Positions 1 to 64,000 of a stretch of 64,000 bases of DNA are shown here, in pieces. Both the position numbers and the translations under genes were made by a program. How positions within the stretch are numbered: the first letter of the stretch is position 1; the number at the start of each line of letters is the position of its first letter. Where the stretch lies: NCBI GenBank assembly GCA_003154195.1, contig PMCS01000008.1:15366-79365 (forward strand), read 5' to 3'. This DNA is from Candidatus Omnitrophota bacterium (GTDB taxonomy: Bacteria; Omnitrophota; Gorgyraeia; Duberdicusellales; 4484-171). Under the pieces are notes generated by a model, which searched no databases, was not told the DNA's origin, and saw only the letters and a program-made list of their open reading frames with translations.

Positions 1-138
1 TATCCGATAAAGAAAAATATTTGTTACTATTTTAATAATAGTAACACAATCTGTTTATGCGTCAATAACAATTAATTTTAGATACTTCCTCTCCGTTCCC
101 ACTGTTCCGTTATAATTTCCTTATCCGCGAAGCGGACA

Positions 139-173
139 TATTTATTTTTTCCGGCTTGCCGGAAAAAATAAAT
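139..173 (-). terminator. Hairpin 3' of the CBS gene: tttattttttccgg cttg ccggaaaaaataaa
   Basis: Perfect 14-bp arms at 141-154 and 159-172 with a 4-nt loop, abutting the stop codon of the minus-strand ORF 173..628. The stem runs are A/T-rich. Confidence 0.5.
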
Positions 174-628
174 CAATACACTTTCCCCTGAGCAATCGCG
201 CGAACGATATCTTTCTTGGTAACAACGCCAACCAGCTTGTTGCCTTTTACGACCGGATAATAGTGGATATTCCGTTCGATTATCATCGTGGCGACATCCT
301 CTACGGAATCTTCCGGAGAAATAAACAGGCAATCTTTCTCCATAATCCCTTCGACGCTGGTTGCGGCAATCCGCTTCATCTCCGCTTCGAATTTTTTCTC
401 GCCCAACGTTAAATATCCAGTAAAAAAAGCGATAAAAGTCGGCAGGTGCACTTTTTTATCCTGGAAGATCAGGCTTTCCTCTAAAACTATCCCAATACAT
501 TTACCGCTCGAATCCACTACCGGCGCGCCGCTTACGTTTTTATCGACCAATAACTTAGCCAAGTCACGTATATTAGCCTGAGGTGTCACGCTGAAAACTT
601 CCTTAGTCATTATTTCGCTTACTTTCAT
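173..628 (-). CDS. CBS-pair domain protein
   Basis: 151 aa. Two CBS-like segments: EIMTKEVFSVTPQANIRDLAKLLVDKNVSGAPVVD and EGIMEKDCLFISPEDSVEDVATMIIERNIHYYPVV. Confidence 0.65.
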   Translation of the reverse strand: MKVSEIMTKEVFSVTPQANIRDLAKLLVDKNVSGAPVVDSSGKCIGIVLEESLIFQDKKVHLPTFIAFFTGYLTLGEKKFEAEMKRIAATSVEGIMEKDCLFISPEDSVEDVATMIIERNIHYYPVVKGNKLVGVVTKKDIVRAIAQGKVY

Positions 629-731
629 CTCCTACCTCCCGATTGTTATCGCAGTCTTTAAAAACATTACCTGTTTTTTATTCGCGTAGTTCGCTCAATT
701 CGTTGTTAAAAATTATTTTGCCTTTATTCCT

Positions 732-1130
732 TTAATAAAACTCTAAGCTTGTAACTGCCTGCTTTATATTTTCAAAATCCTTATCATTATGCAATAATTT
801 TAAATCCTGCTCCAGAACTATTTGCGCAATGATACAATCTACTGAACTGCGGACGGTTATCCCCTTCTTCCGGCAGTGAAAATAGATATTAGCGGCTTGC
901 GCGTATGAATCTTTTTTATCGAGAGGGGAAAAAAATGTGAAAGTATCAAGATACTTCTTCAAAACATCGAAATCTTTTTGGCTGGACGCGCCCTGAAGCA
1001 GTTCTTGATAAATATGACTGGTTATTCCGAACGGTATATTCAAATCGATGATTTCAGTAAATTTATCCGTGGCCGGATTTTTAATATCTTTTAGAAAATC
1101 AATCAGAACTGAAGTGTCGACTAAAATCAT
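732..1130 (-). CDS. vapC: PIN-domain toxin (VapC-like)
   Basis: 132 aa. N-terminal MILVDTSVLIDFL with later acidic residues typical of PIN. Lies 4 bp downstream of a small antitoxin-like ORF. Confidence 0.65.
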   Translation of the reverse strand: MILVDTSVLIDFLKDIKNPATDKFTEIIDLNIPFGITSHIYQELLQGASSQKDFDVLKKYLDTFTFFSPLDKKDSYAQAANIYFHCRKKGITVRSSVDCIIAQIVLEQDLKLLHNDKDFENIKQAVTSLEFY

Positions 1131-1133
1131 AAA

Positions 1134-1331
1134 TCAGCCCTTCCTTAACGCTTTATAATCATAATCTTTTCTAAAAGATATTTTTCCCCTTAATTCCCTT
1201 AGATCTAAACGACTGTGGTTTCTGATAAACTCCAACAAAGCAGTCGCAATCAGCTCTTTCTTGGTATGGGCATGAGATATTTTTAAAGCTTTCTTAATTA
1301 AATTATCGTCTAATACTATATTTGTACGCAT
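1134..1331 (-). CDS. vapB: VapB-type antitoxin
   Basis: The ORF runs 1134..1367, but the likely start is the internal Met of MRTNIVLDDNLIKKALKISHAHTKKELIATALLEF, a ribbon-helix-helix-like antitoxin N-terminus. It sits immediately upstream of the PIN gene. Confidence 0.55.
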   Translation of the reverse strand: MRTNIVLDDNLIKKALKISHAHTKKELIATALLEFIRNHSRLDLRELRGKISFRKDYDYKALRKG

Positions 1332-1424
1332 CGCTATACACCTCCTCGTACACATAGGATAACACATAGATTAAATATATCAAGACTTTAAAGTTTTGCG
1401 AATAATTATCATTTCCCTTGCGTG

Positions 1425-1645
1425 CTTTGCCAGCCTCGCATAGCTCGCCTTGCGGCGTCCGCCTCGGCGAGTCTTCGGCCCTCGGCTTCGCCGCGAGGCG
1501 AGCGAGACGGGAAGCCGAGGGCTCGTCTAGGCGGGCGCCTTGGCGGAAAAAAATATTTCCAATCTGAGAAAGTCAGCCGCTTAGGCGGCCATATAGACTA
1601 CACCTTGGACTTCCCCGGTACTCCGGGAAGTCTGTGGACAAAATT
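1425..1645. repeat. Two-module intergenic repeat, copy A (GC-rich module Y then double-hairpin module X)
   Basis: Y spans about 1425-1560 (ttgccagcctcgc...gaagccgagggctcgtctaggcgggcgcc...atatttcc). X spans about 1561-1645 (aatctgagaaagtcagccgcttaggcggccatatagactacaccttggacttccccggtactccgggaagtctgtggacaaaat). Both modules recur at 4555-4745 in the opposite order. Confidence 0.8.
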
Positions 1646-1657
1646 CGCAGTTCCCCT

Positions 1658-2113
1658 TTATCCTATCTTTAAAATCCAAATCCCAGCAACAATCAAAATC
1701 ACCCCCACAAATTTCACCGGCGTCCAGGCTTCGCCTAAAATGATAATGCCGATTAAAAAGGTCAGAAACGGATAACTGCCGGAGATGGGAACGATGCGGG
1801 AAATGTCGCCGGATTTTAACGCGTTATAAAAACAAATCTGGCCCAGGATACTGGCCATAAACCCGGCCAAAATAAGCAATACCATCGGTTTGGCGCCGAC
1901 GGATTTGATCTCCGAAGGCTTAACCATAAAAGGGAGCAACAGGACTAATCCCAGCAGAACCCCCAGGGAACGATAAAACAATCCGGCCAGGGCGCTGGCT
2001 TTAGCCAGGCCTAATTTTTCCAGCAACGGAACAAAACCCCAAATTAACGCGGCCAACCCCGCCCAGTAAAAAGATGTCATAAGTTTATAAAGTGTTGGGC
2101 CCGTTGAGTCCAT
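1658..2113 (-). CDS. EamA/DMT-family small membrane transporter
   Basis: 151 aa with four or five hydrophobic helices. The true start is probably the internal Met at about 2080, because the first codons overlap the intergenic palindrome. Confidence 0.5.
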   Translation of the reverse strand: MDSTGPTLYKLMTSFYWAGLAALIWGFVPLLEKLGLAKASALAGLFYRSLGVLLGLVLLLPFMVKPSEIKSVGAKPMVLLILAGFMASILGQICFYNALKSGDISRIVPISGSYPFLTFLIGIIILGEAWTPVKFVGVILIVAGIWILKIG

Positions 2114-2195
2114 TGAGCCGGTTGCATAGTTAACAATGAATCTTTTAACACATTTAACGGGCTAAACTGGCTCAACCGGCCAAGCAGGCTAAACT
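2098..2195. repeat. Intergenic word-palindrome (cccgtt / gagccggtt family)
   Basis: Left arm cccgttgagtccattgagccggttg. Right arm taacgggctaaactggctcaaccggccaagcaggctaaac. Confidence 0.7.
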
Positions 2196-2198
2196 AAT

Positions 2199-2921
2199 TT
2201 AAATAACTATCCCCTTAAATAACTCCTTCTCTATCGCGATAATCTCATTAATGCCCTTCTTGCCCAAAGCCAGCAAGTCGCTTAGATCTTTCTCGTTAAA
2301 CGATCCATGCTCGCCGGTTCCCTGCAGCTCGATAAATTCTCCGCTTGATTTCATCACGACATTCATATCCACTTCCGCGGCAGAATCCTCATCGTAATCC
2401 AGATCCAACATGTATTTACCTTTGATGATCCCCACGCTGATCGCCGCTAAATAATCGGTAATACATATTTCCGGGATTTTTTTTGATTTATAAAGTTTAT
2501 CCATGCAATCAACCAGAGCCACAAATCCTCCCACAATCGATGCCACGCGCGTGCCGCCGTCAGCCTGCATCACGTCGCAATCAATGACAATGGTGCGCTC
2601 GCCGATTTTATTCATCAACGTAACATTGCGCAAGGCTCTGCCCACCAAACGTTGTATCTCCATGGTGCGCCCCGATAATTTATCCCGCTCGCGCTGGATG
2701 CGGGTATTGGTAGAGCGCGGCAGCATCCCGTATTCGGCGGTCAACCACCCTTTGCCGGAATTACGTAAAAACGGCGGGACTTTTTCGTCCACCGACGCGG
2801 TGCAGATAATCTTGGTATTGCCGAATTCGATAAGGCACGACCCCTCGGCGTGCTTGATAAAATTTCTGGTGATGTTGACTTTCCTTAGCTGGTCGAACAA
2901 TCGGTTGTCATTACGTTTCAT
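2199..2921 (-). CDS. rph: Ribonuclease PH
   Basis: 240 aa. Conserved RNase PH segments [19 protein letters not shown] and AISVGII. Confidence 0.88.
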
Positions 2922-3119
2922 TATACTCTCCTTTTATTTAGCCACTGATTAACACTGATTTCCACGGATTATTTTTTCCCGCCAAAGCGTAAAGCGCGCA
3001 AAGGTAAAATACAAAAATATTTTAACCACCCGTTCGCCTGGCTCTGCCAGGCTCACTAGATTACACAGATTTTCACAGATAGATTAAAACCAGTAAAACC
3101 AGATTTTTAAAAATATGCC

Positions 3120-3250
3120 CTTCGTAAACTTCGTATTCACGATTAATATTTCTTGTATTTATCAGTGAAATCAGTGTAATCTCGTGGTTGCAAATATTTG
3201 TTTTTCTGTATTCTCCGTGCCCTCTATGTCCTGTGGTAAATATTTTATCT
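3120..3250. repeat. Intergenic repeat, copy 1 (cttcgt.aacttcgt ... gtgccctct.tg.cctgtggt.aaat.ttttatct)
   Basis: Shares about 130 bp of collinear similarity with 5895-6050. Confidence 0.6.
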
Positions 3251-3257
3251 TTGTTTC

Positions 3258-4556
3258 TTAGTTTTTATTCCACTCCTCTTTATAAAAATAATACGCCTTT
3301 TTAAGGCGACGCAGGAATGGCGAGTTTTTGCCATCACCCTGGGAACAAACGCCGAGCCATTCGTCATTAACCCAGGCATCATTCATCGGCCCTTGCCAAG
3401 CGCCGATTACGGTATCGTGCTCATCAAGTTTGCCGCAAAACCACCAGCCGTCGAGCCAGTTATAGACAAAACCGCCGACCGAACAACCGCCGGAAGCGGC
3501 GGAATTTTTGGCCATATCGCGCCAGGCGCCTTTGTGGTAAAACGCCTGAAAATCTTCGTCTTCTTTTTGCTTACGGCTATCCCAGGAATCTCCGCCGTAT
3601 TCGGTGATCACCACGGCCCGGTCGAACCCGAAAAATTTTGGCTTACGGAACAGTGCGCCAAAGCCATACGGCCCGGTGTAACTGTTAAATCCTAAAAAAT
3701 CTATTGCCGGAGTATATTTTTTATAATAGGGCAACATCGCCTCAAGAGCGTTGCTTACGCCAACCGGATGATTTTTATCAAGTTGATGGATCATCTCGGC
3801 TACCTTGTTCACAAAGCGCGCGAATTCTCCCGGGCGCTGGCGGGCATTGGTATTGTTGAAAGTAGAATTTTCTTTACTGCCTACGGCGTCGTTTTCGTTG
3901 CCCAGCAGCCACATCAGGATATACGGCTCGTCTTTAAATTCAACAACCATCTTCCGGACGTCTTCAAGCATGCTCTCCAAATGCTTGGAGTTGGTATAGT
4001 CGGTCCCCTCTTCCCAGCTCGCGCCGGAACCACGCGTATAGGCGCCTAAAAAATTACCCATCATCACCATAATCCCGTATTTTTTATATAAATCGCGCAA
4101 CAATTCTTTATTGATGTTATCGGGATGATAAATCCGCAAGGTATTGGCGCCCATCTCTTTCATCAATTGAAAATCGCCCACCGCCGGTTCATCTTTATCC
4201 TGGATATTGTTTCCATTCTTGTCTACCCATGATTCATAGGCAACATCATTAATGCCGTTGTGGTTATAATCGTAATTCATCCACATATTGGACGCGGTAA
4301 GCCGCTCGCCGACCTTAATCGGGTCGGTGCATAATCCTTTAATAAAATAAGGATTATTGTCGACTAAAATCTGCCAGCCGCCGTTATCATACTTGACCAA
4401 TCGCACCCGGCCTTTACCCCGCTGTTCGACGATTTTTAGCTTTTGCGCGGGATAAGCCGCGGGAATCAAACCAACACCAAATATCCAACAACAAAAAAAA
4501 CTAAGAATAATCTTCATTTTTATATTTTCCATACCCTTTTTCTTAATCTGTAACAA
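3258..4556 (-). CDS. Secreted clan GH-A (TIM-barrel) glycoside hydrolase, GH2/GH5-like
   Basis: Signal peptide MKIILSFFCCWIFGVGLIPAAYPA, so the real start is probably about 4517. Acid/base LLGNEND and nucleophile VITEYGGDSW motifs. Confidence 0.5.
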   Translation of the reverse strand: MLQIKKKGMENIKMKIILSFFCCWIFGVGLIPAAYPAQKLKIVEQRGKGRVRLVKYDNGGWQILVDNNPYFIKGLCTDPIKVGERLTASNMWMNYDYNHNGINDVAYESWVDKNGNNIQDKDEPAVGDFQLMKEMGANTLRIYHPDNINKELLRDLYKKYGIMVMMGNFLGAYTRGSGASWEEGTDYTNSKHLESMLEDVRKMVVEFKDEPYILMWLLGNENDAVGSKENSTFNNTNARQRPGEFARFVNKVAEMIHQLDKNHPVGVSNALEAMLPYYKKYTPAIDFLGFNSYTGPYGFGALFRKPKFFGFDRAVVITEYGGDSWDSRKQKEDEDFQAFYHKGAWRDMAKNSAASGGCSVGGFVYNWLDGWWFCGKLDEHDTVIGAWQGPMNDAWVNDEWLGVCSQGDGKNSPFLRRLKKAYYFYKEEWNKN

Positions 4557-4745
4557 TCTGAGAAAGTCAGCCGCCTAAGCGGCCATATAGATTACACCTT
4601 GGACTTCCCCGGTACCCCGGGAAACCCGTGGACAAATTTTTAGGTTTTTCTTTGCTGACTTTGCCAGCCTCGCCTAGCTCGCCTCGCGGCGAAGCCGAGG
4701 GCTCGTCTAGGCGGGCGCCTTTGCGGGAAAATATTTTTCCTTCCC
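4555..4745. repeat. Two-module intergenic repeat, copy B (X then Y)
   Basis: X spans 4555-4640 and Y spans 4655-4745. Both are near-identical to 1561-1645 and 1425-1560 respectively, with the module order swapped. Confidence 0.8.
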
Positions 4746-4755
4746 TCACCTTCCA

Positions 4756-5316
4756 TCAATCATCCTTAGCTATATTCTCCGCCAGCATGTTGCAGAACAA
4801 AAGCCCCTGCTCAATGGCATCCTCCAGGGCAACATGGGACTTGCGGCTCACATCAAACCAGCGCTTGGGCATATTTTTTTTGCGTATGGAATGAAAATCT
4901 TTTTTCAGCATTGCCATGGCATAGGTTTTTATATCCAGAGAAGAGAAAGAAAACGGGCTTTCCCCGGTAAATTTTATCAGGTACCAATATATATAGGTAA
5001 AATCAAAACCGGCAGGGTAAGCGGTGAATACCGGCTTGCCGGGAAGTCTTTTCAACCACACCGAATAATCCTTCATCGCGCGGCGCGGCTCCTGCCGGTT
5101 TTCATGACAAGCCTTCCATGCCTCAGGGTTCTTTGCCCAAAACGCCATTGTATCCTTATCCTGTTTTGCGCCGGAAAGAGTTTTGAGGTTGGCAGCAAAA
5201 GTCCCCAGCATGGTTTTATCCGCCTTAAACGCCGCGGAGCCGAAACTGAGCATGGAATTAGCCCCGGGGATGGGGCCGTCGGCTTCGATATCCGTACTTA
5301 CGTATATTTCGCTCAT
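4756..5316 (-). CDS. DEDDh-type 3'-5' exonuclease-like protein
   Basis: 186 aa. Exo I-like [10 protein letters not shown] and C-terminal HVALEDA (H-x4-D). Confidence 0.45.
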
Positions 5317-5381
5317 AATATTTTTACCACAATTTTTTCCCGCAAAAACGCGAAGTGCGCAAAGCTCGTTAAAAACAAATT

Positions 5382-5771
5382 CTATTTTCCGCTCAAAGCA
5401 CGACCATTAAGTATTGCAAGCACTTTATCCATAGAATTTGAGAATATTTTGATTTTTATCTTAGAATTATAACGAACTATATCAATATGGGGTCCTGACT
5501 TTTCAAACGATTCAATATCATCGTAAGGTATAAACGTAGTTCCCAAAAAAGAAACCACCAAAAATGTATCATAAAAAGCCACTCTGCCAGCTTGTATATT
5601 TCCTCCAGCCCACACCGGTATCATATCATTCTTGTAAGCTACATTGCATTTTTCCTGATGGAGCGGAATTTTACCTATTTCCTCTTTTATCTTTCTATTG
5701 GAAGAAAATAATACAAACAACAATACAAGACAAACTAAAATTAAAAACCCTACTGCCAATAAAGTTCCCAT
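5382..5771 (-). CDS. Hypothetical membrane-anchored protein
   Basis: 129 aa with an N-terminal transmembrane helix and no recognised motif. Confidence 0.3.
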
Positions 5772-5894
5772 ACAGACACCCGAGATTTTTTAATTCTTCT
5801 ACCTTTGCGATCTTCGCGCCTTAGCGAGAAATTTTTTTATATTTTCATTCGCGCTATTCGCGTGATTCGTTGTTAAATTTATTTTTTGTATTTA

Positions 5895-6050
5895 TTTGAG
5901 AAATCTGGGGGCAGTATTTTGTTTCTCTTCGTGAACTTCGTGCCTTCGTGGTAAATCTTTTGGTTTTTCATCCTTCATCCATCTTCCCTCATCCTGCAGT
6001 ATCTCTCTATGAGCTCTGTGCCCTCTGTGGTGAAATTTTTATCTGCGTAA
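5895..6050. repeat. Intergenic repeat, copy 2 (paralog of 3120-3250)
   Basis: cttcgtgaacttcgtgccttcgtggtaaatctttt ... tctctatgagctctgtgccctctgtggtgaaatttttatctg aligns with 3120-3250. Confidence 0.6.
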
Positions 6051-6058
6051 TTTTGCGG

Positions 6059-6616
6059 TTACAAATCTTCGTACACGCTTTTACCCGCGGAATCAATCCC
6101 CACAATCACCGGAAAATCTTTTACTTCCAACCGGTAAATCGCTTCCGGCCCTAAATCGCCAAAAACAACGAGTTCATTTTTAACCACATGCCTGGCCAGT
6201 AACGCCCCACACCCGGCCGGCGCTAGGAAATAAACCGCTCGGTATTTTTTAATCAATTGCCTTACGTCCTTGCTTCTCCTTCCTTTTCCAATCATCCCCG
6301 CCAAGCCGCCTCGCAGAAGTGATTCGACAAACTCATCCATCCTGCGGGAAGTAGTCGGGCCGCAGGAACCGATGACTTTCCCCTTAGGCGTGGCGGTCGG
6401 GCCGCAATAATAAATAATCGCGCCGGCTAAATTGATGGGCAGTTTTTTACTGGCCTGGATTAAAGAAACCAGCCGTTGGTGCGCCTGGTCGCGGGCAGTA
6501 TAAATGACACCGCTCAATAAGACTTCATCACCGGCTTTAAGCCCCTCGATCTCCCTATTTTTAAACGGTACCTTTAATATTTTCATGTGATTTTTTACTT
6601 CTAGCTTATCTCTCAC
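6059..6616 (-). CDS. fumB: Class I fumarate/tartrate hydratase, beta subunit
   Basis: 185 aa. Fe-S hydro-lyase beta-subunit signature GVIYTARDQAH...YYCGPT...GKGRRS. Confidence 0.8.
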   Translation of the reverse strand: MRDKLEVKNHMKILKVPFKNREIEGLKAGDEVLLSGVIYTARDQAHQRLVSLIQASKKLPINLAGAIIYYCGPTATPKGKVIGSCGPTTSRRMDEFVESLLRGGLAGMIGKGRRSKDVRQLIKKYRAVYFLAPAGCGALLARHVVKNELVVFGDLGPEAIYRLEVKDFPVIVGIDSAGKSVYEDL

Positions 6617-6619
6617 TCG

Positions 6620-7507
6620 CTACTTTATCACTGCCGTTGCTCTCCGCAACGCATGGCAGCCTATATTCACTCCTACCGGCAAACCGGCAATATGTGTAGG
6701 TGCTTTCAAAATTTTTACCGCCAGCGCCGTGGTTTTGCCACCTAACCCCATCGGCCCAATCTCCAAACGGTTAATTTTTTCTAAAATTCTTTTCTCCATC
6801 GCAGCCAGATTGCCGTCGAAATTCGGCTTCGCCAAATCTTGCAGTAAAGCCTTTTTTGCCAATAGGAGCGCGCCGTCAGCAGTCGAGCCGATACCCACGC
6901 CCACAATAAACGGCGGGCAGCTTTCCGGCCCGGCGCGCCGGGCCGCGTCCACGATAAAATCTTCTATCGCTTCAATCGAAACGGTCGGATTAAACATCTT
7001 CAACGCCGATTTATTTTCACTGCCAAATCCTTTAGGTAAAATTGTGATTTTTAAACCTTTCACCCCGGGGATAAAATCAAGATGGATAACTGCGCCACCA
7101 TAAAAAGAAGCGCCGCGCTTAAGCGGGCCAACGGCGGAAGCGCGTAAATAGCTTTTCGCGTACCCCGACTCGATACCTTTCTTCACGGCTTCAATATCCC
7201 GGGCGCAAACCCGGATATCACTGCCCGCCTCTAAAAAAACTATCGGCAGCCCCGTATCCTGGCAAATCGCGAGATTTTCTTTTTTAGCAATCCGCGCGTT
7301 ATCTAAAATCCATCTCAGCGCCTGCTTAGCCCGCTTATTGGTTTCTACGCTATATGCTTTTTTAATCAACCGCGATACATCGGCGGGCAACTCAAAGGCA
7401 GCCCTTGCCACTATTTTTTCCACTTGTTTTTTTATCTTATCAATTTTCATCGTTGATATCACCGCCGAAATTTTTACATAGTAGAGCATGTAGAGCATAT
7501 AGAACAT
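6620..7507 (-). CDS. fumA: Class I fumarate/tartrate hydratase, alpha subunit
   Basis: Motif ICQDTGLPIVFLE...GIGSTADGA. The likely true start is MKIDKIKKQ at about 7450. Confidence 0.8.
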   Translation of the reverse strand: MFYMLYMLYYVKISAVISTMKIDKIKKQVEKIVARAAFELPADVSRLIKKAYSVETNKRAKQALRWILDNARIAKKENLAICQDTGLPIVFLEAGSDIRVCARDIEAVKKGIESGYAKSYLRASAVGPLKRGASFYGGAVIHLDFIPGVKGLKITILPKGFGSENKSALKMFNPTVSIEAIEDFIVDAARRAGPESCPPFIVGVGIGSTADGALLLAKKALLQDLAKPNFDGNLAAMEKRILEKINRLEIGPMGLGGKTTALAVKILKAPTHIAGLPVGVNIGCHALRRATAVIK

Positions 7508-7568
7508 GTAGAAAATATTTACTTGGCAATTCCCTACATTCTCTATATGGCCTGCATATGAATATTTT

Positions 7569-8234
7569 TTATTTTATACCTAATTTCTTATGAATCTGAG
7601 CGATAACCCGAACATCTACCCCATGCATACGGCAAAATGACTGGAAAAATAATAACTTAGGCCCCAGAATATCCTCGTAAGGATTCTGTGGTTGTAAAAC
7701 AAAAGGTATTTTTGCGTTAAGCGTATTCAAGATTTCGACGGCACGGGAAATATCGGTTATTTGAGTGTTTGGGCCGACAACTGCCTTTACAAATACTTCC
7801 TTCCCCAGCGCAACCTTTAAAAATTCCTGATGTTCATCCCAAAACGACCGGCCGCCGCCGGAAGACGGCAATTTAAAATCCATGGAAATCATATCGACAC
7901 AATCAATAATTTCTTTTAAATTATCCGGCGATGTCCCATTGGTCTCCAGGTATACCTTCTTACCACTATCCTGGATTTTTTTCGCCAATACCTTTAACAC
8001 CCCGGCCTGCAAAAGCGGCTCCCCACCGGTCAATGCTACCGCGCCATATCCGTCATATCCGGCAATCTGCCGGAAAACATCGTCAACCTCTTTTTCTTCA
8101 TAAGAAATAAGTTTTGTATCGCAATAAGAACAATCCAGATTACAGCCGTAGAAACGGACAAATACCTGCGGCCGGCCCTGGTAAATCCCCTCGCCCTGCA
8201 GACTTTTAAATATTTCCGATATCTTTGCTTTCAT
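7569..8234 (-). CDS. queE: 7-carboxy-7-deazaguanine synthase (radical SAM)
   Basis: 221 aa. Cluster motif CNLDCSYCDT and GGEPLLQ. Confidence 0.8.
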   Translation of the reverse strand: MKAKISEIFKSLQGEGIYQGRPQVFVRFYGCNLDCSYCDTKLISYEEKEVDDVFRQIAGYDGYGAVALTGGEPLLQAGVLKVLAKKIQDSGKKVYLETNGTSPDNLKEIIDCVDMISMDFKLPSSGGGRSFWDEHQEFLKVALGKEVFVKAVVGPNTQITDISRAVEILNTLNAKIPFVLQPQNPYEDILGPKLLFFQSFCRMHGVDVRVIAQIHKKLGIK

Positions 8235-8270
8235 TTTATAGGTTAATCCGAAAAACGCAATATTATAACC

Positions 8271-9704
8271 TTAAAGCAAATCAGCTACGATGCGGGAACC
8301 GGCGATCACTGAAGGTAAACCGCTGCCTGGTTGCGTGCTGCCGCCGACGTAATATAAACCTTTTAAATAATGATCATAATTTTTCGGCAGGGAAAAGATG
8401 TCTTGAACTAAATTATGAGAAAAACCGAATGTCGCGCCGTTATATAAATTGTAGCATTTCCTGAAATCATGGGGGTAAAATCTATGTTCTACCTCAAGCG
8501 AATCCTTTAAGTCCTGGCCGGAAATATCTTTTATCCGCGAGAAGACTGCATTGCGTAACCTTTCCCGGTGTTCTTCGATATTATCGCGCAGGTTCTCTAA
8601 ATTTGGCGCCAAAATCAGGATGCAAACTGTTTCCTTACCCGCCGGCGAAAGCGATGGATCGGTAACGGTAGGAACATAAACATAAAAAAATGGGTCCTGG
8701 GAAAATAGTTTTGTGTTAAAAACTTCCCGCAAATTCTTTCGCCAATCAGCGGGGAAGAAAAAATTATGATGTCCCAAGCCTTTAATTTTCCGGTTTAAGC
8801 CTAAATAAATCATCATTGCCGAACAGGAATATTTACGAGGCGTCAGCTTACGGCCAAGCAAATATTTTTGGGTATAATTATAATCAGCATTCACCACTAC
8901 TTTATCGGCCTTAACCGCACCGCGTTCTGTGTCCAGGATAAATTCAGAACCTTGTTTTCTGATGTTCTTTATGGCCTGGTTATAAAAAAGCTTCGCGCCG
9001 AATTTTTCCGCCATCTTCCTAAACGCCAAAGGAACCTGATACGTCCCGCCCAAAGAATGGAATATTTTCTGGCGATGGTCTAGATAAGTTATGATGCTGT
9101 AAAATCCCGGCGCGGAGAAGGGCGACGCGCCGACGAACAAAGACTGAAACGTAAACGCGTAACGAAGCTTTACGCTTTTAAAAAATTTCGAGACTACCTG
9201 CCAGTATGACTTATTCATTTTCAGGCCGGCGGCGATATTCCAAAACTTCGGGCTGAGCATATTCCCGGCGGAAAAACACCGATAGAACAAAGGGCGCAAC
9301 ACGCTGTCGATGCCTTGAGCTTCTTGTAGAAATCGGTCAAAACCCCGGCTGCCTCCCCGCTCTATTTTTTCTATTTCCTCCTTAGTCCTTTCACTATCCC
9401 GATAAATGTTCAATTGCGTTCCGTCGGCATAAAAAATTTTATAGGACTGGTCTAAAATCTTTAAGCTCAAATAATCATTTAGATTCTCGCCGCAGTATTG
9501 AAAAATCTCTTCCAAGAAATCCGGCATCATCACCAATGACGGCCCGGTATCGAATTTAAAACCTTTATCTTCGATAATATTGGCTACGCCGCCGCACCGA
9601 TCCAATTTCTCATAAACGCTGACGCGATAACCGTTTTTCGCCAGGCGCGCTGCCGCAGCCAACCCTCCCACTCCGGAACCGATAACTGCTATTTCATCTC
9701 TCAT
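8271..9704 (-). CDS. FAD-dependent oxidoreductase, phytoene-desaturase (CrtI)/amine-oxidase family
   Basis: 477 aa. N-terminal Rossmann IAVIGSGVGGLAAAARLAKNGYRVSVYEK, CrtI-like length and C-terminal YYVGGSTQPGSGLPSV. Confidence 0.65.
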   Translation of the reverse strand: MRDEIAVIGSGVGGLAAAARLAKNGYRVSVYEKLDRCGGVANIIEDKGFKFDTGPSLVMMPDFLEEIFQYCGENLNDYLSLKILDQSYKIFYADGTQLNIYRDSERTKEEIEKIERGGSRGFDRFLQEAQGIDSVLRPLFYRCFSAGNMLSPKFWNIAAGLKMNKSYWQVVSKFFKSVKLRYAFTFQSLFVGASPFSAPGFYSIITYLDHRQKIFHSLGGTYQVPLAFRKMAEKFGAKLFYNQAIKNIRKQGSEFILDTERGAVKADKVVVNADYNYTQKYLLGRKLTPRKYSCSAMMIYLGLNRKIKGLGHHNFFFPADWRKNLREVFNTKLFSQDPFFYVYVPTVTDPSLSPAGKETVCILILAPNLENLRDNIEEHRERLRNAVFSRIKDISGQDLKDSLEVEHRFYPHDFRKCYNLYNGATFGFSHNLVQDIFSLPKNYDHYLKGLYYVGGSTQPGSGLPSVIAGSRIVADLL

Positions 9705-9708
9705 ATTT

Positions 9709-10374
9709 CTATTTTCTCAAAAGAGGGTCGATAATGTTTAGCCGCCGGAACGCCTCGGTTCTAAACCGGCAGCTATCGCATTGAAGACACGGTTTTTTGC
9801 CGCCGGAGTAACATGACCAGGTATACCGGAAGGGAACCTTTAATTTCAAACCCAATTTAATAATATCTTTTTTGCTTTTATCGATCAGGGGAGCGGAAAT
9901 CTTTATTTTCGAATCCTTCATCCCCAGATTAACGGCCTGGTTGAAATTCCACAAAAACTCGGGACGGCAATCGGGATAACCGGAATAATCACAGGTATGG
10001 GCACCGATAAAAATAGTCTCCGCGCCTATGCTCTCGGCTAAAGAAAAAGCATAACTTAGAAAAATAATATTGCGGCCGGCGACATAGGTAGCAGGAATAT
10101 CTTTTTTGTTTAAATTGCGCGACAGAGGGACAACAATCTTGCTATCAGTAAGGCTCGATTTCGTCCAACCCAAATCTATTTTTGCTGTGTAAAAATCGAT
10201 ATGGTTGAGACGGCAAAGCTTTATCGCGTATTCTATTTCTTTTTTGTGCCTCTGCGCATAATCAAAAATCAAGGCATCCGGCCGAAAGCCCCGGCTCCGG
10301 GCGTAATAAAGGGTGACTGCCGAGTCCAGCCCCCCTGATAAAAGAATGACGCCTTTTTTATTATTTTTTTTCAT
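9709..10374 (-). CDS. queC: 7-cyano-7-deazaguanine synthase
   Basis: Motif VILLSGGLDSAV and the C-terminal zinc motif CLQCDSCRFR. Confidence 0.88.
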   Translation of the reverse strand: MKKNNKKGVILLSGGLDSAVTLYYARSRGFRPDALIFDYAQRHKKEIEYAIKLCRLNHIDFYTAKIDLGWTKSSLTDSKIVVPLSRNLNKKDIPATYVAGRNIIFLSYAFSLAESIGAETIFIGAHTCDYSGYPDCRPEFLWNFNQAVNLGMKDSKIKISAPLIDKSKKDIIKLGLKLKVPFRYTWSCYSGGKKPCLQCDSCRFRTEAFRRLNIIDPLLRK

Positions 10375-10397
10375 CGCGTACCGGCGAGGTTGGATTG

Positions 10398-10826
10398 TTA
10401 AAGTTTTTTATTTTTAAGCTTTTTAGCCGGCCGAGGAGATGTGTCGTCCGAATAAATCGCGCAGGAATTGGCCGTCTCCCAGACTCGCACTTCGTCCAGC
10501 CGGCAGTTATTTTTCACGATGTCGTCTTTTAATTTTTCAAATAGATAGCGGGAAATTTCTTCGCAGCTGGGGTTAACGTTTCCTCCGTAAGAAACAGAAA
10601 AATATTCCAATTCGTTAAGATGTTTATGGTCAAGTTTTTCCAAAACTCTATTGACGATAATTTTTAATTCACCGAAATCAATAACCATACCCGCCCGATC
10701 AAGCTCCCGGGAAGAAATAATAACTTCCACTTTCCAATTATGGCCGTGCAGGGATTCGCACTTACCTTTATACTCCCGCAGGCTGTGCGCGGCGCTGAAA
10801 TTAGAAATCACTTTGATTTTATACAT
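10398..10826 (-). CDS. queD: 6-carboxy-5,6,7,8-tetrahydropterin synthase
   Basis: 142 aa. Motif SAAHSL...LHGHNW typical of the PTPS/QueD family. Confidence 0.8.
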   Translation of the reverse strand: MYKIKVISNFSAAHSLREYKGKCESLHGHNWKVEVIISSRELDRAGMVIDFGELKIIVNRVLEKLDHKHLNELEYFSVSYGGNVNPSCEEISRYLFEKLKDDIVKNNCRLDEVRVWETANSCAIYSDDTSPRPAKKLKNKKL

Positions 10827-10839
10827 AGATTAATAAGTT

Positions 10840-10945
10840 TAGCCGGTTTTGCCGGTTGGGCACATTAACCGGTTAAGTAGGTTTAGCCGGTTAAATGATT
10901 TTTTAACTGGCTAAACCGGCTCAACCAGCTAAACCGGTGAAACAT
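10840..10945. repeat. Intergenic word-palindrome (ccggtt/aaccgg words)
   Basis: ttagccggttttgccggttgggc...ggtttagccggttaa ... ttaactggctaaaccggctcaaccagctaaaccggtg. Confidence 0.7.
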
Positions 10946-10948
10946 AGA

Positions 10949-11743
10949 TCACACATTCACTACTTTCGGTATCGCGATCTCCCGCCCTAAAAATAGCTTC
11001 GCCATCTTGGCAAAGCCCTTAGGCTCATCGGAAACATAAAATTCCACCCTACCCCGGCGGCGGCGGTTATTAAAAATATTACATTGCGCGATAATCTCCT
11101 GAGTATGGATACTCACGGCTTGCGCGGAATCAATGATTTTAACCCCGCGTAAATATCCGGATATTTCTTTTTTAAGCAACGGGTAATGCGTGCAGCCTAA
11201 AATCAACGTGTCGATACCGGCGTGTTTAAAATCCTTAAGATACATGTCGACAATATCCTCAACCAGTTTGCCTTTTAGAATACCTTCTTCCACCAACGGC
11301 ACAAAAAGCGGGCAGGCACGGGAATAAACCTTAGCCTTTGGCTCTTTAGAAAGGATAACCTTATCATAGCTTAAGCTTTTTATCGTAGAACGCGTCCCGA
11401 TAATGCCGATGCGTTTATTGCGGGAAACCTGCGCAGCCAAACGCGCTCCCGCTTCGATAACGCCGAAAACAGGGATATTAAATACCCCTGACAGATAATC
11501 GAGCGCCAGGGCTGAAGCGGTGTTGCAGGCGACCACAACAATTTTTACTTTTTTCTTTAAAAGAAATAATATATTTTCCGTGCTAAATTTGACAATCGTC
11601 TCCCGGGACTTATTACCGTAGGGGACGCGCGCGGTATCGCCGAAATAAATGATATTCTCACCCGGTAATGCCTTTTCGATTTGCCGCAATACCGTCAACC
11701 CGCCTACGCCTGAATCGAAAATACCGATAGGATTGTTCTTCAT
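10949..11743 (-). CDS. murI: Glutamate racemase
   Basis: Motifs IGIFDSGVGGLTV, VVACNTAS and GCTHYP. Confidence 0.88.
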   Translation of the reverse strand: MKNNPIGIFDSGVGGLTVLRQIEKALPGENIIYFGDTARVPYGNKSRETIVKFSTENILFLLKKKVKIVVVACNTASALALDYLSGVFNIPVFGVIEAGARLAAQVSRNKRIGIIGTRSTIKSLSYDKVILSKEPKAKVYSRACPLFVPLVEEGILKGKLVEDIVDMYLKDFKHAGIDTLILGCTHYPLLKKEISGYLRGVKIIDSAQAVSIHTQEIIAQCNIFNNRRRRGRVEFYVSDEPKGFAKMAKLFLGREIAIPKVVNV

Positions 11744-11772
11744 ATCTCCCCTCTCATTATTAAAATTTCATT

Positions 11773-12843
11773 TTAATAAGAATCATGTTTTCTTGCGATA
11801 TCTCCAGCAGAAGCCAAATATGACGAATACCGTTTGTTCAAAGAAACTACCCCCAAAGCGATCGCCTCGGCAATCTGCCTTTGATAATAATCTTTCCTAA
11901 GGCTTTTTTCTTCATAATGGTTGCTCAGGTACCCGATCTCAACCAGAACTGAAGGTACATAGGCAAGCCGAAGCACATAAAACGGCGCGCGCTTGGGCAA
12001 CGCGATTTTAAAACCCATATTTTTAAAAAACTGATATAGCGTATTAGTCAACGTTACGGAGAGCGAATAATTTTTTGTCAAAAGTAAATCCCACAATATC
12101 GCCTCTCCGGCAACCGGGATATCCCCCCGGCCGAATTCTTTGTCCAATCCTCTTGTCCGGGCAAGTTCTAATGCCCGGGATTGGCTCTGGAGGCGGTTAG
12201 GAGTAAGATAATAAACTTCCAAACCGTTAAGCCGCCGGGATTCGCTCGAGTTAGAATGAATACTTATAAAGATATCAGCATTACGTTTCCTGGCTACTTC
12301 CACCCGCTCCTGCAATTCAAGAAATATATCGCAGGAACGCGTCAAAAAAACCCGGAACCCCCGGCGGCTCAACTCCTCTTCAAGATATTTGGCGACCTTA
12401 AGATTAAGGTCCTTCTCTTTCATCCCCGAAACCGATGTAGCGCCGGGATCCTTACCGCCGTGGCCGGGATCGATCACGATGGTTTTTACGGCAAAAACCG
12501 GCCTTTGATAAATATCTTCATTTAAAAAAATGATCTCTTCCAATTGGCGCGGGATAAATATTTTCCCGGCGGCATAGAACGGCCGCTTTACCAGATTAAA
12601 AATCTTACCGTTGCAATAACCGGCGGCGGAATTCAAAATCAGGCGGATTTCTTTGTCACCGCCATATATTTTTACCATATCGTCGATGGTATCAAAATCA
12701 TAGCGCAGGCTGTGTTTCGCGCATAAATCGCTAACCTCGATAAAATCGGCCGACGAAGCGCCGACGCCGCCCGGCCGGTAAGAAACAGTAGCGCAGGCTG
12801 ACAATAGCATAACCGCGCTGAGTAAAAACAACTTCCGCACCAT
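11773..12843 (-). CDS. N-acetylmuramoyl-L-alanine amidase (Amidase_3)
   Basis: Lipoprotein-like N-terminus LLSACAT. Catalytic domain VIDPGHGGKDPGA...ISIHSNSS. Confidence 0.8.
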   Translation of the reverse strand: MVRKLFLLSAVMLLSACATVSYRPGGVGASSADFIEVSDLCAKHSLRYDFDTIDDMVKIYGGDKEIRLILNSAAGYCNGKIFNLVKRPFYAAGKIFIPRQLEEIIFLNEDIYQRPVFAVKTIVIDPGHGGKDPGATSVSGMKEKDLNLKVAKYLEEELSRRGFRVFLTRSCDIFLELQERVEVARKRNADIFISIHSNSSESRRLNGLEVYYLTPNRLQSQSRALELARTRGLDKEFGRGDIPVAGEAILWDLLLTKNYSLSVTLTNTLYQFFKNMGFKIALPKRAPFYVLRLAYVPSVLVEIGYLSNHYEEKSLRKDYYQRQIAEAIALGVVSLNKRYSSYLASAGDIARKHDSY

Positions 12844-13070
12844 AATATTATTATACCATTTTGGATAAATCTTTCATTAGAAAAACAATGCACAACCGAA
12901 AAAATGCCTGCTCGCTTATCTCACTCGATCCGTCTCGCTCGCCTCTAGGCAAGCCGAGGACCTTCAGCTTGCCGAAGCGGACACGAATCGAAGCGGGCTC
13001 GCCTCGCTTTGCGGACGAAGCGGACAGTTAGGGAGGCGCGCGGCGTATTTTTCCGGTTAATCCGCTTCTT

Positions 13071-14768
13071 CTAAATCTCTCTCCGGGAAAGTTCACTGAG
13101 GCTGGATTTATAATTACCCCGCAATATCGAAAGGATAACAAAAACTGCCGTAACGCTTACCGCCAGAGACAGCGTAAACGCACGGGAAAATCCGTCGGTA
13201 AGAAAATAATTGGCGGGGACTCCCACCAGAACAATCACAATCGTCACAAAAATCAGTTCGCGGATAAGGCACAAAAACCCTTTCGCGCTTAACGCGAAAT
13301 CTAAAGGCGTTTGAATCGAAAAATCGGCCTGCCGCATCCCCCAACTCAAAGCGATAAGGACAACCCCCCAACACAATAATCCGGTCGTAACCGCGCAAAC
13401 CAGGATAAAAATAAATTTTATACGCAGGATAAGGCAGGAAACTACCGTCAAAACCTCGCCCAATAAAAACAGCGGGATAAACCCTAAAAGAAATTTCGCT
13501 TTCAGGAAATCACCGAGAGGGATCAGCGAGTTTTTAATCAATTTAAAATTGTTTGCCTCAACGCTGACGCTGGGAAATACCCAACGGCCGCTTAATGCCG
13601 CGACCACTACCGAAGAATAGAAAAAATTAAAGAGGTAAATATAAAGGAAAGAAAAGATCGGGTCGGCGCCGGCCTTGCGCGCGCCGGCATCAATCTGGTA
13701 AACACTGTAAAAATAGATAAAACTTAAAGGGATAAAGATCAGGAGCGAACCCTTCTCCACGATATCCCGGTAAAAAGTTAACAGGTCTTTACGGATAAAC
13801 CCACGCAATGAACGCGGAAAAATATTAAGCAAGGCCTGCCAGCTGAACTTTTTATTAACAACCGCTGACATCACCGCCGCGTCCTCCCATATACGTTTAT
13901 AAAAAAGATTGGCTAAAAGATACAGCGAAACCAACAGCGCCATCGCCAGGATAAAAAGACCGGAAAAATTGGCCACGATGCCTTTAGTATCTCCCCGGGT
14001 TTGCGCGACGATCATGCCGGTCAACCATTCACTGGGAAAAATAGTCATCCACGGTTTGTGCAGGTTTTGCACAAAATTAAGCAAGCGCATTTTTCCTTCA
14101 CCGGTTACGACCTGCTCCGGCTGCATCAACCGGATTAAAACAACCAGGATACTGCCGGTCAAAAGGCCGATAACGGTAAGTACCCCCCGCGCCCGGACAA
14201 AAGAGACGAAACACGAAATCACGATGACTGTAATCGCGGCCAGGGATACGGGAATCAGAAGAAATACGGCAAAACCGATACCAGCCGTAAGATAGGTCGC
14301 TAAACCGATATTAAAATAATTCTGTAGCGCCGCGATAAAAGTCATAAAGCCCAGAAATACCATCCAGCAGGTATAAAAATACACCTGGATAAACTTCACG
14401 GAAAAAATCGATAACCGGTTGACCGGAAAAGAAAAGTAAAAATAGACTTCCTCTTTTTGGAACAAAAAGGAAAGAGTCATCACCACCGCGCTATAAAAAA
14501 TCAACGGTAAGAACATCAGGAGAGTAAAGGAAAGAAAGAAAAAAGCAAAATCCAAAGCTGGCAGGCTTTTTTGGGCGACGAAACGAAACATCGTAGTTAA
14601 AAAAATATAGATTAAAACCAGGCCGAAAAGGACAATAAGCGGGTGCATGATATCCCCGCATAAAAACTCTCTCCGGTTTTTTTTAAAAGAATTATTTAAA
14701 ATCTTAAACTGAATGTTAAGCCAGCTCAAAACAAACATATTTTTTGCTCCGCAAAAAATATCCGGCAT
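13071..14768 (-). CDS. Polytopic membrane protein, putative ABC-type permease
   Basis: 565 aa with more than 10 predicted transmembrane helices, downstream of an ABC ATPase. The start is uncertain; an alternative is MHPLIV at about 14648. Confidence 0.4.
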   Translation of the reverse strand: MPDIFCGAKNMFVLSWLNIQFKILNNSFKKNRREFLCGDIMHPLIVLFGLVLIYIFLTTMFRFVAQKSLPALDFAFFFLSFTLLMFLPLIFYSAVVMTLSFLFQKEEVYFYFSFPVNRLSIFSVKFIQVYFYTCWMVFLGFMTFIAALQNYFNIGLATYLTAGIGFAVFLLIPVSLAAITVIVISCFVSFVRARGVLTVIGLLTGSILVVLIRLMQPEQVVTGEGKMRLLNFVQNLHKPWMTIFPSEWLTGMIVAQTRGDTKGIVANFSGLFILAMALLVSLYLLANLFYKRIWEDAAVMSAVVNKKFSWQALLNIFPRSLRGFIRKDLLTFYRDIVEKGSLLIFIPLSFIYFYSVYQIDAGARKAGADPIFSFLYIYLFNFFYSSVVVAALSGRWVFPSVSVEANNFKLIKNSLIPLGDFLKAKFLLGFIPLFLLGEVLTVVSCLILRIKFIFILVCAVTTGLLCWGVVLIALSWGMRQADFSIQTPLDFALSAKGFLCLIRELIFVTIVIVLVGVPANYFLTDGFSRAFTLSLAVSVTAVFVILSILRGNYKSSLSELSRREI

Positions 14769-14943
14769 CCGCTTCGCGGATGAAAAAAAGGAAATATACC
14801 CACCGGAGGAATATCATCCACTAGCCATTACCTCATACCTAACCGGTTTTCTTTAAGCTATAAGATAATCGGTTATCCCAAAGCACGCAGGCATTTTCCG
14901 GGTTAAGGGAAAGTTTGAAAACCGCAAGGTTTTCATTCATCTA

Positions 14944-14982
14944 ATTCAGCCGGTAGCCTCCTTCGGAGGCGATCAGCTGAAT
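14944..14982 (-). terminator. GC hairpin overlapping the stop of the ABC ATPase gene
   Basis: attcagc cggta gcctcc ttcg gaggc gatca gctgaat. The inner perfect stem gcctcc/ggaggc has a tetraloop, and a second hairpin gaaaacc..ggttttc lies just 3' on the transcript. Confidence 0.4.
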
Positions 14983-15737
14983 CAGGAGATATATTTTAAA
15001 AGCTCGGTGTATTTCTCGCCGCCGGTCAACTCCAGGAACAGATCTTCCAGATTATTACTCGCGCCGCCGGCGGCAGCCTTCAATTCTGCCAAAGACCCGG
15101 AAGCGATCTGTTTCCCCTTGTGGATGACCACAACCCGCCGGCATAGTTTTTCGGCAATCTCTAAAATATGCGTGGAAAGCAATATCGACGCCCCTTTTTT
15201 TGCCAGGCCCAGTAAGTATTCTTTGACCAACCGGCTGCTTTTCGGGTCAAGATTAAGCAGTGGTTCATCCAGGACGATGATTTTAGGCGAATGCAACAGC
15301 ATCGCCGCGAAAGTCATTTTCTGCCTCAAACCCCGGGGGTACCCTTCCATGATCTCATCCAGCCAAAAAGTAAGTTCCAGCGCCTTTTCTAATTCGGATA
15401 TCTTTTGTTTTATTTTTTGCTCGTCCAGCTTATAAAGCGAACCCACGAACATCAGGAATTCCCTCCCCGTGAGCCGGGGATAGAGAAACGGAGTATCCGG
15501 GATATATCCGATTTTGCCTTTTATATCGTCGCCGCCCCTGGTGAGACTTACACCGTCGATCTCCACATCGCCAGAATCCGGACGCCAGATACCGGCAATG
15601 ATATTTAAAAGAGTGGTCTTCCCCGCGCCGTTGGGGCCGACTAACCCTAAAATCATATTATCTTCTACTTCAAAATCGATGTTTTCCAAAATAACGTTAG
15701 CGTTGATTTTTTTACTTACCTTTTTTACTTTAATCAT
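14982..15737 (-). CDS. ABC transporter ATP-binding protein
   Basis: Walker A GPNGAGKTT, signature-like LSTH, Walker B ILLDEP. Confidence 0.85.
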   Translation of the reverse strand: MIKVKKVSKKINANVILENIDFEVEDNMILGLVGPNGAGKTTLLNIIAGIWRPDSGDVEIDGVSLTRGGDDIKGKIGYIPDTPFLYPRLTGREFLMFVGSLYKLDEQKIKQKISELEKALELTFWLDEIMEGYPRGLRQKMTFAAMLLHSPKIIVLDEPLLNLDPKSSRLVKEYLLGLAKKGASILLSTHILEIAEKLCRRVVVIHKGKQIASGSLAELKAAAGGASNNLEDLFLELTGGEKYTELLKYIS

Positions 15738-15739
15738 GA

Positions 15740-16198
15740 TTATTTGCCTTTTTTAGTTTTCCCGAATCCCGCGCCGCCGGATTTTGATTTTTTAGCTTTG
15801 CCGGCGGTTCCGATTTCATTATTTTTGATAATCTCTTTCAGAAAAATCCGGCCCCAGCCGATAAGTTTTTTATCGGCGAATACAAAAGGAGTCAGGTCAT
15901 CGTCACTTATGGTACCATCCTCGTACCGGTCGTCCGTCGCGTAGTAAAAAACTTCGAAAGTTTTATCCTTGCCCTGCAATATTTCCGAACGATAAGGATT
16001 GTTGATGGTCAGCGAAGTAAAAAGATCTGTTTGAATCACCCTGGTCCTGTGGCCCATTATTTTAAACACACCCGATTTATCCATGCCGACCGAAAGCTTT
16101 GTTGAATTTATCCGGTTCAGCGCCGTTACGTTTTCCACGGTAGAACAACCGCCGGCAATCAGTGCCAGAGTAAATAAAAATACTATCCTTTTTTTCAT
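15740..16198 (-). CDS. Lipoprotein with an SmpA/OmlA (BamE-like) motif
   Basis: Lipobox LIAGGC. The segment LSVGMDKSGVFKIMGHRTRV resembles the BamE L-x-GM-x-K-x-V motif. Lys/Gly-rich tail. Confidence 0.4.
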   Translation of the reverse strand: MKKRIVFLFTLALIAGGCSTVENVTALNRINSTKLSVGMDKSGVFKIMGHRTRVIQTDLFTSLTINNPYRSEILQGKDKTFEVFYYATDDRYEDGTISDDDLTPFVFADKKLIGWGRIFLKEIIKNNEIGTAGKAKKSKSGGAGFGKTKKGK

Positions 16199-16304
16199 AT
16201 TTAGCTCCTTTAAGATTATATAATGCGCGAAAACAACTCCTATTTTCTATATATATTCTACCTCATTTTTCTATTTAAAAGCAGGATTATTTATAAGCCA
16301 GGCT

Positions 16305-17981
16305 TTACGCCGGCGCGGCTGATCGGCCTAAGATATCTTTCAAATCCTGTTCCGGGTTTGCAATCGGCTTAATATTGAAATTTTTCACTAATATCTCAAG
16401 CACCCCGGGCGACACAAACACCGGTAGGCTCGGGCCCAAGCGTACATTCTTAATCCCCAGCGATAATAATGTAATCAAAATGCACACCGCCTTCTGTTCG
16501 TACCAGGATAAAACCAGCGAAAGCGGCAAATCGTTTACCGTGCACTTAAACGCTTCGGCTAACGCAACCGCAATCACAATCGCGGAGTAAGCATCGTTAC
16601 ACTGGCCGCAATCCAGGAGGCGCGGGATACCGCCGATATCGCCAAACTCAAGCGTATTAAACCGGAATTTTCCGCAAGCCAGGGTCAAAACCACGCAATC
16701 CTGAGGAACTTTTTGGGCAAATTCGGTATAATAGTTTCTCCCCGGTTTAGCGCCGTCACAACCGCCGATAAGAAAAAAATGTTTTATTTTTCCACCCTTC
16801 ACCGCTTCAATGATTTGAGGTGCAGCGCCTAAGACAGCCTTGTGCGCAAAACCGACTAAAATATTTTTTCCGGGGCGGCCCTCTTTAAACCCGCCCAGTT
16901 CTTTAGCTTTAGCGATCAGGCGGCTAAAATCTTTTTTGCCACCCTTTGCCTCGATATGGGCCACATCCGGCCAGCGCACCAGGCCGGTAGTAAACATTTT
17001 ATCCTTATAGGAATTAGACGGCTTTTGAATGCAATTAGTCGTCATCAAAATCGCGCCGGGAAGTTCACTGAATTCTTTTTGTTGATTTTGCCAGGCGGTC
17101 CCGTAATGGCCCGCCAGATGCTTATACTTATTCAGGGCGGGATAACCGTGAGCGGAAAGCATCTCGCCATGGGTATAAACGCTAACGCCGCTACCCTCGG
17201 TTTGTTCTAATAATTGCTTTAAATCAAGTAAATCGTGGCCGGAGATAACGATTGCCGGGCCGCTTTTTACGCCCAGAGAAACTTTCGTCGGCACGGGATT
17301 ACCAAGATGCTGAACGTGCGCGCCATCCAGCACCTTAAGACAGGTGAAGTTAACCTTACCGAATTCTAAAACCAGAGCAGTTAACGCCTTCGCGCTTAAA
17401 GAATCGTCGTCCAGGGCGGTTAAGCCTTTGTAAAAAAAAGCGTAGACTTCTTCATCGCCGGCGCCAAGAATTGCGGCGTGATCCGCATAAGCCGCCATCC
17501 CTTTCATCCCATAGAGCAATAATTCACGCAGGCTGCGGATGTCCCCGTCTAAACCGGCGCCGGACAAAATTCCCACCCCCTCGCCTTGAGCTATTAACCC
17601 CGGTAAACTATCAAGCGGTTTAAATTTAGCGGCGTCGGGAACCGTTTCGTTAAATTCTTTGCCGTTTTCCTCTCGATACGCTTCTTGAAATAATTTCTTT
17701 AGCGTTTCTTTATGTTCATACGCCTTTAAAATAAGCTTTTGGATTTCAACGGGGTCAAAATCAACATTAGTCACGGTAGCGAACAAAGCTTCGGCGACAA
17801 ATAAATCTATCGCCGCGTCTTTGACCCCCCAAGTCCGCGCCTTATCGCCGTAAAATCCTAAGCCTTTTAAGGCAAAAATAAGTAAGTCCTGTAAAATAGC
17901 GGTATCGTTGGTTTTACCGCACACACCCTGCACCGTACAGCCCTTACCGCCGCCGGTCTGTTCGCATTGTCGACAAAACAT
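16305..17981 (-). CDS. hcp: Hybrid-cluster protein / hydroxylamine reductase
   Basis: 558 aa. N-terminal Cys cluster CRQCEQTGGGKGCTVQGVCGK and C-terminal hybrid-cluster Cys/Glu residues. Strong SD sequence aggaggtaaaaatATG. Confidence 0.9.
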   Translation of the reverse strand: MFCRQCEQTGGGKGCTVQGVCGKTNDTAILQDLLIFALKGLGFYGDKARTWGVKDAAIDLFVAEALFATVTNVDFDPVEIQKLILKAYEHKETLKKLFQEAYREENGKEFNETVPDAAKFKPLDSLPGLIAQGEGVGILSGAGLDGDIRSLRELLLYGMKGMAAYADHAAILGAGDEEVYAFFYKGLTALDDDSLSAKALTALVLEFGKVNFTCLKVLDGAHVQHLGNPVPTKVSLGVKSGPAIVISGHDLLDLKQLLEQTEGSGVSVYTHGEMLSAHGYPALNKYKHLAGHYGTAWQNQQKEFSELPGAILMTTNCIQKPSNSYKDKMFTTGLVRWPDVAHIEAKGGKKDFSRLIAKAKELGGFKEGRPGKNILVGFAHKAVLGAAPQIIEAVKGGKIKHFFLIGGCDGAKPGRNYYTEFAQKVPQDCVVLTLACGKFRFNTLEFGDIGGIPRLLDCGQCNDAYSAIVIAVALAEAFKCTVNDLPLSLVLSWYEQKAVCILITLLSLGIKNVRLGPSLPVFVSPGVLEILVKNFNIKPIANPEQDLKDILGRSAAPA

Positions 17982-18022
17982 ATTTTTACCTCCTAATTAA
18001 CGCAGATGATCACAGATAAAAA

Positions 18023-18358
18023 TCAGCGATCATCCCCGCCTTTAATCATCACTAACATCATTTTAAATCTCTTCGCCGCTTTTACGCTATGGAGTTTGCC
18101 GGCGGGAAGAATAATCGATTGGCTGCGGCTGACGCGAAAAAACTTCTTTTCGATAGAGATGAGCGCTTCCCCGTCCATAATGCTGATTAAAGCGTCAAAG
18201 GGAGCGGTATGTTCGCTTAAACCCTGCCCCCTATCGAAAGCGAACAAGGTAACCGTTCCGGCCTTACGGTTTATCATCGCCTGGCTGACAATCGAATCGC
18301 GTTCATAAGAAACGGAATCTTTTAAAGAAATCACTTTAGCGGAAAAATCTTTCTTCAT
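18023..18358 (-). CDS. Cupin-domain protein
   Basis: 111 aa. His/Glu-containing beta-barrel segment GQGLSEHTAPFDALISIMDGEALI. Confidence 0.55.
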   Translation of the reverse strand: MKKDFSAKVISLKDSVSYERDSIVSQAMINRKAGTVTLFAFDRGQGLSEHTAPFDALISIMDGEALISIEKKFFRVSRSQSIILPAGKLHSVKAAKRFKMMLVMIKGGDDR

Positions 18359-18462
18359 TAATCAACCTCCTTGATAAAAAGTATCATCGAAACTAAAAAC
18401 TTAAAACCTTAACCTTACCAGTGCGAAGTCTCCCCGAAGGGGGCAAAGACGCTGAGAAAATA

Positions 18463-19284
18463 TTAATTGCCCCTTACAATCCCGCCCTTAAGGCTCACCT
18501 TAATACAGGTAATGGGTATTTTATTCTTTGCCTTATCGCAAGCTTGCTGGGCGAGATACAATAAACCGCCGCAGCAGGGAACTTCCATAATCATCACCGT
18601 CAGTGATTTGATCTTCGCCTTATCAATCAAACCAACGATCTTTTCAATATAACGTTCCTTATCGCCGTCGAGTTTGGGACAGGCAATCGCCAACGGCTTG
18701 CCTTTCAAATAATCTTTATGAAAATCAGCAGCGGCATAAGCCACACAATCGGCGCAAAGCAAAACATCTTTCCCCTGAAAATAAGGCGCCTGCGCCGAAA
18801 CCAGATGCAATTGCACCGGCCACTGCCGAAGTTGAGATTTGCGCGCACCGTCTTCCGCCTCATCAATTTGCGCTTCGCCGGGAAAATCCCTCATTGCCAC
18901 CCCGGGACAGGAACAGGCCTCGCCTTTCTTTAACAAACTTACCTTAATATTATTATCCGCTGACAAATCCATCGCCTCCCTTAAGTATTCTTTCTGGCCA
19001 TGGTCTTTCAAATGTTTCAGGTGGGCAATAATCACTTCCTGCCCGCCTTGAGCAATATTTTTCATCGTTTCTTTTTCGCTATAAGCACAGGCTTCCCTCT
19101 CCATGATAGAGATTGCTTTTTCAGGGCATTGGCCGATACAAGCCCCTAACCCGTCGCAGAATATCTCCGCGGCCAGCTTTGCTTTGCCGTTGATTATCTG
19201 GATTGCCCCCTCCGGGCACCCAGAAGCGCAAACCCCACATCCATTGCATTTTTCTTCGTCGATAGTAATTATCTTACGTTTCAT
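18463..19284 (-). CDS. 4Fe-4S dicluster ferredoxin-domain protein with a Cys-rich C-terminal domain
   Basis: Two cluster motifs, CNGCGVCASGCP and CDGLGACIGQCP, plus further Cys pairs (CSCPG, CADC, VPCCGG). Confidence 0.65.
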   Translation of the reverse strand: MKRKIITIDEEKCNGCGVCASGCPEGAIQIINGKAKLAAEIFCDGLGACIGQCPEKAISIMEREACAYSEKETMKNIAQGGQEVIIAHLKHLKDHGQKEYLREAMDLSADNNIKVSLLKKGEACSCPGVAMRDFPGEAQIDEAEDGARKSQLRQWPVQLHLVSAQAPYFQGKDVLLCADCVAYAAADFHKDYLKGKPLAIACPKLDGDKERYIEKIVGLIDKAKIKSLTVMIMEVPCCGGLLYLAQQACDKAKNKIPITCIKVSLKGGIVRGN

Positions 19285-19293
19285 CGATTACCC

Positions 19294-19692
19294 TCAAATC
19301 ATCAAATCCCGAATAGTTATATTTTCGAATTCCTTTATAACCTTACGCTCGATACATCTTATTTTCTTACGCAACGAGCAGTTCGCCCGGTTAGCGCAGA
19401 CTATCCTTCGAAACATGCATTGTGAAAACTCGATTTTTCCCTGGAATAATTCCATAATCGCGGCCAAGCTTATTCGCTCCGGAGTTTTCAGGATAGCGCT
19501 CCCGCCATCAATACCCTCTTTAGCCTGGATAATCCGCTCTTTTATCAAAGTTTGCAAGATTCTTCGTAAAAACGGCAATGGTATTTTCTGGCTTTCGGCA
19601 ATGCGACGCGAAGAAAAAAATTTTCCCCGTCGCTTCGCCAGATAGGCCAGCGCCCTTACCGCGTAATCCGTGTGTTTCGTTATCAACTTCAT
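19294..19692 (-). CDS. Rrf2-family transcriptional regulator (NsrR/IscR-like)
   Basis: Rrf2 wHTH MKLITKHTDYAVRALAYLAK plus three Cys (CMFRRIVCANRANCS) for an Fe-S cluster. It heads the ferredoxin-cupin-hcp gene string. Confidence 0.8.
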   Translation of the reverse strand: MKLITKHTDYAVRALAYLAKRRGKFFSSRRIAESQKIPLPFLRRILQTLIKERIIQAKEGIDGGSAILKTPERISLAAIMELFQGKIEFSQCMFRRIVCANRANCSLRKKIRCIERKVIKEFENITIRDLMI

Positions 19693-19713
19693 CTAATACT
19701 ATTTTAGTATTAG
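19693..19713. promoter_or_regulatory. Perfect palindrome abutting the Rrf2 start codon (ctaatact atttt agtattag)
   Basis: 8-bp arms around a 5-bp centre, immediately 5' of the ATG at 19690-19692. Candidate operator. Confidence 0.4.
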
Positions 19714-19725
19714 TTTAATAAAATG

Positions 19726-19762
19726 TCAAGGATAATTTATTTTCCGGATAAATTATCCTTGA
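19726..19762. promoter_or_regulatory. Perfect 15-bp inverted repeat with a 7-bp spacer (tcaaggataatttat tttccgg ataaattatccttga)
   Basis: Sits 35-70 bp upstream of the Rrf2 gene. Candidate Rrf2 operator, or a terminator for the upstream gene. Confidence 0.4.
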
Positions 19763-19923
19763 TTCTGAAGCCAACGGCCGAAGAATCTTCGATAAGAAAT
19801 AACCACCTTCCGAGATGCTCAAGGCAACTAAAAAAATAATTGGCAAGTTTGACGGACTCATCGGCCCGCCTCTGGCTGGATTTAGATATGAGTGATTGTC
19901 GCGAGAAAAGAAAAATATTACTG

Positions 19924-20466
19924 CTATTCCCGCGCCGGGAGCGCGGAAGGTTGCTCTGTGGGCTTCTTTTCTATAACCCTCAGCGAACTTTGAATCTGCG
20001 CCGACTTAAGCTGGTTCTTAATCTGCGTTATCTCCGATTCAATATTGGCCACTGTTTCCTTATTAAGTAAATCGACGCCGGCCTTTATCGCGTCTATTTT
20101 CTGAGTCGTTTCCAACAAAGCTTTAAAATAATCTTTCTGCCATGACTTGATGTCGTTTTCCAAATCGGTAATCTTCGAAGAAATATCATTGATTGTCGCT
20201 CGGTCGGATTTAAGCTTGATCTCCACGGCCGATAAAGAATCGGCGTATTTGGTAAATTTAGCGGCCAACTGAGCGATATTCTCCTTAAACGCGGAAAGTT
20301 GTTCCTGAAAAGAATCAACTTTTCCCTGCAAAGAAGCGGCCTGCCGGGAAAAATCTTCGTTGCGCCGGCCATAGTCTTTATAAAAGAAAACTGTAAACGC
20401 TATGCTTGCCGAAAGAGCGATAAACATTACCGCCAGGATAATGATTAAAACAATGTTTTTTTTCAT
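19924..20466 (-). CDS. Membrane-anchored coiled-coil protein
   Basis: N-terminal transmembrane helix followed by heptad-rich, low-complexity sequence. Confidence 0.35.
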   Translation of the reverse strand: MKKNIVLIIILAVMFIALSASIAFTVFFYKDYGRRNEDFSRQAASLQGKVDSFQEQLSAFKENIAQLAAKFTKYADSLSAVEIKLKSDRATINDISSKITDLENDIKSWQKDYFKALLETTQKIDAIKAGVDLLNKETVANIESEITQIKNQLKSAQIQSSLRVIEKKPTEQPSALPARE

Positions 20467-21323
20467 CTTATGGCCTCAACTATTTTTTTTATTACCTCTG
20501 CTTTATTTAACGTAAAGAAATGTAAAAACTTTACCCCGTTAGCCAAAAGGCCGCGGCACTGTTTTATGGTAAATTCTAAACCCGCCTTCTCCATTTCCTG
20601 CGGTTTATTTAAAAAAGGTTCGACTTGTTTTATGAGACTTTCGGGTATCGTAGTCCGGCAAATCGAAACAAACTGGCGAAGCTTATTCAAATCAGTCACC
20701 GGCATAATCCCCGGTACAATCGGAATGTTTATCCCGCGGCCACGGCACTTTTCATAAAAATTATGATAGAAAGTATTGTCAAAAAACATCTGCGTCACTG
20801 CGAATTCCGCCCCGCAATCTATTTTACGCCTTGTATAATCAAGGTCGGCCTCAAGCGACGCCGATTCGATATGGCCCTCGGGATACACCGCGACGCCGAT
20901 AGAAAAATTGCCGTATTGCTTTACGAACGAAACCAAATCCCGCGCATGAACAAATTCGCCTTTCGTAATATCAAAATCCGGCGCGTCGCGGGGGATATCC
21001 CCTCGTAACGCCATGATGTTTTCTATGCCTTTTGTCTTATACTCATCAAGCAAAGAATCGATTGACGATTTTGTCGCTCCGATGCAAGTCAAATGCGGCA
21101 TCACCACCCGGTCGGTTTCCTCCATAAACATATAGACCGCTTCCTTGGTCATTTCCTGGGAAGCCCCACCGGCGCCGTAAGTCATCGACATATATAACGG
21201 GTTATAATTTTTAAGCGCCCTGACCGCCTGCCGGAGCTGTTCCTTACCCTTAGGGGTTTTATACGGAAAAAACTCAAAAGATACTCCGCTTTTGTTATCT
21301 TTTAATATCTGGCTTATTCTCAT
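20463..21323 (-). CDS. metF: Methylenetetrahydrofolate reductase
   Basis: FEFFP...MTYGAGG and the MTHFR TIM-barrel length. Confidence 0.85.
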   Translation of the reverse strand: MRISQILKDNKSGVSFEFFPYKTPKGKEQLRQAVRALKNYNPLYMSMTYGAGGASQEMTKEAVYMFMEETDRVVMPHLTCIGATKSSIDSLLDEYKTKGIENIMALRGDIPRDAPDFDITKGEFVHARDLVSFVKQYGNFSIGVAVYPEGHIESASLEADLDYTRRKIDCGAEFAVTQMFFDNTFYHNFYEKCRGRGINIPIVPGIMPVTDLNKLRQFVSICRTTIPESLIKQVEPFLNKPQEMEKAGLEFTIKQCRGLLANGVKFLHFFTLNKAEVIKKIVEAIR

Positions 21324-21345
21324 ACTCCCCCTTTTAAACTCGGTA

Positions 21346-21600
21346 AAGGTTACGGTTATGATACCTGTTTAAGCTAGGATTAAGGTTAAAGCTAAGGCTA
21401 AGGCTTTAGGAATATCCCTGTCATTTTAAATTGGACATTGAACATTTATCAATTATCATTGAAAAAATTCTTTATTTTCAGCTTCTTTCATTTTAAAATG
21501 ATAAATGTCCAATGCTAAATTTAAAATCATATCTATTCTTGCCGACGCCCTAACCGTTACCCTTACCCATACCGGCTTCATAGCCCTAGCCTTAACCAAG
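21346..21600. repeat. Composite element: outer imperfect inverted repeat (ggttaa/gctaagg words) enclosing a core AT-rich hairpin repeat (21421-21530)
   Basis: Outer arms are 21346-21410 and 21547-21600, and the arm segment ccggcttcatagccct also occurs at 63895-63915. The core cattttaaattggacattgaacattt...aaatgtccaatgctaaatttaaaat has three other copies. Confidence 0.7.
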
Positions 21601-21612
21601 TATCGAACCTGA

Positions 21613-22968
21613 TTATGTCAAATGTAGATATGGTTTCCCCTCCGTCAACGGATTAAGGAAACGAGAAATCTCTAACGCGCCCTTACGTTCTTTTAAATTA
21701 ATTATTTCTTTTTTATCCGCAAGCACAATTGTTTCAACTATCGGCGAAAATATATCGTCGCCGTTTTCGTCCCTCACCACGGCAACCCTTCCATCGCTTA
21801 AAGCGACAAGCGCGCCTATCGGCCAGACGCCCATTACTTTAAAAAACTCATCAAAAAGCTTCGGCTCGAACAAACCCCCTTGTTCCTTAAGCATCGTTTC
21901 ATAGATAAGCTTCGGCGCGTAATCGCGCTTATAGCTGCGCCGCTGGCCCAACGCGTCGTAAACATCACAAAGGGTGACTAAAGAAGAAACCAAATGCGGT
22001 TTGTAAGAAAAGAATAACTTCGGGTAACCGGTTGAATCGTACCGGGCGTGATGCTCAAACGCGACAACCACCGGTAAAAAACCTAAACTGTCGGTATATC
22101 TTAAAAGAATCTCCGCACCAAGGTAGCTGTGGCTCTTCATCAAAGCAAATTCTTCATCGCTTAAGCGCGATTCCTTGCCGATAATTTTTCGGGAAATATC
22201 AACCTTGCCGATATCATGGAAAAGAGCGGCAATACCGATATCCACGACATCATCTTTGGAAAAACCGAGACGGGAAGAAAAATACATCGCTAAAACGCAA
22301 ACATTCAATAAATGCATAAAAGTAGAAACATCGTATTTTTTTATCGCGGTTAATTTAAGAAAATCACTGTACCGGGTCATGAGATTTTCCATAACATTCA
22401 CGATATTAAACCGTAGCTGGAGGTAATCAACGTCTTCCTGCCCCAAGATAAAATCCACGGAATCGGTAATACGGTCCAAAGAATCTTCGTATTTTTTGAA
22501 AGGGCCGGCCGCCTCCTTAGGCTCTTGCCCGGCTCCCTGGCGCGGCACGCCGCCTGACGGCGACGCCGTAATTTTTCCCACGCTGATGTTTTTGATGCCC
22601 AAAAGGCTCAAGTTTTGCGGATTCTTTTCAAAATTTACCGATTGCTCCGAAAGAAGGGAAAGAAATTTAATAAATTCCTGTTTATCTAATCCGCGGCAAA
22701 AGCTTATCCTCTCAATACCCCTGGCCTTTAAATAAAGAATCATACTGCGAAGTTTCTTGCTCAATTCAAAAAATATTTCCGTCTCATACGCCAGCTCTTC
22801 CCCCACAATCCCGAGGATCAGCTCATCCTTTTTCCGAAGAATATCGTCTAAATCGCCGAACGCTGTATCGGCAGATTCACTGAATTTAGGATGAGTGGTC
22901 GTATATATTTTAGCGATCTGAAATGCCGAGATGAAATTTTTTAAAAAAGTTTCAATCTTTTCCAGCAT
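21613..22968 (-). CDS. HD-GYP domain phosphodiesterase with an N-terminal domain shared with the upstream gene
   Basis: HD-GYP motifs LFHDIGK and EHHARYDSTGYP. Start taken at MLEKIETF (22968); the longer ORF to 23085 overlaps the upstream gene. Confidence 0.8.
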   Translation of the reverse strand: MLEKIETFLKNFISAFQIAKIYTTTHPKFSESADTAFGDLDDILRKKDELILGIVGEELAYETEIFFELSKKLRSMILYLKARGIERISFCRGLDKQEFIKFLSLLSEQSVNFEKNPQNLSLLGIKNISVGKITASPSGGVPRQGAGQEPKEAAGPFKKYEDSLDRITDSVDFILGQEDVDYLQLRFNIVNVMENLMTRYSDFLKLTAIKKYDVSTFMHLLNVCVLAMYFSSRLGFSKDDVVDIGIAALFHDIGKVDISRKIIGKESRLSDEEFALMKSHSYLGAEILLRYTDSLGFLPVVVAFEHHARYDSTGYPKLFFSYKPHLVSSLVTLCDVYDALGQRRSYKRDYAPKLIYETMLKEQGGLFEPKLFDEFFKVMGVWPIGALVALSDGRVAVVRDENGDDIFSPIVETIVLADKKEIINLKERKGALEISRFLNPLTEGKPYLHLT

Positions 22969-24886
22969 TCCACCTCTCCAGAAGTTTACGGGATTTGCGC
23001 CGCAGTCTCCATTTAAACAAAGATTTTGTTTTGCTGAAATCGTTGAGGTATCTTTCCGCCTCTCTGACGCCAAGCGCGGCGACAATATCGATATTCTCTT
23101 CTAAAATCCTATTTTTCAGCCCGAATTTATTGGGGTAGCAAAACATAAACCGCATTGCTTCCTCTATAAGTTTTGAATCTTTAGCTATAGCCGAAAGCGC
23201 CGCTTTCTTTAAAAGAAAACTCTCTTTTTTCAGAACCGAAAATAAAAAATCTGCGTCGCGAGCTTCGCTCTCCCCCATAATCCCCAATATCTCTATCTTG
23301 GCTAAATCATTCGTTAAATTAAAAATATTTTTGAAAAACTCCCGCGCCGAAGATGCGTTGACATCTTTTGCCGCACCGATAAGTTTTCTGATAAAAGCTG
23401 TATCGGAAATTTTCTCTCTTATTTTCTTTAAAAATAAGTCGCCATCGCTGCCGAAAAACTTAAAGAATAACCGCAGAATACGGGAATCAACCCTATTTTG
23501 TTTAAAAATCTTATCCAGATAGAATTCAACCCCCAAAGAGCTGACTGCCAGATGTTCACTTAAAAGTCCGGCTTGCCGGGTATCGCTGTTTTCCAGAACA
23601 TAATTTTCCAGAAAACAAGATAGTTTATTATAGAGAACGAAAAAAATATCCCCCGGTTGGCTGATTCCTTTATTTTTCTCGTTAAAAACAATCAGGCTTT
23701 GCGTTAGATAATCAATATTCCCGGTATTTATTATATTATCCCACTCATCGGAAATCTTTTTTAAGATAATATCGAGTTTAACGCGTTTATTTTCCTGAGC
23801 GAGAAGATTCAACAAAATACAACGGTAGTTGTCATAAAGGGTGGAACGTTCAAAAACAAAATCGTTGCGGGATTCCGGCTCTTCATAAAGCGAAGCAACA
23901 ACCTTGCGATAGATTCCGGAAATTACCGGCGAAAATTCGACGGATAGTAATTCTTTCATTTTTTTCCGCGCCGCCGTTTTATTTTTTATCGCGGGATGGC
24001 CGGCGGACTTAGCGGAAAAGGAAGCGGCTACGGTCTCCTGTTTCGTTTTATCCATAAGCTGGGCGAACAAGCCAAACGCCGTGGAATCAAAATTATCATC
24101 GCCGGTCAGCCCATCCCAAAGAGTATCCGCAAAATCATCCGCTTCAAAAGTATCTAAGATTTCTTTTATTTTGTTTACATTAGTTTCTCCCAGATTATTT
24201 TTATTTTTTATAATTAATTTAATAAAATCTTTCGAGCATTGGCTGAATTTATCCTTATGCTTGTCTTTTAGAAATAGGAAGAATTTCTTTAAAACATCTT
24301 TGAGCGCTTCCTTTTCTGTAAAATCTTTCAGCTTAAACTTTTCGATGATTGTGCCGAACTTATCGGCTAATTCGCCAATTTCTCCGGCGTTCTGGTTCTC
24401 CACCGCCTTATTGAGTAAATATCCCCAGATATCCTTATACTCCTCCCCCTCGCCTTTTAAAAACTGTGAATAATCCAATTCCTCCACGGTAATATTGTTA
24501 ATTTTATTTTTTCCAAGGATAAAAGCCATGCCTCCTTCCTTGAATGTATTCTTAGCGGACAAACCGACCGCGGATAAAAATAAATCCCACTCTTGCGCGG
24601 TTACGCCCTTTTTTATTTCCAGGCTTTTTATTTTCCGGGAATGAAAAAGTTGAGCCAGTTCTTCATATAGTTTTACCTTCTCCCAATACTGGCCATCAAT
24701 CATCAGAGAAGACGAAGTAAAACCTATTCTGATGGGGCAGGCAAATTCAAAAAGCGAATCGGTCTTTTTTCTTAGATCATCCACGGATTTGCGAAAAAGC
24801 GGATGCTCCGTGGAATAGACCGAAACATTATTGAGCGCCACCCGAAAACTTTTAAAAAATTCTTCGTAAGCGGTAGTTTTATCCAT
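22952..24886 (-). CDS. Large all-helical hypothetical protein; its N-terminal ~110 aa are paralogous to the HD-GYP protein N-terminus
   Basis: EEFFKSFRVALNNVSVYSTEHPLFRKSVDD... aligns with FLKNFISAFQIAKIYTTTHPKFSESADT... of the downstream gene (shared F.K.F, Y.T.HP.F, S.D, FLS positions). HEAT-like C-terminus. No tubulin/FtsZ GGGTGTG motif. Confidence 0.45.
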   Translation of the reverse strand: MDKTTAYEEFFKSFRVALNNVSVYSTEHPLFRKSVDDLRKKTDSLFEFACPIRIGFTSSSLMIDGQYWEKVKLYEELAQLFHSRKIKSLEIKKGVTAQEWDLFLSAVGLSAKNTFKEGGMAFILGKNKINNITVEELDYSQFLKGEGEEYKDIWGYLLNKAVENQNAGEIGELADKFGTIIEKFKLKDFTEKEALKDVLKKFFLFLKDKHKDKFSQCSKDFIKLIIKNKNNLGETNVNKIKEILDTFEADDFADTLWDGLTGDDNFDSTAFGLFAQLMDKTKQETVAASFSAKSAGHPAIKNKTAARKKMKELLSVEFSPVISGIYRKVVASLYEEPESRNDFVFERSTLYDNYRCILLNLLAQENKRVKLDIILKKISDEWDNIINTGNIDYLTQSLIVFNEKNKGISQPGDIFFVLYNKLSCFLENYVLENSDTRQAGLLSEHLAVSSLGVEFYLDKIFKQNRVDSRILRLFFKFFGSDGDLFLKKIREKISDTAFIRKLIGAAKDVNASSAREFFKNIFNLTNDLAKIEILGIMGESEARDADFLFSVLKKESFLLKKAALSAIAKDSKLIEEAMRFMFCYPNKFGLKNRILEENIDIVAALGVREAERYLNDFSKTKSLFKWRLRRKSRKLLERWNAGKD

Positions 24887-24907
24887 GTTCAAACCTTGAA
24901 ACCCCAC

Positions 24908-25000
24908 TAGAGTGTCATAGTGTCAAAGTATACCCCTTGTAGCGCTCCGACACTCCATCTGGCTCTCTGACACTTTGACGCTCTGACGCTTTCGCGCTCA
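24908..25000. repeat. Intergenic word-palindrome (catagtgtc / gacgctttg family)
   Basis: agagtgtcatagtgtcaaag ... ctctgacactttgacgctctgacgcttt. Paralogs at 47800-47878 and 32540-32605. Confidence 0.7.
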
Positions 25001-26143
25001 AAAGTATTCTCTATAAATCTGCGCAATCTTCTCCCGGATTGTTTGGCTTTTCCCCCGCTCTAAAAACCGGGTTAGCCCATAGCGTATACACCCATAAGAA
25101 GAAGACAAGAGACCCTGCGGCAAAGAAGAAACGGCAAGTTGAGAAGGCAGTAATTCTTTTACGAAAGAAAAAAAACCCTCTTTACCGTTCAGCCTTCCTA
25201 AAAAATAGAGCGAAAAAGGCGCGCTGACTTTGCCGCCGATGCTTGAAACCATCGCTTCAATCTGGCCCTTGATATAAATCTTCAAAAAACTGTTGATCGC
25301 GTTTGTACTCAAATTCATATACGTGCTGCCGTCTCTAATACTTATCTCTTTGGCAGGTGGCACCTCGGTAAACGACGCATAATTGTCGAAAATATTCTGC
25401 GCCAGGTTAAATGACAACAGGAAATTCTTTTCCAGCGCTTCGATAATTTTTTTAATTCCAAAATCAAACTCGCCGACGCAATCCACCGAGCCTTGTGAAC
25501 ATGCTACGACACGACTGTGGTCATAGCCGATGCTTAAAGCCGCTTCTACGCCTTCGGTTTTGCAATCGCATAGAAACATCGCAACAATACCAAAATCGTG
25601 CGCCGTAAAATTAACCAAGCGCCGGTCGAAATTGGCAAAAAGTTCTCCCACTTCGCGGCGTACGCTATCCTTAATCCAGAAAATATGGGAATTAAGTTTG
25701 ATTTTTCTTGCCCATACGCCCAGGGGAGGCATCCGGTGGACAACCCCATCGATCTCATAATTATTCACAAAATGGTGAAGACAGTAATCATCCCAATCCA
25801 GAAAAACGTCTTCCACATACTTTTTAGACCGAACAATATCCCTGGCGCTTATTTTTTTTACTCGCTTCAAAGGAACAACTTCTTCTACGATGCTGTGGTT
25901 TTCGCAAGCCGGCGGCAAATTAATATAAATATCGCAAAACCGGTGTGATAATTCTTTTTCCTGACTTTTTATTTGCGCGTTAAACGTGTCGCAATTTTTC
26001 CTAAAAAAATCGGCGATGTCGGTTTCCCATGGCACACACAACGATATTTCTTTAATAAAATTTAGCTTCCCCTTCTCGAGAGAAGCTAAAGAAATAAAAG
26101 TTTTATCGCGATCGATATCAAAACCGCAAATACCTTTCATCAT
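24998..26143 (-). CDS. Divergent FtsA-like (actin/ASKHA-fold) protein at the ftsA position of the dcw cluster
   Basis: Directly follows ftsQ, as ftsA does in canonical dcw order. Weak phosphate-1-like GFDIDRDKTFISLA and adenosine-like LSIGYDHSRVVACSQG motifs. Otherwise highly diverged. Confidence 0.4.
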   Translation of the reverse strand: MMKGICGFDIDRDKTFISLASLEKGKLNFIKEISLCVPWETDIADFFRKNCDTFNAQIKSQEKELSHRFCDIYINLPPACENHSIVEEVVPLKRVKKISARDIVRSKKYVEDVFLDWDDYCLHHFVNNYEIDGVVHRMPPLGVWARKIKLNSHIFWIKDSVRREVGELFANFDRRLVNFTAHDFGIVAMFLCDCKTEGVEAALSIGYDHSRVVACSQGSVDCVGEFDFGIKKIIEALEKNFLLSFNLAQNIFDNYASFTEVPPAKEISIRDGSTYMNLSTNAINSFLKIYIKGQIEAMVSSIGGKVSAPFSLYFLGRLNGKEGFFSFVKELLPSQLAVSSLPQGLLSSSYGCIRYGLTRFLERGKSQTIREKIAQIYREYF

Positions 26144-26157
26144 TTAACCCTTCACAA

Positions 26158-26268
26158 CCCCGTAGGGGCGAGGCCTGCCTCGCCCTATACTAAATAATTT
26201 TTAACATTATTTTCATCGGATAAATTGTTATTTTTATTAGAGGGCCGGGCAGGCCCGGCCCCTACTAT
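26158..26268. repeat. Intergenic palindromic element (cgtagggg...cccctac family)
   Basis: Arms ccgtagggg[cgaggcctgcctcg]ccctata and tagaggg[ccgggcaggcccgg]cccctacta. Each arm carries its own GC mini-palindrome. Confidence 0.7.
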
Positions 26269-26329
26269 TAATTATCTTTTCTATTTTTCTTTCGTCTTTC
26301 ATCTTTCATCCTTCGGTTTCTTCTCCTCT

Positions 26330-27121
26330 CTATTTCACTCCGATGTATCCTTCTTTGAACCGCAAATCAATGTATTTTACGCCCGCCAGATTTCCTTTTA
26401 ATTTTTCGTTCACTAAATTATCGAAAATAAAAAGTTTATGTTCGACGTCATCGATGCCGATAATAACCTTTACCGCGTTTGTTTCTTCCGGACGGTCTTT
26501 GCTGCCGATCATAAAGCTTAAAGCGGGCAGAGATGTCGCGTTAATCGAAGTTATGACAAACCTCTTAACCACATCCTTACCTTGAAACGCCTCCCATAAA
26601 ATAAATGCGTATTCCAGCCGTTTGTCTCTGATCAAATCGCCCGGATCAAGTTTCCGCGCCCGGTCATACAGGTCTATGGCAACAAAATTATCAAACGGCT
26701 CGGCGCTGCCGCCGCTTAAAATAACGCCTTCCCGGTCAATAAGATAAAATAAGCTATTTTTAATTTGCGCTAAAGGCCGGCGCTTCTTGATCAGTATCTT
26801 AACTGTCGCGGGAAATTCTTTTAAAACGCACACTTCCTGGTATAGAGGATTGCCTTCCAGCAGCATCCGGCGGATTTTTCCCGCGTCTAAAGAAAAAAGA
26901 GATTTTCCGGAAATCTCCCTTTTTGTGTTTTTGTCTAAAACAACATTCGACTTGACACAGTTTTCATTAACCAAAAAAGTATTGGATTGCGACAAAAACG
27001 TTTCCGCTGTTTTATACAAATAGCTAAGCAAAAACAAAGAAAAAATAAAAACGAGCGCGGTTTTGATCAACCGAGAATCTAATTTGAAATTTGCCCTGTT
27101 AGCTTTTTTTCCTTTTCTCAT
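26330..27121 (-). CDS. ftsQ: Cell division protein FtsQ/DivIB (POTRA)
   Basis: N-terminal transmembrane helix plus a periplasmic POTRA-like domain, in the dcw position between ddl and ftsA. Confidence 0.6.
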   Translation of the reverse strand: MRKGKKANRANFKLDSRLIKTALVFIFSLFLLSYLYKTAETFLSQSNTFLVNENCVKSNVVLDKNTKREISGKSLFSLDAGKIRRMLLEGNPLYQEVCVLKEFPATVKILIKKRRPLAQIKNSLFYLIDREGVILSGGSAEPFDNFVAIDLYDRARKLDPGDLIRDKRLEYAFILWEAFQGKDVVKRFVITSINATSLPALSFMIGSKDRPEETNAVKVIIGIDDVEHKLFIFDNLVNEKLKGNLAGVKYIDLRFKEGYIGVK

Positions 27122-28040
27122 TTAGCCCCATTAAGGTCATCTTTAAAATCAACTCATCGAAACTTATACCGCAATGTTTTGCCGCCAGAGGCAGAAGACT
27201 ATGCGTAGTCAAACCCGGTATAGAATTCACCTCAAGCACGTACGGACAATTATTTTTATCTAAAATTATATCAACCCGGGAAAAATGACGGCACCCTAAA
27301 GCCCTATGCGCTTTCAAGGCAACCGCCTGAACTATTTTACGGATATCATCCGCAAGCTTAGCCGGAACTATAAATTCCGCCAAGCCATCGCTATACTTTG
27401 CGGTAAAATCAAAATACCCTGTCTTAGGCGCTATCTCAATCACGCTAAGAGGATTTTCTTCTAAAATACCTACGGTTAATTCCCTTCCCGGTATGAATTC
27501 TTCCAGAACCGCCTTATTATTTAACGCTGAAACTTTGTCTAAAGCCGGATTTAAATCCTGCGCGTTCCGAACAATGGATAATCCTATGCTTGAACCGCCG
27601 AGGTGCGGTTTAACTACTACGGGATATCCCATCGATGGAGAAACCGGCGATCCTTCCTGCCAAACCGTAAAATGCGCGGTAGGAATTTTTTCCTTAAAAA
27701 ATATTTCTTTAGATTTTATCTTATTCATTGCCGTAGAGCTCGCCAGCGGCGATGAACCCGTATAGGCGATATTCATTTCTTCCAGGATCTGTTGTATCCT
27801 GCCGTCTTCACCAAACTCGCCGTGCAAAGCAATAAAAACCACATCCATACCGCAAGAAAGAAGATTTTTTACTTTTTCTTTATCACAAGTATTTATATCG
27901 ATAAAAATAGCGTCAACGGCCTGCCTCCTTAATGCCTTCAACGCCTCATTGGCGGAGATAAGAGAAATTTCCCTCTCACTGGAAACCCCGCCGCCCAAGA
28001 CGCCTACTTTAATATTTTTCAAATCACCGATACCGGTCAT
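27099..28040 (-). CDS. ddl: D-alanine--D-alanine ligase
   Basis: Ddl motifs LHGEFGEDGRIQ and ATP-grasp. The true start is likely MTGIGDLK at 28040. The ORF extension to 28067 (MPDPYEILS) is encoded by the intergenic palindrome. Confidence 0.88.
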   Translation of the reverse strand: MTGIGDLKNIKVGVLGGGVSSEREISLISANEALKALRRQAVDAIFIDINTCDKEKVKNLLSCGMDVVFIALHGEFGEDGRIQQILEEMNIAYTGSSPLASSTAMNKIKSKEIFFKEKIPTAHFTVWQEGSPVSPSMGYPVVVKPHLGGSSIGLSIVRNAQDLNPALDKVSALNNKAVLEEFIPGRELTVGILEENPLSVIEIAPKTGYFDFTAKYSDGLAEFIVPAKLADDIRKIVQAVALKAHRALGCRHFSRVDIILDKNNCPYVLEVNSIPGLTTHSLLPLAAKHCGISFDELILKMTLMGLNEKRKKS

Positions 28041-28051
28041 ACTTAATATCT

Positions 28052-28183
28052 CGTAGGGGTCAGGCATGCCTGACCCGTTGATTTATATTTCAAAAATGTC
28101 AGATTTGAACAATCTGACGACAATCGATAAATTATTATTTTCCCGTATTTTATTAACGGGGCGGGCATGCCCGCCCCCTACAG
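28052..28183. repeat. Intergenic palindromic element (gtagggg...cccctac family)
   Basis: Arms gtagggg[tcaggcatgcctga]cccgtt and aacgggg[cgggcatgcccg]cccctac. The caggcATGcctg palindrome creates an ATG on both strands. Confidence 0.75.
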
Positions 28184-28184
28184 G

Positions 28185-29039
28185 TTACACCCACCTCTGG
28201 ATCTCTTCTTCCAATAATACGCTGTGTTTTTGGAAAACTTTATCTTTTATTGTACGGATCAAATAATCTACATCATCATAAACGGCGCCGCCGACGTTAA
28301 TTATGAAATTAGCATGCTTATCCGAAACTTGAGCGCCGCCTTTACGCGAACCCTTAAGGGCGCATGAATCAATTAAAAACCCTGCCGCCAATCCGACGGG
28401 GTTTTTAAAAACGCATCCGCAACTGGGATAACCAAAATCCTGCTTCTGCAGCCTCTGCGCCAGGAAATCTTTTATGCGTAAACGCACCCCCTGCCCGTTT
28501 CTCAATTCGAACCAGGCGCGTAAAATAATCTTATCCTTCAAAGAAGAATGCCGGTAGCCAAATTCGATATTGGTTCTATCCAAAATTTTCACGGTTCCCC
28601 GGCCGGCCAGAATTTGGGCTTTTTTTAAAAAAGATGACACCTCCCTGCCGAAAGCCGAAGCGTTCATCGCCAACATCCCGCCCAGAGTTGCCGGTATTCC
28701 TGCCAGATTTTCCCATCCCTCAAGGTTATGCTCAATGCAATAACGCAGAATACTTCTCAAAGAAGCCGCCGCGCCGATTTCTATCAGACCGCCGTCATCT
28801 TTTATATAATCAAATTCCTTTCCCAGTTTTATCACCGGTTTCTCTATCAAAGAATCTTTGATCAACAGGTTGGAACCGCCGCCCAAAAGATAGAATCGCT
28901 CTTCATTCTGCCTTGAGAAAGCAGCTAAATCATCCGTAGACTCGACGATACAAAAATACCTGGCCTTGCCGCCTATTTTTATGGATGAATATTGTTTTAA
29001 ATCAACGTTATTCCGTATCTGAAGATCTTTGATAACCAA
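28185..29039 (-). CDS. murB: UDP-N-acetylenolpyruvoylglucosamine reductase
   Basis: FAD-binding domain with GGGSNLL and the MurB C-terminal domain. Confidence 0.88.
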   Translation of the reverse strand: MVIKDLQIRNNVDLKQYSSIKIGGKARYFCIVESTDDLAAFSRQNEERFYLLGGGSNLLIKDSLIEKPVIKLGKEFDYIKDDGGLIEIGAAASLRSILRYCIEHNLEGWENLAGIPATLGGMLAMNASAFGREVSSFLKKAQILAGRGTVKILDRTNIEFGYRHSSLKDKIILRAWFELRNGQGVRLRIKDFLAQRLQKQDFGYPSCGCVFKNPVGLAAGFLIDSCALKGSRKGGAQVSDKHANFIINVGGAVYDDVDYLIRTIKDKVFQKHSVLLEEEIQRWV

Positions 29040-29054
29040 TCTCCTCGCAACTTT

Positions 29055-30458
29055 TCAAATTTCTTTCATATTATTTTTGATGGAGTTATTACTAATTCTC
29101 TTAAATTCCTCCAAAATACCATCCATCAAGATATTAATATCTCCCGCCCCCAGGCCAATCACGATATCCCCTTCCTCCAGATAAAGCGGGACTGTCTTTA
29201 TCAACTTATCTTTCGGAACATACTTTACTGATTTACATGATTTTTTCTTTATTTCCCCGGCTAGAATATGACCGCTTAGCCCTTCGATCTCTTTTTCGCA
29301 CGCCGAATATATATCCGTAACAATAACTTCGTCGGCGCAGGAAAAACAGGAACCGAATTCGCCGCACAATGCTTTCGCCCGGGAAAAACGGTGGGGCTGG
29401 AAAATAGCCACCAGACGACGCGGATTAAGCAAGCGGGCTGCCTTTAAAACCGCTTGAATCTCCGAGGGGTGATGCGCATAATCATCTACAAAAGTAACCT
29501 GCTGAACAACTTCTTTTATTTGAAACCGCCTCTTAGTCCCTTTAAAATCGGCCATAAAATCTATGACCCGGGCAAGGTCTTCGCCCAGATAATGGAAAAA
29601 ACCCAAAACCGCTAAAGAATTAAGCGCGTTATGTTCGCCCAGCAGAGGTATTTTTACCCGGGAAACCGGCTTGTTATCGATAAAAAAAGAAAAGTTGCTG
29701 AACCGGCCGTCAAAAGAAAAATCATCGGCCCTGAATTTATTACTGTCGCTAAAACCGTAAGTCCAGCCGTCAGCCTTGACGATAATATCGCGTAAATAAG
29801 GGTCCTCGCCCCAGCCGATAACTTTGCCTTTAGTCTGATAGGCAAATTTCTGGAAGCCCGCTCTCAGGTTTTCAATATTTTTATAGTAGTCAAGATGTTC
29901 CGCGTCAATATTGGTAATCAGAGAAACCAGGGGGTTATAGTACAGAAAACTTGCGTCGCTCTCATCGGTCTCAATCACAAAATATTCATCGCCCCACCAG
30001 GCACTACGAGAATAGTTCAGGGGCACCCCCCCCACAAATACCGTCGGTTTATAACCCAAGGCGGTCAAAAGATAGCCCGTAAAAGCCGTGGTCGTGGTTT
30101 TACCATGGCTGCCGGCAACAGCAATAGTTTTTTTATCCCAGGTAAGCAATCCTAAAAGTTCGCCCCGTTTCAGGATCGTCAAGCCGCGGCAGCCAGCCTC
30201 GATAAGTTCGGAATTATCATCTTTGATTGCCGAAGAATATGTGACTAAATTGGTATCCGGCGCGATGTTTTCTTTTCGATGGCCGATAAAAATATCGATA
30301 CCTTCCCGGCGAAGCATCGCGACCGTAGGACTATCCTGTATATCCGAACCGCAAACCCGAAAACCCTTATCTTTTAAAAGTAAAGCCAAACCGCTCATGC
30401 CGATGCCGCCGATACCGATAAAATGAATATTTTTTACTCCTGATAGAATTTTTTCCAT
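29055..30458 (-). CDS. murC: UDP-N-acetylmuramate--L-alanine ligase
   Basis: HFIGIGGIGMSGLA and the Mur ligase GSHGKTTTT. Confidence 0.9.
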   Translation of the reverse strand: MEKILSGVKNIHFIGIGGIGMSGLALLLKDKGFRVCGSDIQDSPTVAMLRREGIDIFIGHRKENIAPDTNLVTYSSAIKDDNSELIEAGCRGLTILKRGELLGLLTWDKKTIAVAGSHGKTTTTAFTGYLLTALGYKPTVFVGGVPLNYSRSAWWGDEYFVIETDESDASFLYYNPLVSLITNIDAEHLDYYKNIENLRAGFQKFAYQTKGKVIGWGEDPYLRDIIVKADGWTYGFSDSNKFRADDFSFDGRFSNFSFFIDNKPVSRVKIPLLGEHNALNSLAVLGFFHYLGEDLARVIDFMADFKGTKRRFQIKEVVQQVTFVDDYAHHPSEIQAVLKAARLLNPRRLVAIFQPHRFSRAKALCGEFGSCFSCADEVIVTDIYSACEKEIEGLSGHILAGEIKKKSCKSVKYVPKDKLIKTVPLYLEEGDIVIGLGAGDINILMDGILEEFKRISNNSIKNNMKEI

Positions 30459-31339
30459 CCGTCCTCCAGATTTTTCATAGTGGTGAATACTCCGAATGAC
30501 TTGATCAGGGCTTCCTCCAGGGTTGCGTCATTGCGCAAACAAAACAAAAAATAGTTAAAAGTATCCCGGCCGCGGTCTTTGATCATAAAATTAATCAGCG
30601 AGAAAGATTCAATATAAAAAATATCGGCATATTCTTGAGGCTGACTATTTAAAAATAAACCGTCGATTTTATTCAATTTTTCAAAAGGTATATAGTTATT
30701 ATCTCTAATCATAACTTTCGCGGCCGGTAGATATCCCTGATGGGCTCCGTTATTATATTTATCTTCAATATACATCGCGACAGCTTCATCAAGCCATAAA
30801 GGAAAATTCTTTTCGCCGACGTACTCCCGGAAAATTATATGCGTCAGCTCATGCGCCAATATCGCAGAAAATCGATTCTGATTCGGGTAGGTATAAATCA
30901 GGCGTTCCCGGTAATCGACGCACGCCCCGGACCATTGGGGGCAATTAAAACGCCGGGAATAATCATCGCGGTCCCTGGCGACATAAATTTTTGCCCTGTT
31001 TTCCCAAAGCCAAAGCTTACCCCTGATGAGGTTGAATTCCTCCGTAATCCGGGAGAAAAACTGTTCCGCGATATCCCTTATGCCATAGGCATAGTTATCG
31101 CCCACCGCCGGAGAATAATAAATAATGAAATGATCACACTTTAATTCCTTAAAATCAGATTCCTGCGCGAAACAAATAATGGAACAAAAAATACAAAATA
31201 AAAAAAATTGACAAAATACCTTAGTCCACAGGTTAATCAGATTATTCAGATTAATTTTTACAGATTTTTTATGATTTTTTTCTGTATAATCCGCAAAACC
31301 AGTCAATAACGTTTTTATCTTTAAAATATTTTTAACCAT
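30434..31339 (-). CDS. Membrane-anchored putative zinc metallopeptidase (HExxH...E) embedded in the dcw cluster
   Basis: Transmembrane helix FCQFFLFCIFCSIICFA, then AILAHELTHIIF with WLDEAVAMYIE about 20 residues later (gluzincin-like). Overlaps the murC start by 25 bp. Confidence 0.4.
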   Translation of the reverse strand: MVKNILKIKTLLTGFADYTEKNHKKSVKINLNNLINLWTKVFCQFFLFCIFCSIICFAQESDFKELKCDHFIIYYSPAVGDNYAYGIRDIAEQFFSRITEEFNLIRGKLWLWENRAKIYVARDRDDYSRRFNCPQWSGACVDYRERLIYTYPNQNRFSAILAHELTHIIFREYVGEKNFPLWLDEAVAMYIEDKYNNGAHQGYLPAAKVMIRDNNYIPFEKLNKIDGLFLNSQPQEYADIFYIESFSLINFMIKDRGRDTFNYFLFCLRNDATLEEALIKSFGVFTTMKNLEDGWKKFYQE

Positions 31340-31359
31340 TGATTTTTCCGATAAATCTG

Positions 31360-31432
31360 TCCCGTTACCCTGAATGAAATATTTAGGTGCGGGACGCCCC
31401 GAACCTAAATAGATTATCTATGGTAACGGGGC
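31360..31432. repeat. Intergenic palindrome with cccgtta/taacggg termini
   Basis: gccccgttaccctgaatgaaatatttaggt ... acctaaatagattatctatggtaacggggc. Confidence 0.7.
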
Positions 31433-31484
31433 TGCGAAATATGTGGACTAGAATCTTTTATTGTTTTTGCCTTTTATCTATTAT

Positions 31485-32513
31485 TTATTTCAGCATCCGC
31501 CCAATGTTCTCGCCGAATTCATCGCAAGCTACCGCTAATTTTATTTTTGCCAAATTGGCAATCATGCCATTTCTTACCGCGTCATCGAAAAGCAATTCTC
31601 CCGCGCGAAGTTTAAAATCGGCAAAATTAAAATCGTCCTGCGTAAAGACACGGGCGGCGCCGCGTTCTTCAAAATACAAAGCATTGGCTTTTTGATGCCC
31701 GCCGGCCGCGGGATAGGGAATCAATATTGGCGGTATTCCGTAATAGGAAATTTCCGCCAGGGTCGAAGCCCCCGCGCGCGAAATAATCAGATCAGCCGCG
31801 CTGTAAAGATATTGCATATCGTAATAAAAATCTTTTATAAATTTTGCTTTTTCTATTTTTTCATACATCGCCAAACATTCGCGATAATTATTCTTGCCGG
31901 TAAGATGAATGATCAAAAATTCCTCATCCAGCTCTGCGACGAGTTTTATAAAATTTTTATTCAGGAATTCTGAGCCCTGGCTTCCGCCAAAACATAAAAT
32001 CCCGGGTTTACCGTTTAAACCCAAATGCTTTCTCGCTTCATCCCTGTTTATCTTTCTTATATTTTCCCTTAAAGGAACGCCGACGACACAAGCTTTATCG
32101 CGGTTATCGCCGGCATCAAAACCGTATATCACCTTGCGGCTGAAAAAAGAAAGCGCCTTGTTTGCCGCGCCCATAACGGCGTTAGGTTCATAAACCGCCG
32201 TCGGGATAAAAATACAAGAGCTGAAAAAAAGTAAAAAAAAACTATCCCTTCCTCCGAAACCGATAACCCGCTCTGGCCTGACCAACAACAAAATATAAAC
32301 CGCTTCGCTAAACCGCCATAATGCTTCACAAAAAATATTTCTCTTTTTAAAAACTTTTCCCCATACCTTATATCCCCTGTCCCTGATATAACCTTTCAAC
32401 GACTCGGCGGTGGCAAAAAAACAAACCTCTCCTTCTTTCTCAAAAGCCTTCGCAAAAACAAGAGCAGGGAAAATATGTCCTCCGCTCCTATCGCAAACCA
32501 ATAATGTTTTCAT
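31485..32513 (-). CDS. murG: UDP-GlcNAc:lipid I GlcNAc transferase
   Basis: GGHIFPALV at the N-terminus and the GT28 C-terminal domain. Confidence 0.85.
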   Translation of the reverse strand: MKTLLVCDRSGGHIFPALVFAKAFEKEGEVCFFATAESLKGYIRDRGYKVWGKVFKKRNIFCEALWRFSEAVYILLLVRPERVIGFGGRDSFFLLFFSSCIFIPTAVYEPNAVMGAANKALSFFSRKVIYGFDAGDNRDKACVVGVPLRENIRKINRDEARKHLGLNGKPGILCFGGSQGSEFLNKNFIKLVAELDEEFLIIHLTGKNNYRECLAMYEKIEKAKFIKDFYYDMQYLYSAADLIISRAGASTLAEISYYGIPPILIPYPAAGGHQKANALYFEERGAARVFTQDDFNFADFKLRAGELLFDDAVRNGMIANLAKIKLAVACDEFGENIGRMLK

Positions 32514-32610
32514 GTATTAACCTAAATAATCTCTAAGCGCCAAAGTATCAGAGTGCCAGGGCGGTTCTTTAACTTTGACGCTTTGCCCTTTTGACGCTAT
32601 GATCCTTCCG

Positions 32611-33921
32611 TCAATCTGCCAGCATTGGCTCCATCTTCCCGGCAACTTCGCGTATCTTCTCTTCATAAGGACGCGACGCGTTAAAAAATAACCCCAGAAG
32701 TATATAATGGGCGATCAAATTACTGCCGCCGTAACTCAAAAAAGGAAACGACAAGCCTTTGGTAGGAAAAAGGCCGCAGGCCACGCCGATATTCCCCAGT
32801 ATTTCTAAAAAAAATATAAAAGTTATCCCTAATAGAATCGCGCGACGCGATTCGCTGACGGCGAATCTGGCGATATTGAACATTTTATAAAAAATTGTAA
32901 AACACAAGGCCAATACCGCAAAAGAACCGAAAAACCCAAATTCTTCGGCAATAATAGAAAAAATAAAATCAGTGTGCGCCGCCGGTAAAAAAAATAATTT
33001 TTGCATTCCCTCTCCCAACCCTACGCCCGTAAGACCGCCATTACCGAAAGCAATCTGAGATTGAACAAGCTGGAACCCTGTTCCTTGCGGATCGGCAAAA
33101 GGATTAAGGTAGGCGGTTATCCGCCTAAAACGATAAGGATGAAGTTTAATCAGAAAAAATAACGCGATTAGCGCCAAAACAACGAGCGGCACGATATGCT
33201 TTGCCCTGGCGCGATATAAAACCAGAAAAAGCATCGTCCAAACAATCCAGAATACCGCTGTTCCTAAGTCCGGCTGCAAAAGGAGCAGGCCGCAGATAAC
33301 CACCATCACCAACCCTAAGGGGAGAAGCCCTCCGTAAAAACTTCTGAGCAAAACCCCTTTTCTCCTGAAATACTCTACGGCGTAAAATAAAAAAGTTATT
33401 TTCAATATTTCCGACGGCTGTAAATTAAAACCCGGGAGTTTAAACCAGCGGGTAGCACCGCCGGCGGTCCTGCCGATAACCGGCACTAAAGCCAGAAGCA
33501 CCAGCGTTAAAACCAAAAACAACTTATTATGACGGCGCAAAAAATCCAAATCGACAAGCAAGGCCAGGAGAAACAAAACAAGGCTTACGGCAAAATAAAC
33601 AACCTGGCGTATTAAAAAATACTGGGAATCTGAAGTTATTTTATAAGCATACATGCTTGAAGATTCATAAACCATAAGGATACCGAAAAGAGTAAGCAAA
33701 AAAACTGCGCCAAAAATAAACCGACGCTCCTTGCTTAATGGCTTTCGCGGCGGCGCTTCATTATCGGCGCCGTCTTCCTGACAAAAATAATCGGGTTGAG
33801 GACAAGCCTCCAGCGTTTTTCTGGGATGGGCAATAAAAATGCGAAGATTAGCAAACAATTTTTTAATATTTTGCAATTTACCTTCCAATGATTTTTTTAA
33901 TTTTAAGAGGTATTCTGTCAT
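32611..33921 (-). CDS. ftsW: SEDS-family lipid II flippase/polymerase FtsW
   Basis: Ten transmembrane helices and a SEDS core, with an N-terminal cytoplasmic extension of about 75 aa. Confidence 0.85.
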   Translation of the reverse strand: MTEYLLKLKKSLEGKLQNIKKLFANLRIFIAHPRKTLEACPQPDYFCQEDGADNEAPPRKPLSKERRFIFGAVFLLTLFGILMVYESSSMYAYKITSDSQYFLIRQVVYFAVSLVLFLLALLVDLDFLRRHNKLFLVLTLVLLALVPVIGRTAGGATRWFKLPGFNLQPSEILKITFLFYAVEYFRRKGVLLRSFYGGLLPLGLVMVVICGLLLLQPDLGTAVFWIVWTMLFLVLYRARAKHIVPLVVLALIALFFLIKLHPYRFRRITAYLNPFADPQGTGFQLVQSQIAFGNGGLTGVGLGEGMQKLFFLPAAHTDFIFSIIAEEFGFFGSFAVLALCFTIFYKMFNIARFAVSESRRAILLGITFIFFLEILGNIGVACGLFPTKGLSFPFLSYGGSNLIAHYILLGLFFNASRPYEEKIREVAGKMEPMLAD

Positions 33922-33960
33922 TTTAAAATGAATTGGCCATCGGTCTTTGGTCTTTAATTA

Positions 33961-35211
33961 TTATTCACCTAAACTATTGACTATCTGGACAAACTTCCTC
34001 CCCCTATCCATGTAATTCATAAACATATCGAAGCTGGCGCACATCGGCGAAAGAATGACCGTATCACCCCGGGACGCTTCCGCAAAAGAAGCGGCAACGG
34101 CATCCTCCAGCGACGGGAAAATTTCCACAGCGGCGAGTAAACCCAATTCATTTTTTATTTTCGGCGCGGCCTGGCCGATTAAATTAAGCTTTTTGACTTT
34201 TTCCAGATAAGGGTTGATTAAATCGTAATCTACGCCTTTATCTTTTCCGCCGGCGATCAGGATAATTTTCCCCCTGGTGTTCTTAAGCGCCCATATAGTA
34301 GAAGATGGGTTCGTAGATTTAGAATCATTCACAAAAGTAACGCCGTTGATTCTTTTCACGAATTGCATCCGGTGCGGCAATCCCTTAAATTCCGAAAATG
34401 CCTTTACGCAATCGGCCTTAGCCACATCAAAAATGCTTGCTATCCGGCAAGCGCACGAATAATTCGCGTTATCAAACTCATCGGAAAAATACAAAACTTT
34501 TGCTTTTATATTTTTTTCCACATCGGAACGCAAACGCATATCTTTATTGATAATTGCCCAATCATCTTTTTTTTGATTCTTGAAAATATTCATTTTGGCG
34601 TTAAGGTAATCCTTGAAGGTCGGATGCCGGTCTAAGTGGTTAGGGCCGACGTTGAGAAGCACGGCAACATGCGGCCGGAATTCTAAAATTGTTTCCAATT
34701 GAAAAGAGCTTATCTCTAAAACAATTAAATCGCCTTTTTTAGTATTTAAAACAAAGGAAGAAACGGGAATGCCGATATTTCCGCCCAAGAAAACTCTTTT
34801 GCGTTTTTCTTTTAATGCCCGGTAGGTGAGAAAAGTCGTAGTAGATTTTCCGTTGGTCCCAGTAATCGCGATAAATTTTGCCTTGGTCAGCCAAAAAGCA
34901 AACTCGACTTCCCCCACACAAAGAATACCGAGCTCCTTAGAGATTCTGGCAACGTCCGATGTCAAAGGATCTACGCCCGGACTTAAAACAACAAGTTGAC
35001 AATCTTTGATAAATTTTTCGCTATTGGCGCCGAATTCGAATTGGACGCCTCTCTCTCCATACCGAGTGATGGGCAACGGATGGAATGAATCCTTCTCTTT
35101 AATCTCGGTCAGTTTAACCTCTTTTTTCAGCGCAAGCAAAGCATCGCAAAGAGCGATACCACTCCGGCCCCATCCCACCACACCTACTTTTTTGATGCTA
35201 TCGATGTCCAT
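33961..35211 (-). CDS. murD: UDP-N-acetylmuramoylalanine--D-glutamate ligase
   Basis: Mur ligase GTNGKSTTT, in the dcw position. Confidence 0.88.
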   Translation of the reverse strand: MDIDSIKKVGVVGWGRSGIALCDALLALKKEVKLTEIKEKDSFHPLPITRYGERGVQFEFGANSEKFIKDCQLVVLSPGVDPLTSDVARISKELGILCVGEVEFAFWLTKAKFIAITGTNGKSTTTFLTYRALKEKRKRVFLGGNIGIPVSSFVLNTKKGDLIVLEISSFQLETILEFRPHVAVLLNVGPNHLDRHPTFKDYLNAKMNIFKNQKKDDWAIINKDMRLRSDVEKNIKAKVLYFSDEFDNANYSCACRIASIFDVAKADCVKAFSEFKGLPHRMQFVKRINGVTFVNDSKSTNPSSTIWALKNTRGKIILIAGGKDKGVDYDLINPYLEKVKKLNLIGQAAPKIKNELGLLAAVEIFPSLEDAVAASFAEASRGDTVILSPMCASFDMFMNYMDRGRKFVQIVNSLGE

Positions 35212-35219
35212 TTTATTAT

Positions 35220-35430
35220 TTTTGTAATACAGATGATCGCGGATTAAAAATCAACAGATGATCACAGATAATTACCAAAAATTCCAAGCACCGAATAACA
35301 ATTAAATACCAACAACCAGAATTCTAATGACCTGGACAAAAACCGATTAAGTCATCCGGTAATTGAAATTTATAATTTAATTATCTTATCAGCGATCATC
35401 AGCTTCTTCTAATCTGCGATCATCTGCGTT
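35220..35430. repeat. Intergenic repeat built from gatcatc/cagatgatc words
   Basis: The segment atcttatcagcgatcatcagct...aatctgcgatcatctgcg matches 56903-56962. A shorter relative lies at 17990-18045. Confidence 0.65.
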
Positions 35431-36511
35431 AACGCAGTTTCAACGTCAACAACGCCGCCACGGCAAAAAGTGCCGAAACAATCCAAAAACGCACGGTTAC
35501 TTTTGATTCTTTCCATCCCATTAGTTGAAAATGATGATGCAGGGGCGCGGCCAAAAATATTTTTTTGCCTCTCAGCCGCACCGAAAGAATCTGTAATATT
35601 ACGCTTAAGGTTTCGATAACAAAAAGGCCGCCGGTGATTATCAACAAAAACTCTTTCTTTATAAAAAGCGCGATCATGCCGATAACTCCCCCTAAAGATA
35701 AAGCCCCCACGTCACCCATGAAAATTTCCGCCGGATGTGCGTTGAACCACAAAAATCCCAGGCCCGCGCCCATCAACGCCAGGCAAACCACCGATAATTC
35801 TCCGGCGCCTTTAACAAACGGAATAAAAAGATAATGCGAAAATTTGACATTGCCTGCCACATAGCTGAATACGGTAAAGATTAAAGCGTTAGTGAGAACT
35901 CCGCCGATTGCTAACCCATCGAGGCCGTCGGTAAGATTAACCGCGTTTGATGTGGCGACAATAACCAAAGCAACCCAGAAAATGTAAAAATAACTCAAAT
36001 CCACTACCACCCGCTTAAAAAAAGGAAAATCCCAGGTCGTAGAGATATTCCGGTTTAACGTTATTAAAAAACCTAAAATCAATCCGATAAAAATCTGGGA
36101 AAATAATTTATCGCGCCGCGTCAAGCCTTTACCGGTTTTGATTTTGGTTAAATCATCCTGCAAACCCAGCGCGCCCAGAAAAGACGCCGTCAGGATAACT
36201 ACCCAGATAAAATAGTTATCGAGCCTGGCCCAGAGTAAAGTTGTCAAAATAAAAGAAGAAAGAATCAAAACACCGCCCATGGTAGGCGTTCCTTTTTTTT
36301 CGGAGTATAAAGACTCCAGCGGTTTATATCCATACATATCTATTCTTTCGACAAACTGGAGTTTTTTTATCCAGGCGATAACAAATTTCCAAAACAACAT
36401 CACCAGCAGAAAAGAAGTGATAAAAGCGCACCCTCCCCGGAAGGTGATGTATTTGGTTACATTTAAAACCGAAATATACTTTGATAAAGGGTAGAGTAGA
36501 TGATAAATCAT
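35429..36511 (-). CDS. mraY: Phospho-N-acetylmuramoyl-pentapeptide transferase
   Basis: MraY motifs NAVNLTDGLDGLA and PTMGG. Confidence 0.9.
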   Translation of the reverse strand: MIYHLLYPLSKYISVLNVTKYITFRGGCAFITSFLLVMLFWKFVIAWIKKLQFVERIDMYGYKPLESLYSEKKGTPTMGGVLILSSFILTTLLWARLDNYFIWVVILTASFLGALGLQDDLTKIKTGKGLTRRDKLFSQIFIGLILGFLITLNRNISTTWDFPFFKRVVVDLSYFYIFWVALVIVATSNAVNLTDGLDGLAIGGVLTNALIFTVFSYVAGNVKFSHYLFIPFVKGAGELSVVCLALMGAGLGFLWFNAHPAEIFMGDVGALSLGGVIGMIALFIKKEFLLIITGGLFVIETLSVILQILSVRLRGKKIFLAAPLHHHFQLMGWKESKVTVRFWIVSALFAVAALLTLKLR

Positions 36512-36540
36512 AAATTTATTATATTTGAATGATTGCTATC

Positions 36541-36624
36541 GGTTACTAAAGGTTACAAAAGGTTGTAAAGCCCCCGGCAACCGTTAGTAACCAATAGCAA
36601 CCAGCAGTAACCTTTAGTAACCAT
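36541..36624. repeat. Intergenic word-palindrome (ggttac/gtaacc words)
   Basis: ggttactaaaggttacaaaaggttg ... cagtaacctttagtaaccatt. Confidence 0.7.
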
Positions 36625-37991
36625 TAAGCTTTATCGGTTTTAAGCTCCTCTATCACTTTCTCCAACTCCATCTTTCTTGAGCCTTTGAGAAAAATTAAAT
36701 ACTTATCGCGCCCTTCGTTCCCCCGGCGTGTTTCTTTTTTAATAAAATCAGCGATATCTTTATGGGAAAAAAAATGAAAAGCTTTGACGCCGCCGCGAGC
36801 CCGAAGCTCTTCGTTCAAATATCTTGCCTCATCGCCTATAGTCAAGCAATAAGCACATTGGGATTTGATAATCGAACCGGCTAAGGATTTATGATAATAA
36901 ATAGACTTATCGCCTAACTCCCGCATATCTCCCACCACGGCAATTTTCGTATAGGGAAAAAACCCGAGGCTTTTTAAGACTTCACAAAAAGCGTAGGGAT
37001 TGGAATTATATGAATCGTCGATAATAGTAAAACCGTTGATCTCCTTAAGCTCCATACGCGATTTAGGGAAATCATTAAAATTACTCAAACTTCCCACCGC
37101 CGTTTTTAAAGATATATTTTTAATCCCGGCCGCGGCTATCGCCGCCATGGCGTTGGAGATAAAACCGGCAAACGGCGTGGCTAATTTTAATTCGTATTTA
37201 TCGCAGATTATAAAAACCGACTCTTTAGCGCTGCTATTGATCAAGCGGCCATATACATTATTTTCGTTACTTTTGCCGAACCAAAAAACTTTTTTGCATG
37301 AATCTACCTTTCGCAAACAATTGTCATCGGCGTTCAGCACGGCTTTTATTCTACGGTTTTCTCTCAGAAGAGATATTTTTTCTTGATATATGGCGTTTAA
37401 GCTGCCAAATCCTTCCCAGTGAACCGGTTTTATGAAAGTAATGACGCCGACATCGGGCAAAGCCATTTGCGCAAGCGTCTTTATTTCTCCCGGATGATTA
37501 GTGCCTAATTCTAAAATCATAATTTTTTCATCGTTAAGGGCAAAAATTGTTTTAGCCACGCCCAAAATATTATTTTCGGTCTTGTTATTTTTAAGAACCT
37601 TGAATTTATCCCGCAGGCAAAACGCCAGCATTTCCTTAGTCGTGGTTTTTCCCACTGAACCGGTTATCGCGTAAACAAAAGGATTCTTATACTTACGAAC
37701 ATACCGGGCGCATTTAGCCAAAGCCAGGTAACTGTCGCCGACGATAAAAAACGGGACCTTGTGCGGCACAGCAATATATTTTTGGGCAATAATCAGAGAA
37801 GCGCCTTTCCTTACCGCTTCCGCGATATAATCATGGCCGTCCTTATGCTCTCCCTTCAAAGCAATATAGGCCTGCTCCTTTTTAAGGGTACGCGTATCAA
37901 GAGAAAAGCCTTTAACCGGTTTAAAAAAATATAGATTATAGATTTTATCCGGTTTTAATAATTTTTTTAGGGTTAAAAAATCATTAATCAT
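36624..37991 (-). CDS. murF: UDP-MurNAc-tripeptide--D-Ala-D-Ala ligase
   Basis: ITGSVGKTTTKE, in the dcw position. Confidence 0.85.
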   Translation of the reverse strand: MINDFLTLKKLLKPDKIYNLYFFKPVKGFSLDTRTLKKEQAYIALKGEHKDGHDYIAEAVRKGASLIIAQKYIAVPHKVPFFIVGDSYLALAKCARYVRKYKNPFVYAITGSVGKTTTKEMLAFCLRDKFKVLKNNKTENNILGVAKTIFALNDEKIMILELGTNHPGEIKTLAQMALPDVGVITFIKPVHWEGFGSLNAIYQEKISLLRENRRIKAVLNADDNCLRKVDSCKKVFWFGKSNENNVYGRLINSSAKESVFIICDKYELKLATPFAGFISNAMAAIAAAGIKNISLKTAVGSLSNFNDFPKSRMELKEINGFTIIDDSYNSNPYAFCEVLKSLGFFPYTKIAVVGDMRELGDKSIYYHKSLAGSIIKSQCAYCLTIGDEARYLNEELRARGGVKAFHFFSHKDIADFIKKETRRGNEGRDKYLIFLKGSRKMELEKVIEELKTDKA

Positions 37992-38039
37992 AATTTTTAT
38001 TTCTTACTGCGTAAAAAATAAATAACGATAATTGCGTAG

Positions 38040-38112
38040 AAACGGGCACCCGTGCCTGTCCTTTATTATTTAATATTTCATCATTGAGTAAGGGGGGGGC
38101 CGCCCCTACTGC
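38040..38112. repeat. Intergenic palindromic element (acggg...cccctac family)
   Basis: aacgggcacccgtgcc ... ggggggggccgcccctac. Confidence 0.6.
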
Positions 38113-38120
38113 ATATTTGA

Positions 38121-39608
38121 TTACAATTGTTGCGCGCAGTTGTGCCGGCGGTAATCATTTTTTATGCTCATCTCGTATATTTCTCTTATCACATCTCTAT
38201 CCTTAAACGGCACTTTTTTATTGCCGATCGCCTGATAATCTTCATGGCCCTTGCCCGCTGCCAACAAACAGCAATGGTCATATTGCGACTGAAGCATTAT
38301 CGCCTCTTTAATCGCCTGGTATCGGTCTACCACAATCTTGTAATTATTGCGGCTGAATCCGCGCTCGATTGCCCGGCAGATATCAACCGGGTCTTCGCAG
38401 CGCGGATTATCCGACGTGATAAACGAGAAATCCGCCAGAACGCACGCAACGTGCCCCATTAATGGCCGCTTGCCGTGGTCGCGTTCCCCGCCGCAACCGA
38501 ACACGCAAATAATATTCCGATAGCCTACCCGGCGCAAAGCGTTTAATGTTTTTTTCAAAGAATCATGAGTATGCGCGTAATCCACGAAAGTATCGGGCCT
38601 GACTTGTTCCAGCCTCCCTTCGACGCCGCTAAAACGCGAAAGGACAGCGGCTGTCCTTTTCATATCAAGCTTAAGCGAATAGGCGACAGCCGCGGCGGCA
38701 AGCAAATTAAAAACATTATGCTTTCCGATAAGGCGAGTGTTAATCGGCAGGGCCTTCTTACCATAGAGGAGACTGAAACTTCCTCCCTGCCGCCGCAGGA
38801 CAATATCTTCAGCCATCACATCTGATTTTTCTTTTATCCCAAAAGACAGTTTATTTTTTTGCCGCGCCAGGATAATCTTTCCGTAATGGTCATCGGCATT
38901 TACAATCGCCGTGCCCTGATTATTCTCGTTAAAAAACCTGTATTTAGCGTTAAAATAATTTTTCATCGTCTTATGATAATCTAAATGTTCTCGGCTTAAA
39001 TTAGTAAATACGCAGCGGCTGAATCTGATGCCCTCGATCCGACCCTGGTCTAAAGCGTGCGAAGAAACCTCCATTACCACATAATCGGTAGCGGCCCTTT
39101 TCATCTGCGCGAATAACCGGCGCAAAACTAAATATCCCGGGGTCGTATTGACCGCCTTAACCGCTTTATTGCCGATCCGGTACTCGATGGTGCCGATTAA
39201 AGCCGGGCGCTTGCCCATTTTCTTTAAAAGATGATAAATCAGGTAAGCGGTGGTGGTCTTACCTTTTGTCCCGGTTATGCCGATAAATTTAAAATTGGAT
39301 TCGGGATAAAACCTGTCGACCGCGGCTTTAAATTCTTTTTTTATATCCCCGACAAAAATAACCTTTTTACTCAGGCCCAGCGAATTCACCATGGTAACGT
39401 ATTTTTTATCGGCGACGAAAACACAAATTTTGCTCTCAAGCGATTTCAACGTCGAAAAAATATCAAAGTTATCTTTGGCAATGACAAAAAAAACATCCCC
39501 GCGGGAAACGTAACGGCTGTCATCGCTTATCCCGGCCGCCGCGATATTTCCTAATTCCTTATTCAGCGACAACGACAGAAAAATCTTTTTTAACTTCATT
39601 TTTGGCAA
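38121..39608 (-). CDS. murE: UDP-MurNAc-L-Ala-D-Glu--2,6-diaminopimelate ligase
   Basis: ITGTKGKTTTAY, in the dcw position. The start may be MKLKK at about 39599. Confidence 0.88.
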   Translation of the reverse strand: MPKMKLKKIFLSLSLNKELGNIAAAGISDDSRYVSRGDVFFVIAKDNFDIFSTLKSLESKICVFVADKKYVTMVNSLGLSKKVIFVGDIKKEFKAAVDRFYPESNFKFIGITGTKGKTTTAYLIYHLLKKMGKRPALIGTIEYRIGNKAVKAVNTTPGYLVLRRLFAQMKRAATDYVVMEVSSHALDQGRIEGIRFSRCVFTNLSREHLDYHKTMKNYFNAKYRFFNENNQGTAIVNADDHYGKIILARQKNKLSFGIKEKSDVMAEDIVLRRQGGSFSLLYGKKALPINTRLIGKHNVFNLLAAAAVAYSLKLDMKRTAAVLSRFSGVEGRLEQVRPDTFVDYAHTHDSLKKTLNALRRVGYRNIICVFGCGGERDHGKRPLMGHVACVLADFSFITSDNPRCEDPVDICRAIERGFSRNNYKIVVDRYQAIKEAIMLQSQYDHCCLLAAGKGHEDYQAIGNKKVPFKDRDVIREIYEMSIKNDYRRHNCAQQL

Positions 39609-41280
39609 AGGCGCTCCGGCCGTCTAAATACTTCACGCACTTTTGAGCTATCTGTTTAAAAAGCGACGCCGCGACTACGCCGCCAAAATGCGATTTTTGC
39701 GGTTCGTCGATAGTAATCCCCATCGCTAACGGTACAGTTGAATAGTCAATAAATCCCACGAAATTAGCCCGGTAGCGGGAAGGCGAATACCGGCCGAGTT
39801 GAAAATCAAATTTCTGCGCGGTGCCGGTTTTACCGCCAATCCTTATCCCGTCGACTGCCGCCAACTTGCCCGTGCCGTCCGCAACCACAGAAATAAGTAT
39901 ATCCTTGGCTTTTTCGACAGTCGAAGGCGGCAAGACGTACTCTTTGACAGATTCGCTGTCTTTATAAATATTTTGTCCGGAAATGCTCTTTAACAGGTGC
40001 GGCTTTACCAGATAACCGCCGTTAGCTACAACCGCTATAGCTCTTACCAGCTGAAGGATATTAACTCCCACTTCCTGGCCGATAGGGACCATGTAAGGCG
40101 TAGTCTTAGACCAGCGTTCAAGAGGCTTAACACTGCCATCCTCTTCGCCGGGTAAATCGATGCCGGTTTTTTCCCCAAACCTTAATTTTTTTATATAGCT
40201 GTAAATAAACTCTTTCCCGACGCCGTTGGCGATCTTGCCCACCCCGATATTGCTGGATTTCTTAAAAACTTCCCGGAAAGACAAAGTGCCGTAAGGTTTC
40301 CAATCATGCAGCGTCGCTCCGGGTATTTTAAACAATCCATTTTCGCAAAAAAAGGTATCTGTTTCGCCATATCGCTTCGTGTCTAAAGCCGCAATCAGGG
40401 TAACGATTTTGAACACCGAACCGGGCTCAAACATATCGCATACCGCCCTGTTTTTTAGATACTTAGCCGATGCCGCATCGATGCTGTTGGGATCAAAGGC
40501 GGGATAATTAGCCAGGCTGAGAATCTCCCCGGTGGTCGCGTCCATAACCACAACGCTTCCGGCCGACGCGGCGAATTTCCTGACCGTTTCGGCCAGATAA
40601 TTTTCCACCCAATACTGAAGCTGGGCGTCAATCGTCAAAACTATATCCGACCCCTCCTGGGGAGTAATCACCTGAGGGCTGACGATAATCTCCCGGCAAT
40701 GAGAATCCTGCAGCACCCTGACTATGCCGTTTTTACCGCGGAGATAATTGTCGTAAAAAACTTCCATCCCCTCTAAGCCCTTATTGTCTACGTCGACAAT
40801 CCCTAAAACTGAAGATGCCAACATTTCCTGAGGATAGAAACGTTTTTCTTCGCGGATGAATCCTATGCCCTTTAAATTTATTTTTTTTATCCGTTCCTTG
40901 TCGAACCAGGAAACCTTCCTTTTTATCCAGACAAATCTCCCCTTTTTATTTTTAGCGAGCTTGCGATAAATTTCGCCGGCCGGCAAAGAAAGGTTAGCGG
41001 CTAAAATCCCGGCGGTCTTCCCGGCATCTTTTACCATAACGGGATCGGCAAAAACAGAATAACTGTTCATGCCGGTGGCGAGCACTTTTCCCGTACGGTC
41101 AAAAATATCCCCCCGCCTGCCCTCTAAAGGCACCAGCCGATAATATTGCCGGGAAGCGAGATTTTTTAAAAAAGGGTTTTGTAAAATCTGCAGGTAAAAA
41201 ATTCTTATTCCGATGACGACAAAAAGGAGGGCAAAAAAAGAATAGACAAGATTGATGCGCAGGTTATCTTTGTTTTCCAT
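39559..41280 (-). CDS. ftsI: Peptidoglycan D,D-transpeptidase FtsI (PBP3)
   Basis: N-terminal transmembrane helix, a PBP dimerisation domain, and transpeptidase motifs SVFK, SSN and KTGT. Confidence 0.85.
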   Translation of the reverse strand: MENKDNLRINLVYSFFALLFVVIGIRIFYLQILQNPFLKNLASRQYYRLVPLEGRRGDIFDRTGKVLATGMNSYSVFADPVMVKDAGKTAGILAANLSLPAGEIYRKLAKNKKGRFVWIKRKVSWFDKERIKKINLKGIGFIREEKRFYPQEMLASSVLGIVDVDNKGLEGMEVFYDNYLRGKNGIVRVLQDSHCREIIVSPQVITPQEGSDIVLTIDAQLQYWVENYLAETVRKFAASAGSVVVMDATTGEILSLANYPAFDPNSIDAASAKYLKNRAVCDMFEPGSVFKIVTLIAALDTKRYGETDTFFCENGLFKIPGATLHDWKPYGTLSFREVFKKSSNIGVGKIANGVGKEFIYSYIKKLRFGEKTGIDLPGEEDGSVKPLERWSKTTPYMVPIGQEVGVNILQLVRAIAVVANGGYLVKPHLLKSISGQNIYKDSESVKEYVLPPSTVEKAKDILISVVADGTGKLAAVDGIRIGGKTGTAQKFDFQLGRYSPSRYRANFVGFIDYSTVPLAMGITIDEPQKSHFGGVVAASLFKQIAQKCVKYLDGRSAFAKNEVKKDFSVVVAE

Positions 41281-41425
41281 TTTTTATATCCCATCCTATG
41301 CCTACCAGCGAATACGCTGCCTCGGCAAAACCTGGGATCGCACTCAAAATATTTCGCAATAATTGCGAAATATTTTGTCAATACCCGGGAAAATTCATTT
41401 AAAGCATTTTCCCGGTTAGAAATAT

Positions 41426-41794
41426 TTATTTTTTCTCCTGGGCCATGGCCGTAGCCGAAGCGGTAGGGATACCCAGGAAACGGCTTAGCGCTATAGAAAA
41501 CCCTCTACCGGCCACTGCAGGCGCCTCTTTCTTCAGATTAAGAGCTAATACATTATTTTTCCCCACAAGAGAAAATTTATTATCTTCCGCCCATTGGCTT
41601 AATTTGGCTACCGATACTTTTTTGTTGAAATTATAAGTAAGGTAATCCCTTTTATCGGCAAGATTATTGTAGACAGAATAATTTTTACTTAAATTGTAGG
41701 CCTCCACGTAAATCTGCACCTTTTGATGAAGGCGAAGGAAGAGCGCCGCAAAAATAATGGCTACCAGCATCGGCGGTAAGATTTTTTTCATCAT
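41426..41794 (-). CDS. ftsL: Cell division protein FtsL-like
   Basis: 122 aa bitopic protein between rsmH and ftsI. Confidence 0.5.
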   Translation of the reverse strand: MMKKILPPMLVAIIFAALFLRLHQKVQIYVEAYNLSKNYSVYNNLADKRDYLTYNFNKKVSVAKLSQWAEDNKFSLVGKNNVLALNLKKEAPAVAGRGFSIALSRFLGIPTASATAMAQEKK

Positions 41795-42708
41795 ATCTTT
41801 TCCCCCACCCTTAATTTAGCGGAACGGGAAGGCGTATTCTCTTCTATTTCTTTATCCTGCGGCTCAACCGGCTTTTTTGTTATGACCTTGATGATTCCCC
41901 GGCTTGCGGATTCTTTGAATGTTTGTTTGACGATCCGATCTTCCAACGAATGAAAAGAAATAACGCCGATTCTCCCGCCTTTAGCCAGCAAGGAAATCCC
42001 CTTTTGCACTCCGGCGTCTAAAGATTCAAGTTCTCGGTTCACGGCAATACGCAAAGCTTGAAAAATTCTTGTCGCCGGATGAATCCGGTATTTGAAACTC
42101 CTGACGGGAACGACCGCGCCGACGAGCCGGGCTAGTTGAATCGTTGTGGATATCGGCTCCCTGCTTCTCGCCTCAACGATGGAACGAGCAATCCGACGAG
42201 AGTAATGTTCCTCGCCAAATTTAAAAAAAACGCTGGTAAGTTCTTCTTCGCTTAAATTATTGACCAGATCGTATGCGCTGACGAAAGAATCTCTATCCAT
42301 GCGCATATCTAAAGGCCCTTCCTGCAGAAAACTGAAACCGCGCTCGTTTTTAGTTAGTTGGTAAGCCGAGATGCCTAAATCAAAGAATATCGCATCGGCT
42401 TCGTTTACGCCTGAATTCTTAAGCGCTTCATCTAAATGAGAAAAATCGCTTTTTACCAGGCGCAATTTCTGCGAAAAGCTTTTCAATCGTTCGCCGGCCA
42501 TGCTCAGCGATTCTTCATCCTTGTCAATTCCCACATAAAGGGATAAATTTTTTGCCGCTTCCAGGAAACAGCAGGCATGACCGCCTAAGCCAAGAGTACA
42601 ATCGACAATAACCCTTGCCTCCTCGATCCTTAAAAGTTCCCGGGCCTCTCGATACATCACCGGATAATGTTTTATTTCATCCATAACGCAACTTTCCATA
42701 AAAGTCAT
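41791..42708 (-). CDS. rsmH: 16S rRNA (cytosine1402-N4)-methyltransferase
   Basis: VDCTLGLGGH and SFHSLEDRIVK. Confidence 0.9.
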   Translation of the reverse strand: MTFMESCVMDEIKHYPVMYREARELLRIEEARVIVDCTLGLGGHACCFLEAAKNLSLYVGIDKDEESLSMAGERLKSFSQKLRLVKSDFSHLDEALKNSGVNEADAIFFDLGISAYQLTKNERGFSFLQEGPLDMRMDRDSFVSAYDLVNNLSEEELTSVFFKFGEEHYSRRIARSIVEARSREPISTTIQLARLVGAVVPVRSFKYRIHPATRIFQALRIAVNRELESLDAGVQKGISLLAKGGRIGVISFHSLEDRIVKQTFKESASRGIIKVITKKPVEPQDKEIEENTPSRSAKLRVGEKI

Positions 42709-42777
42709 TTTTACATCTCTTCTTTGTGTCCTGGTACCTTGGTAGCTAAATTTTCTAAATCAACCGCTAAATTTCTT

Positions 42778-43209
42778 TTAAAATAGATTCTCCGCTACCT
42801 GCTCAAATTTCGGCCGGTTATCCTGATAGAATTTCGACCAGGTATCTTTATCCCAGATCTCAATCCGGTCCGATATGCCGATAATAATTATATCTTTTTT
42901 GATATGCGCGTATTCTTTCAAATATTGCGGCACAATCACGCGGCCCTGGACATCGATCTCAAATTCCTGAGCGCCGCTGAAAAATAAACGGTTGAAAGAA
43001 CGCGATTGTTGTTTCGTGAAAGAAATGTTCTTAAGAGATTCCTCTATTTTTATCCACGCGTTTTTATGAAAAATAAAAAGGCATTCCTCCAGCCCCCGCG
43101 TCATATAAAAACTTTTCTCATCGAGAGTTTTTATTTTATCGCGGAATTTCGCGGGAAGAATGAACCTCTCTTTGTCGTCAAGCGTATGGGAATATTCGCC
43201 ATACCACAT
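42778..43209 (-). CDS. mraZ: Transcriptional regulator MraZ
   Basis: Two MraZ repeats (DDKERFILPAKFR and EIDVQGRVIVPQYL). Start at MWYGEY, preceded by the SD sequence GGAGGAAAG. Confidence 0.85.
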   Translation of the reverse strand: MWYGEYSHTLDDKERFILPAKFRDKIKTLDEKSFYMTRGLEECLFIFHKNAWIKIEESLKNISFTKQQSRSFNRLFFSGAQEFEIDVQGRVIVPQYLKEYAHIKKDIIIIGISDRIEIWDKDTWSKFYQDNRPKFEQVAENLF

Positions 43210-43237
43210 TCCACTTTCCTCCACTTTGTTCCACAAA

Positions 43238-43269
43238 CTAAATATAATACGACTGTATAATATTGTCAA
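43238..43269 (-). promoter_or_regulatory. Candidate sigma70-type promoter of the dcw operon
   Basis: The minus strand reads TTGACA, a 17-bp spacer, then TATATT. This lies about 30 nt upstream of the mraZ SD sequence and ATG. Confidence 0.45.
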
Positions 43270-43361
43270 GGAATTTTGTTAAATAAAATAGGGGGGATAC
43301 TACCGATTGGGGTGGCGGGATAATAAAATACTACATTTTGAGATAAAAACAGAAAAAATTT

Positions 43362-44285
43362 TCAAAACTCGGCCTTTTTGAATTTTCTTTCAATATAGCC
43401 GACATCTTTGGCAATCGCTTCTTTAAGCGCGGCGAGAGAAGAAAATCTCTTTTCTTCCCGTATCTTCTGGAAAAAATATACCTTGATTTGTTTCCCCAGA
43501 ATATTCCCGTGAAAATTAAGAAGGTGGGCTTCGATGATTATTTTTTTTGCCGTGGTGACGGTAGGATTTGTCCCGATGTTAACCACGCACAAATATTTTC
43601 TTTTATTAAATTCCGCGGCGGCGGCATAAACGCCGCTCGCAGGGATAACATAAGCGCCCGTGAAAACATTTGCCGTGGGAAAACCTAATTTTCTACCGAT
43701 GCCCCTGCCCTTAATGACGATCCCTTTTAAAGAATAGTTTCTTCCTAAAAGAACGTCGGCACCGGCAAAATCGCTGCGTTTTATCAAATGCCGGATAAGC
43801 GAACTGCTGATTACCCGGCCCTTATTTTTCATTTTCTTTATGACCAGAAAGTCAAAATTATGCTCCCGGGCAAAACCGCGCAGGCAATTTACGTTATTTT
43901 GCGCGCCGGCGCCGAAACGGAAATCCTCCCCCACAATTATTTTTTTAATATCAAAATATTTTAGGATATAAACGATAAACTCTTTCCCGGAAAGCCGGAA
44001 GAGATTCCTCCGTGATTTTAAAAACCAGATGTTAGCGATACCTAAAGATTCGACGATATTTTTTTTATCTTCGCAATCACAGAGACAACCGCCGAAAGGT
44101 TTGTTTAAAATAATACGGGGAGATTTGTCGAAAGTAATCAGCAGGCTGGCTGCCTTTAATCGGGCTGCCTCTGCCTTTACTTTTCTCAGGATAAATTGAT
44201 GCCCGCGGTGTATCCCATCAAAAACGCCGATGGTAGCAACGCATGGCACCCGTCTATAAGGCAGCTTTTTGTAAACAACTCTCAT
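43362..44285 (-). CDS. ribF: Bifunctional riboflavin kinase / FMN adenylyltransferase
   Basis: GVFDGIHRGHQ adenylyltransferase motif and a C-terminal riboflavin kinase domain. Confidence 0.9.
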   Translation of the reverse strand: MRVVYKKLPYRRVPCVATIGVFDGIHRGHQFILRKVKAEAARLKAASLLITFDKSPRIILNKPFGGCLCDCEDKKNIVESLGIANIWFLKSRRNLFRLSGKEFIVYILKYFDIKKIIVGEDFRFGAGAQNNVNCLRGFAREHNFDFLVIKKMKNKGRVISSSLIRHLIKRSDFAGADVLLGRNYSLKGIVIKGRGIGRKLGFPTANVFTGAYVIPASGVYAAAAEFNKRKYLCVVNIGTNPTVTTAKKIIIEAHLLNFHGNILGKQIKVYFFQKIREEKRFSSLAALKEAIAKDVGYIERKFKKAEF

Positions 44286-44925
44286 CTATGTTTTCAGGAT
44301 TAAACGCGTCGCTAAGTTTGAAATGGCCGACGCTTAAGCGCTTTATATGGATCATATGCGCGCCGCAACCCAGGACATCACCGATATCTTCAGCAAGCTT
44401 GCGAATATAAGTACCCTTGGAACAACGCACGTAAAATTCAACCAACGGCGGGTCTATTTTTAAAATTTCTATCGCGTAGATTTTAATTCTGCGAGGGTCT
44501 CTCTCGATAGTTATACCCTTACGGGCCAAGTCGTATAAACGTTTGCCTTTAACTCTTAAGGCGCTGACCATGGGAGGTATCTGGTCTATTTCGCCCACAA
44601 AAGAAGCAAAAACTTCCCTGATTTTTTCTTCGGTTACACCGCCAAACCCGCTGGAACGCAGAACTTTGCCTTGCGAATCTCCGGTAGAAGTAACCTCGCC
44701 TAATTTCAAAATACCCACATATTCTTTATCGAAATGAACGAATTTGGAAAATAGTTTAGTGGAACTGCCTACCAGAATAATCAAAAGGCCTTCGGCTAAA
44801 GGATCGAGGGTACCGGCATGTCCCACGCGCTTAATCGCTAATTTCCTGCGCACGATATCAACAACATCATGGCTGGTAATACCCTGGGGCTTATTGACTA
44901 AGATGATCCCTTCTTTATTAACCAT
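44254..44925 (-). CDS. truB: tRNA pseudouridine(55) synthase
   Basis: GHAGTLDPLAEG catalytic motif. Confidence 0.9.
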   Translation of the reverse strand: MVNKEGIILVNKPQGITSHDVVDIVRRKLAIKRVGHAGTLDPLAEGLLIILVGSSTKLFSKFVHFDKEYVGILKLGEVTSTGDSQGKVLRSSGFGGVTEEKIREVFASFVGEIDQIPPMVSALRVKGKRLYDLARKGITIERDPRRIKIYAIEILKIDPPLVEFYVRCSKGTYIRKLAEDIGDVLGCGAHMIHIKRLSVGHFKLSDAFNPENIDESCLQKAAL

Positions 44926-44982
44926 GCAAACCTGTAATTATTTGAGTAGCCGGGGATTACCTGCTTTCAAATATTCTCCCTA

Positions 44983-45088
44983 TCATTTTAAATTGAACAT
45001 TGAACATTTGCCAATGATCATTGAAAGAATTAATTATTTTTCTCTTCTTCCATTTTAAAATGATAATTAATCAATGCTAAATTTAAAA
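44983..45088. repeat. Core AT-rich hairpin repeat, copy 2
   Basis: tcattttaaattgaacattgaacatttg...cattttaaaatgataattaatcaatgctaaatttaaaat. Confidence 0.75.
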
Positions 45089-45113
45089 TTAACCTGGCTA
45101 TCTGAGGGTTTAG

Positions 45114-46082
45114 CTATTTCTTCTTATACCCATTTTTGTAAATATAGGCGTGTTTTTTTACAAAAGAAATGACTTTATCTTCTATCGCCTTAAGATTGCC
45201 CTCGACGGTAGTACCGCTGGCCCGTCGATGCCCGCCGCCGCCGAAAAATTTGGCGATTTTGTTGACATCGACGTACTCGCGGGAACGGAAATTAACTCTT
45301 ACTTTATTGGCGCTGATTTGTTTAAAAATCATAAATACTTCAACACCCTTCAACAACCGCATGATGGAAAAAATAATCTCGGTGAGGTCAAAACCTTTGT
45401 CCTCCCATTTGTCGGCGGCAACCCAGCAAATTTTACGCGACATATCAAGTTTCAAGCTCGCCATAAGGCCGGTAATAAGTTTTAAATCATGGATCTCGCA
45501 GGCGCTATGGATATTCTCGAATACCCTGTTGGGTTTGATATTATGCTTCATTAAATCAGCGATAATTTTATGCACCCGGGAATCGGCGCTGCTGAAGGTA
45601 AAATTTCCCGTATCGGTAGCGATGCCGGTATAAAGGCATAACGCTATCTCGTCATCCATCACGCCGAATTGCCGGCAAAGCTCATAAAGCAACTGGCAAG
45701 CGGAACTGGCCTGCGGCGCAATCCAATTTATATCGCCGAAGTAAGTATTACTGATGTGATGGTCGATGTTGACAATGCAATCGGCGCAACCCAGGGAATC
45801 CTTGACCTTCCCCGTGCGGGAAGAATCGGAACAGTCTAAAACTATTACCGTGTCAAAACGCTCTTTCCTGAAGGTATTTTTTATCATCCGGCTGGAAGGA
45901 AGAAATTTATAGATATCGGGAACCGCGTCGTTAAGGTAAAGCACAGCTCTCTTTTTAAGCTTCTTAAGGAGAGCGTACATAGCCAATGCCGAGCCGAGAG
46001 CGTCGCCTTCGACATTCATATGCGTAGTAATAAGAAAACTCCGGCTTGATTTTATTTTATTTATTATCTTCTTTATTATCAT
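45114..46082 (-). CDS. DHH/DHHA1 phosphoesterase (NrnA-like oligoribonuclease/pAp phosphatase)
   Basis: HMNVEGDALGS, DHH and C-terminal GGGH (DHHA1). Start taken at MIIKKI. Confidence 0.75.
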   Translation of the reverse strand: MIIKKIINKIKSSRSFLITTHMNVEGDALGSALAMYALLKKLKKRAVLYLNDAVPDIYKFLPSSRMIKNTFRKERFDTVIVLDCSDSSRTGKVKDSLGCADCIVNIDHHISNTYFGDINWIAPQASSACQLLYELCRQFGVMDDEIALCLYTGIATDTGNFTFSSADSRVHKIIADLMKHNIKPNRVFENIHSACEIHDLKLITGLMASLKLDMSRKICWVAADKWEDKGFDLTEIIFSIMRLLKGVEVFMIFKQISANKVRVNFRSREYVDVNKIAKFFGGGGHRRASGTTVEGNLKAIEDKVISFVKKHAYIYKNGYKKK

Positions 46083-46446
46083 CTTCCTGCTTCCGCTCCT
46101 CCGCGCGGCGCGCGTCTTCGCTGCGCACCTCATCTATCTTTTTGCAAATATCCACGCTATATTTTATCGAATCGTCGGGTATAAACTTAAGCTGCGGGAC
46201 AATGCGTAAACTTATCTTCTTAGCCATACTTGCCCTTAAGAAACCATTCATTTTCCTCAGTATCTCGCTTACTTTTTTATAATTATTGTCATTAAGCAGG
46301 CTGAAAAAAACTTTGCTTTCCTGTAAATCGCCGGTTGTCTCCACCCGCGTTATCGATAAAAGTGTAGCCGCCGGGTCATCAACCTGCGACTGGATTACTT
46401 CCATAAGCGCTTTCTGTATCTGGCTGTTTATTTTTTCTATTCTCAT
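46057..46446 (-). CDS. rbfA: Ribosome-binding factor A
   Basis: RbfA KH-like fold sequence with an acidic/basic tail. Confidence 0.8.
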   Translation of the reverse strand: MRIEKINSQIQKALMEVIQSQVDDPAATLLSITRVETTGDLQESKVFFSLLNDNNYKKVSEILRKMNGFLRASMAKKISLRIVPQLKFIPDDSIKYSVDICKKIDEVRSEDARRAEERKQEDDNKEDNK

Positions 46447-46482
46447 ATTTTTCGCTGCGCAAAAAATAAATGTAATTATAGC

Positions 46483-47784
46483 TCAAACTGGCTGCTTTAG
46501 CAACAGTTTATGAAAAATATGTTTTGCTTCTTTTAATTCCTCGCCTTTTGTTGCGAGTTTCTTCTCGATCTTGGCATCCAGGAGGCCTTCCAGAACTTTA
46601 CCGTATAAAACCAAAGGCTGGAAACCAAGCGCTTTTAAATCGCTGCCCTTAACTTTAAGGCGGATGTGAATAAGTTTTCCCAAAAACAACTCGATTTGCC
46701 GTCGGATTGTTTTTCCCGAATAGTAAGCGTAAAAAAACAAAATCGTTTCCAGGCTGAGCGGGAATAATTTTCGATACAGGTCCCGCGGTTTAACGTTTTT
46801 GTCCAAACACGATATTCCCGCCAGGCTGTCTTTCGCCGACAATACCCTTATCCGGTCCCCTTTACGAAAATCGAATTCCTGGACAAATTTTGCGATTTCC
46901 TCCCGCTTCAAACCAATCATCAAACCGATAAGATAAATCAGCCAAGCGTCTACCTTCCTAAGCCCGCCGAATTTTTTGCCGTAAACGCCAATCGTTTTTT
47001 CAACGCGACACAGTAATCCGTAAATACGTTTATTGACTTTTAAACTTTTGTTGATAAAAAGAAAACCGGTAAGCGCGCCGATTCTTTTAACATTGCGGCA
47101 GGGTTTCGGCTCTTTTAAAATAAGGACTAACTCATCGCGTAAACGATGGGCGTGGACACAGCGCAACGCTTCCTGCGCCGCGGCCTCTTTGATTAAGCCG
47201 AGCGTTTTCTTTTCAATTTTGAAAGAAAACCTCTGTTCGAACCTTACGGCGCGCAAGATTCTTGTCGGGTCATCAGAAAAACTCCGGTTATGTAATACCC
47301 GGATCAATTTTTGTTTAAGGTCGCGCGAGCCGGAATAAAAATCGATCAACTTCGCGTAATCGTTTTTATTCAGGCTTATTGCCATGGCATTTATCGTAAA
47401 ATCGCGGCGAAACAGATCATCCCGCAAATCGGACGGTTCAACCGCAGGTAAAACTCCCGGCCGCGAATAATATTCTTTTCTCGCGGTAGCAAAATCTATT
47501 TTATGATTATCGAAAAAGACCGTCGCTGTCCCAAAAGCATGATGCCGCGTGAATTTAGCGCTATACCTTTGCGCCAGGGCTTGCGCCAAAGCAGCGGCAT
47601 CGCCCTCTACGACAATATCCAAGTCAAGATTCGTCCTGCCCAATAATAAATCACGCACAATCCCGCCGACCAAGTATACTCTTACCCCTTGGGGTTCGGC
47701 AAGGGACGATATGACATCCAGGATGTTCTTTAATTCTTTCGGCAATTTTTTGAGTTTGGTAATCATGTTTTTGTCAAAAATCAA
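46483..47784 (-). CDS. cca: CCA tRNA nucleotidyltransferase / poly(A) polymerase family
   Basis: Pol-beta NT motif YLVGGIVRDLLLGR...DLDIVV. Confidence 0.8.
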   Translation of the reverse strand: MIFDKNMITKLKKLPKELKNILDVISSLAEPQGVRVYLVGGIVRDLLLGRTNLDLDIVVEGDAAALAQALAQRYSAKFTRHHAFGTATVFFDNHKIDFATARKEYYSRPGVLPAVEPSDLRDDLFRRDFTINAMAISLNKNDYAKLIDFYSGSRDLKQKLIRVLHNRSFSDDPTRILRAVRFEQRFSFKIEKKTLGLIKEAAAQEALRCVHAHRLRDELVLILKEPKPCRNVKRIGALTGFLFINKSLKVNKRIYGLLCRVEKTIGVYGKKFGGLRKVDAWLIYLIGLMIGLKREEIAKFVQEFDFRKGDRIRVLSAKDSLAGISCLDKNVKPRDLYRKLFPLSLETILFFYAYYSGKTIRRQIELFLGKLIHIRLKVKGSDLKALGFQPLVLYGKVLEGLLDAKIEKKLATKGEELKEAKHIFHKLLLKQPV

Positions 47785-47799
47785 ATATCATTATAGAGT

Positions 47800-47878
47800 C
47801 ATAGTGTCATCACATCAAAGCGTCAAAGTTTAATCCCTCTAAAACACTCTGACACTATGACGCTCTGACGCTTTGCCT
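47800..47878. repeat. Intergenic word-palindrome (catagtgtc / gacgctctgacgcttt family)
   Basis: gagtcatagtgtcatcacatcaaagcgtcaaag ... ctctgacactatgacgctctgacgctttgcc. Confidence 0.7.
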
Positions 47879-48765
47879 CACTTTGCCCTCGGATGATACA
47901 ACGTATGTATCTGTTTTAATCTCGCCTGATTTATATGCGTATAGATTTGCGTTGTGGTAATACTGACGTGGCCCAGCATCTCCTGGACGCTGCGTAAATC
48001 AGCGCCATGTTCCAATAAATGCGTAGCGAAGGAATGCCGTAGAGTGTGCGGCGTAGCGTGTTTTTTTATCCCTGCCGCCCGCACGCACTTTTTTATCATT
48101 TTCCAGATACTTTGCCGGGTAATGCTCCTGGCTCCCTGGGCGAGAAAAAGAGTATCCATAGTTTTACCTTTAAGGAGTTTCGGCCTCGCTTCCGCGATGT
48201 ATCTGCTTAAAAAATGAGACGCGGTCTTGCCTAAAGGGACAATCCGTTCCTTAGAACCTTTTCCTTTGCATTTAACGAATCCGACATCCAGATTAAGGTC
48301 ATTAACCCTGAGCGACGCCGCTTCCGAGATGCGCAGGCCTGACGCGTACATTATTTCCAGAATCGCTTTATCGCGCAGCCCCTGGGCGCTGTTTAAGTTG
48401 ACTTGCTTAAGGAGGCGGTTGATTTCTTCAGAAGTCAAGAAAGAAGGAATCTTCTTATCCAGCTTCAGCGATTCCATTAAATCGGTAGGGTCGTTCGCCA
48501 CGGCCTTTTCCCTCAGTAAAAACCGATGAAAACTTTTTACCGTAGACATAACACGAGAAATACTGACCACCGCCATTTTGCCGCGTAAAAGAAATAAAAA
48601 ATCGCCTACATCTTTACGGCTGATTTGAGAAAGGCTGTCGATATTCTTCGACTTAAGATATTTGAAATATTTTCCCAAATCCTGGGCATAGGCGTCGAGA
48701 GAGTTTTTCGCCAACCCTTTCTCTACCGTTAGATAATCGATAAATGCCTGCAGGTAAATATCCAT
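47878..48765 (-). CDS. Tyrosine site-specific recombinase XerC/XerD
   Basis: Catalytic R...HxxR...Y region HATPHTLRHSFATHLLEHGADLRSVQEMLGHVSITTTQIYTH. Confidence 0.85.
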   Translation of the reverse strand: MDIYLQAFIDYLTVEKGLAKNSLDAYAQDLGKYFKYLKSKNIDSLSQISRKDVGDFLFLLRGKMAVVSISRVMSTVKSFHRFLLREKAVANDPTDLMESLKLDKKIPSFLTSEEINRLLKQVNLNSAQGLRDKAILEIMYASGLRISEAASLRVNDLNLDVGFVKCKGKGSKERIVPLGKTASHFLSRYIAEARPKLLKGKTMDTLFLAQGARSITRQSIWKMIKKCVRAAGIKKHATPHTLRHSFATHLLEHGADLRSVQEMLGHVSITTTQIYTHINQARLKQIHTLYHPRAK

Positions 48766-48770
48766 AAATT

Positions 48771-48900
48771 AAGGGTATCGGGATATTGGGACATCGGGAT
48801 CTGGGTATTGGGGGACTGGGATATCGGGCATTTCCTAATTCCCCAATTTCCCAATCTCCCAATCTCCAAATCCTAATCCCCTGATATCCTAAATATCCTG
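48771..48900. repeat. Intergenic word-palindrome (gggatattggg / cccaatctccc words)
   Basis: gggtatcgggatattgggacatcgggatctgggtattggggg ... ccccaatttcccaatctcccaatctccaaatcc. Confidence 0.7.
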
Positions 48901-49512
48901 AAGAAACTGATTACTCTCTTTTTCTCTCCCCACCGTTGTCTTCGGGCCATGGCCGGGATAGACAACTGTATCGGGAGGCAAAACCATGATCTTCTGCTTG
49001 ATGGCTTTAATAAGGCTGTCGTGCGAACCGTAAGGCAAATCGGTCCTGCCCACCGAATCAAAAAATAACGTATCGCCGCTGAAGAGCCAATTATTTAGTT
49101 TTATACAAATCCCGCCGGGGGTATGGCCGGGGGTATGGATAATATTCAACACCGACGCCTGGAATGACAGCGAAGAACCGTCCTCAAGCGCCTTAGCCTC
49201 TTTTTTTATCGTAATCGGCCGGGAAAAAAATTCCGAACCGTTCAAGCCGGCATCATCAAGGCAAGGCTTATCGTCGACGTGAATATAAACCGGGCAATCA
49301 AAATTATCCAAACCGGCGATATGGTCGAAATGGCCGTGGGTCAGAATAATAAAATCCAAAGAAAGTTTTTCTTTTACGATAAATTCCTTGATTTTTTCGC
49401 TTCCGTCAGGCGTATCAATCAGAAAAGCTTTCTTCGCCTTTTCATCAATTATAAGGTAAGCATTCGTCCCCAACGCGCCAAGAGTGAATTTTTTTAATGT
49501 CAGCTCATCCAT
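48889..49512 (-). CDS. MBL-fold metallo-hydrolase
   Basis: HxHxDH motif ILTHGHFDHIAG. Confidence 0.7.
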   Translation of the reverse strand: MDELTLKKFTLGALGTNAYLIIDEKAKKAFLIDTPDGSEKIKEFIVKEKLSLDFIILTHGHFDHIAGLDNFDCPVYIHVDDKPCLDDAGLNGSEFFSRPITIKKEAKALEDGSSLSFQASVLNIIHTPGHTPGGICIKLNNWLFSGDTLFFDSVGRTDLPYGSHDSLIKAIKQKIMVLPPDTVVYPGHGPKTTVGREKESNQFLQDI

Positions 49513-49522
49513 CTGTTTACTA

Positions 49523-49957
49523 TTACCGATTTTTTCCGGTGATTCTTTCTGTTGCCATAATATTATTTTTTGCCGCCTGGATAAGACGCTGGGCGCCGTC
49601 TTTGGAGAATTTGCGTTTGTAGTCAGCTAGCTCGCGTAAATTCATCCCCTGCATAAAATTATCATAATATTCTCCGGGTAATTCCTTACTTTCGCCATAC
49701 AAAGCTAAAATCGCCCGGCCTAAATAAATGTGGCTTTTCTCGCGAAACTTTTTGGCATAAAGAAGCGCGCGCGCCGCGTGAAACATAGCATAGTAAGCTT
49801 GCACCGTCGCCCACTTGTATCTTTCCTCGTCAAATGAATGCTGGGCATCGGCTAAATCTTCCCTGGCGGTTTCCAATTCTTTCGCCACAAGCCTGGGGCC
49901 GTCGGAAAAAGAAACGATTCTCCCCTTTTCGATAGCTTCCCTGAGATTATTCTTCAT
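49523..49957 (-). CDS. HEPN-domain protein (toxin partner of MNT)
   Basis: 144 aa helical protein. C-terminal LRELADYKRK fits the HEPN R-x4-6-[HY] motif. Overlaps the upstream MNT gene by 11 bp. Confidence 0.65.
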   Translation of the reverse strand: MKNNLREAIEKGRIVSFSDGPRLVAKELETAREDLADAQHSFDEERYKWATVQAYYAMFHAARALLYAKKFREKSHIYLGRAILALYGESKELPGEYYDNFMQGMNLRELADYKRKFSKDGAQRLIQAAKNNIMATERITGKNR

Positions 49958-50540
49958 GTTCCGGTTTTCCCTCCCATAAAGTTATCCCTTTTTTTATTTG
50001 TTCAAAAAAATGCTTATCGTCTTTGCGCGAACTAACCATTTCCAAAGGATCATAAATGACGGCGTTGATATAATTATCCGCGTGGTTAAATTTAGCGATA
50101 ATTTTCTCGACAGCTTCTTTCTCGTCGGTTTTTACAAACAAATCAATGTCGCTGCGGCTGGTGTTTTCTCCGCGGGCGCAACTGCCGAATAACGTTATTT
50201 GATAAGAATAGGGTTTAAGTTTTTTTAAAAGCGGCTGCAAGGAAAGAAAATTTTCGAACATCTTGAAGTGTTTCAAAAGCGGGCTGTCTTCGTTGACTTT
50301 ATATAGAAATAGATTTCCCCGGGGCGTCCGGTTAACAACCTCCAGTTCCAGGAGAAGCCGCAACGCCTGATTGGTCGCGCCTTTGCTTGTAGAAACCGCC
50401 TTAGATATCTCCGATGCCGAAAAATTATCGGCGGAATTCAAAGCGAAAAAAGATAAAATCTTTAACGGCACGGGGTTATACAGAATATCCTTTAAGTTAT
50501 GGGTTTTGCTATCGTTCATTGCATTATCCTCATCGTCCAT
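49947..50540 (-). CDS. wHTH plus minimal nucleotidyltransferase (MNT) antitoxin-type protein
   Basis: NT motif LFGSCARGENTSRSDIDLFV, i.e. GS-x9-13-D-x-D. Confidence 0.7.
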   Translation of the reverse strand: MDDEDNAMNDSKTHNLKDILYNPVPLKILSFFALNSADNFSASEISKAVSTSKGATNQALRLLLELEVVNRTPRGNLFLYKVNEDSPLLKHFKMFENFLSLQPLLKKLKPYSYQITLFGSCARGENTSRSDIDLFVKTDEKEAVEKIIAKFNHADNYINAVIYDPLEMVSSRKDDKHFFEQIKKGITLWEGKPEHEE

Positions 50541-50720
50541 TATAATGAACGATAGACTTGTGTCAACTATTATATCAGAAAGGTAAGCTTGGGCAGAGGT
50601 TTAACTTGGTGGAATAGTAAGAGAAATAATCAAATAATTATTTATTCTATAACGATAATCAGCCGCCTAAGCCGCCTGCGGCCAAATTGTGCCGCGGTTC
50701 AGGTCGGCTGGATTTTATGT

Positions 50721-51386
50721 TTAAGTTTTTGGTATAAAATCATGCCAATCAGGCCCAATGCATTTTTTAATATCGAAATCCAGTCGTGATTTTGGCCAAT
50801 ATCTTGAAATTAAATTCTCGTAAGTTTCTGTTACAGACCAACGTGGCAAAACTGACGTTTCTCCGTGCGAAGTAAGCGTGGCGGCATTGACGCAAAATCT
50901 ATTTTGTTGAAAGCAAACATTATTCATAACTGATTGTTCAAGGGTACCAAAATTATCATTGTCGTATGGATCTGTTGGCGCAAAATGTGCTGAAACTTTA
51001 TTGCGCCATTTCTTCAGTTCTGGAATGACAGACTCGACGTAAGAATTGCATTCAGTTTTAATTTTGTTCTTATTATTAACAATGTCTAATGTTGTCCAAG
51101 AGTTGGTATTGAGTGTTTTTATTAGCCCTACTAGTCTTACAAAATTTACCATTGATGTGCTAAACCAGTGGAATGTGCATGGAATTATTGGATCCATTTT
51201 TGCGAATATTTCAAAAACTTTAACATTTGGATTGGGCGGCGTTTTTTTACCTTCTTCAATTTTGATTATTAAAGCCAATCGAAATAACCCATGAGGCATG
51301 AAATTGAGAGCATGGGGATTCTTTATTGGAAGATTTTTAAGATCTACCGTTATGTTATCAATGCAGTCTATTGTGATTTTGTTCAT
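50721..51386 (-). CDS. Hypothetical protein in an AT-rich islet; possible HEPN-like R-x5-H motif
   Basis: 221 aa. Local composition is much more AT-rich than the flanking genes. KWRNKVSAHF contains R-x5-H. No other recognised motif. Confidence 0.3.
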   Translation of the reverse strand: MNKITIDCIDNITVDLKNLPIKNPHALNFMPHGLFRLALIIKIEEGKKTPPNPNVKVFEIFAKMDPIIPCTFHWFSTSMVNFVRLVGLIKTLNTNSWTTLDIVNNKNKIKTECNSYVESVIPELKKWRNKVSAHFAPTDPYDNDNFGTLEQSVMNNVCFQQNRFCVNAATLTSHGETSVLPRWSVTETYENLISRYWPKSRLDFDIKKCIGPDWHDFIPKT

Positions 51387-51656
51387 ATTTATTAACTTAA
51401 CAATTAATATACGACAGTCCTATTTGTTAATATTATTTGAAATTTTTTCGCCAGAGAAGCGTCTTTTAGCTAATAATAGCTCAAAAACACCAAAAATCAA
51501 AGGATTTCTACCGGCTTATGTCGTCTTTGCTATGTAATGTAATGATATACGGCAGTCGTATATTGTGGGGTTTTTGGCAAAATTATGGGAATCGGATATA
51601 AAATAACATTTTTGCCGTAATTTCTCGGGTTCTCGGAATAAGCGGAAAATCCTTCC

Positions 51657-52400
51657 TTAATAATTGACCTTTTGCAGGTAAAGACCACTGGCCGGCGCCG
51701 GCTCATTATGGTAAGGGACTTTACGAATGATTATACTTTTTGCCTGGGCTAAAGTTAATTTACCGGAACCGGTCTTAACCAAAAACGAAACAATGTTTCT
51801 TGCCATATTGTGCATGAAGCCATCAGCTTCGATATCAATGTAGACAAAAGTACCCTTATTTTTTATCGCGATATTTTTTATGTCCCTGACGCTGTTTTTA
51901 TAATTGTCCGGGTGTTTGGCAAAAAGAGAGAAATCCTGTTTACCGGCCAGCAATCTTGCCACGGCGCGCATCCGCTCGAGGTCCAGCGCCCGGCCCAAAT
52001 GCCAGCAAAAGTTATTCTGAAAAACCGAAGGGTCTTTTTTATTCAAAATAATATAGCGATAAATTTTTGATTTGACGTTGAAGCGGGCGTGAAAATCCGG
52101 GGGAACTTCCTTAACCTTTTTTACCCTGATATCTCCGGGCAAAAAAGTATTCAATGCCTGTTTTATATTTTTAAACGGGATACGCGAATCGGTTTTAAAA
52201 TTAATCGATTGTGCTTTCGCGTGCACCCCGCGGTCGGTGCGCGAGGAATAGATTATCCTGATTTTACGGTTAAACAGCTTCTCCAATGCCCGCTCAACCA
52301 TTTCCTGAACGGTAATCTCTCCGGCATGATTTTTATCCTGCAGCTGAAACCCGAAATAATTTGTCCCCACATACTCCAATTCGATAAAAATATTACGCAT
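51657..52400 (-). CDS. truA: tRNA pseudouridine(38-40) synthase
   Basis: IELEYVGTNYFGFQ and RTDRGVHA catalytic Asp motif. Confidence 0.9.
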   Translation of the reverse strand: MRNIFIELEYVGTNYFGFQLQDKNHAGEITVQEMVERALEKLFNRKIRIIYSSRTDRGVHAKAQSINFKTDSRIPFKNIKQALNTFLPGDIRVKKVKEVPPDFHARFNVKSKIYRYIILNKKDPSVFQNNFCWHLGRALDLERMRAVARLLAGKQDFSLFAKHPDNYKNSVRDIKNIAIKNKGTFVYIDIEADGFMHNMARNIVSFLVKTGSGKLTLAQAKSIIIRKVPYHNEPAPASGLYLQKVNY

Positions 52401-52555
52401 ACAATAGGATTATAACAGAAAGGCGCATTTTGTCATTTTAACAAAATGCGCCTTTTTTGTTTAAGAATCTATTTTTATTATCTTTACGCACCAAACGCAT
52501 TTCCCCGATGCGTTTGGTAATTAAATTATTTTTGCCGGAGTATTACCGGCAAAAA

Positions 52556-53584
52556 TCATTTACCGATTAATTTTTCGGCAATCTGCACCGCATTGGTTGC
52601 CGCGCCTTTACGCAGATTGTCCGCTACCACCCAAAGCCAGAGGCCGTTTTTGACAAAAGGATCCTTGCGAATTCTGCCCACAAACGTTTCATCCCTTCCT
52701 TCGATATCCTTAGGCATAGGGTAGAGAGCGTTCCTGGGGTCATCGATCACGACAATCCCCTTTGATTTAGCAAGTAAAGTTTTCACTTTTTGCGGCTCGA
52801 TCACGTCTCGGGTTTCGATATAAACCGATTCCGAATGGCCGGTCCTGACCGGAACGCGGACGGTAGTCGCGGAAATCTTTATTTTATTATCGTGCATAAT
52901 CTTATGCGATTCATTGATGACTTTCCACTCCTCGGAAGTATAATCAAAATCGCTGAAAGACCCGATATGGGGAAAAACGTTATAGCCCAATTGCTGGGGC
53001 ATAGATTTTTCCACGCCGTTCACCTGCAAGTTTTTACAGACACCCGCCAGAATAGCCTCGTTTTCCTTGTTAAGCTGCTCGATCGCGCTGCGGCCGGCGC
53101 CGCTCGACGCCTGCAACGTCGTAACGATAACTCTTTTAAGGCCGGCTTTTTTATAAATCGGCCATAAAGCAACGACGAGCTGTATCGTCGAACAGTTGGG
53201 ATTGGCAATAATCCCCTGGTGCTTCTTGATATCATTGCTATTTACCTCCGGCACAACCAGCGGCACATCGTCCCGCATCCGGAAATCAGCGCCGTTATCG
53301 ATAACCACCCCGCCGCGCTTAACCACCTCGGAAGCAAAAGTCACTGCCGCGCCCTTATCGCCTTCAGTCCCGGCGAATAAAGCGATGTCCACGCCGTCGA
53401 AGCTCTCCGGAATAGTCTCTTTAACTTGATAGACTATCCCATCAACATTGATCTCGCGGCTACGGCGGGCTAAAACTTTTAATTCGGCTATGGGAAATTT
53501 ACGGCGGCGCAATACCCGCAGCATCTCTTCGCCGACCGCGCCGACGCCCACTACCGCTACGTTATATTTATCTTTTTTTCGCAT
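52556..53584 (-). CDS. asd: Aspartate-semialdehyde dehydrogenase
   Basis: VAVVGVGAVG and active-site NPNCST. Confidence 0.9.
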   Translation of the reverse strand: MRKKDKYNVAVVGVGAVGEEMLRVLRRRKFPIAELKVLARRSREINVDGIVYQVKETIPESFDGVDIALFAGTEGDKGAAVTFASEVVKRGGVVIDNGADFRMRDDVPLVVPEVNSNDIKKHQGIIANPNCSTIQLVVALWPIYKKAGLKRVIVTTLQASSGAGRSAIEQLNKENEAILAGVCKNLQVNGVEKSMPQQLGYNVFPHIGSFSDFDYTSEEWKVINESHKIMHDNKIKISATTVRVPVRTGHSESVYIETRDVIEPQKVKTLLAKSKGIVVIDDPRNALYPMPKDIEGRDETFVGRIRKDPFVKNGLWLWVVADNLRKGAATNAVQIAEKLIGK

Positions 53585-53606
53585 TTATCTTCCTCCGCAA
53601 AAATAT

Positions 53607-53688
53607 GTACGGGATGGGCTTGCCCCATCCCGTATAATAAATATTTACGCAACAAGCATAACGGGCGGGGACTAACCCCGCCCCTACA
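53607..53688. repeat. Intergenic palindromic element (gtacggg...cccctac family)
   Basis: gtacggg[atgggcttgccccat]cccgtataa ... taacggg[cggggactaaccccg]cccctacaa. Confidence 0.7.
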
Positions 53689-53700
53689 ATATTTTCTCTT

Positions 53701-54768
53701 CTATAAAAATTTTACCACTAAGTCGCCCACTTCCTGAGTAGAATAACCCATTTTACCCGCCGATAAACTTTCCATTTTTTCCACGACTGTTTTCTTTACC
53801 GAATCTTCTATTGCCTTTGCAGCTTTTTCCTCTCCCAAAAAATCCATCATCATGCCGCCGGCGCAGATAGCCGCCAGGGGATTAATAACATTTTTACCGG
53901 TATACTTCGGGGCACTGCCGCCAATCGGCTCAAACATCGAAACACCATGGGGATTGATGTTGCCCCCCGCGGCGATACCCATACCGCCCTGGATCATCGC
54001 GCCTAAATCGGTAATAATATCGCCGAACATATTGTCGGTGACGATGACATCAAACCATTCGGGGTTTTTCACCATCCACATACAAGTGGCGTCGACATGG
54101 GCATAATCGGTGGCGATATCGCTAAAATCAGCAGAAACCTTATAGAACGTCCTTTCCCATAAGTCAAAGGCAAAAGTCAATACGTTGGTTTTGCCGCAAA
54201 GAGTAACTTTCTTGCGCTTATTGCGCTTGCGGGCATATTCAAATGCAAAACGGCAGCATCGCTCAATTCCCTTATAGGAGTTTATGCTTTCCTGGATTGC
54301 CACCTCATACTCGGTTCCCTTACGTAAAAATCCGCCGGCGCCGCAATACAGGCCTTCGGTATTTTCCCGGACCACGGTAAAATCGATATCTCGCTCACTC
54401 TTATCTTTCAGCGGGCAATATTTCTTATCATATAGAACAACCGGGCGTAAATTGATATACTGGTCTAATTCGAAACGCAGCCTCAATAATATCCCTTTTT
54501 CTAAAATGCCGGGCTTTACCCTGGGGTCGCCAATCGCCCCCAGATAAATAGCGTCAAAACCTTTCAAATCTTCGATAAGCGATTCCGGCAGGATTTCTCC
54601 GGTTTTCAAAAACCTTTCCCCGCCGATATCAAACATAGTTTTTTCAATTTTGAAATCAAATTTCGAACTGGCCGCGTCTAAAACTTTCAGACCCTGCGCG
54701 ATTACTTCCGGCCCCGTGCCGTCTCCGCCGATGACTGCGATGTTATATGTTTTCATAGATTCCTCCAT
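53701..54768 (-). CDS. leuB: 3-isopropylmalate dehydrogenase
   Basis: IAVIGGDGTGPEV and the isocitrate/isopropylmalate dehydrogenase family. Adjacent to leuCD. Confidence 0.8.
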   Translation of the reverse strand: MEESMKTYNIAVIGGDGTGPEVIAQGLKVLDAASSKFDFKIEKTMFDIGGERFLKTGEILPESLIEDLKGFDAIYLGAIGDPRVKPGILEKGILLRLRFELDQYINLRPVVLYDKKYCPLKDKSERDIDFTVVRENTEGLYCGAGGFLRKGTEYEVAIQESINSYKGIERCCRFAFEYARKRNKRKKVTLCGKTNVLTFAFDLWERTFYKVSADFSDIATDYAHVDATCMWMVKNPEWFDVIVTDNMFGDIITDLGAMIQGGMGIAAGGNINPHGVSMFEPIGGSAPKYTGKNVINPLAAICAGGMMMDFLGEEKAAKAIEDSVKKTVVEKMESLSAGKMGYSTQEVGDLVVKFL

Positions 54769-54780
54769 ATTGGTTTGATT

Positions 54781-54888
54781 CGTTAAGCCTGCTATGCCAG
54801 TTTAGCCTGTTGAGCCCGTTTGGCCTGTTAGCACTGTTGATAATTTTAACGCTACAACGGGCACAACGGGCTAAACAGGCTCAACGTT
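54781..54888. repeat. Intergenic word-palindrome (cccgtt / gggctaaac words)
   Basis: gccagtttagcctgttgagcccgtttggcctg ... aacgggcacaacgggctaaacaggctcaacg. Confidence 0.7.
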
Positions 54889-55369
54889 TTTTATTTATTA
54901 TCCACTTAAGCAACCCGCCGCTTTCGACTATTTCGGTCATAAACGATGGAAATTTTTCGCTATTATAAGACTGGTTTTTTGTGATATTTTTTATCCGGCC
55001 GGCGGAAAGATCCACCTCAAGTTCATCCTTATCGCTGATTTTATCGCCGTCATTGCATACCAGGATAGGCAAACCGACATTTATGCAATTGCGGTAAAAA
55101 ATACGGGCAAAACTTTTGGCGATAACCAGGGAAATACCCGCACCCTTAAGGCTTACCGGGGCGTGCTCCCGCGATGAACCGCAGCCGAAATTAGTACCGG
55201 AAACAATGATATCGCCCTTGCTGACTCTTTTAATAAAATCAGGGTCGATGTTTTCCATGCATTTAGAACCCAAAAAACTATCATCCTGGGAATCTAAATA
55301 TCTTGCGGCGATAATATCGTCGGTATTGATGTTATCGCCAAATTTATGTGCGCGTCCTTTTAAAATCAT
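54881..55369 (-). CDS. leuD: 3-isopropylmalate dehydratase small subunit
   Basis: 162 aa LeuD/aconitase swivel domain, short archaeal-type. Confidence 0.85.
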   Translation of the reverse strand: MILKGRAHKFGDNINTDDIIAARYLDSQDDSFLGSKCMENIDPDFIKRVSKGDIIVSGTNFGCGSSREHAPVSLKGAGISLVIAKSFARIFYRNCINVGLPILVCNDGDKISDKDELEVDLSAGRIKNITKNQSYNSEKFPSFMTEIVESGGLLKWIINKKR

Positions 55370-55380
55370 AATTTTATTAT

Positions 55381-55499
55381 TTAGTTGAGCCGGTTGGGCC
55401 GGTTGGGCCGGTTAGAAAGTTGAAACACTACAACCGACTTAACCGGCTCAACTATCTCAACTGGCTAAACCGACTCAACCGGCTTAACCGGCTCAACGG
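55381..55499. repeat. Intergenic word-palindrome (gagccggtt / aaccggctc words)
   Basis: ttagttgagccggttgggccggttgggccggtta ... ttaaccggctcaactatctcaactggctaaaccgactcaaccggcttaaccggctcaacgg. Confidence 0.75.
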
Positions 55500-56764
55500 A
55501 TTTCATCCGGATGCGCAATCCTTCCCTTAATCGCGGACGCCGCCGCTACCGCCGGTGAACTAAGATAAACAAAACTTTCGGGACTTCCCATCCTGCCGAT
55601 AAAATTTCTATTGGTTGTAGCGATTGCCGTCTCGCCTTTATCCAGAATCCCCATATGGCCGCCCAGGCACGAGCCGCAGGTAGGCGAACTGACCGCGCAG
55701 CCGGCGGAAGCAAAAATTTTCAATAATCCTTCTTTCTCCGCCTGCAAGTAGACATCCGGCGTCGCCGGAATAACGACAACGCGTACGCCCCGAGCGATTG
55801 GTTTACCTTTTATGATTTTTGCCGCAATCTTTAAATCACCGATGCGGCCGTTGGTACAAGAACCTATAATCACCTGCTGAAGCTTAACCGCTTTTAACGC
55901 GCTTACCGGCCGGACATTAGCGGGTGAATGCGGACAAGCGACCTGCGGCTCCATATTGGTAACATCGATTTCAACGATCCGGCTGTATTTCGCATCCCGG
56001 TCGCTTTTAAGATTTTTTATATATGACACCGGTAATTTGATACCGGCGATTTTATTTAAATAGCTCAGGGTTATTTCATCCGGCGCAATGATACCGGCTT
56101 TTCCTCCCGCCTCGATGGCCATGTTAGACATCGCCAACCGGTCTTCCGCGCCGATTTTCTCAATCACCGGGCCGCAAAATTCCATTACTTGATAAAGCGC
56201 GCCGTCCACGCCGATCTTTCCGATAGTCGCCAATATTAAATCCTTGCCGCCGACCCATTTGCCGGGTTTTCCTTTATAAACAAACTTTATCGTTTGAGGA
56301 ACCTTAAGCCAGCAAAAACCGGTATACATGGCGGCGGATAGATCGGTGGACCCGACGCCGGTAGCAAATGCTCCCAATGCTCCACCGGTACAAGTATGCG
56401 AATCCGCTCCGACAACCAGATCGCCGGGCTTGACCAATCCCCTTTCCAGCAAGAACGCGTGCTCCACGCCGCAATGATTAATATCGTAAAAATGTTTTAT
56501 CCTAAATTTCCGCGAAAACTCTTTTAAAAATTTCGCGTTATTCGCGGCTTTCGCGTCACGCGCCGGTAAAAAATGGTCACAGACAAAACCGATTTTGCCC
56601 GGGTTGAATACGCTGTCGAATCCCGCCTTCAAAAATTCTTTAACCGCTAAAGGCGCGGTGATATCGTTGCCGAAACAAAAATCGACTTTAGCGTAAACAA
56701 AATCGCCGAGCTCTTTTTGCCCGCTGTGCTTAAGTAAAATTTTTTCCGCTATCGTTAAGCCCAT
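55493..56764 (-). CDS. leuC: 3-isopropylmalate dehydratase large subunit
   Basis: MGLTIAEKIL N-terminus and aconitase-family cluster cysteines. About 420 aa, archaeal type. Confidence 0.85.
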   Translation of the reverse strand: MGLTIAEKILLKHSGQKELGDFVYAKVDFCFGNDITAPLAVKEFLKAGFDSVFNPGKIGFVCDHFLPARDAKAANNAKFLKEFSRKFRIKHFYDINHCGVEHAFLLERGLVKPGDLVVGADSHTCTGGALGAFATGVGSTDLSAAMYTGFCWLKVPQTIKFVYKGKPGKWVGGKDLILATIGKIGVDGALYQVMEFCGPVIEKIGAEDRLAMSNMAIEAGGKAGIIAPDEITLSYLNKIAGIKLPVSYIKNLKSDRDAKYSRIVEIDVTNMEPQVACPHSPANVRPVSALKAVKLQQVIIGSCTNGRIGDLKIAAKIIKGKPIARGVRVVVIPATPDVYLQAEKEGLLKIFASAGCAVSSPTCGSCLGGHMGILDKGETAIATTNRNFIGRMGSPESFVYLSSPAVAAASAIKGRIAHPDEIR

Positions 56765-56962
56765 AATTATGTTTACACCGCAGATGATCGCTGATTAGAA
56801 GATGCGGATAATCACGGATGATTATTAAAAATTCAAAATCCAATAAGCTAAACAGTTCTGGTCATTGGAAAATAGAATTTGGGATTTGGGATTTGGTGTC
56901 GAGAATTTAACCATCTTATCAGCGATCATCAGCTGATTTTTAATCTGAGATCATCTGTGTTT
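56765..56962. repeat. Intergenic repeat built from gatcatc words (paralog of 35380-35440)
   Basis: gcagatgatcgctgattagaagatgcggataatc ... atcttatcagcgatcatcagctgatttttaatctgagatcatctgtg. Confidence 0.65.
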
Positions 56963-58193
56963 ATTTATATTCTTTCAGCAGGATTGTAGCGTTATGGCCG
57001 CCAAACCCCAAGGAGTTGGACAAAGCAATTTTTAAATCGAATTCAATTGCTTTATTGGGAACGTAATTTAAATCGCATTCGGGATCGGGGTTTTCATAAT
57101 TTATCGTGGGGGGAATAACCTTATTCTTGATCGCCATGCAACAAACAATCGCTTCAATCGCCCCGGCCGCGCCTAAGGTATGCCCCATCATTGACTTGGT
57201 AGAACTTATGTAAATATTTTTTGCGTTATCGCCGAAAACTCTCTTTATCGCCTTTGTCTCGATCTTATCATTTAACTCGGTGCTCGTGCCGTGCGCGTTG
57301 ATATAAACTTTTTCTCTCGGGGATACCTCCGCTTCCTCCAAAGCCAATTCTATTCCCTTCGCGGCCGAAATCGCCGTCGGGTCAGGCGCGGTGATATGAT
57401 ACGCGTCACACGTCGCGCCGAAACCGGCGAATTCCGCCCAAATTCGCGCGCCTCTTTTTAAGGCGTGTTCGAGTTCTTCAAAAACTAGTATACCGGCTCC
57501 TTCCGCCATGATGAAACCGTCTCTATCACGGTCAAACGGCCGGCAGGCTCTCGAAGGCTCGTCATTTCTAGTCGAAAGGGCCCGGGCGGAACAAAAACCC
57601 GCAACCCCTAAGGGTGTTATCGCCGCTTCGGTTCCGCCGCATACCATTATGTCGGCCTTGCCGGATTTTATCAGGCTATACGCCTCACAAACCGCATGGG
57701 CACCGGAAGCACAGGCAGTAACCGTACAAAAATTGATGCCTTTTAATCCAAATTGTATCGCCACCCATCCGGCCGCCTGGTTAGTAATCAGCATCGGGAT
57801 GAGAAACGGGGAAACCCGCGAAGGCCCTTTCCCTAAAAGAACCTTGTGCTCCCGTTCGATAATATCCATACAGCCGATACCCGAACCGATAACCACGCCG
57901 ATGCGAAAAGGATCAAGCTTAGCTAAATCAAGTTTGCTGTCCAGCAACGCTTCTTCGGCGGCTTTTAACGCGAATTGGATAAACCGCGGGGCACGACGAA
58001 CTTCTTTGGGGGAAAGAAACGCGGGCGGAACAAAATCATTAACTTCGCCGGCAATTCGGGAATCAAACCCGGCAGGGTCAAACTGAGTAATCGGACCGAT
58101 GCCGTTTTTACCCTTGATAAGAGAATCCCAAAACGCAACCTGTCCTGTACCTACGGAAGAAACAAGACCGCAGCCTGTTATAACTACCCGTCT
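56961..58193 (-). CDS. fabF: 3-oxoacyl-ACP synthase II
   Basis: Start taken at MKRRVVITG. KAS Cys-His-His triad context. The longer ORF would overlap acpP. Confidence 0.9.
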   Translation of the reverse strand, partial: RRVVITGCGLVSSVGTGQVAFWDSLIKGKNGIGPITQFDPAGFDSRIAGEVNDFVPPAFLSPKEVRRAPRFIQFALKAAEEALLDSKLDLAKLDPFRIGVVIGSGIGCMDIIEREHKVLLGKGPSRVSPFLIPMLITNQAAGWVAIQFGLKGINFCTVTACASGAHAVCEAYSLIKSGKADIMVCGGTEAAITPLGVAGFCSARALSTRNDEPSRACRPFDRDRDGFIMAEGAGILVFEELEHALKRGARIWAEFAGFGATCDAYHITAPDPTAISAAKGIELALEEAEVSPREKVYINAHGTSTELNDKIETKAIKRVFGDNAKNIYISSTKSMMGHTLGAAGAIEAIVCCMAIKNKVIPPTINYENPDPECDLNYVPNKAIEFDLKIALSNSLGFGGHNATILLKEYK

Positions 58194-58221
58194 TTTCATT
58201 AGAAGCTTACTCTCGCTTATT

Positions 58222-58458
58222 TTACTTTTTGGCCTTTGTTTCGATGTATTTAACCGCTTCACCGACGGTAGTTATTTTTTCCGCATCTTCATCGGGAATT
58301 TCTACGCCGAATTCCTCCTCCAGAGCCATCACCACTTCTACGGTATCAAGAGAATCGGCGCCTAAATCGTCAATAAAAGAGCTCTCTTGTTTTATTTCTT
58401 CTTTTTTCACGCCCAACTGCTCGGAAATAATATCCTTAACTCTGTCTTCAACGCTCAT
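58222..58458 (-). CDS. acpP: Acyl carrier protein
   Basis: Phosphopantetheine site LGADSLD. Confidence 0.9.
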
Positions 58459-58499
58459 TGATGACCTCCTTGTGTAATATGTTTCGTATTATCATATTC

Positions 58500-58566
58500 T
58501 TTACCATTGCAAATTGAACATTTACCATTTTAAAATGATACTTGTCCAATGTTAAATTTAAAATTA
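58500..58566. repeat. Core AT-rich hairpin repeat, copy 3 (truncated)
   Basis: attgcaaattgaacatttaccattttaaaatgatacttgtccaatgttaaatttaaaat. Confidence 0.65.
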
Positions 58567-58576
58567 TTATTAACCG

Positions 58577-59311
58577 TTATACCATTCCCCCGTCTACCAA
58601 TAATACCTGCCCCGTAATATAATCGGCGTCGCGGGATGCTAAAAACGCTACCGCATTTGCCACATCCACCGGCTCGCCTAATTTAGCCAGAGGAATCCTT
58701 TTCAGCATCTCCTCTTTTACTTTTTGGTCAAGCTTATCGGTCATCGCTGTTTTTATATATCCGGGAGCAACAGCGTTGACGTTAATATTCCTTGAGCCCA
58801 ACTCTTTTGCCAATGATTTAGTAATACCAATCAAGCCGGCTTTGGAAGCCGCGTAATTAACCTGACCGGCATTGCCCATCACTCCTATCACCGATGAAAT
58901 ATTGATAATCTTTCCGTAGCGCTGTTTAACCATATATTTGATAACCGCTTTCGCGCAGTTAAACGCGCCCTTCAGATTAACCGCGATAACCTTATCCCAA
59001 TCGCTTTCGCTCATTCTCAAGATAAGGCCGTCTCGCGTAATACCCGCATTGTTTACTAATATATCAACTCTCGTCCAGTTGTCAATAATTTTATTGATAT
59101 TTTTCTCGACTTCTCCCAGATTGGTAACATCAACCTTATAGCCCTCGGCCGCGGTAAGCTCTTTCAATTCGTTAACCGTGGCCGCCAGAATTTCATCATT
59201 AACGTCAAAAATGATTACTTTCGCCTTCTCTTTCGCGAATAAAAAAGCTATTTCTCTGCCGATTCCCTGGGCGCCGCCGGTAACCACGGCTACTTTATCC
59301 TGAAAGCGCAT
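58577..59311 (-). CDS. fabG: 3-oxoacyl-ACP reductase
   Basis: SDR motifs TGGAQGIG and YxxxK. Confidence 0.9.
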   Translation of the reverse strand: MRFQDKVAVVTGGAQGIGREIAFLFAKEKAKVIIFDVNDEILAATVNELKELTAAEGYKVDVTNLGEVEKNINKIIDNWTRVDILVNNAGITRDGLILRMSESDWDKVIAVNLKGAFNCAKAVIKYMVKQRYGKIINISSVIGVMGNAGQVNYAASKAGLIGITKSLAKELGSRNINVNAVAPGYIKTAMTDKLDQKVKEEMLKRIPLAKLGEPVDVANAVAFLASRDADYITGQVLLVDGGMV

Positions 59312-59321
59312 AATTTCTCCT

Positions 59322-59405
59322 TATTTTAAATTGAACATTGAGCATTTGTCATTTTAAATTTGTGAAAAACGATAAATGCTCAATGCCAAATGATAAATTT
59401 AAAAT
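59322..59405. repeat. Core AT-rich hairpin repeat, copy 4
   Basis: ttattttaaattgaacattgagcatttgtcattttaaatt...gataaatgctcaatgccaaatgataaatttaaaatg. Confidence 0.7.
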
Positions 59406-59423
59406 GAATCAATCTTTAGTTTA

Positions 59424-60320
59424 TCACAGCGCTTCGATATCTTCCTTCTTTTCTATATTAACGACCTTGATCTCCGGGTTAATCTTACGAATAAGCCCTT
59501 TCAGAATTTTAGACGGGCCAATCTCATACATCATGCTGACGCCGCGGCTTACCATAAAATCCACGCAGTCTTTCCAAAGCACCGGCGAAGTCAACTGCTC
59601 GATAAGGTTTCGCTTGATCTCATCTTTATCGGTATGGGCTTTAGCCGTAAAATTGCTCACAATCGGTATTTTTGCGTCATTAAACGCAAGGGAATCGATA
59701 ACTTTTTGCAGACGAACGCGGGCAGGCAGGATGAAGGGGGAATGAAACCCTCCGCTGACTTCCAGTTCTACCACTTTAGCCCCCATGCCCTCAAGCAAAG
59801 ATTTAATCTTAGCTATGTTTTCTCTCTTCAATGATATAACGATCTGCTGCCCGGAATTGATATTGGCAAGATAAAAACCCACCTGTTTGCTCTTTTCTTC
59901 CAACGCGGCGCGGTCAATGCCCATAACGGCAAGCATGCCGGAATGGGAATTCTGCGCCGCCTCCTGCATCGCCAATGCCCTTTCTTTTACTAATCGCAAA
60001 AGGTCGTCAAGATTTAAAACATCGGCCGCGTACAAACAAGTATACTCGCCCAGGCTCAAACCGGAAAGATAATCGATTTTTATATTTTTTTCCCGGAACA
60101 ACTCGTAAGTAACCACGCAAACCGATAAAATAGCTAATTGCTGATAGTACGTCTGCTTAAGTTCCTGTTCGCTGCCGTTGGAGCAAACCTTAGAGATACC
60201 GATATCCAATACCTTATCAATGCGACAGAGCAACTCTTTAGCCCGGGGGTAGTGATCAAAGATATTCTGCCCCATTCCTTTATATTGGGCGCCCTGCCCG
60301 GGAAAAACTATCGCGTTCAT
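59424..60320 (-). CDS. fabD: Malonyl-CoA:ACP transacylase
   Basis: FPGQGAQ and GLSLGEY active-site serine motif. Confidence 0.9.
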   Translation of the reverse strand: MNAIVFPGQGAQYKGMGQNIFDHYPRAKELLCRIDKVLDIGISKVCSNGSEQELKQTYYQQLAILSVCVVTYELFREKNIKIDYLSGLSLGEYTCLYAADVLNLDDLLRLVKERALAMQEAAQNSHSGMLAVMGIDRAALEEKSKQVGFYLANINSGQQIVISLKRENIAKIKSLLEGMGAKVVELEVSGGFHSPFILPARVRLQKVIDSLAFNDAKIPIVSNFTAKAHTDKDEIKRNLIEQLTSPVLWKDCVDFMVSRGVSMMYEIGPSKILKGLIRKINPEIKVVNIEKKEDIEAL

Positions 60321-60351
60321 AATTTATTTTTTGCCGTACAAAAAATAAATT
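60321..60351 (-). terminator. AT-stem hairpin aatttattttttg ccgtac aaaaaataaatt
   Basis: Perfect AT-rich palindrome between fabH and fabD. Similar hairpins (ttttttgctgcgcaaaaaa) occur at 63250-63285 and 46444-46474. Confidence 0.4.
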
Positions 60352-60500
60352 CTACCCGCTTCGCCCCGATGCGCCTGAATATCGCGAAAATATCTTCTCA
60401 GACATTTTCGCAAAGCTTTCGGGACTTCACTTACCCCGTTAGAAATTACATTTCTAACGGGGCTTACGCTTCGCGGATAAAAAAGTATTTTTTAATTGGG

Positions 60501-61484
60501 TTACGCCCAGCGTATCGCACAGCTTCCCCATACCAGCCCCGCGCCAAACGCGTCAAGCAACACAATATCATCTTTGCGGATTCTGCCTTCCTCCCACGCT
60601 TCGCACAAGGCGACTACGGTAGAAGCGGAAGACATATTGCCGTAACGAGCGATGTTCACATAAATCCGGTTAGCGGGAACTTCGAGCCTCGCCGCCACGG
60701 CGTTGATAATGCGCTCGTTCGCCTGATGCGGGATTAGAATACTTACCTCTTTCTGCGACAAACCCGCCCCGTCAAGCGCTTTCTGCGCGGCATCGACCAT
60801 AACCCTGACAGCAACTTTAAAAAGTTCGTTGCCTTTCATTTTTATCGTATGCAGCTTTTTTTCCACTGTTTCTTTTGTAGCAACCATACGCGAGCCGCCG
60901 GCCGGCACGATAAGCATCTCCGCTTCCGCCCCGTCGCTGCCCAGGTAGGCGCTTAAAATCCCTTCTTTGGCCGGGCAATCAGTCAATACCACGGCTCCCG
61001 CGCCGTCGCCGAATAAGACACAAGTAGAACGGTCGCTCCAGTCGGTAATCGATGACATCACCTCGCTGCCCACAACCAAGGCATTCTTATACAAACCGCC
61101 CTTGATGAATTGCCAAGCCGCGGTCAACGCGTAAATAAACCCCGCGCAAGCGGCAGAAACATCAAAACAAGCGGCTTTTTTAGCTTTCAGGAAATTTTGC
61201 AAGTGGCAAGCAGTAGAAGGAAATTGGTTATCGGGAGTAATTGTCGCCACGATAATTAAATCTAAGTCGGCGGGTTTGATCCCGGCGTTCTTTATCGCGA
61301 TTTTGCTTGCCTCGAAGGCGAGAACCGACGCGCCCTCGTTTTTGTGGGCAAGATGCCTTTCCTTGATACCGGTACGCGTAGTAATCCACTCATCACTGGT
61401 ATCAACCATCTTTTCTAAATCAAAATTAGTCAGGATTTTAGGCGGCAAGTATTTGCCTAACCCGATTATCTTGGCAGACTTCAT
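60501..61484 (-). CDS. fabH: 3-oxoacyl-ACP synthase III
   Basis: N-terminal IGLGKYLP...DEWI and active-site Cys context ACAGF. Confidence 0.9.
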   Translation of the reverse strand: MKSAKIIGLGKYLPPKILTNFDLEKMVDTSDEWITTRTGIKERHLAHKNEGASVLAFEASKIAIKNAGIKPADLDLIIVATITPDNQFPSTACHLQNFLKAKKAACFDVSAACAGFIYALTAAWQFIKGGLYKNALVVGSEVMSSITDWSDRSTCVLFGDGAGAVVLTDCPAKEGILSAYLGSDGAEAEMLIVPAGGSRMVATKETVEKKLHTIKMKGNELFKVAVRVMVDAAQKALDGAGLSQKEVSILIPHQANERIINAVAARLEVPANRIYVNIARYGNMSSASTVVALCEAWEEGRIRKDDIVLLDAFGAGLVWGSCAIRWA

Positions 61485-62469
61485 CGATTTTTCTTTTGAT
61501 TTCCGCGTTAAGGTCTTGTTTCAATTCTTTCGCCGCTACCTTAATCGCATTTTTGACGGCCTTAGCGTTGGAACGCCCGTGTCCTTCGATGACAATACCG
61601 TCTATACCCAAAAGCGGCGCGCCGCCGGTTTCGGCGTAATCCAACTTTTTCTTAAACTCGCTCAAATTACCCCTCATCATCAAATACCCTAATATACCCA
61701 GCAAATTCTTCCTGGCTGCGGCGGAAAATGACTTCACAATAAAATCCGCGCAAGACTCGGAAACCTTTAAGGCGATATTTCCCATCACGCCGTCGCAAAC
61801 CACGCAATCACATTCGCCGGAGAATACGTTTTTAGCTTCAATATTCCCCATAAAATTCAAAGGAGCCACGGAAAATATTTTATGGGTTGTTTTATAAAGG
61901 TCGGTACCCTTTGATTCCTCCTCTCCGATATTAAGAATACCTACGGTAGGATTGCCCTTACCAAGGACTAATCGAGAGTACACCGAAGCCATCGCGCCAT
62001 ATTGTAAAAGGTGCAGGGGCTTGCAATCAATATTTGCGCCGACATCAATAATAAGAGAAACGCCTTTTTTCGTAGGTATCGTAATAGCGATACCCGGTCG
62101 TTCTACTCCTTCAATCAAACCAACAATCAAAGTAGAAGCGCACACCATCGCTCCGGTATTGCCGCAAGAAACAAAAGCATCAATCTTTTTATCGCGCAGC
62201 ATGGCCGCGCCGATTGCAATCGATGAATCTTTTTTCTTGCGCACGGTGACCGCCGGAGACTCTTCCATGCCTATTTTATCCGGAGCATGGACTATCTCGA
62301 AATTACTTAAGTCAACGCGATGTTTGCGGGCTTCTTCCACAATCTCTTGCTGAACGCCGATCAGAACAAACTTGTCATGAATTTCCCGGGAAGCCAGCAT
62401 CGCGCCTTCGAAAACAGCGCCCGGAGCGTTATCTCCGCCCGAAATATCAATCCCTATCCTATACCCCAT
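61438..62469 (-). CDS. plsX: Phosphate acyltransferase
   Basis: IGIDISGGDNAP N-terminus. The 3' end overlaps the fabH start by 47 bp. Confidence 0.85.
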   Translation of the reverse strand: MGYRIGIDISGGDNAPGAVFEGAMLASREIHDKFVLIGVQQEIVEEARKHRVDLSNFEIVHAPDKIGMEESPAVTVRKKKDSSIAIGAAMLRDKKIDAFVSCGNTGAMVCASTLIVGLIEGVERPGIAITIPTKKGVSLIIDVGANIDCKPLHLLQYGAMASVYSRLVLGKGNPTVGILNIGEEESKGTDLYKTTHKIFSVAPLNFMGNIEAKNVFSGECDCVVCDGVMGNIALKVSESCADFIVKSFSAAARKNLLGILGYLMMRGNLSEFKKKLDYAETGGAPLLGIDGIVIEGHGRSNAKAVKNAIKVAAKELKQDLNAEIKRKIDEVCQDNRVRQILAA

Positions 62470-62498
62470 AGCGATCTCCACGATATAGTTTCATGTCA

Positions 62499-62705
62499 TT
62501 AGCTTGCTTTCTTTTTATCTTTTTTATCGAATTCGACCTTGACTACTTCACGGGAAGCATAATACCCGCAAAAAGGACAAATCATATGCGCCGGCTTAAG
62601 CTTACGGCATTGCTTGCATTCAACCAAAAGGGGAACGGCTATTTTATAATGAGTTAACCTTTTAGCCGAACGCGCGTGAGAATGTCTGCGTTTTGGATGC
62701 GCCAT
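62499..62705 (-). CDS. rpmF: 50S ribosomal protein L32
   Basis: MAHPKRRHSHARSAKR...CPFCG. Confidence 0.85.
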   Translation of the reverse strand: MAHPKRRHSHARSAKRLTHYKIAVPLLVECKQCRKLKPAHMICPFCGYYASREVVKVEFDKKDKKKAS

Positions 62706-62747
62706 ATTATCTCCTTTTGTTTTTTGCTTCGCGAAAAAACAAATCAA

Positions 62748-63248
62748 TTATTGTTTTGTTTTTTTCTTACCCTTGCGCCGCGGCAATACCCCCGCCACGG
62801 AAATCGTAAATTTTTGCCGTTTGACGGCGCTGTCATTTTTTTCAATACAGGCGCACTCTTGATTATTCAAATCTACGCCGCATTCAGGACAGATGCCCTT
62901 GCAATCGGGCTTACATAAAACTTTCATGGGAAAATCAAGAAGCAATTCTTCCCGGACATCTTTATCGACCTCAAGGTATTCGCCTAAACCGACGGCATCG
63001 TAAGATAACTCGAAATTTTTATTTATTTTTTGCTCTACTTCTTTTAAGCACCGGGAACAAGTAATAAGCCGGTTCAATGTTACACGAATATCGACGAGAA
63101 TTTCTTTATCGATTTTACAAAAATCGCCTACAAGACGGATGTTTTTTAAAAATTTGATATCGAAACTATCGATGTCCCAGTTTCCTGCCGGGATATCTTC
63201 GCATATGCGCAATGGTTCTCTTTTTATCTTATCTACTTCTATTTTCAT
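62748..63248 (-). CDS. yceD: DUF177/YceD-family protein
   Basis: Conserved position before rpmF-plsX-fab. C-terminal CxxC...CxxC (CKPDCKGICPECG). Confidence 0.7.
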   Translation of the reverse strand: MKIEVDKIKREPLRICEDIPAGNWDIDSFDIKFLKNIRLVGDFCKIDKEILVDIRVTLNRLITCSRCLKEVEQKINKNFELSYDAVGLGEYLEVDKDVREELLLDFPMKVLCKPDCKGICPECGVDLNNQECACIEKNDSAVKRQKFTISVAGVLPRRKGKKKTKQ

Positions 63249-63310
63249 ATTATTTTTTGCTGCGCAAAAAATAATTTATATATTTTTTGTTTTCGAAAAG
63301 CCGGGAAACG

Positions 63311-63790
63311 TTATTTGCGCATTCTTTTGGCTAACGCCTTCTGAACCGCTACCGGTAAAAATTGTTTTAGCTCCGCGCCCAGGCTGCCGGCTTCTTTAAT
63401 CAACCGCGAAGAAATATAGGAATATTGCGGATGGGGCATCAAAAAGATAGTCTCAACCCCGGGATCAAGGCTCCTGTTGGTAAGAGCCATTTGGAATTCA
63501 TACTCAAAATCGGAAAGCATTCTTAAACCCCGTATGATAACTTTAGCGTTATTTTTACGGGCAAAATCAACGACCAGGCCGTCAAAGCTAACAACTTTTA
63601 TGCCTTTCACATCCTTAAGCGCGTTTTTTGCCAACGCAAAACGTTCCGGAAAAGCGAAAAGAGGGTTTTTAAAAGAATTCTTAGCCACAGCCACGATTAC
63701 TTCATCAAATATAGACGCAGCGCGCTTAATGATATCAATGTGGCCGTTGGTAATCGGGTCAAATGTCCCCGGACAAAGTGCTTTAGGCAT
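63311..63790 (-). CDS. coaD: Phosphopantetheine adenylyltransferase
   Basis: CPGTFDPITNGHIDII. Confidence 0.9.
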   Translation of the reverse strand: MPKALCPGTFDPITNGHIDIIKRAASIFDEVIVAVAKNSFKNPLFAFPERFALAKNALKDVKGIKVVSFDGLVVDFARKNNAKVIIRGLRMLSDFEYEFQMALTNRSLDPGVETIFLMPHPQYSYISSRLIKEAGSLGAELKQFLPVAVQKALAKRMRK

Positions 63791-63799
63791 AGTTTTAAA

Positions 63800-63930
63800 A
63801 AACGGTTAGGGTAATGGTAAGGAAGCCTGTTTGGGTTATGGTAAAGGTTATGGCTGAAAATTCGTATCAGCCCTGGCCATTGCCTTAACCCAAACCGGCT
63901 TCATAGCCCTAACCCTGACCTTAACTCTAT
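63800..63930. repeat. Intergenic word-palindrome (ggttagg/ggttatgg words); paralog of the outer arms of the 21346-21600 element
   Basis: ggttagggtaatggtaaggaagcctgtttgggttatggtaaaggttatggctg ... cagccctggccattgccttaacccaaaccggcttcatagccctaaccctgacc. Confidence 0.7.
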
Positions 63931-64000
63931 TTAAAAAGAAATTTCTCTAATCCTGAAACTACTTCCTATATATAAGAAGCAGGGTCTGGCCGTATTTTCG

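What the first reader, a model, noticed from the sequence alone, without database searches (positions are those of the whole stretch)
49523..51656. AT-rich islet: unknown 221-aa protein with an R-x5-H motif upstream of an MNT-HEPN toxin-antitoxin pair, near xerC/D
The segment 50600-51650 is markedly more AT-rich than the flanking housekeeping genes, suggesting acquisition. It encodes one 221-aa protein with no recognisable domain except KWRNKVSAHF, a possible HEPN-type R-x4-6-H. Immediately downstream are the MNT and HEPN genes, overlapping by 11 bp. MNT has the motif GSCARG...SDIDL, and HEPN has LRELADY. A tyrosine recombinase sits 1 kb further on. Upstream of the 221-aa gene are two roughly 19-bp direct repeats, atatacgacagtcctat and atatacggcagtcgtatat, about 120 bp apart. 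Together this looks like a small defence or addiction islet, possibly an Abi-like HEPN RNase.
Basis: partly seen in the sequence, partly recalled or inferred. Interest (0 to 1): 0.55.

Follow-up and report, generated by a model that had tools for sequence, protein, structure and literature searches.

The report
Orphan HEPN-like defence gene beside MNT-HEPN pair
An AT-rich, horizontally acquired single gene in an Omnitrophota genome belongs to an unannotated family whose only invariant residues are an R-x5-H pair; it is most likely an AbiU2-like HEPN ribonuclease for phage defence, and it sits next to, but works independently of, an MNT-HEPN toxin-antitoxin-like pair.

Summary
ORF221 (50721-51386, minus strand), the KWRNKVSAHF motif, the MNT/HEPN genes overlapping by 11 bp and the two upstream repeats are all present. 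The stretch 50614-51613 is the most AT-rich kilobase of the window.

Only ORF221 and its upstream spacer are compositionally foreign. MNT and HEPN use host-typical codons. The nearby recombinase is housekeeping XerD. No att-like flanking repeats and no empty site were found.

ORF221 belongs to an unannotated family of about 530 clusters at 50% identity. Across 127 diverse members, only R128 and H134 are invariant. Weak HEPN_AbiU2 matches recur in 26 of 127 members, and no other Pfam family matches more than one member. Relatives are lone genes in defence islands, prophages and plasmids, and some are fused to TPR repeats or duplicated in tandem. None lies next to an MNT-HEPN pair.

Two confident AlphaFold models found no significant structural neighbour. 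HEPN membership is therefore likely but not proven.

The MNT-HEPN pair is a wHTH-MNT plus an AF0298-type HEPN (R-x4-Y, no catalytic His). It matches PADLOC candidate PDC-M05 and has its own consensus promoter and operator.

Verdict: a new family of a known kind, of moderate interest.

The parts
51545..51563 (.). Upstream repeat copy 1, ATATACG-GCAGT-CGTATAT. It is a perfect 7-5-7 palindrome and a candidate operator, 159 bp upstream of the ORF221 start.
   Evidence: Only two direct matches exist in the 64 kb, where 0.08 are expected. It is not found upstream of homologues in other organisms.
51473..51500 (-). Weak sigma-70-like promoter candidate (TTGATT-16-TATTAT, 9 of 12) between the two repeat copies.
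   Evidence: This is a consensus match only; its function is inferred.
51407..51423 (.). Upstream repeat copy 2, ATATACGACAGTCCTAT. It matches copy 1 at 15 of 17 positions and ends 21 bp before the ORF221 ATG.
50721..51386 (-). ORF221: a 221-aa member of an unannotated family. It is a putative AbiU2-like HEPN-superfamily RNase and single-gene defence effector. It is AT-rich and compositionally foreign.
50985..51005 (-). Codons for R128-N-K-V-S-A-H134, the R-x5-H dyad. These are the only two invariant columns among 127 diverse family members.
   Evidence: invariant R128 and H134. One search places them at the C-terminal end of helix 122-135, before a lower-confidence loop.
50660..50710 (-). GC-rich hairpin directly after the ORF221 stop codon. 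It is a probable terminator that separates ORF221 from the MNT-HEPN unit.
   Evidence: -29.2 kcal/mol, z -3.15. One search lists a terminator-like site at 50674-50660.
50539..50566 (-). Perfect sigma-70 consensus promoter (TTGACA-16-TATAAT, 12 of 12) for the MNT-HEPN operon.
50511..50553 (.). Three ATGRACGAT half-sites: an inverted pair around the -10 box and a third on the probable start codon. They are a candidate auto-operator for the wHTH of the MNT protein.
   Evidence: All three matches in the 64-kb window fall within these 43 bp, where 0.93 are expected for the whole window.
49947..50540 (-). wHTH-MNT protein (197 aa as an ORF). The probable start is M8 at 50519 behind a GAGGA, giving 190 aa. 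It has an ArsR-like wHTH at about residues 15-85 and a minimal nucleotidyltransferase with G119-S-x2-R-G...D131-x-D133.
   Evidence: searches (NTP_transf_2 2.6e-10, Polbeta 8e-10; PDC-M05A 5.4e-23), (gene callers give 190 or 197 aa).
49523..49957 (-). HEPN protein (144 aa) of the AF0298/UPF0332 type. It has R108-x4-Y113 in place of R-x4-H, and an alternative His76.
   Evidence: PF05168 5.5e-14, 52.8 bits; 2hsb 2e-6, His aligned; PDC-M05B 1.2e-3.

Best explanation
Two independent conflict modules lie side by side between truA and an MBL-hydrolase/xerD block in a Candidatus Omnitrophota chromosome.

**Module 1: ORF221.** This is a horizontally acquired, monocistronic gene. It has an AT-rich leader with two operator-like palindromic repeats and a terminator hairpin. 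It encodes a member of an unannotated protein family that is most likely a divergent AbiU2-like branch of the HEPN superfamily.

Inferred mechanism: the protein dimerises so that two R128-x5-H134 motifs form a metal-independent RNase site. It stays inactive until phage infection, then cleaves RNA and aborts the infection. Its conserved beta-rich N- and C-terminal parts would act as the sensing or regulatory part; in relatives a fused TPR domain may do this.

**Module 2: wHTH-MNT plus HEPN.** This is an overlapping two-gene unit of the AF0298-type HEPN-T kind, matching PADLOC candidate PDC-M05. It has host-like composition and its own consensus promoter. It is probably auto-repressed through the wHTH binding the ATGRACGAT sites.

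**What is shown.** Gene anatomy, composition, family conservation, genomic contexts, domain matches and promoter/operator sequence patterns.

**What is inferred.** RNase activity, dimerisation, the phage trigger, the defence phenotype and operator function.
For: **Motif**
- Among 127 diverse members, only R128 and H134 are invariant. N129 (90% or more in the 20-sequence alignment) and K130 are strongly conserved.
- R-x4-6-H followed by a polar N/D/H is the HEPN signature (PMC3710099).
- The motif lies at the end of a helix before a loop in two AlphaFold models with pLDDT 90.8 and 83.9. That paper places the motif at the end of helix 3, at the start of the loop.
- The core is all-alpha, with extra helices between the second long helix and the motif helix.

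**Database signal**
- Pfam HEPN_AbiU2 is matched weakly by 26 of 127 members (best 9e-4). Every other Pfam family is matched by one member only.
- The matches cover the motif region.
- As controls, NCBIfam and PADLOC show no family recurring in more than 3 members.

**Architecture of relatives**
- One relative is a tandem duplication of the domain plus TPR. Several others carry C-terminal TPR.
- This matches the way HEPN domains work as dimers, and the reported Sel1-repeat and R-M association of AbiU2.

**Genomic context of relatives**
- After hsdM-hsdS.
- Between an HNH gene and an Abi_C gene, with a ParB-methylase nearby.
- Next to a DUF4011 helicase.
- Near RT-PDDEXK and RES genes.
- Near a Lit-like peptidase and an antitoxin.
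- After TIR and caspase genes on a Shewanella plasmid.
- As a moron between terS and the integrase in a prophage.
- In 6 IMG/VR contigs beside integrases, Mu transposase, methylases and Mrr.

**Mobility and independence**
- The gene is AT-richer than its flanks in 10 of 11 loci and in the window.
- No conserved partner gene and no nearby paralogue were found.
- The two modules have separate signals: a hairpin after ORF221, and a 12-of-12 promoter with clustered half-sites before MNT.
Against: - No significant structural match to any HEPN structure, or to anything else, in PDB or BFVD for two confident models.
- All AbiU2 matches fall below Pfam's gathering score (best 21.3 bits against 26.8). 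They span only about 30-50 residues around the motif. They may therefore reflect motif resemblance alone.
- Because the members are related to each other, the recurrence is not 26 independent observations.
- Profile searches of PDB sequences found nothing relevant.
- There is no experimental evidence for this family.
- No antitoxin or immunity partner is evident, so how self-toxicity would be controlled is unknown.
Confidence: 0.6

Rival explanations
1. ORF221 is a conflict or defence protein carried by mobile elements, but it is not a HEPN domain. It would be a new alpha/beta fold whose R/H dyad resembles the HEPN motif by convergence. Its chemistry would differ, for example another metal-independent phosphodiesterase or a ligand-binding site.
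For: - Two confident models have no significant neighbour in 350,542 PDB chains or in BFVD.
- The AbiU2 similarity is below threshold and confined to the motif region.
- The conserved beta-hairpin and C-terminal beta/alpha part (D7, W183, R195, W197) are not HEPN features.
Against: - The motif form (R, then N, x5, H), its position at a helix end, the helical core, the tandem duplication, and the TPR and R-M associations all match HEPN expectations.
- HEPN_AbiU2 is the only family that recurs.
- HEPN families are known to be hard to link beyond the motif (PMC3710099).
Confidence: 0.2
2. ORF221 is a working third component of the MNT-HEPN system. For example, it could be a second HEPN toxin neutralised by the MNT, so that the three genes form one acquired islet.
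For: - The genes are adjacent and on the same strand in the window.
- The arrangement is fixed in all 11 contigs of this species.
- Both ORF221 and the partner carry HEPN-type motifs.
Against: - None of 17 other family loci has an MNT or HEPN neighbour.
- Composition differs: ORF221 codon-usage z is -2.89, against +1.09 for MNT and +0.36 for HEPN.
- A stable hairpin follows ORF221, and a perfect promoter with its own operator precedes MNT.
Confidence: 0.05
3. ORF221 is a solitary type II restriction endonuclease of the SinI type.
For: Weak matches of the window protein to RE_SinI (E 0.024, 14.4 bits) and to PADLOC REase_II (E 0.0015), both over residues 67-150.
Against: - Both matches are below cut-off and are seen in only 1 of 127 family members.
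- No methyltransferase lies next to the gene in the window.
- The invariant residues are R and H, not the acidic/lysine set of PD-(D/E)xK nucleases.
Confidence: 0.02
4. ORF221 has no conflict role. It would be a lineage-sporadic accessory or decaying gene, and its AT-richness and contexts would be incidental.
For: - One strain variant carries an in-frame 41-aa deletion that removes H134.
- No family has a known function.
- Several contexts (L009, L032) are uninformative.
Against: - About 530 representative clusters share strongly conserved motifs.
- The gene is intact and identical in 10 other contigs of the species.
- Most contexts include defence or mobile-element genes.
Confidence: 0.1

Closest known systems
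AbiU2 (Pfam PF18734 HEPN_AbiU2), a lactococcal abortive-infection HEPN family
   Same: - A conserved R-N-x-x-x-(x)-H-type motif at about two-thirds of a roughly 200-residue helical domain.
- It is the only Pfam family with recurrent weak matches (26 of 127 members).
- Lone genes associated with R-M operons and with TPR/Sel1-type repeat proteins.
   Different: - No member reaches the Pfam gathering score (best 21.3 against 26.8 bits).
- Similarity is limited to about 30-50 residues around the motif.
- ORF221 has extra conserved beta elements at both ends.
- Whether the spacing in bona fide AbiU2 proteins is also x5 was not checked, because no AbiU2 sequences were available.
Other single-gene HEPN defence proteins (AbiD/AbiF Abi_C, AbiJ, AbiV, ApeA, integron-cassette HEPN)
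   Same: - Stand-alone genes in defence islands or prophages with no antitoxin and an R-x4-6-H motif.
- One relative sits next to an Abi_C gene.
- One member gives a weak HEPN-like_int match, E 0.0055.
   Different: No sequence or structure match to any of these at a significant level.
Type VII toxin-antitoxin HepT/MntA (DUF86 HEPN plus MNT)
   Same: The window's second module has the same order: an MNT gene first, overlapping a downstream HEPN gene, with intact GS...DxD nucleotidyltransferase residues.
   Different: - The HEPN is PF05168/AF0298-type, not DUF86.
- It has Y113 where the catalytic His should be.
- MntA NCBIfam scores 29.5 bits against a cut-off of 60.
- The MNT carries an N-terminal wHTH.
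PADLOC candidate system PDC-M05 (nucleotidyltransferase plus HEPN; archaeal-enriched)
   Same: - The wHTH-MNT matches PDC-M05A over nearly its full length (5.4e-23).
- The HEPN matches PDC-M05B weakly (1.2e-3).
- The architecture is as described in PMC12988326.
   Different: - The antiviral role of PDC-M05 is itself unconfirmed.
- The M05B match is marginal.
- The host here is bacterial (Omnitrophota).

Membership tests
HEPN superfamily (ORF221) | Conserved R-x4-6-H motif with a polar residue (N/D/H) after the R. | tested here: met
   WR128-N-K-V-S-A-H134. R and H are the only invariant columns in 127 diverse members, and N129 is conserved in 90% or more of the 20-sequence alignment. The criterion comes from PMC3710099.
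HEPN superfamily (ORF221) | [quoted passage not shown] | tested here: inconclusive
   The predicted helix order fits: H26-48, H67-94, insert H100-120, motif helix H122-135, loop, H146-154. Foldseek found no significant HEPN match for either model, and model coordinates could not be inspected.
HEPN superfamily (ORF221) | Significant profile match to an established HEPN family. | tested here: not met
   The best AbiU2 score is 21.3 bits against a gathering score of 26.8. Sub-threshold matches recur in 26 of 127 members. PDB profile searches found nothing.
HEPN superfamily (ORF221) | Metal-independent RNase activity dependent on the R and H. | not testable with these tools
   Needs biochemistry.
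AbiU2 (PF18734) | Genomic association with R-M operons and Sel1/TPR-type repeat proteins; lone gene. | tested here: met
   hsdM-hsdS-homologue. TPR fusions and a TPR neighbour. The criterion comes from Table 1 of PMC3710099.
Integrative genomic island (whole 49523-51656 segment) | Deviant composition across the segment, flanking direct repeats, an adjacent dedicated integrase, and empty sites in relatives. | tested here: not met
   Only ORF221 and its leader deviate in composition. No flanking repeats were found. The recombinase is XerD. All 11 contigs of the species carry the same arrangement, and no closer relatives were available.
Type VII TA HepT/MntA (MNT-HEPN pair) | DUF86-type HEPN toxin with R-x4-H, and an MntA-family adenylyltransferase above the curated cut-off. 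| tested here: not met
   The HEPN is PF05168 with R108-x4-Y113. MntA NF047752 scores 29.5 bits against a cut-off of 60.
HEPN-T, AF0298/UPF0332 type (PF05168) | Pfam score above the gathering score; the motif R is kept, the motif H is lost, and an alternative conserved His lies in the insert before helix 3. | tested here: met
   PF05168 scores 52.8 bits against 22. The best PDB match is 2hsb (AF0298) at 2e-6, with His76 aligned to its His and RELADY aligned to REESDY. The feature is described in PMC3710099.
PADLOC PDC-M05 | Adjacent M05A nucleotidyltransferase and M05B HEPN genes. | tested here: inconclusive
   M05A matches at 5.4e-23 over positions 3-187 of 201. M05B matches only at 1.2e-3 over positions 11-69 of 147.
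XerD housekeeping recombinase (47878-48765) | Score above the TIGR02225 equivalog cut-off. | tested here: met
   360 bits against a cut-off of 329.6. It is therefore not an islet integrase.
Type II restriction endonuclease SinI | Pfam RE_SinI above the gathering score, with the match shared by family members. | tested here: not met
   14.4 bits against 22, and only 1 of 127 members matches.

The most novel reading that the evidence does not exclude
The ORF221 family is a structurally new kind of single-gene anti-phage effector, not a HEPN domain. It has about 530 clusters, no Pfam, NCBIfam, PADLOC or PHROG model, and no structural neighbour despite pLDDT 91. Its R/H dyad would sit in a fold not yet seen, and its conserved beta-rich ends (or fused TPR arrays in relatives) would sense infection.
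Probability: 0.2. Interest if true: 0.6.

Novelty: new member of a known kind. Interest (0 to 1): 0.35.

Why it matters
If the reading is right, this adds an unannotated and fairly widespread family (about 530 clusters at 50% identity) to the single-gene HEPN/Abi defence repertoire. The family occurs in bacteria, a few archaeal bins, plasmids and prophages. No current annotation or defence-finding library covers it.

It also provides a clean natural example in a barely studied phylum, Omnitrophota. The family's tandem-duplicated and TPR-fused relatives suggest how sensing may be coupled to the nuclease.

The neighbouring wHTH-MNT/AF0298-type HEPN pair is an example of PDC-M05, a common but unvalidated candidate system. 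It comes with an easily testable promoter-operator layout.

None of this overturns current ideas. The value lies in annotation and in candidate discovery.

Tried and rejected
- **Structure searches.** Foldseek of two AlphaFold models against PDB, and of one against BFVD, gave nothing significant. The suggestive Csx1-Crn2 top hit (E 0.47) did not recur.
- **PDB sequence and profile searches.** Only coiled-coil noise came back.
- **Restriction-enzyme reading.** The SinI/REase_II matches are confined to the window protein.
- **Conserved partner or paralogue near family members.** None found.
- **Empty-site or synteny test.**
  - The genome contigs and metagenome-contig scans found only relatives at 32-39% identity.
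  - All contigs carrying the identical truA have the same arrangement.
- **att-like flanking repeats.** None are convincing. The D10 pair (49299 and 51578) matches at only 17 of 23 positions, and one copy lies inside the MBL gene.
- **Upstream repeats in other organisms.** They are absent upstream of homologues elsewhere.
- **Leader RNA.** The fold of the ORF221 leader is only mildly stable (z -2.3), and no Rfam family matched.
- **Wider word-indexed search.** A second search with the 127-member alignment added almost nothing.
- **Profile-profile test against AbiU2.** I could not obtain bona fide AbiU2 sequences, so this was not done.
- **Annotated collections.** tblastn against plasmids and phages found a single relative on a Shewanella plasmid and no phage record.
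Full report
**1. What is in the sequence**

All genes in this part of the window are on the minus strand. In the direction of transcription they are:
- asd
- truA (51657-52400)
- ORF221 (50721-51386)
- a 197-aa MNT protein (49947-50540)
- a 144-aa HEPN protein (49523-49957)
- an MBL-fold hydrolase (48889-49512)
- a tyrosine recombinase (47878-48765)
- a CCA-adding/poly(A) polymerase-type enzyme

- KWRNKVSAHF lies at ORF221 residues 126-135.
- FGSCARG...SDIDL is in the MNT.
- LRELADY is in the HEPN.
- MNT and HEPN overlap by 11 bp.
- There are two related 17-19-bp sequences upstream of ORF221.

The repeat pattern ATATACGNCAGTCNTAT occurs only at 51407-51423 and 51545-51561 in the 64 kb, where 0.08 matches are expected by chance. 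The upstream copy is a perfect 7-5-7 palindrome.

**2. Composition**

The window averages 43.6% GC.
- The stretch 50614-51613 has 34.4% GC. It is the lowest 1-kb stretch in the window (z -3.1).
- ORF221 has the lowest GC (0.348, z -3.05) and the lowest GC3 (0.302, z -3.70) of 56 ORFs.
- ORF221 has the most atypical synonymous codon usage of 45 long ORFs (z -2.89).
- The MNT gene (GC3 0.470, codon z +1.09) and the HEPN gene (GC3 0.497, z +0.36) are indistinguishable from the host.

The compositional islet is therefore ORF221 plus its 270-bp leader, not the whole segment.

**3. The recombinase, the host and the islet boundaries**

The recombinase scores 360 bits on the XerD equivalog model, whose cut-off is 329.6. 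It is the housekeeping XerD and is separated from the HEPN gene by the MBL gene.

The closest truA relatives (at most 64% identity) are from Candidatus Omnitrophota bins.

Eleven further contigs from other metagenomes share 99.4-100% DNA identity with the window where they overlap (ten of them found through their identical truA protein). Where they extend far enough, they show the same order: truA, ORF221, MNT, HEPN, MBL, xerD.

No empty site was found. The scans of genome and metagenome collections found nothing close enough for synteny. No flanking direct repeats bound the segment.

**4. The two transcription units**

A GC-rich hairpin follows the ORF221 stop codon directly (50710-50660, -29.2 kcal/mol, z -3.15).

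A perfect TTGACA-16-TATAAT promoter lies at 50566-50539, just before the MNT gene. Its -10 box overlaps the first ATG of the ORF. The likely start is therefore M8 at 50519, behind a GAGGA; some gene callers give 190 aa.

The 9-mer ATGRACGAT occurs three times in the whole window, and all three lie within 50511-50553. Two form an inverted pair around the -10 box and the third sits on the start codon. This is the layout of an auto-repressed toxin-antitoxin operon, with the N-terminal ArsR-like wHTH of the MNT protein as the probable repressor (inference; wHTH matches).

ORF221 has only a weak promoter candidate (51500-51473), which lies between its two repeats.

**5. The MNT-HEPN pair**

- *MNT.* It matches NTP_transf_2 (2.6e-10) and Polbeta (8e-10). 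It also matches PADLOC candidate PDC-M05A over nearly its full length (5.4e-23).
- *HEPN.* It matches PF05168 (52.8 bits). Its best solved relative is AF0298 (2hsb, 2e-6).
- *Active-site residues.* As described for the AF0298 group in PMC3710099, the motif arginine is kept but the histidine is lost (R108-x4-Y113). An alternative His (H76) aligns with the AF0298 His.
- *Not type VII.* The MntA model of the type VII HepT/MntA system is not reached (29.5 bits against 60).
- *PDC-M05.* This is a nucleotidyltransferase-plus-HEPN candidate that is enriched in archaea. Its antiviral role is unconfirmed (PMC12988326).

"MNT-HEPN toxin-antitoxin-like pair" is a fair description. "Type VII TA" is not established.

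**6. The ORF221 family**

The word-indexed search found 21 relatives. The exhaustive profile search found 531 representatives at E of 0.001 or better, 411 of them at 1e-10 or better. The family is therefore moderately large.

It has no model in any of the libraries searched:
- Pfam
- NCBIfam
- PADLOC
- PHROGs

In an alignment of 127 diverse members (mean column identity 18%), the only invariant columns are R128 and H134. Nearly invariant are D7, G33, E45, W74, F75, R84, Y116, K130, A133, P140, D144, S152, W183, R195 and W197.

**7. Is ORF221 a HEPN domain?**

Evidence for:
- The motif has the HEPN form: R, then a polar N, with a spacer inside the 4-6 range, then H.
- In two AlphaFold models (pLDDT 90.8 and 83.9) the motif closes a helix (122-135) and is followed by a lower-confidence loop. 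It is preceded by two long helices and a helical insert. This is the arrangement the HEPN survey describes.
- HEPN_AbiU2 is matched weakly by 26 of 127 members, and every other Pfam family by one member only. The same census in NCBIfam and PADLOC gives no family with more than three members.
- One relative (P0022) is a tandem duplication of the whole domain followed by TPR repeats. Several others carry C-terminal TPR repeats. This fits the dimeric working of HEPN sites and the repeat-protein association reported for AbiU2 and LA2681.

Evidence against:
- All AbiU2 matches are below the gathering score and cover only about 30-50 positions around the motif.
- Foldseek found nothing significant in PDB or BFVD.
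- PDB sequence-profile searches were empty.

I rate HEPN membership as likely (about 0.65-0.7) but unproven.

**8. Genomic contexts of relatives**

| Locus | Context of the family member |
|---|---|
| L001/L002 | Directly after hsdM-hsdS |
| L003 | Between an HNH gene and an Abi_C gene, near a ParB-methylase |
| L004/L005 | Between an HATPase/DUF4325 gene and a DUF4011-helicase-MTES_1575 gene |
| L006-L008 | Near a GNAT gene and HicB |
| L009 | Before a TPR gene, with PrimPol-DnaB nearby |
| L010/L011 | Near a methylase, an HTH-RT-PDDEXK set and a RES toxin pair |
| L028 | After TIR and caspase genes, before a resolvase, on Shewanella baltica plasmid pS18501 |
| L029-L031 | On the opposite strand, between the small terminase and the integrase of a prophage |
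| L033 | Near a Lit-like Peptidase_U49 and an antitoxin |
| L035 | Next to a phage-type lysozyme |
| L046-L051 | Six IMG/VR contigs; neighbours include integrases, Mu transposase, C5 and D12 methylases, Mrr, CI repressor, resolvase and Zot |

There is one copy per locus. No neighbouring paralogue and no recurring partner were found. No locus has an MNT or HEPN neighbour.

The gene is AT-richer than its surroundings in 10 of 11 loci. This is the behaviour of a mobile, self-contained defence or exclusion gene.

**9. Most likely mechanism**

Shown: anatomy, conservation, context and composition.

Inferred:
- ORF221 forms a dimer whose paired R-x5-H motifs make a metal-independent RNase site.
- It is held inactive until infection.
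- It then cleaves host or phage RNA to abort the infection, as proposed for AbiU2, AbiD/F and other HEPN Abi proteins (PMC3710099).
- The conserved N-terminal beta-hairpin and C-terminal beta/alpha part (LPxWSxTE...RxW) are candidates for the regulatory or sensing part. In relatives, fused TPR arrays may take this role.
- The two palindromic repeats that bracket the weak promoter may bind a host repressor that keeps expression low.

The MNT-HEPN pair is a separate, probably older resident.

**10. Verdict**

"Abi-like HEPN RNase" is the best reading for ORF221, and the MNT-HEPN call is right at the domain level. However:
- the segment is not one islet;
- XerD is irrelevant;
- no att sites exist;
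- the HEPN partner lacks the catalytic His.

This is a new, unannotated family of a known kind. It is useful for annotation and as a defence candidate, but it is not surprising to a specialist. Interest 0.35.

Noticed in passing
window about 50869-50991 (inside ORF221); locus L034: A contig of the same species from another metagenome (99.9% identical) carries an in-frame 123-bp deletion between short TTC/GCAC microhomologies. It removes residues 133-173, including H134, and leaves WRNKVS-HGE. Ten other contigs have the intact gene. This could be a natural inactivation of a costly gene or an assembly artefact.
   Followed up: partly
window 50511-50553: All three ATGRACGAT sites of the 64-kb window cluster here. 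Two form an inverted pair around the -10 box of a perfect sigma-70 promoter and the third lies on the probable MNT start codon. This is a likely auto-operator for the wHTH of the MNT protein.
   Followed up: partly
window 52401-52555 (asd-truA spacer): Three consecutive near-perfect hairpins with 11-17-bp stems and 7-nt loops. The 170-nt fold has -61 kcal/mol and z -8.3, and none of 200 shuffles folds as well. There are only sub-threshold Rfam matches (RNA-OUT, STnc40, RefA9). They could be stacked terminators or a repeat element.
   Followed up: partly
window 48889-49512: The MBL-fold hydrolase gene starts 10 bp after the HEPN stop codon. In the precomputed tables it has a faint Anti-Pycsar_Apyc1 Pfam match. 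It does not reach the GloB cut-off (80.5 bits against 200.8).
   Followed up: no
protein P0022 (599 aa, from the representative library): This relative is a tandem duplication of the whole ORF221-type domain, with two WRNKVGAH motifs, followed by TPR repeats. Other relatives have one domain plus TPR, or unknown extensions of about 170-270 residues.
   Followed up: partly
L029-L031 (7001-7660) and L046 (1719-2390): Family members sit as opposite-strand or integrase-proximal accessory genes in prophages. One lies between the small terminase and the integrase. Another lies two genes from an integrase at the end of a viral contig.
   Followed up: partly
window 31112-31411, 44894-45193 and 409-1408: Other short AT-rich stretches (GC 0.28-0.36) in the window. 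They were not examined.
   Followed up: no
L028 (Shewanella baltica OS185 plasmid pS18501, 14-2942): A TIR-domain gene, a caspase-family gene and an ORF221 relative lie in a row next to a resolvase on a conjugative plasmid. This may be a small defence cluster.
   Followed up: no
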